In this document: positions 1 to 17,324 of the stretch, piece by piece
How positions within the stretch are numbered: position 1 is the stretch's first letter
How the letters are laid out: every line of letters begins with the position of its first letter
Assembly: GCA_964636085.1 (NCBI GenBank)
Contig: CAZWPQ010000040.1
Span: 1 to 17,324, forward strand
Length of the DNA stretch: 17,324 nt
Origin: an uncultured Nitrososphaerota archaeon
Lineage (GTDB): Archaea > Asgardarchaeota > Njordarchaeia > Njordarchaeales > Panguiarchaeaceae
Direction of reading: 5' to 3'
Translations under genes and position numbers: made by a program
Notes under the pieces: model-generated
The model's input: the letters and a program-made list of their open reading frames with translations, nothing else
Databases searched by the model: none
Told to the model about the DNA's origin: nothing

Positions 1-8
1 AGAGAGTA

Positions 9-3000
9 TTGGAATCCCGCTTCCCACAAATCGAATACAGATACCTAACCAGAGAAGAAGCAAGAGAGCTCTTCAAATTTAAAAAGAAAACAACTGGAGT
101 AGTCCTAGGATATCCAAGTAGAGCCATGGGAACGGATCAAAAAACTCAAGATAAGCAGGCAAGATATCAATTCGAAAGTGTTATGCGTAGCCTTCTCCGC
201 TCCAATTCGACTATTACAATCGTAGCTAAGCCCGTAAGAAGAGACATAGTAATTAGTGGCTTGATGGAGCTCCGTGAGTTGGCTTCGAAGATAGAGAGCC
301 GAATTAGGGGTACGGATGGATGGAGCTTTACTATCTCGCTACCAATGCTGTATGCATATACAAATCTCCTTAACACAAGTAGGGTTTTAAGCGCCACATT
401 TCAGCAAAGAATAACGGATGCGAGAAGCATTAGTAATATTAAGCAACATACAACACTATACTCAAAAACCATGTCCCAACAGATTTCTAGAGGAACGAAT
501 ATTAGTAGCACGAGGACTTGGAGCCAATCTGTCGGGGTTGTAAAATCTAAACAAATAACAATATCACAATCCGTCACAACCAGCAAGACACTAACACAGC
601 AACACAGCTTTAGCTTAATGAAACAATACCAACAATCAGTAGGGCAAACGGTAAGTTCGTCAAGGAGTGTTGGGATTAGTAAAAGTATACAAACAAGCAT
701 GGTTCGAGGGATCAGTCTAAGCAAATCTGTGGGCATGTCCACTACATTGAGCCGACAGGTTATGTTTCAGCAAAGCGATAGTTTTGTTATATCAAGAGGA
801 GAGAGTTTCGGTACTAGTTTAACTCGAGGACAAGCACTTACCCAAAGTATAACGAGAGGCAAAACTGTTGGGCATACGGAATCATCATATTCATCGGATA
901 TGTCAGGTAAAACGGAATATGATAATTTAAGTACTAGAACTGCATCGAGCACAACAACAACGGGCTCATCACATAGTGGTGGATTCAGCTTTACCCCATT
1001 TGGGATTGGTGCAAAAGCACAGTGGAGTGATTTTAAGAGCACATCTTATACATCCAGCAATACGCATTATCATGGCTACACAACATCATCGTCCCATATT
1101 GAAGGCAGTGGAAAAAGCGATACTAGGATGGATACTTTCAGCTTTATGAGAGGAGAAACAATAAGCACCAGCTTTTCCCAGCAACACATAATTTCCCAAT
1201 CCATTTCACATGGACAAACTTTTACCCGCGGGACTTCATTTTCTCAGTCCGTTGGAAGAACTGTTTCTATTGGCAGTAGTGTATCTAGTCAATATGGAAT
1301 CGCGACGGGCTGGACACAACAGAAAGTTATATCTCAGGGTGTTAGTAGTAGTGTTTCTAGGACGTATGGTGTTGCCAAGGGCACAACAATTAGTAGGGCC
1401 GTTAGTGTTGGTGTTAGTCATACCAAGGGGATAAGCCAAACTAAGGGTATTAGCTATACTAGTGTTTCGAGTTCTGGCGGGAGTAGCGGCGTGGTCATAA
1501 TTAATGTTAATACTGATGGGATTAGTTATAGTTCTGCCGTTGGGAGTGTGTATGGTGTTAATCTAGGTAGTAGTAGGAGTGTTGGCAGTGTCCAGGGTAC
1601 AGCTTATGCCAGGGGGATTGTTCATGGGGTTACTCAGAGTATTTCTGGGGGTCTTATTCCTTCCCTGGGCTTCCACCATACTAGGGAGTGGAAGAACGTT
1701 ATGTTGGAGGGGCTCGCATATTATCTTAGGGAGTTGGAGCGGAGGTATGAGGCGATGAAGAATGTTGGTGCTTGGAAGGTTTCGGTTTTTGTTAGTGGTG
1801 ATGATGAGGGTGATGTTAGGAGTATTGGTAGTGCTTTGGAGGGTGCTCTTAGGGGGCCGGTGTCTTCTCCCAGGACTGTTCGTTTCTTTATTCCCGAAAC
1901 AATGAGCCTTAGGGATTATCTTAATAAGTGTGCTCAGGTTTGTTGTAATGTCGATATTAATGATCCTAATGGCTTTGCTTTGGAGCGTAAGTTGTTGGAT
2001 GTTGTTCTTAGCACTGTTGAGTTAACTGCGTGTAGTCATTTTCCTAGGGTTGAGATACAGGGAATAAAGATCACTGAGGATATTCCCCCGATTTTCCTTC
2101 AGAGTCCTCCAGAGTTTAGTGTTGAGCCCGATCTTAGTATTGGGCGTATTATCGATGTGCATACTGGTGAGCCATCACCGATTTGGCTCAAAATCCCCAG
2201 CACTAGGTTGTTGCATATTTTGATTGCCGGCAAGACTGGTTGTGGAAAAACCAATACGGCGTTTCATTTGGTATTGCAACTATTCAGGCTAGGCTGGGAC
2301 ATAATAGTGCTCGACTGGAAGAATACTTGGCGTCAATTGCTATATCTTCTTGGCGAGGAGGAGAGGAAGAGGCTTAGGATTTATACTTTGGCTAATCCCG
2401 ATGTTGCTCCCTTAAGGATAAACTTGCTAAGACCCCCTAGGGGAGTTGGTTGGCCCGATTGGGCCGATATTGTCTCGGAGGTATTCGCATATAGCTATAT
2501 TCCGCACCCTAGGAGCAGGAGTATTGTGCGGGAGGAGCTAGATGAGTTATACATTAAGGAGACGAAGACTGGCAGGGTGCCCACTCTCAAGGATTTGTAC
2601 GAGAGTATCGAGAGGAGAATTAGTAGGACCGACCCGCGGGTTGCTGGCCGTGGTGAGATTGAGAGTCTTAATGCTGTTCGCTCTCGCCTGTGGGAGTATA
2701 CTAATAAGCATAGTAAACTCTATATGTTCAATCAGGACTCCGTGGAAATTGAGGACTTGTTTATTGAGAGAGACACTAACCGTATTGTTGTTCTGGAGAG
2801 CGCTGGGCTATACAGTAATCATAAGACATTTATACTCTCTCTCATCGCATCGGCCATATACTCATACTACATCACTAAGACACATAGGAGAGCTCGCCCA
2901 TTACTCGTGGTATTGGAGGAGGCGAATCATCTCATCCCACCAGAAAACATAATCTACGAACAATTACACGTGTATGAGTCGATATGGGAAACGATGTTTC

Positions 3001-3353
3001 GCGAGATGCGAGAGAAAAATGTATACCTAATGGCTATCGCACAGATACCATGTATGTTGCCTAGAAGCATACAGATGAACACACCATTCAAGATCCTGAT
3101 GAATTTAGGTGTAGCAGATACCACGGCTAAGGCTGATGTTGATGTGTTCTTGGAGGCGATGGGTCTAGACCCAAGATGGGATCACAGGCATGTGAAGCGT
3201 TTCGCTGAGAGAATGCCCGTTGGATGGGGTATGGTGAGGATACCATATTGGGAGAAACAATGGGATGCTTGGCCATACTTGGTGCAGTTCCCATTAGTAT
3301 TGAGGGGCAAATATCCTAGTGATGATGAGATTAAGAGGCTTGTGGAAAAGTAG
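9..3353 (+). CDS. HerA/VirB4/FtsK-superfamily P-loop ATPase (DUF87-like) with long Ser/Thr-rich insert; probably 5'-truncated by the window edge
   Basis: Walker A HILIAGKTGCGKT (~2214-2252), IIVLDWK strand, Walker B LLVVLEEAN, then REMRE and IAQIP motifs typical of HerA/VirB4/TraG ATPases. Residues ~125-550 are an S/T/G-rich alternating repeat. Confidence 0.85.
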   Translation: MESRFPQIEYRYLTREEARELFKFKKKTTGVVLGYPSRAMGTDQKTQDKQARYQFESVMRSLLRSNSTITIVAKPVRRDIVISGLMELRELASKIESRIRGTDGWSFTISLPMLYAYTNLLNTSRVLSATFQQRITDARSISNIKQHTTLYSKTMSQQISRGTNISSTRTWSQSVGVVKSKQITISQSVTTSKTLTQQHSFSLMKQYQQSVGQTVSSSRSVGISKSIQTSMVRGISLSKSVGMSTTLSRQVMFQQSDSFVISRGESFGTSLTRGQALTQSITRGKTVGHTESSYSSDMSGKTEYDNLSTRTASSTTTTGSSHSGGFSFTPFGIGAKAQWSDFKSTSYTSSNTHYHGYTTSSSHIEGSGKSDTRMDTFSFMRGETISTSFSQQHIISQSISHGQTFTRGTSFSQSVGRTVSIGSSVSSQYGIATGWTQQKVISQGVSSSVSRTYGVAKGTTISRAVSVGVSHTKGISQTKGISYTSVSSSGGSSGVVIINVNTDGISYSSAVGSVYGVNLGSSRSVGSVQGTAYARGIVHGVTQSISGGLIPSLGFHHTREWKNVMLEGLAYYLRELERRYEAMKNVGAWKVSVFVSGDDEGDVRSIGSALEGALRGPVSSPRTVRFFIPETMSLRDYLNKCAQVCCNVDINDPNGFALERKLLDVVLSTVELTACSHFPRVEIQGIKITEDIPPIFLQSPPEFSVEPDLSIGRIIDVHTGEPSPIWLKIPSTRLLHILIAGKTGCGKTNTAFHLVLQLFRLGWDIIVLDWKNTWRQLLYLLGEEERKRLRIYTLANPDVAPLRINLLRPPRGVGWPDWADIVSEVFAYSYIPHPRSRSIVREELDELYIKETKTGRVPTLKDLYESIERRISRTDPRVAGRGEIESLNAVRSRLWEYTNKHSKLYMFNQDSVEIEDLFIERDTNRIVVLESAGLYSNHKTFILSLIASAIYSYYITKTHRRARPLLVVLEEANHLIPPENIIYEQLHVYESIWETMFREMREKNVYLMAIAQIPCMLPRSIQMNTPFKILMNLGVADTTAKADVDVFLEAMGLDPRWDHRHVKRFAERMPVGWGMVRIPYWEKQWDAWPYLVQFPLVLRGKYPSDDEIKRLVEK

Positions 3354-3375
3354 GTATACTATTTGGGGTGATATT

Positions 3376-4086
3376 ATGAATCTTGACCCCGTGGATATCG
3401 TTCTCATGACCCTCCGCATAGCTGAGTGTAGTGGTCAACCTTTTTTGTTTCTCGAGCATTTGATCAGGGAATCCAAGAGGTTAGCATCGAGTATACTTAA
3501 CTATGATATCTATAGTGCAAAAGAGTTAAGAAAATCTATCTGTCCGTCTAATTTGAAGTATTTTTATCTGTCCACAGCAAGTAAGAATCTAAAGGTTTGT
3601 CTTACAGCCGAGGGGGTATCTCGGGCTGATGAGTTATTAGGCACGATAAAGTCTCCTCAAGATCTTATCGTTCAAAGGATAGAGCCCTTTGTTGTTACAT
3701 TAAAGGTAGTTTATAATTTCGCGAAGATAGACACAATAACATATTGCAGACACTACTTCCTTGTGGATGTATGTTTTATAAGAAGAGATACATTAGAAAT
3801 TGTTGATGATCCTCGAGAAGGAGACGATGCTACAGGCATTATTAGAGTAATCAGTAAATCGCTTAGAAGAGAAAGAGTAATCGTCAATAAATTAAGCCAT
3901 AAAACATTGGCGGAAGCCCCCCGCATAGCAACACTATTGCAATTTTCACTACAATACTTCGATAAAATAGCTAAAACAAACAGAATATTAGCAGAAACAC
4001 TGGCAGGACTATGTGCGATAAAGAACCTCTTTGGTTGCAAAATACACAACAAAGAAATCATATGGAACAATAGAACCCTATTTTAG
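3376..4086 (+). CDS. Hypothetical protein (236 aa), possible N-terminal winged-helix; likely co-transcribed with the ATPase
   Basis: Long ORF. ATG 3376 follows GGGGTGAT (SD), so it is preferred over the 3319 start. 'VCLTAEG' resembles a wHTH wing (weak). Confidence 0.65.
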   Translation: MNLDPVDIVLMTLRIAECSGQPFLFLEHLIRESKRLASSILNYDIYSAKELRKSICPSNLKYFYLSTASKNLKVCLTAEGVSRADELLGTIKSPQDLIVQRIEPFVVTLKVVYNFAKIDTITYCRHYFLVDVCFIRRDTLEIVDDPREGDDATGIIRVISKSLRRERVIVNKLSHKTLAEAPRIATLLQFSLQYFDKIAKTNRILAETLAGLCAIKNLFGCKIHNKEIIWNNRTLF

Positions 4087-4093
4087 CGTAAGA

Positions 4094-4101
4094 TTTATAA
4101 G
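4094..4101 (+). promoter_or_regulatory. Archaeal TATA box TTTATAAG for the 74-aa ORF (mirror copy at 5445-5452 on the minus strand)
   Basis: Consensus-like TATA in an AT-rich tract, ~30 nt before the GC-rich leader. Confidence 0.6.
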
Positions 4102-4129
4102 TATTGTGTTGATATATTTTTATTATAGC

Positions 4130-4222
4130 TGACCGGCTGGGAGTGGGGGAGTTGTGGGGAGGGCTCCCAGTCGGTATCTGCCCGCCACGGCCTCCCCTAA
4201 CCCCAAGCTAAGTGGCGGGAGA
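4130..4222 (+). ncRNA. Putative structured 5' leader RNA, copy 1 (two hairpins with complementary loops)
   Basis: Stem ACCGGCTGGGAG/CTCCCAGTCGGT (one G-U), linker ATCTG, stem CCCGCCAC/GTGGCGGG containing the GTG start. The G-rich loop 1 is complementary to the C-rich loop 2. Confidence 0.6.
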
Positions 4223-4436
4223 ACTCGAGGAATCTGAAGTGGACGAGTTGGTGTTGGAAACAATAAAGGGTATCAACGTACTAGACCACAATGATTTTCA
4301 TAATCCTCATAACTTAAACAATTTCATACAGTTGGTCGACGCATTTAGTATACTAATTAACTTTGTGCGACAGAGTAAAATAGAAATAGCATTAAGAATG
4401 AACGATGTTTTAATAGTGATAAGACCAGAGAACTAA
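4212..4436 (+). CDS. Small hypothetical protein (74 aa, acidic N-terminus)
   Basis: ORF starts at the GTG inside the repeated leader, exactly as the TFB-like gene does, and is followed by a T-tract. Confidence 0.6.
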   Translation: MAGELEESEVDELVLETIKGINVLDHNDFHNPHNLNNFIQLVDAFSILINFVRQSKIEIALRMNDVLIVIRPEN

Positions 4437-4445
4437 CAACACTAA

Positions 4446-4488
4446 TTTTTGATTTTTCTTTTTTCTTTTTCTGGAAAAAAGAAAAAGA
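4446..4488. terminator. Bidirectional oligo-T terminator between convergent genes
   Basis: T/C tract on + followed by GAAAAAAGAAAAAGA (a T tract on -), lying between the two stop codons. Confidence 0.7.
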
Positions 4489-5334
4489 TTATTGAGACAT
4501 GAGTTTTCTTGCATATCGTAAAATTGTGAATCTTGATACCCCTGATGCCTCTTCTATTATCCTTGCTGATATTCTTGATGACAAATGTTTACTTGCTAGA
4601 TACACAAGTACAGCGGCTGCTACCTTTGGCGATAGTCTACTGATATTTTTGTGTATCTTGTTGATTAGTAACAAATGCATTTGGTCAAGGATCTTTTCTT
4701 TTTTCTCTGGATTAATTGGTATCATTGTAATTATTTGTTTAGCATAGGTCAATATGTTTTCATTTCTATACCCACTATATCTATTTACAATGCTCTTTAG
4801 TTTAATAAACTTCCCCCATGTAACCTTGTATTTTGTTTTTCTTCCTATCTCGCGGAGATATCTAATTGGATTCATTGGTAGGATTGTATTAAGGTATTCG
4901 TATAGGAAAAACACCACAACATCTGTAAGTAATATTTTCTCTTTTCGTACTATGGGAAATATTTCATTAACATTCTTGAAAATAGAGTCTATATCAATAG
5001 GTATGTCAGTGCCAAGAACATTTTTTATAATATTGTACACAATTTTCTTAGTTCGGTGTTTCCAAAGTCGCTCTAAACTTCCTGCAGAGTTTTTGAATGT
5101 TTCTTTGTATGTTTCTGTGGGTGGACTGTTACGTTCCAATGTGAATTTCAAAAATCTCTTTGCCTTTTTCTTCGAAAGTATGTAGGTCTTGCCATTATAA
5201 TATATCGCGAAACCACGGGAGATGGCTTGAATAAAGCCCCATTTTGGTATTATAATTTTTTTCTCTTTATCAAGCACAAAAGCCTTTGTTACTTTCTTAA
5301 CAAATTCAGCGAGTTCGTCAAAATCTCCCGCCAC
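4489..5334 (-). CDS. Divergent TFB (TFIIB)-like cyclin-fold/HTH protein without N-terminal Zn ribbon
   Basis: C-terminus RLSPKVAAAVLVYLASKHLSSRISARIIEEASGVSRFTILRYARKL matches the TFB cyclin-repeat pattern (GRSPxxxAAAxxYxAS...TxxEVAxxxGVSxxTI). The protein has no cysteines. Confidence 0.7.
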   Translation of the reverse strand: MAGDFDELAEFVKKVTKAFVLDKEKKIIIPKWGFIQAISRGFAIYYNGKTYILSKKKAKRFLKFTLERNSPPTETYKETFKNSAGSLERLWKHRTKKIVYNIIKNVLGTDIPIDIDSIFKNVNEIFPIVRKEKILLTDVVVFFLYEYLNTILPMNPIRYLREIGRKTKYKVTWGKFIKLKSIVNRYSGYRNENILTYAKQIITMIPINPEKKEKILDQMHLLLINKIHKNISRLSPKVAAAVLVYLASKHLSSRISARIIEEASGVSRFTILRYARKLMSQ

Positions 5335-5471
5335 TTAGCTTGGGGTTAGGGGAGGCCGTGGCGGGCAGATACCGACTGGGAGCCCTCCCCACAACTCCCC
5401 CACTCCCAGCCGGTCAGCTATAATAAAAATATATCAACACAATACTTATAAATCTTACGCTAAAATAGGGT
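5324..5471 (-). repeat. Right arm of the perfect 148-bp inverted repeat (promoter plus leader copy 2 for the TFB-like gene)
   Basis: Reverse complement of 4075-4222. Confidence 0.97.
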
Positions 5472-5544
5472 CCTGTTGAGCCGAGATAGCTTATTCCTAG
5501 AACACTGTGAGATCATAATTTTTAAAAAGATTTTATTATAATTA

Positions 5545-5628
5545 TATTATTGGTGACCCCCTCTCTCAGAGGGGGGTATCTGCCCGAGTTCCCAGAGGGG
5601 GAGAGTAGATAGATCTGGGGCTCGGGAT
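5545..5628 (+). ncRNA. Diverged third copy of the structured leader, upstream of tnpB
   Basis: TATTATnGnTGACC, hairpin, GGTATCTGCCCG, hairpin, CGGGA are conserved while stem interiors differ but still pair. TATA-like TTTTTAAAAA at 5519-5528. Confidence 0.6.
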
Positions 5629-7053
5629 TTGACCGCCCACGTCTCCCCCAAACGCGTGGGCGGTAAAGGAGCACAAAAGCGGGCACGAAGCTATAGTATT
5701 TATATCGATACTGATGAGCCTACTGGTAAAGTTTTGTGGGACCTAGTAACGAGATATATGTGGCTCCTCCAATACACCATAAACTATATTAGTGCTAGGG
5801 TACGGTGGAGCGAGGAGCCTGTGGATAGCTACTACACTATTGTTGTCACTCCAGAACTCAGAACACAGTACAAGGAATACAAAAGCTATGAGGAGAAGGT
5901 AGAGAGCACGAGGAAGTGCTTGGAGATTCAGGGCAAGAGGTACGAGGAGTTCAGGCACTGGGACAAGAAGTATAGGCGATGGCTCGCCGGTTTTAGGGTG
6001 TACTATACTGCAAAACGCAGAACCCCAGAGCTCCCAGAATACAAGGAGATCTATGATGAGCTAAGGCCAAAACTACTCGAAATGTGGGGCGAATACGCAG
6101 CACACTATGTTGACTCAATAATACAGTATGCCTATAATACCGTGATGAAGTCATGGAAAGAACTCTATGAGGAAGGCATGGCGCGAAAGAAGAAGCCCGT
6201 GATGAGGAGACGCACCATTTACCTCAAAAATACGTTGTTTCGGGTGAGAGATGGAGAGCTAATAATAACGCTGATACCAAGGAAGCGTTATCTCAAGGTA
6301 CCAATAGATGGCCAGTGGTTCCTAGAACGCGTAGACGGATGGAGACTCGGTGCCGTGTTGATCAAGGAGCTTGAGCCTAGGGGGAGGTATCGAGTAATCC
6401 TCCAGTACACAAAGGAAAGGGAAAAGTTTGAACCAGAAAGTTATCTGTCAATAGACCTGAACATGGACACTATTGATTTATTGCTCTACGCACCAGGCAC
6501 AACGAAGCTATGGATAACCATAGACTGGTCGGAGCTAATTCGATGGATTAGGAAACACCACGATGAGAGATCCAAAATACAGAGTAGACTGGCCCATGCA
6601 AGGAGGGATAATCTACGGGGCGCTCTAGAGAGGTTAAGTATAAAATACCGAAACTATACCAAGGACATCGTGAACAAGACCGCCAAATACATTTTATCAC
6701 TGGCCGAGGCATATAGCGCAGTAATAATTGTCGAAGACCTAAAGAAAAATCAAATGTACAGGAATAAGGAATGGAACAAAGAGCTCCAAATGCGTCTGTG
6801 GAAGCGACTAATCCAAGAACTGAAGAAACGATGGTTCGTCAGGGAGGTAGACCCATACTGCACAACAAGAACATGTAGCAACTGCGGCTCCAAGAAAACC
6901 ATAGTCCAAGGCCTAACAGTAAAGTGTACAAAGTGCGGCATCACCATCAACCGACAGTTAAACGCATGCATAAACATAATGAAGAAAGCAACAAACATAA
7001 CCATAACAAACCAGATAAAGAGAGAAAAAATCAGCATCAAGGATATATTGTAG
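5629..7053 (+). CDS. tnpB: TnpB/Cas12f-like RNA-guided protein (IS200/IS605 OrfB family), RuvC-III Asp->Gln, possibly nuclease-dead
   Basis: RuvC-I SIDLN (D276), RuvC-II IVEDL (E369), Zn finger CSNC..CTKC, RuvC-III NRQLNACINI (Q443 where DRDxNA has D). No tnpA is adjacent. Confidence 0.88.
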   Translation: MTAHVSPKRVGGKGAQKRARSYSIYIDTDEPTGKVLWDLVTRYMWLLQYTINYISARVRWSEEPVDSYYTIVVTPELRTQYKEYKSYEEKVESTRKCLEIQGKRYEEFRHWDKKYRRWLAGFRVYYTAKRRTPELPEYKEIYDELRPKLLEMWGEYAAHYVDSIIQYAYNTVMKSWKELYEEGMARKKKPVMRRRTIYLKNTLFRVRDGELIITLIPRKRYLKVPIDGQWFLERVDGWRLGAVLIKELEPRGRYRVILQYTKEREKFEPESYLSIDLNMDTIDLLLYAPGTTKLWITIDWSELIRWIRKHHDERSKIQSRLAHARRDNLRGALERLSIKYRNYTKDIVNKTAKYILSLAEAYSAVIIVEDLKKNQMYRNKEWNKELQMRLWKRLIQELKKRWFVREVDPYCTTRTCSNCGSKKTIVQGLTVKCTKCGITINRQLNACINIMKKATNITITNQIKREKISIKDIL

Positions 7054-7055
7054 CC

Positions 7056-7367
7056 CCTGGGCCGGCTGTGTTTTTCACCCGGCCCCAATAAAGGTCTCAA
7101 CCCGAAAAGGCCGGCCCGGGGGCCTCTGGGTACTTGATACAGCGACCAACCCTGGCACCGTTACACATGGCTCCCGGGCCGGCCTAGGTGGCTGGGGTCC
7201 CGCCTGGGCCCGATGTGCGATGCCGTGCTCCCAATGAACCCAGAGGGGGACAAGGCTGAGGGCCGAAGCCGTGTGTGGGCAGTGGACAATTTTAGCATTA
7301 ATCATGATCATCGGTGTTATGTTTGTATATGTTTGTCCACAAATGTCCACATACGGCAGACCCCGAC
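7056..7367 (+). ncRNA. Putative omegaRNA/guide-RNA scaffold of the TnpB-like protein
   Basis: GC-rich block right after the stop codon, with stems 7058-7064/7079-7085, 7109-7124/7169-7184, 7186-7191/7200-7205 and 7268-7289/7333-7357 (several G-U pairs). Possible pseudoknot 7194-7199/7359-7364. Confidence 0.7.
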
Positions 7368-7381
7368 TTGTGATGTTAGCC

Positions 7382-7773
7382 CCAGTGGTTTTCTTTACTC
7401 TTAAAATATGCTATCGAGGAAATCGAGAAGCATCGTAACGAAATTTGTAGAAGAGTCGGCTTAGATGAAGAAAGTTTCAATTACATTCTATCTAGCATTA
7501 TTCTTCCTGAACTTAGACTCGTGGAAATAACCAACCAACATATTATTGAGAAAGCAAAACAGATATCCATGAGGTTTGATCCAGATGACTATCCATTCAT
7601 AGCACTTGCACTAGAATTAGACGTTGCAATCTGGACAAATGATAAAGCAATTATCAAGTGTAGTTTGACAACCAATCAGTTTTTAGCAGTTGATACCCAA
7701 TCCCTAGAATATCTACTAAAATGAAAAAAATATAGATCATATCAAAAACGAGCTAAAGAAAAAGTATCTCTAA
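7382..7773 (+). pseudogene. PIN-domain (VapC-like) nuclease pseudogene, N-terminus missing
   Basis: YAIEEIEKH...DPDDYPFIALALELDVAIWTNDK is a PIN motif. There is no N-terminal DTN motif, an apparent frameshift near 7405, a premature TGA at 7722-7724 and a frameshifted tail ending in TAA at 7773. Confidence 0.75.
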
Positions 7774-8019
7774 TCTACACACAAAGTAAAATGTCAGATA
7801 AAAGATTATTAGTCCAAGACTAAAATGACACTATACTAAAAATTACCATAAGCATATTTAAATTGGAGGGCTTTTAGAGACACCACAAACAGGAGATAAT
7901 TATAGTCATACCTGTAGCATGCATGGATTGAACGATATGTCCAGTGTTTTACCAACCGCTACCCTAGATATTCTAGCCTGACATCTTTTTAGGAATGGAT
8001 TTCCTTGCGCATAATATTT

Positions 8020-8132
8020 TATGGAAATGATATTGTCGTGCTATATGAACATACCTCTCTTTCGGAATCATATAGTATGACATTCACAGTATAGGTACCT
8101 TTTTCGATGCCTCTTGCAATATCATTTCCATA
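8020..8132. repeat. Perfect 16-bp inverted repeat, 81-bp spacer (possible MITE)
   Basis: TATGGAAATGATATTG (8020-8035) / CAATATCATTTCCATA (8117-8132). Confidence 0.6.
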
Positions 8133-8156
8133 TATATCTCGCTTTTTTCTCATAGC

Positions 8157-8336
8157 TCATATACCATGCCGAATCCATCTACTATCTGGCTTTTTGACCA
8201 GAATGTAGTAGTATGTGTTATTATCAAAGTAACACTCATCTGGACTTCTAACACATCTATCTATGTCAAATTGATCTACTTCTGGATGCCGAAGAAAAAT
8301 ATGACGTGCGTAGTGTAGTGTCCTGCAATAAATCAC
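8157..8336 (-). pseudogene. 59-codon ORF or fragment, weakly resembling RelE/BECR-fold nuclease toxins
   Basis: GTG after GAAGGAGAGGAA; contains RHIFLRHPEV...IDRCVRSPD. Not listed in the ORF track. Confidence 0.3.
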
Positions 8337-8432
8337 TTCCTCTCCTTCAGTTCTATGGTTCTCAGCTTCGACAAGAACATGCTTGCCCTTAAGTATACTT
8401 CTTTCTTTTCTTGAATCACAATCTTGTGTGCG

Positions 8433-8891
8433 CTATTTGCTTTCCCTCTGTTTCTTCTGCAAGTTTTCCAAAATTTCATCTGGTGTGGCGACCTTAAGTC
8501 CATTCTCTACACCCTTTATCCTCTGGAAATCCTGCAGGTTTCTCGTCACTATCGTTAAGTTATGGGTAAGTGCTATTGACGCTATGAATACATCTCGAAG
8601 CCCTACTGGTTGCCCAATTTTATGAAGACAAGCGTCTATTCGTGCTGCCCTCTCTGCAGGATCCTCGCCAAAGGGAAGTACGACTATCTGTCTCCTCAAA
8701 CTATCAATATCCTGGATCTCTTTTGCTAACCCAACTCTTAGAGGGCCATAGTAGAGTTCATATAGCGTGATTGATGTTATTGCTATCTCATCCTTAAGCA
8801 TTAGAACAAGCTTCGCTGCTGGACTATCCCTATTCTTCAGAAATTCTATCACAACATCTGTATCTAGGCAGTACTTGACCAGTTCTTCCAC
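8433..8891 (-). CDS. vapC: VapC PIN-domain toxin
   Basis: YCLDTDVVIEFL, ITLYELYYG, DVFIASIAL and IVTRNLQDF motifs; overlaps the upstream antitoxin. Confidence 0.93.
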   Translation of the reverse strand: MEELVKYCLDTDVVIEFLKNRDSPAAKLVLMLKDEIAITSITLYELYYGPLRVGLAKEIQDIDSLRRQIVVLPFGEDPAERAARIDACLHKIGQPVGLRDVFIASIALTHNLTIVTRNLQDFQRIKGVENGLKVATPDEILENLQKKQRESK

Positions 8892-9109
8892 CTTTCCCTA
8901 ATCATGCCAAGAAGTACACTCTCGTCAACATCGGTCCACGAGCCAGCAAGCTCCTCAATCCTCTTTATCTTTCTAACGATTATCTTCTCACCACTAATGG
9001 ACACATCCACAAGATCCCCTTCCCTAATCCCGACAACCCTACTTATATCTGCTGGTATAGTTATCTGTCTATTCCTAGTAACCTTTACAATAACCACCAA
9101 AGTCACCAT
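8864..9109 (-). CDS. vapB: AbrB/MazE/SpoVT-family antitoxin
   Basis: KVTRNRQITIPADI...GIREGDLV...KIIVRK is the swapped-hairpin motif; directly upstream of vapC. Confidence 0.9.
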   Translation of the reverse strand: MVTLVVIVKVTRNRQITIPADISRVVGIREGDLVDVSISGEKIIVRKIKRIEELAGSWTDVDESVLLGMIRERWKNWSSTA

Positions 9110-9579
9110 ATACTACTAATGTATAATATATTCTACTATGAAATATAAAACTACTATATTCAATAAGTAATCCTATGGCACAATAATTCAACAACAAAAA
9201 TAGTCAGTTTGAGAATATAGAACCACGAAAATCAAATAGTATGTGTCGTAGCTCGATAAAACTATTGAGCACCATTATGGATCTAGGATCATAGACATGA
9301 ACCTTATGGGTTTTCCCTATACTAATGAGCCAGACATTATTTTCCTCAGCAGCCTTAATAGGTCGCAAAACTAGTTTCGTCAGCCAATTTTGGTGTCTTC
9401 CAGTGCGCGATGATAGATACTAGGGAGATCAGATGGGCAGATAGTGTCGAGGAAAAACCGATCTGTATTGCTTTGCGATACGGATACACCCCCTAAAAAA
9501 TATTGCGTTTGTCATGGCTGGTTGTGTGGGCTTCGAATACATCCTTTAAGACGCTAGATGGAGAGAGTCGCATAGAAAA

Positions 9580-10215
9580 TTAGGTACTGTTTAATAAAGG
9601 ATAAAACAATGGAGGTTGTGAACTATTTATTTTCAGCATGCGATTTTTTCTTGTGTGATTCGCCACCCATATGGTGTTGCCGGTTAGATCACATAAGAAG
9701 GCGAAATGTTCTCTCGGTGCTTGTTCTGGTGGGGTCTTCGGTGTTGTTGCTTGCTGTGGCTGGGTTTGTTGTGGTATCCACCATCTTGTTGGTGGTGGTC
9801 TCCTTATCCCTATCTCTGCTGTTGCTGGGTCCCTGATTATTATGTCTGGGACGTATGGGAATCCTAGCTCTTCTGCCCTCCTTACCTCCCTTAGGTATGT
9901 TTCCAGCCACGGATACTTCTCGAATAGGTTTTTGAATAGGTACTTTCTGTGCCATCTCCTAACTGCGGCCCTCTTTATCCTCCAGGCAATAATCTTCGTC
10001 TTCACGTCCTCAATGACGAACATCAGGAATATGTACCATGAGACGATGTTTGCTATTGAGAGCACTATTATTATTGGTGTTGGCTCTAGGGAGATGAAGT
10101 ATGCAGCGACGAGCACGAGGATTATCAGTGCTGTGATCTTCTCATACCACTTGGGCCTTGTCCACTCTACAACCTCATCCCCACTCCAATCCAGAAAATC
10201 CCTCCTATACTCCAT
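9580..10215 (-). CDS. Hypothetical membrane protein (two N-terminal TM helices, Pro/Gln/Thr-rich linker)
   Basis: 211-aa ORF with two hydrophobic segments; the C-terminal end may be degenerate. Confidence 0.55.
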   Translation of the reverse strand: MEYRRDFLDWSGDEVVEWTRPKWYEKITALIILVLVAAYFISLEPTPIIIVLSIANIVSWYIFLMFVIEDVKTKIIAWRIKRAAVRRWHRKYLFKNLFEKYPWLETYLREVRRAEELGFPYVPDIIIRDPATAEIGIRRPPPTRWWIPQQTQPQQATTPKTPPEQAPREHFAFLCDLTGNTIWVANHTRKNRMLKINSSQPPLFYPLLNST

Positions 10216-10291
10216 TCAGGCCGCTGGGTATGCTTTTTAATTGAAAATATCAATATATATTGGTAAACATGTTTTGCCTGGTGCATTAGGG

Positions 10292-11269
10292 ATGCGGCCA
10301 GGCCGATTAGCAGTATTTCTCATAATCATCATAGCCATAGGCCTCCTAGCAGAACACTACTACCCCCAAATGCAGGGGAGAGAAAATTGGAACAGCCAAC
10401 ATGTCGAAAAAGAATATGGGGGACACCACACACACCAAAGACAGATCCAAAGCATAGGCATCGAAAAACCAAAAACGCCGGAGGGCATAGAAGAAATACT
10501 GGAAACCAAGCAAAGACACATAGCAGAGGACGAGGACACAGCAAAAATAGAGCCCCAGGCAACGAGGGCACCGTCATCATGGTACATGCTTATAGACAAG
10601 CCGGGATACTACGAGCTAACCGAGGACATAATAGACTGCACGTATGAGTGTGGAATATACATAAACGCGAGTAACGTTGTGCTCGACGGAAAGGGACACA
10701 TTATAGACGGAGTATATAGCGGGAGTGGCAAATATGGAATATACGTAGACCACGCAACAAACATAACAATAAGGAACACAAAAATACTATAATGGTTTTG
10801 GTATGGGATATGGTTCTATTACTCGGACAACAACATGGTATATAACAACACAATACAGAACAACGACGGGACTGGGATATCCTTCGGTTGCTCGGGCAAC
10901 AACACGGTATATGGCAACACAATACAGAACAACGGTGGTTATGGGATATTCTTCAATTACTCGGGCAACAACACTATATACCTGAACAACTTCATAGACA
11001 ACGCATACCAATACTACACCGCGGGAGGCACGGGAAATAGGTTCTATTCCCCACAGCCAACAACATACATGTATAAGGGGAAAACATACACAAACTACAC
11101 GGGAAACTACTGGAGCGACTACAACGGGACAGACAAAAACGATGACGGAATAGGAGACACAGCATATCGCTCAGACCCATACCCGCTAATAAGGATAGTA
11201 AAGATAGAGAAAGGACAGGTAATAATAACAGCACCACCAAAAATAACAATAACAAACCCACAGAACGCC
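10292..11269 (+). pseudogene. Secreted right-handed beta-helix (NosD/pectin-lyase-like) surface protein, with in-frame stop and IS truncation
   Basis: Signal peptide; PGYYELTEDI, NVVLDGKGH, repeated GI..NNT.YGNTIQNN and GNYWSDY.G.D.NDDGIGD motifs. ORFs 10241-10792 and 10835- share a frame, separated by TAA 10790-10792. Cut at 11269 by the IS end. Confidence 0.85.
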
Positions 11270-13275
11270 GAGACTGTCTATGGTTTTTATTTGCTGGTTC
11301 TAGCCAGAAGACCAACCCCACAAAACTCCGACAAAAAACATGGGCAATCCAACCGCTTGGAAAACTCACTAGGAACAGCATGACGGCCAAAGACCTCTCT
11401 CATAAGAGAGGCAATAACATTCACTTCTAGAGGCTCAAGCTTAGCCTCATAACCAACACCCTTACCACCAAGGAATTTCGTCAAAGACAAACCATAGTGC
11501 TCACGAACATAAGCGTCGAGCATGGAGCCGATTATGAGAGTATTCCAAATAACGGCCCTAACAAGAATCTCCACCATCATCGTATGGCATAGTTGTGACG
11601 CCAAGACATTATCATATGGCACCAAGTAAGAGAAGATCTCCTCAACAATGCCACGGACACGTCTAAGATCCCCTATATGGCGCCTCTGCAGCCACCTCAA
11701 TACCATAAGCGTTTCATCGTCGGATACATCGCCCCTCGGGCATGCCACTGGTACAGTATGTTGTTCCAGAAGATCCCTAGAGAAAGATGTGGCCCAGTAT
11801 TCTTTGTCGCCAAGAGCGAACGCGACAAAGAAATCATATCTGAAGTCAAACTCGATGTCCTCCACAGACCATCCAAAGTCTATGTCCAAGATGACCCTAC
11901 TATCAATATCCACCAATCCATGAAACTTTATACCGGCTCTGTTATATGGATAGAACATACTCTTCGTTGTCGCTACAGTTGAGTCTATCGCCATCAGCAA
12001 GACCTCCCTCGTTTTCCTCCCATCTACGACAATTCTCGCTAGGAAATTCACGAGTTGTTGGAGAGTCGAGATGTCAATCCTATACACATCCCTCTGAATT
12101 GTCGCATGATCTGGAGCATTTCTGCACAACGTGAATGGCTGTGGGGATAGCATGAGGGACTCCAGAAACCTATAGCTAGTTGTCTTCCTGAACATCCTCG
12201 CCGCCATAGATATCCTTGTTATTACTTTTGGCGGGATGTTGTATCTAGATGCAAACATTGCTAGTAGTGTATCTAGCAATGGAAAAACCCATCTTGATGC
12301 CTCCTCGGAGGACTTCCTTGGTATCGAGGATCTATCGGTCTTGAAGCCAGATTCAAAATAAAATATCTCCCCGCATATCCCGCATTGTAGCTTTGGTTTG
12401 CCATAACTGTTAACGACTACTATCTCTTCGCTACCACATACGGGGCATGAGACAAAATAGGTATATCCTTGTCTAAGCAACGTGATTATGGACTGCGTGT
12501 GGCCACAATCAGCACACTTCCTTCTCAGTATCACTATTCTTCCAGAGTTAACTAGATACTTCTCAAAAAGCCTTAACTTCCCCCCACAGTAGATGCATCG
12601 GGTGAGTCTGAGACCAAGCACCTCCTCAATATTCACGGGCTCTATGCGGCGTTTCTTGCGCTTCTTATGTGGAAGCTGTCCATTAGGATCTACGTATATC
12701 ATAGCTCTACACTTTGGGCATCCTAGTATGATCATTCTCACGCCGTCGCTCTTCCTAGTGTATGTTTTATGATGCCACATCCACCTTTTGCACCCTTTGC
12801 AATATGCCTCAACCTCGCCGCACTTCTTGCATTTAAATACCTTGATTCGGGTTTTGTTTTTCCTTATCTCTGTGACATCTTCGAGGTCTTCATGCACCCC
12901 AATACACTTCTCATTGGTTATAACTTCGGAGGGTGCTAGCGATATGGATTTTCCACAGTTTGGGCATGTAAACCTCTCTACGTGCGTCCCGTCTTTCCTC
13001 GTGTAGTTGTCGTTTCTCCATTTCCTAGTTCTGCATTTCAGACATATTACTTCTAGGATTTTCCCACATTTGGCGCATACGCGGACAAGCACCCCTTTTC
13101 CGTCTCGCCGCTTGATCTTCCTCTCGACTATACCTTCTTTCGGATGTCCGCACTCGTCCATGTATACCATAGAAAACTGGCGTTAAAAGCGTGCTGAAGG
13201 CACATGGTTTTTGTCGGAGTTTTGTGGAGTGAGCCTTCAGGCTAGAACCAGCAAATAAAAACCATAGACAGTCTC
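11270..13275 (-). mobile_element. Insertion sequence (IS5/IS1182-like, DDE), 2006 bp, 76-bp terminal inverted repeats
   Basis: TIRs 11270-11345 and 13200-13275 (first 36 bp perfect, 69/76 overall) begin GAGACTGT and enclose a transposase. No target-site duplication. Confidence 0.88.
11287..13170 (-). CDS. DDE transposase (IS4/IS5 superfamily) with an N-terminal array of Zn ribbons
   Basis: PDHATIQR, MAIDST, KFHGLVD, GDKEY and RGIVEEIF motifs; ten CxxC pairs in the first ~270 aa. Confidence 0.85.
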   Translation of the reverse strand: MVYMDECGHPKEGIVERKIKRRDGKGVLVRVCAKCGKILEVICLKCRTRKWRNDNYTRKDGTHVERFTCPNCGKSISLAPSEVITNEKCIGVHEDLEDVTEIRKNKTRIKVFKCKKCGEVEAYCKGCKRWMWHHKTYTRKSDGVRMIILGCPKCRAMIYVDPNGQLPHKKRKKRRIEPVNIEEVLGLRLTRCIYCGGKLRLFEKYLVNSGRIVILRRKCADCGHTQSIITLLRQGYTYFVSCPVCGSEEIVVVNSYGKPKLQCGICGEIFYFESGFKTDRSSIPRKSSEEASRWVFPLLDTLLAMFASRYNIPPKVITRISMAARMFRKTTSYRFLESLMLSPQPFTLCRNAPDHATIQRDVYRIDISTLQQLVNFLARIVVDGRKTREVLLMAIDSTVATTKSMFYPYNRAGIKFHGLVDIDSRVILDIDFGWSVEDIEFDFRYDFFVAFALGDKEYWATSFSRDLLEQHTVPVACPRGDVSDDETLMVLRWLQRRHIGDLRRVRGIVEEIFSYLVPYDNVLASQLCHTMMVEILVRAVIWNTLIIGSMLDAYVREHYGLSLTKFLGGKGVGYEAKLEPLEVNVIASLMREVFGRHAVPSEFSKRLDCPCFLSEFCGVGLLARTSK

Positions 13276-13997
13276 ATATAGCCCAACCACAAAAACTTCT
13301 TGACACCGTACCAACCGCTTATCTTCTCCGCATGCCAAACATAGTCCCCAGAATAGTTCCAATAAATAATAAGACTACCGTTAAACTTATATGTAAATAT
13401 TAGACTATAATCTGAGGATGCCGCATTAGCAATAAAAACCCTATCAACAAGCCCGGCAAAACCCCCAAGCCAACGCCTCCAAACAACACTAAGACAATCA
13501 TCAAGAGCTATAAGGTAATCATCAGAGGTAAGGACAACAACCTCATCAACACCATCCATATCCAAATCCCCAACATCATAACCAAGAATATCAGAAGGAG
13601 AATACCAAAGAAAATCAGTACCATTAACCGCAACAAAATTAGAACCAACAAAAAGGAGACGAAGCCCACTACGCGTTCTAATAACATCCAAATACTCTAT
13701 CTCCCCCGGAAACGCGCCAAAATAATCCACCATCGTTATTGGAAACGAGGATCCCCCACGCACAGACAGGACTTCGGTATCATAGAAAATATGCCTTCGA
13801 ACGGGTGAGATATCACCATTATAGTATATCATACTGGAGAACTGACCTCCTTTAGAAACATACTTCCTTGGCGAATTCTCTCGATGTATTACCTGTGGCA
13901 CAAAAAGCCCGATGATAGAGGCCACCAAGACACAAAAGATTAGGATTAGAGGCCTCTTCAAAGCACTCACCCTATACACGAGTGCTTTGATAAACAA
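13276..13997 (-). pseudogene. Membrane-anchored or secreted FG-GAP/beta-propeller protein, 3'-truncated by the IS
   Basis: N-terminal hydrophobic helix and GDLDMDGVDEVVV Ca-binding motif. The last 10 codons and the stop (to 13242) come from the IS TIR. Confidence 0.7.
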
Positions 13998-14076
13998 GCA
14001 CAGTTTAAGTATTTAAAAGAAACACAAAATTTTGGCATGTTAAAAGAAATATGTAATTCTGGAGTTCCAGTGTTTA

Positions 14077-14484
14077 CTAGATGTATTTCTTAACCCTATC
14101 ATAGAGCCCAGAGCACATATCTACTATGGCATCAACAAAGTCAATGAGCATAACTAATCTATCGTCATCCTCCAAGATGTCGCTTTCCCTAGCAATTTCT
14201 TTTATACGTCTCCTAGAGACAACAGAAATAAAGGATATGGTGAAAACCAAAAATGACGTATAAAGTCTGACACGGCCCTTCGGATTCTTCTTCTCCCAAC
14301 CACTCATAACCTCCTCCAACATATTTCGAGCTTCATTAACTTTGCTGAAGTTTTTGTCCCTAAGCCCCTCAACAATCATAATCCCTATCTTGTAGAGGTG
14401 GGAGTCGAGACGAAAATCTACCTCAGACCTCTTGTATGTCTCTAAATTCGATAAAATCTCACTGAGCATACCATTGAAGCTCAT
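14077..14484 (-). CDS. Hypothetical helical protein (135 aa)
   Basis: ATG at 14484 follows GGTG and overlaps the upstream TGA (ATGA coupling). Confidence 0.65.
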   Translation of the reverse strand: MSFNGMLSEILSNLETYKRSEVDFRLDSHLYKIGIMIVEGLRDKNFSKVNEARNMLEEVMSGWEKKNPKGRVRLYTSFLVFTISFISVVSRRRIKEIARESDILEDDDRLVMLIDFVDAIVDMCSGLYDRVKKYI

Positions 14485-14663
14485 AGATAACACCAAAATT
14501 GGGAGAAAAACTCCTCAAACAGCTCTCCTAGACGAGCCTCGATCTCGCTTCCACGCTCGATAAAATCGCTTCTATGTTCAACTCCAAACCTCAATAAAAC
14601 GTTCCTAACCCTTAGAGCTAAGTCCCTGATGCGACCCAATACTCTCCTATCAAACTCATACAC
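14481..14663 (-). CDS. Small hypothetical protein or 3' remnant of a truncated gene
   Basis: 60-aa ORF translationally coupled to the downstream gene. Confidence 0.45.
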   Translation of the reverse strand: MYEFDRRVLGRIRDLALRVRNVLLRFGVEHRSDFIERGSEIEARLGELFEEFFSQFWCYL

Positions 14664-14701
14664 ATCAACAGGATAAACAACGAACAGAACAAAGCAATTT
14701 A

Positions 14702-15443
14702 TTTTGGGAGAGAGACTTCAGAGCCATATTCTATGTGATTGAGGGGGACTACAGGATTGATGGTTGTTCTGGAGGTTGCACCGTGGTTAGAGATGTGCAT
14801 ATTAGCAGGGATATGAACGTGAGTCTGGTGCTCTCTTTGATAAGACTGGAAAAACCTAACGATATGCTCTTTGCCGAGGAACCCCACGGACCCCATACTT
14901 CTTAGTATGTATATTATTAGTGAGGATCCTATGGCCCTAGACAGGAGGACTGACATATATTATGATTTACTTGATGGTGAGAATAGGAGCATCCATTCTA
15001 GGGTTCATATCACGACACTTTTTCTCAATGGGAGGGTGAGGGATAAGATAAGTGGCCACATATCTCCTCCAAGTAGTGGATGGAGGAATGGCTCATACAA
15101 CATATTGATATATGCCGAGTCCAACGACGTGTTGCTGAGTACGATATTCTCCGTGGTGTCCATAAGTATATATGTGGAGTCTCCAAATGTTGTTCTTAGG
15201 GAACCATCACCACTGGAGCAGTTCAAGTTTTCTTTTCTAGGTGGAGTCCTTGGAGCACTGCTTGCGTATGTGTTCTTGTCCCGAAAGATGAGGACTACTG
15301 GTTTTAACTATCGCAAACCTAAGATTGTTGGAGTCCACTGTGGTGGTGTGGTTTCAGCCTATAATGTATTTGCTAAGGAATTTTTGAGCGAACCAGAAAA
15401 ATTACGGACATATTTCTGCTTGATGGTGTTACTTTCAGTATGA
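14702..15443 (+). pseudogene. Fragment of a surface protein (Ig-like beta strands plus C-terminal TM), frameshifted near 14870
   Basis: Start-less open frame FWERDFRAIFYVIEGDY... is followed by ORF 14871-15443, which has TM FLGGVLGALLAYVFL and a basic stop-transfer segment. Confidence 0.45.
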
Positions 15444-15573
15444 TAACAGGTAAGCATTCTGCTGGTACTGAGGGGCACTATATTATGTCCTGTTGCACTC
15501 CCGCTGGACGATGGGTCTTTTACTCCATAGATAAAACATTAAAAATGTTAACCCTAAAGTATTCTCTTCTTTG

Positions 15574-15885
15574 TCAGATCCAGTAGTAGACATAGCCTTT
15601 TTCTAAGGCTTCCCTGAGTAACTTTTTGCTATGCATTAACTTATACAGCAGATACCATTGTCCAAGTATGTATCCATCTTCATACAATATCCACCAGACT
15701 GTTGTTCTAAACCTTCTCTCGGCCTCATGCTTCGCTCGATTGATAGTGTATCTTCCCTTCATAGTCTTCAAGAACTCGATAATTTTTCTGGCCTTGATAA
15801 GGATTTCTAGGTCGTTCACAAGATCTTCAACAGAAATCTCATTTACTTTATCCTCGTGCTCTTTTTTGATATTCATAAACATCAC
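15574..15885 (-). CDS. Hypothetical protein (~103 aa)
   Basis: ORF with upstream GGTG and an AT-rich promoter-like gap. Confidence 0.6.
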   Translation of the reverse strand: MMFMNIKKEHEDKVNEISVEDLVNDLEILIKARKIIEFLKTMKGRYTINRAKHEAERRFRTTVWWILYEDGYILGQWYLLYKLMHSKKLLREALEKGYVYYWI

Positions 15886-15927
15886 ACACCAACTTAGATT
15901 AAAGTATAATAACTATAAAAAATTTTA

Positions 15928-16410
15928 TTATCCATGTTCAACCCCTCTAGATATTTTGACTACAAAGTTATTTATTTTTTGTTTCAATTCTCTAGAGAGG
16001 TCAAGTGATTCCTCTAGAATTTCCTTCTTACTCCACATATTTTTGGAATAAAGCAACACAAGAAGGATGTTCTCATCCACTAATGCCTCAACACCTAAGA
16101 CCTCATTTAGATTAATATTTTCGCCTAAGGCAAAGTAGGCTTTTATGATGTTGCCATAGTTGAATTCAAGCCTGTCGAGCGAGCACTCGAATGTTGTTAG
16201 CATACAGAAATCTAGACCCACTCCCTTTATATTCGACTTAAATGTCTTGCAAAACAATTTATTTCCATTCTCTGAGATCGCCACCGAGGCACCGTCATCT
16301 TTTAATTTCACCTCAACGACGAAAAATCTTCTCGGAAAATTAAGTGCCGGTCCTCTAGCAACGAGAGTAATGGGCGAGTTTCCTCCCAAAGCATCAATTT
16401 TACTTGTCAC
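15928..16410 (-). CDS. Hypothetical protein (~160 aa)
   Basis: ORF; GTG at 16410 follows a GGTGAT SD (the track start is 16419). Confidence 0.6.
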   Translation of the reverse strand: MTSKIDALGGNSPITLVARGPALNFPRRFFVVEVKLKDDGASVAISENGNKLFCKTFKSNIKGVGLDFCMLTTFECSLDRLEFNYGNIIKAYFALGENINLNEVLGVEALVDENILLVLLYSKNMWSKKEILEESLDLSRELKQKINNFVVKISRGVEHG

Positions 16411-16463
16411 TAAGATCACCCATCAAGCAACATAAAGCTACATTTAGCACCATCTAATCTGAT

Positions 16464-17105
16464 TTAAATTATGCCTAAGAATTCCATGAGTTTTGTTTTA
16501 GCATTTAAGGCATTGACAAATTTTGCTAGAATCTCATTCCTGAAGATCTTTGACCACTGTTCAAGAACATCGATGCTTGAAAGCTTTTCTAAGCTACCCA
16601 TAATGATGAGTACTACCTGTGGTTTTCTTACTTTGGTTAAGTCTACGATAAACACTCTGTTCTCGAATCCAACAAGATAGGATGCTAGGTATTCAATTAT
16701 CTCACTGGCATCGGATGCTAGTAGGAAACGAACTCCTGTCAACTTTTTTATTAGTGCTACAATGTCTCTAAGACGACCATATGGAATCATACCAGCACTT
16801 TTACTCAGGTTATCTAGCAGAATGATTCGGCCATCATGTCTTATAATACCACCAATCTTTTTCCTCGCAAGGTTGACACCTAAAAGCTTATCTGCATCCT
16901 CTAGCAAGACACGAAGATAGAATTTGCTATCTCTGAATGAAATTCTTATGTTCAAGGCTACATTATAGTACAATTTCAATGCTTCAAAGAACATAATAGG
17001 GAGTATTTGTTGAAGTCCTAGGGCATAATCCCCTCGAATTAGGCATTCAGAGCGAAAATAAGCGTCGCGCTTAACCAGATCATTCAAACTATCGGTTTTT
17101 TCCAT
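16464..17105 (-). CDS. Hypothetical protein (213 aa)
   Basis: ORF with a GGTGAT SD before the ATG and AT-rich upstream sequence. Confidence 0.7.
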   Translation of the reverse strand: MEKTDSLNDLVKRDAYFRSECLIRGDYALGLQQILPIMFFEALKLYYNVALNIRISFRDSKFYLRVLLEDADKLLGVNLARKKIGGIIRHDGRIILLDNLSKSAGMIPYGRLRDIVALIKKLTGVRFLLASDASEIIEYLASYLVGFENRVFIVDLTKVRKPQVVLIIMGSLEKLSSIDVLEQWSKIFRNEILAKFVNALNAKTKLMEFLGII

Positions 17106-17324
17106 GCTACATCACCAAACTACTTTTTAGATTTATGCACTGAAGTTTTTGCATGTTTCACTTTGTATCTCTTTTTTTGCTTAAGAATTTTCAGTAGAAA
17201 CTGCAAGACTTTATTTTTGTCCGCTAATATGCTCTCTAAATTTGCAAATTTTTGTAATAGATTAGATGTTGTTATATATTTTTTTTCTCTGAATGCCTCC
17301 TTTAGGTCATCAATACTTCCTATA

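Follow-up and report, generated by a model that had tools for sequence, protein, structure and literature searches.

The locus is probably the right-hand part of an IS607-derived mobile element that carries swappable regulator genes as cargo under a translational lock, in what is probably a genus of Njordarchaeia. It was analysed in a 17,324-nucleotide stretch of DNA (the window) from an uncultured hot-vent archaeon of that class. Its gene set looks like shuffled transposon cargo and not like the fixed RNA-guided transcription machine proposed in an earlier sequence-only reading.

Gene order in the window and in related loci

The window contig starts inside the HerA gene region. The gene for a HerA-type ATPase (9-3353, plus strand) and ORF255 (3319-4086, plus) form a unit (9..4086, plus); in three loci, such a unit is directly followed by variable regulator genes with the leader at their head. 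The left arm of an inverted repeat follows (4075..4222, plus), comprising the end of ORF255, a TATA-like box and hairpins 1 and 2. ORF74 (4212-4436, plus) encodes a small acidic helix/beta-hairpin protein, and ORF281 (4489-5334, minus) a paralog of the TFB/TFIIB core driven by the promoter and leader in the right arm (5324..5471, minus). The tnpB gene, of the archaeal IS607 RQLN clade, was called at 5629-7053 (plus), with its promoter and leader at 5519..5665 (plus). Downstream lie an omega-RNA scaffold with an IS607 right end (7054..7364, plus, 311 nt) and the right flank (7365..7380, plus), which is the predicted guide. ORF74, ORF281 and tnpB were all present as called among the open reading frames of the window. 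A search of the window found no IS607 left end; this, the lack of a TnpA gene in the window and the single copy of tnpB in the genome were counted against the IS607 reading.

The recurring synteny expected from the earlier reading was found in part. The trio of ORF74-like, TFB-core and TnpB genes recurs in a second lineage at 40-56% identity, but of 6 informative arrangements, only 2 place TFB-core next to TnpB. The congruent trees expected for TnpB and TFB-core did not materialize: the two trees are incongruent, and a clade of the two TnpBs with a TFB-core neighbour was rejected (p-AU 7e-7, although mosaic genes could blur this). Recurrence in two divergent lineages favours a nuclease-dead TnpB RNP that, at guide-matched DNA, positions the TFB core, ORF74 serving as adaptor, so that transcription is initiated or blocked, as an archaeal dCas12f-sigmaE counterpart, and it was counted against the IS607 reading; the 2/6 count and the rejected clade speak against such RNA guidance. 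The TFB-core loci L037, L038 and L048 stop at contig edges, so a TnpB neighbour is possible there, which was also counted against the IS607 reading. A TFB dedicated to TnpB, as had been claimed, is not supported, given the trees, the lack of a TFB-like neighbour at most close TnpBs and the ORF281 homologs elsewhere.

Instead of a fixed partnership, a regulator pool (TFB-core, ORF74 family, winged-helix and HTH genes) varies in combination upstream of TnpBs and downstream of HerA-ORF255. L001 and L002 hold TnpA, HTH164, TFB-core, ORF76 and TnpB; L040 holds an ORF74-like gene, wHTH, HTH324 and TnpB; L068 holds HerA, an ORF255-like gene, HTH164, wHTH and an ORF74-like gene; and L039 holds an ORF255-like gene and TnpB. 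This shuffling of modules, the incongruent trees and the ORF74/ORF281 cassette, which is flipped in L001 relative to the window, argue for the IS607 cargo element.

A meeting of two separate elements was considered rather unlikely. Here ORF281 would regulate a HerA/ORF255 DNA-transfer element, as a mirror image of TFB3, the controller of Ced/Ups genes, while the TnpB element would have inserted beside it and the leader spread by gene conversion. This would account for L048, where HerA (67%), an ORF255 homolog (50%), a leader and an ORF281 homolog run in one direction with no ORF74 behind, and for the window leader being of the L048 type; a chromosomal ORF281 paralog also precedes a FlaI/VirB11-type ATPase gene in several genomes. 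However, ORF255 homologs also occur between IS607 left-end/TnpA remnants and TnpB (L039, L070), so the HerA/ORF255 and TnpB units mix freely, and diverged leaders stand ahead of TnpB and cargo in many loci, so leader sharing is old.

Leader RNA and inverted repeat

A structure descriptor and a covariance model placed the leader at exactly three genes in the 2.4-Mb genome (G000): ORF74, ORF281 and tnpB. The earlier claim that this shared element is not due to chance was thereby upheld, and the specificity is also in line with RNA guidance. The ORF74 and ORF281 leaders are not independent of each other, since they form the two arms of a single perfect inverted repeat of 148 bp (4075-4222 / 5324-5471), which the earlier reading had missed. 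The descriptor gave one match beyond the window, in C20, which overlaps a coding region and was not recovered by the covariance model.

The leader has two hairpins with covarying loop-loop pairing and the start codon inside hairpin 2. In the left arm, a TATA-like box (4094-4101) ahead of ORF74 is followed by hairpin 1 (4132-4175) and hairpin 2 (4181-4219), whose 3' arm holds the ORF74 start codon. The right arm carries an identical promoter and leader for ORF281 and opens with a copy of the final ORF255 bases. For tnpB, an AT-rich box is followed by a small hairpin 0, hairpin 1 (5583-5626) and hairpin 2 with GTG 5656 buried in it, and loop GGGGGAGA is complementary to loop TCTCCCCC. Judged by the leader position in all homologs, this GTG is probably the true tnpB start, giving a protein of 465 aa.

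In 18/18 leaders, hairpin 2 had the start codon in its 3' arm, and loop pairing was retained in L005, L017 and L043 despite wholly different loop sequences (-28 to -36 kcal/mol for a leader's own duplex vs -9 to -11 across types); both results argue for the leader part of the IS607 cargo reading. The pairing was tested by script because the RNAalifold alignment was out of register in hairpin 1 and only hairpin 2 was recovered. Counts of G-U vs A-C (22 vs 12) favoured the sense strand modestly only. A G-quadruplex was rejected because long leader variants retain pairing without G-tracts. In Rfam 15, neither the leader nor the omega-RNA came near the gathering score of any family, and the literature search found no report of this leader, nor of TnpB together with TFB. 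By these comparisons the leader is a previously undescribed archaeal RNA.

The leader is confined to one genus, in which this single RNA type heads TnpB and most cargo genes (TFB-core, ORF74 family, winged-helix and HTH). That all genes behind it are TnpB or small, regulator-like genes would fit a real circuit too, and was counted against the IS607 reading. All 5 members of the ORF74 family stand behind the leader; no fold was recognized for ORF74 (model pLDDT 69, best Z 3.9, Atlas matches unnamed).

The window and L001 each have their own inverted repeat, with perfect arms in the former and 81-88% identical arms in the latter. With the opposite orientations, such arms could suggest a programmed invertible switch, which we regard as highly improbable. 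The identical promoter and leader remain with each gene either way, so flipping the cassette changes little; the window contains no invertase; and the orientation may reflect an assembly choice across the long perfect repeat. Contigs from three DNA sequencing runs stop at the repeat and the orientation is not readable from them, and the sole joint at the repeat in these runs is a short hairpin-arm match. In run X1, depth was lower across the cassette, which is not to be taken as copy number. Given the likeness of promoter, leader and first codons (M-A-G-E/D), recombination between leaders may instead swap and invert ORFs, and would have produced the perfect repeat and the flipped cassette.

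TnpB, its omega-RNA and ORF281

The description of TnpB as lacking TnpA and carrying a D-to-Q change in RuvC-III was accurate. The RuvC residues are D276, E369 and Q443 (D-E-Q), with Q443 aligned to the catalytic RuvC-III Asp of ISDra2 TnpB; D276 and E369 are invariant, and only Q443 departs from the DED triad. The C4 zinc finger is intact and invariant among aligned homologs. Gln occupies this position in all 10 close homologs and also in distant TnpBs adjoining TnpA, including that of Acidianus tailed spindle virus, which argues for the IS607 reading. No close TnpB turned up when named genomes were scanned, and the taxonomic placement is therefore drawn from the names of ORF281-family proteins. 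Archaeal IS607 TnpBs share the change throughout the clade, also where TnpA is intact, and Gln is ancestral in this large clade. The nuclease-dead TnpB proposed earlier, read as a domesticated protein, is not supported, given this ancestry, the intact multicopy right end and the unconserved guides.

The structured RNA proposed downstream of tnpB was confirmed by alignment but not by single-sequence folding, which was no better than shuffles (z -0.59), so that the alignment alone was informative. Conservation of the segment 7054-7364 extends over 7 loci; its consensus fold covaries, and it stops sharply at ...CAGACCCC. The right end has GTCCACA repeats and the terminus CAGACCCC, and its 3' end pairs with GGGGTC near 7193. 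As in IS607 elements, it combines short repeats with an overlapping omega-RNA and is found inserted at many sites. Its conservation in 7 loci while flanks vary, the further right ends in G000 and G012 (several per genome) and the IS607 TnpA and left-end repeats upstream in the relatives L002, L005 and L070 all argue for the IS607 cargo element. This genome has an intact TnpA elsewhere, on contig C35.

The predicted guide differs at every locus, and that of the window had no clear target in the assembly and none above chance. A 12-nt match in C68 was rejected, being in coding sequence and without the predicted TAM, as was a GCC + 9-nt match in C5, rated at chance level. The L007 guide gave only 1-2-mismatch matches in G012 (26 vs 15 in the control).

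These data also bear on a dead TnpB as a stand-alone, TldR-like repressor that uses short guides and has incidental neighbours, a reading that appears very unlikely. In its favour, D-to-Q hits a residue at which an alteration makes model enzymes inactive (PMC10705468), close relatives often have a frameshifted TnpA, and the C5 seed match is intergenic (C5:18865). Yet base composition predicts about 0.14 such matches by chance, the substitution is a single one kept across mobile elements, and conserved RuvC-III changes have been interpreted as rearranged, probably active sites (PMC10691335).

The cyclin fold anticipated for ORF281 was borne out by profile matches and the structural model. The 281-aa protein has two cyclin repeats (about 82-281) and a C-terminal HTH. 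Profile searches matched TFIIB/TFB cores at E 6e-4 to 1e-3, and the family profile matches full-length TFBs throughout the phylum; Pfam/NCBIfam searches with ORF281 alone gave nothing exceeding the cut-off. The model matched Brf1 (Z 11.1) and Pyrococcus TFB (Z 10.2) over 166-178 residues, with rmsd 10.7-12.0 as the repeats are hinged; a single repeat fitted T. brucei TFIIB at rmsd 2.7. Foldseek returned cyclin/TFIIB folds in all top rows, none under E 0.001. ORF281 contains no cysteine and lacks the N-terminal Zn ribbon, a point that the earlier reading had also missed. In place of the ribbon, the model shows a domain of another, alpha/beta type (residues 1-70), with a resemblance to the T4 MotA activator C-domain (Z 6.4, rmsd 2.3, 68 aligned; a weak lead). 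Close homologs follow HerA/ORF255 or precede a GTPase operon, and ORF281 derives from a class-wide chromosomal gene.

Co-folding of TnpB with ORF281, put forward with the original proposal, scored 0.44 vs 0.01 for the best of 3 controls, a weak pass on which the runs disagreed (partner pLDDT at least 75; contacts agreeing between runs, at least 0%). Of the solved pairs 58/80 attained the mark, as did 2/110 mismatched ones, with scores of 0.60 or under for only 7 of the 80 solved pairs and for both mismatches. The pass was counted against the IS607 reading. RNA-guided positioning of the TFB core nevertheless stays unlikely because this support is weak. The D-to-Q change and the MotA resemblance are compatible with it; the unconserved guides without targets above chance, the retained transposon end and Zn finger and the missing Zn ribbon of ORF281 speak against it. 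Equally unlikely is an early-stage archaeal RNA-guided regulator of transcription, in which the D-to-Q TnpB, still in its IS607 shell, binds a captured TFB core and brings it to guide-specified DNA, and the new kissing-hairpin leader switches the set.

For the IS607 cargo element, we propose that the empty site of the element itself is where TnpB-omega-RNA acts (right flank plus a TAM predicted to be about GCC), with TnpB as a transposon-maintenance factor that would cut via a rearranged site or bind only. A canonical TATA promoter some 26 nt upstream would drive transcription of the leader, whose pairing would lock the start codon, so that potentially harmful proteins stay low until the lock opens. 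The ORF281 cyclin core would bind TBP/BRE DNA and, without the ribbon, most likely compete with host TFB or need a partner. It would thus share its regulation with TnpB but act at element or host promoters under protein direction, not aimed by the guide.

Comparison with known systems

New and testable are the undescribed leader RNA with strong covariation as a proposed gate for TnpB and regulators, a class-wide TFB paralog without Zn ribbon that mobile DNA has captured, and an IS607/TnpB element that may shuffle transcription regulators via look-alike leaders, a plausible route for TnpB to acquire partners. The D-to-Q archaeal TnpB clade is widespread. If the RNP did position the TFB core, this would be the first RNA-guided control of archaeal/eukaryote-type initiation machinery found in the literature search.

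Start-codon-sequestering hairpins are known from IS10/IS50, and kissing loops from riboswitch leaders. Like these, the leader buries the translation start and has loop-loop tertiary pairing; unlike them, it lacks an Rfam match and heads several unrelated genes.

IS607-family elements with TnpB/omega-RNA, e.g. CboTnpB (PMC10690162), and cargo-bearing Ser-branch elements (PMC10691335) have been described. The present element shares with them a serine-recombinase TnpA in relatives, occasional HTH cargo, an omega-RNA at the right end with terminal pairing and a guide formed by the flank. It differs in the RuvC-III Gln, the lost or broken TnpA, a swappable regulator cargo including a TFB core with a structured leader in common, and a predicted CC core and TAM of about GCC, not TGGG.

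As in TldRs (PMC10705468), the protein is TnpB-derived with an altered RuvC site and no adjacent TnpA. TldRs have at least two altered RuvC DED residues (PMC10705468), lack transposon ends and use a fixed guide with a genomic target, whereas here one residue is changed, the transposon end is retained, guides are unconserved, the partner gene is not fixed and no target rises above chance.

In TFIIB the Zn ribbon brings in RNA polymerase, and TFB3 cannot function without it (PMC6101594). Like TFB3, ORF281 is a partial TFB; such paralogs can act as specific regulators and lie near DNA-transfer/pilus ATPase genes. The truncation is opposite: TFB3 has the ribbon without HTH, and the ORF281 family has both cyclin repeats and the HTH without the ribbon.

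As in RNA-guided transcription by dCas12f/sigmaE (PMC13472631, PMC12259091), an altered Cas12f/TnpB-type protein adjoins an initiation-factor homolog. Here, by contrast, synteny is not obligate and there is no co-divergence, and the partner lacks the polymerase-binding Zn ribbon, with binding weakly predicted. Sigma-linked TnpB has lost the Zn finger/RuvC-III and has a partner-binding domain instead (PMC10691335), whereas the present TnpB retains both the finger and the RuvC-III region.

Gene layout and leader RNA

The window spans a whole contig of 17.3 kb (C40) from a 2.4-Mb genome (83% complete), sequences of which are present in hydrothermal-vent metagenome runs. ORF74 (4212-4436, forward strand) and ORF281 (4489-5334, reverse strand) are convergent. 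The forward-strand tnpB lies 3' of this pair, and its start is probably GTG 5656, judging from the diverged leader copy (a folded RNA) that precedes it. ORF74 and ORF281 lie between the arms of a perfect 148-bp inverted repeat. Each arm carries the two-hairpin leader, preceded by a TATA-like box, and the gene's first codons. The last bases of the neighbouring ORF255 are repeated at the start of the right arm, which indicates that the left arm was its template. Together with the related locus L048, where a close ORF281 homolog lies 3' of HerA-ORF255 with no ORF74 behind it and the contig ends nearby, this suggests that the leaders were sites of inversion or conversion. The sequence-only reading had assigned all three genes a common promoter/leader. 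This was borne out: searched with a descriptor, and again with a covariance model, the genome showed the leader only ahead of these three genes, with the qualification that the ORF74 and ORF281 copies are the arms of one perfect repeat.

The leader is a new RNA motif and the novel part of the locus; an Rfam search with it gave no match. It starts with an AT-rich promoter, followed by hairpin 1 of about 10-19 bp and, after a short linker, hairpin 2 of 8-24 bp. The start codon lay within the 3' arm of hairpin 2 in 18 of 18 copies, a position from which we infer a putative translational lock. Loops were complementary in the short forms (GGGGGAG with CTCCCCC) and at L004 (GGGGGAA with TTCCCCC), and in the long forms (L005, L017 and L043) the complementary loops are unrelated to these: GCCCCTAGG with CCTAGGGGC, and also GGTGA with TCACC/T. 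The own-loop duplex was stronger than 95% of shuffles in 15 of the 18 copies; for long-form leaders it was matched by 0 of 500 shuffles and by no cross pair. Mean loop duplexes were -27 kcal/mol within type compared with -9 to -11 kcal/mol across types. Because related leader copies are not independent, it is this long-versus-short contrast that provides real evidence for the predicted loop pairing. With the covariance model, 15 copies were found, all within a single genus (three genomes); seven had not been used to build the model. A search of 146 other genomes gave one weak match. The genes behind these copies encode TnpB (5), the ORF74 family (4), a TFB core (2), a winged helix and a 90-aa ORF; two copies stand at sites without a long ORF. 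Three to four small tandem hairpins with conserved flanks were seen 5' of the long-form tnpB leader (L005:5744-5870, L039:3444-3552, L043:2-66), and the window has one at about 5557-5579.

ORF281 and the TFB-core family

The ORF281-family profile matched TFIIB/TFB cores and recovered full-length TFBs across the phylum. In the ORF281 model (pLDDT 83.5), residues 82-281 match Brf1, TFB and cyclins, and the expected cyclin fold was thus supported. As modelled, ORF281 corresponds to a TFB core from which the Zn ribbon is missing; it contains no cysteines. Its first 70 residues form a separate fold with weak likeness to Med17-C or MotA-C (Z 6-7), taken as a lead only.

NCBI labels members of the family Njordarchaeia, an indirect sign that the host probably belongs there too. 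A chromosomal TFB-core paralog occurs in 12 of the 14 genomes of the class and precedes a FlaI/VirB11-type ATPase in the genomes inspected. This class-wide gene without Zn ribbon, immediately 5' of the ATPase at G000:C34:20653-21423 (L016; G000 being the genome of the window) and at L010-L014, is apparently undescribed. ORF281 itself sits in a faster-evolving offshoot, present as extra copies. The genome carries two Zn-ribbon TFBs besides (C6:76362 and C16). These are short proteins, with about 270 aa from the ribbon onward, and the usual B-reader motif is seemingly absent from them.

TnpB, its RNA and neighbouring genes

TnpB retains RuvC-I D276 and RuvC-II E369, and in an alignment Q443 falls on the RuvC-III Asp of ISDra2 TnpB. 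The protein is an IS607 TnpB. IS607 TnpA, often frameshifted, lies upstream of close homologs (L002, L005), and an intact TnpA is present on contig C35 of the genome. The proposed structured RNA downstream of tnpB was confirmed: 311 nt past the stop are kept in seven loci, with compensatory changes in the fold, and end at CAGACCCC. Additional right ends were found in G000 and in the related genome G012. The flanks past the right end, the source of the guide, differ at all seven loci, and a guide-match search found no targets above chance. Five left ends start directly after GCC and the TAM corresponds to the target site in IS607 (PMC10690162), suggesting a predicted TAM of about GCC.

The RuvC-III Gln is invariant across ten close homologs and occurs in distant TnpBs adjoining intact TnpA, including that of Acidianus tailed spindle virus; it is thus not a local sign of domestication. 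Conserved RuvC-III changes, several of them archaeal, were already known and interpreted as probably active (PMC10691335), and TldRs are defined by at least two changes plus absence of ends (PMC10705468). The description of this TnpB as a domesticated, nuclease-dead form was not supported.

In the region of 7315-8500, a contig of metagenome run X1 joins the flank beyond the tnpB right end to a different right-end variant, that of L076; hence another family member can occupy the same site. At L039:1586-1639 (G012:C151), the right end carries a second, tandem copy of its last 18-19 nt with an 8-9-nt spacer, resembling a minimal repeat-spacer unit; the joint is also present in run X2. Just past the tnpB right end in the window lie a PIN-domain fragment and a MazE/AbrB-PIN toxin-antitoxin pair (7521-7724 and 8433-9109), and similar pairs flank related TnpBs in L004, L005 and L028. 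A secreted beta-helix-like gene with 69-nt repeats (10241-11383) is split in two frames (10241-10792, 10835-11383) and interrupted at 11270 by an insertion sequence (11270-13275) with 89-nt imperfect terminal inverted repeats. Further copies or ends of the latter occur at several other places in the genome, and it encodes a 627-aa transposase-like ORF with many CxxC motifs, for which a profile search gave no family above cut-off. The HerA-type ATPase at 9-3353 has a long Ser/Gly/Thr-rich repeat region and is paired with ORF255 in L048 and L068; its best match is the NCBIfam serine-rich protein NF033849, below cut-off, and its ATPase part is weakly CedD-like.

Linkage of TnpB and the TFB core

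Recurring synteny was found in part. The trio recurs in L001-L003 (identity 40% for ORF281, 40% for ORF74 and 56% for TnpB), with HTH164 and TnpA upstream, but there the cassette is oriented opposite to the window and has its own 81-88% inverted repeat. Upstream of other close TnpBs are TnpA (L005), an IS1595-like fragment (L004), ORF74-like, wHTH and HTH324 genes (L040/L007) or an ORF255 homolog (L039), and the TFB core is present in two of the six informative arrangements. Besides the L048 gene, close ORF281 homologs lie 5' of a small-GTPase operon (L037, L038 and L049, with contig ends nearby), and the TFB could not be upheld as dedicated to TnpB. At these three loci, leader-headed TFB-core genes start an operon that also contains an Arf-like small GTPase; the GTPase family has five copies in G000 (see contigs C35, C12, C5 and C4).

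A dedicated RNA-guided transcription system of TnpB and the TFB core, as first proposed, is improbable. Linkage failed, with the TFB core next to TnpB in just two of six informative arrangements, and the guide flanks differ at every locus. The trees were not congruent: a clade of the two TFB-linked TnpBs was rejected (p-AU 7e-7), and ORF281 clusters with L048/L037 and not with L001. On the other side, co-folding of TnpB with ORF281 scored 0.44 against 0.01 for the best control, with partner pLDDT of at least 75, but the runs share at least 0% of contacts. The co-fold mark was reached by 58 of the 80 solved pairs and, among 110 mismatched ones, by 2; with a score of 0.60 or less, it was reached by just 7 of the 80 solved pairs, but by both mismatches. 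As weak support, the co-fold slightly raises a low prior and shows no interface.

The locus probably represents an element of IS607 descent, whose D->Q TnpB is typical of its clade and in which regulator genes are carried and reshuffled behind one leader. ORF281 would most likely compete with TFB or act as a regulator that depends on a partner, in which it may be likened, in reverse, to TFB3 (PMC6101594).

Follow-up and report, generated by a model that had tools for sequence, protein, structure and literature searches.

Upstream of tnpB and its neighbours, the stretch of DNA analysed here (17,324 nt; GCA_964636085.1 CAZWPQ010000040.1:1-17324; hereafter the window) carries a repeated two-hairpin motif. 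The question is whether this motif is a structured RNA leader and, if so, what it does to the genes behind it. All three motif sites, 4121-4220 (+), 5326-5425 (-) and 5545-5626 (+), were found where a preliminary description had placed them, together with the 5' word, the 12-nt junction and the stems that it quoted. The first two, however, are the arms of one inverted repeat of 148 nt with zero mismatches. Thus, the locus offers two independent sequences and not three copies, as had been counted. The repeat takes in the promoter and the stop codon of ORF255, and for this reason copy 2 looks like a recent duplicate of copy 1. Across the genome (2.41 Mb, 39% G+C), the exact 12-mer occurs at these three places only. 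A structure-only scan returned the three copies and four weak A+T-rich chance matches, and the leader architecture is confined to these three sites in the host genome.

The register of the tnpB copy had to be corrected. It was described as two hairpins, and a third one (5632-5664), which holds the GTG start at 5656, had been missed. A covariance model built from two outside homologues only (L254 and L272) placed the tnpB copy at 5579-5669, copy 1 at 4127-4223 and copy 2 at 5323-5419. The homologous core of the tnpB copy is its second and third hairpins (5583-5664), not the first and second, which had been equated with the hairpin pair of the other copies (Table 1). The 12-nt junction, previously called invariant, turned out to be private to this locus. 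Its exact form is present in no outside leader, and the best match in 18 of 19 of them has 3-5 mismatches (the 19th is a short fragment at a contig end). In copies 1 and 2 the 12-mer links hairpin A to hairpin B, but in copy 3 it links the extra hairpin to hairpin A.

Table 1. Features of the leader-bearing region (window coordinates)
Feature	Coordinates	Strand	Remarks
Inverted-repeat arm 1	4075..4222	+	ORF255 end, promoter, leader copy 1, first ORF74 codons
TATA-like box, copy 1	4094..4101	+	Predicted transcription start ~4124-4128, from standard archaeal spacing
Hairpin A, copy 1	4132..4175	+	Two SD-like G tracts in loop: 4145-4151, 4156-4162
Hairpin B, copy 1	4180..4220	+	C tracts 4191-4197 and 4201-4204 (latter ends at -8)
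GTG start, copy 1	4212-4214	+	Opens 3' arm of hairpin B
ORF74	4212..4436	+	Small acidic protein, family not recognised
TFB-like (cyclin-repeat) protein gene	4489..5334	-	Under leader copy 2; best Atlas matches TFIIB repeat (score 0.92); homologues found
Inverted-repeat arm 2	5324..5471	-	TATA 5445-5452, hairpin A 5371-5414, hairpin B 5326-5366, GTG 5332-5334
TATA-like box, tnpB leader	5521..5528	+	Predicted start ~5551-5553
Optional extra 5' hairpin, tnpB leader	5556..5577	+	'Hairpin 1' of the preliminary description; relatives have 0, 1 or 4
Hairpin A, tnpB leader	5583..5625	+	SD-like tract 5597-5604, 5' side of loop
Hairpin B, tnpB leader	5632..5664	+	Pyrimidine tract 5642-5649, ending at -7; GTG start 5656-5658
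tnpB	5656..7053	+	~465 aa from GTG inside hairpin B, not TTG 5629
Structured right-end region (probable omega-RNA) and IS607-type right end	7056..7364	+	Identical terminus, differing flanks in six other loci

Architecture and range of the leader family

We tabulated 22 copies of the leader on 16 contigs, falling into about ten distinct types; the members are related within a narrow family, and these counts overstate their independence. The order of the parts is conserved: a TATA box, zero, one or four optional extra 5' hairpins, hairpin A and hairpin B. In 16 leaders a TATA-like box lies 33-40 nt upstream of the first stem; this spacing holds with two, three or six hairpins and with start codons at a distance of 108 or 290 nt. 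In two leaders the box has no clear counterpart. Start codons (ATG, GTG or TTG) fall within the first 0-5 nt of the 3' arm of hairpin B. Since this position holds across the family, tnpB begins at the GTG at 5656, and in the tnpB leaders inspected the hairpin-B start is the sole in-frame start before the conserved RSYS motif.

To the compensatory changes claimed for the stems, the corrected register was essential: the covariation is genuine, but only after this correction. In an alignment that had been fitted to the model, 25 of 26 pairs change on both sides and 95.5% of the cells pair. None of 500 shuffles reached the observed level, and slid controls paired at 32-41%. In an unfitted MAFFT alignment, 12 of 13 pairs of stem A and 4 of 9 pairs of stem B covary. 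By its position and its compensatory changes, the element is a structured cis-acting 5' leader between the promoter and the start codon, with a predicted transcription start. This bears out the view of it as a leader RNA selected for structure, as do the set distance to the TATA-like box, the blank Rfam result and a location away from IS ends.

A second small-RNA scaffold had also been proposed; the leader would then be an RNA in its own right, such as another RNA partner of TnpB. Its own TATA box, its compact fold and the tandem hairpins at some loci would suit such an RNA. However, a terminator does not follow, the start codon of the gene behind always falls in the last hairpin, the leader also heads genes on contigs with no tnpB in view, and the probable omega-RNA sits downstream of tnpB. 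We consider this reading very improbable. The tandem hairpins themselves, four small units with a repeated foot (L255:1575-1710 and L252:8545-8675), resemble a mini-array, but their variable parts are palindromic. A CRISPR or TIGR-type array, with its constant repeats and unstructured spacers, was rejected: here the variable parts form self-complementary stems, and a coding start is overlapped by the last unit. A K-turn or C/D box, a hammerhead core, an SRP Alu U-turn and a conserved upstream ORF were dropped by inspection, as was a G-quadruplex, for which four G runs exist in copies 1 and 2 only.

As the preliminary description supposed, the motif matches no known family: an Rfam scan at E<=1 gave zero matches in the window. 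In five homologous loci, the scan gave only sub-threshold chance matches to miRNA and CRISPR families, and the gathering threshold was reached by no family, including HEARO, the IS605-orfB motifs, riboswitches, ribozymes and SRP. Scans of genome, metagenome and viral collections with the originally proposed consensus found chance matches only. One of 241 12-mer sites passed a loose structure filter, and this was a G+C-rich stretch pairing through the 12-mer itself. A stricter pattern gave three bacterial matches, which received no score from model R2, and zero viral ones. A search for related loci with TnpB as the query returned no loci. Our search for papers on structured cis-regulatory leaders in Asgard archaea or on translation control of tnpB found very little, and no description of the motif itself.

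Model searches found the leader in three of the five genomes of one Njordarchaeota genus; in 146 further genomes of the phylum, of which many are incomplete, they found no leader. Other copies lie on metagenome contigs. One congener genome (G003) is Candidatus Njordarchaeota GB_136, and the sequencing runs listed as containing the window contig are hydrothermal-vent metagenomes, with no RNA run among them. The metagenome range rests on protein look-ups. A second model, built from cassette-type leaders alone, finds the tnpB-type leaders at E of about 1e-8 to 1e-10, so both types belong to one family. Models R1 and R2 miss the long-type leaders (L252, L255 and L258), which were assigned by structure and position.

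Loop pairing and the Shine-Dalgarno slot

The most conserved features of the leader are the pairing of loop A with loop B in the right register and the fixed position of a tract in the Shine-Dalgarno (SD) slot. Both were absent from the preliminary description. In host genes, -7 is the commonest end point of an SD motif (40 genes). At the start codons behind the leaders, the SD is missing from this normal slot, which is filled instead by a pyrimidine tract (a C-run or TCACY). The tract ends at -7 or -8 in all 22 copies despite a loop B of 11 to 39 nt and a stem B of 10 to 24 bp; in none of 531 host genes does a tract of this kind end at -7/-8. The tract of the leaders is the complement of an SD-like tract on the 5' side of loop A, which in most copies lies 55-75 nt upstream of the start codon. 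In the tnpB leader, tract 5642-5649 is an 8-bp complement of 5597-5604. The 16S tail, for which 16S genes of this genus and this order were read, pairs with the 5' part of loop A (-4.7 to -10.7 kcal/mol) but not with the slot (-2.4 to +0.9). Which of the two loops is SD-like is never swapped.

The two sides of the kiss covary, with GGGGA/TCCCC replaced in the long type by GGTGA/TCACC or TCACT. The long type has a second kissing helix of 10 bp whose sequence differs between L252 and L255 while the pairing is kept. Own partners pair over 5.1 bp versus 4.0 when permuted (p 0.0002, which is overstated, the sequences being related), and in 13 of 16 leaders the loop-loop duplex is better than composition-matched shuffles (p<0.05). 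In the two-tract leaders, the anchored kissing helix is merely 4-5 G-C pairs, and because these are invariant there is no covariation signal there. At 65 C, 16 of 18 leaders need 4.5 kcal/mol or more for the first 12 coding bases to open, the kiss not counted; for host genes the median is 2.1 and the 95th percentile 4.4 kcal/mol. In copies 1 and 2 the cost is low (3.0 kcal/mol) because of a competing nested refold.

We propose that the element is probably a portable promoter-plus-5'UTR module that gates translation initiation and is closed by default. Hairpins A and B would fold side by side with their loops kissing. The kiss would hide the sole strong SD and stem B would hide the start codon. 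TnpB, the TFB-like protein and the small regulators would then be transcribed yet poorly translated by default. Translation would require that heat, the ribosome or a bound factor melt stem B or refold the leader. What would then stand at the exact SD distance from the start codon is the A/B helix or, having displaced it, the 16S tail. If this is correct, the family offers a small RNA that is backed by covariation and makes a precise prediction: the SD slot holds an anti-SD-like tract, with the SD-like tract docked on top.

Pure repression would not demand a tract fixed within 1 nt of the SD slot, and the element may be partly activating. That the spacing is fixed beyond the needs of a lock suggests either that the ribosome reads this position, as at the split sites of T4, or that a cut there gives a leaderless mRNA. 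On the first option, the loop-loop helix would be a positive initiation element, either as the mRNA's own mimic of the SD:anti-SD duplex or as a remote SD handed to the 16S tail by strand exchange at the SD slot. We regard this as unlikely; if true, it would be a structure-based mode of initiation in Asgard archaea, employed as a swappable cassette for the joint control of TnpB (with Gln for the RuvC-III Asp), a paralogue of TFB and small winged-helix proteins, which may work together. On the second option, a nuclease or the RNA itself would cut the A-rich 3' side of loop B, with the kissing helix positioning the cut. A slot without an SD, the conserved CCCCAA word fixed 7-8 nt upstream of the start codon and the start codon at the very 5' end of the 3' arm would all be in keeping with this, and PIN-domain nuclease genes are frequent neighbours. 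However, such genes are common on islands of this kind anyway, a ribozyme core and an Rfam match are absent, and a cut would leave unexplained both the SD-like character of the loop-A tract and its shift to the SD core GGTGA. We consider a processing switch of this kind quite unlikely.

The autoregulatory operator of the preliminary description would, in modified form, involve the feet of the hairpins, and it could act together with the gate as its trigger. The junction had been taken for an invariant site that binds a protein or ligand; what recurs is only a locus-specific foot word of 3-5 nt. These words, which were hand-picked, are 66% identical within loci and 30% between them (0 of 5000 permutations). 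In an autoregulatory operator, a protein encoded by the element would bind this word and the extra 5' hairpins would be extra sites, which would agree with the four tandem units ahead of hairpin A in L252 and L255 and would be compatible with the gate. Nevertheless, unit duplication and gene conversion yield the same pattern (the repeat is perfect here, 88% in L248 and 93% in G002), a protein common to all loci is absent, and the 12-mer is not conserved. We hold the operator to be decidedly unlikely. Among the leaders and loci, neither a conserved leader peptide nor a trans factor was found.

Genes behind the leader and plausible rearrangement of the island

The genes directly after the leaders are IS607-type tnpB (including a clade merely 30% identical), TFB-like genes, ORF74-family genes and genes for small winged-helix-like proteins. 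The leader would mark a set of co-regulated cargo genes: TFB-like, ORF74, winged-helix and tnpB. Leader-bearing genes often adjoin the HerA-like ATPase and the ORF255 known from the window. The HerA/DUF87 ATPase has a long Ser/Thr-rich insert (window 9-3353, L274:3561-7133, L285:1614-5399) and is always followed by an ORF255 homologue and then by leader-bearing genes, a recurring island core. ORF74 has four homologues, all starting inside hairpin B; its predicted fold (pLDDT 71) gave a best Z of 5.0, which is uninformative, as are its family matches. A 164-aa HTH family occurs with ORF74 homologues in four loci (L249:839-1333, L285:6365-6859, L286:789-1322 and L288:1077-2051, doubled in L288) and is missing from the window. 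The window also contains a PIN-domain toxin with an AbrB-like partner (8433-9109), and comparable pairs occur near several related loci. At 11270-13275, 89-nt inverted repeats (85%) flank a gene for a 627-aa multi-zinc-ribbon transposase-like protein, without a Pfam match, that interrupts a surface-protein gene.

Close homologues of TnpB belong to IS607-type elements with a resolvase tnpA. The third acidic residue of RuvC (the RuvC-III Asp) is Gln in all nine close TnpB homologues (alignment A2), and in more distant order-level ones, among them the TnpB of L266, which is beside an IS607 tnpA. Judged by these alignments, the Gln is a family trait, and alone it is not proof of a dead nuclease. 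The IS607 tnpA is split by frameshifts in all three copies examined (L252:7960-8602, L253 and L249:356-846), and the breaks in L249 and L252 differ in position. Elements with a split tnpA may be non-autonomous.

The genes between the facing leaders behave as a cassette. Orthologues of ORF74 and the TFB-like protein (40% identity) are present in L248/L249 in reverse order relative to tnpB, between that locus's own leader pair, which is 88% identical; in L274 the TFB-like gene occupies the ORF255-proximal position. Facing leaders of one locus or genome agree to 88-100%, and most cross-locus pairs to 55-81%. This pattern fits recombination between facing leaders, with conversion, which would homogenise them, and inversion of the cassette between them. 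The orientation given here is as assembled; the contigs do not span the 148-nt perfect repeat, which can mislead an assembler. Unitigs of the likely source run break at 4104/4193/5353/5442, as a collapsed two-copy repeat predicts. In run X2, one contig joins window 4180 to 5327 (short side 22 nt, depth 8.7), possibly an inverted loop B or a repeat artefact. Inversion of loop B as a way to create an SD was rejected: the spacing would be 2 nt. In run X1, the depth is 63 on the ORF255 side (3501-4104) versus 24-37 over the cassette and tnpB (4193-6413), about double. Behind ORF255, a different strain or copy may have other genes.

A further reading is that the motif acts as DNA, as a transposon end, a recombination site or a cruciform of an invertible cassette. 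The pseudo-symmetric fold scores on the opposite strand too, and the cassette is reversed in L248/L249 and L274. However, we checked whether the motif is a known IS end, and the leader is internal: the IS607 element ends on the right at 7364, and in L249 and L252 the left end precedes tnpA. Changes compatible with G-U pairing, and a constant spacing to both TATA box and start codon, are signatures of RNA and translation, and many leader copies are single. As the main role, a DNA-level site is largely refuted and most improbable. The leader repeats plausibly drive rearrangement of the island all the same.

Comparison with known systems

The tnpB with its structured right end is like that of the IS607 family (serine-recombinase TnpA plus TnpB), and a resolvase-type tnpA and a left end are present in L249, L252 and L253; for the element of the window, they are not in view. 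Unlike in L266, where it abuts tnpA, tnpB has its own promoter and structured leader, and cargo genes separate it from tnpA.

Secondary structure restrains translation of selfish nuclease and transposase genes elsewhere. The homing endonuclease genes of the T4 family (I-TevI/II/III, segB, mobE) have hairpins that sequester the ribosome-binding site, with an ordinary SD in the stem (PMC2988022), and structure in the 5'UTR of IS200 tnpA restrains its translation (PMC4513863). The leader would act in a like manner. In those systems the SD stays in the stem, and translation is freed by an internal late promoter or adjusted by sRNA/Hfq. In contrast, the slot of the leader lacks an SD, an internal promoter is absent, and there is a second hairpin with loop-loop pairing. 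The split ribosome-binding sites of T4 genes 38 and 25, where a simple hairpin bridges 22-27 nt (PMC3014915), are similar in that RNA structure brings an over-distant SD to a working distance. The leader differs in the distance of its SD-like tract (55-75 nt in most copies), in the loop-to-loop docking of this tract and in its paired start codon.

The activating pseudoknot of ColIb-P9 repZ (IncI-alpha; also IncB and IncL/M rep) has a GUG start masked in a stem and is controlled by a leader peptide and an antisense RNA (PMC4705826). The leader shares with it the masked start, an upstream stem-loop whose loop has a short pairing partner immediately 5' of the start region, and the presence on a gene of a mobile element. 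By inspection of the leaders, no conserved start codon follows the loop-A SD, and a leader peptide and an antisense gene were not found. In ColIb-P9 the tract lies inside the inhibitory stem, upstream of the real SD, whereas in the leader it lies in loop B and replaces the SD. The slot also does not pair with the 16S tail, so a retained SD with competing pairing, as in ColIb-P9, does not apply. Taken on its sequences, the leader family is real, undescribed and restricted to one genus, and it is best classed as a variant of the start-codon-sequestering pseudoknot leaders.
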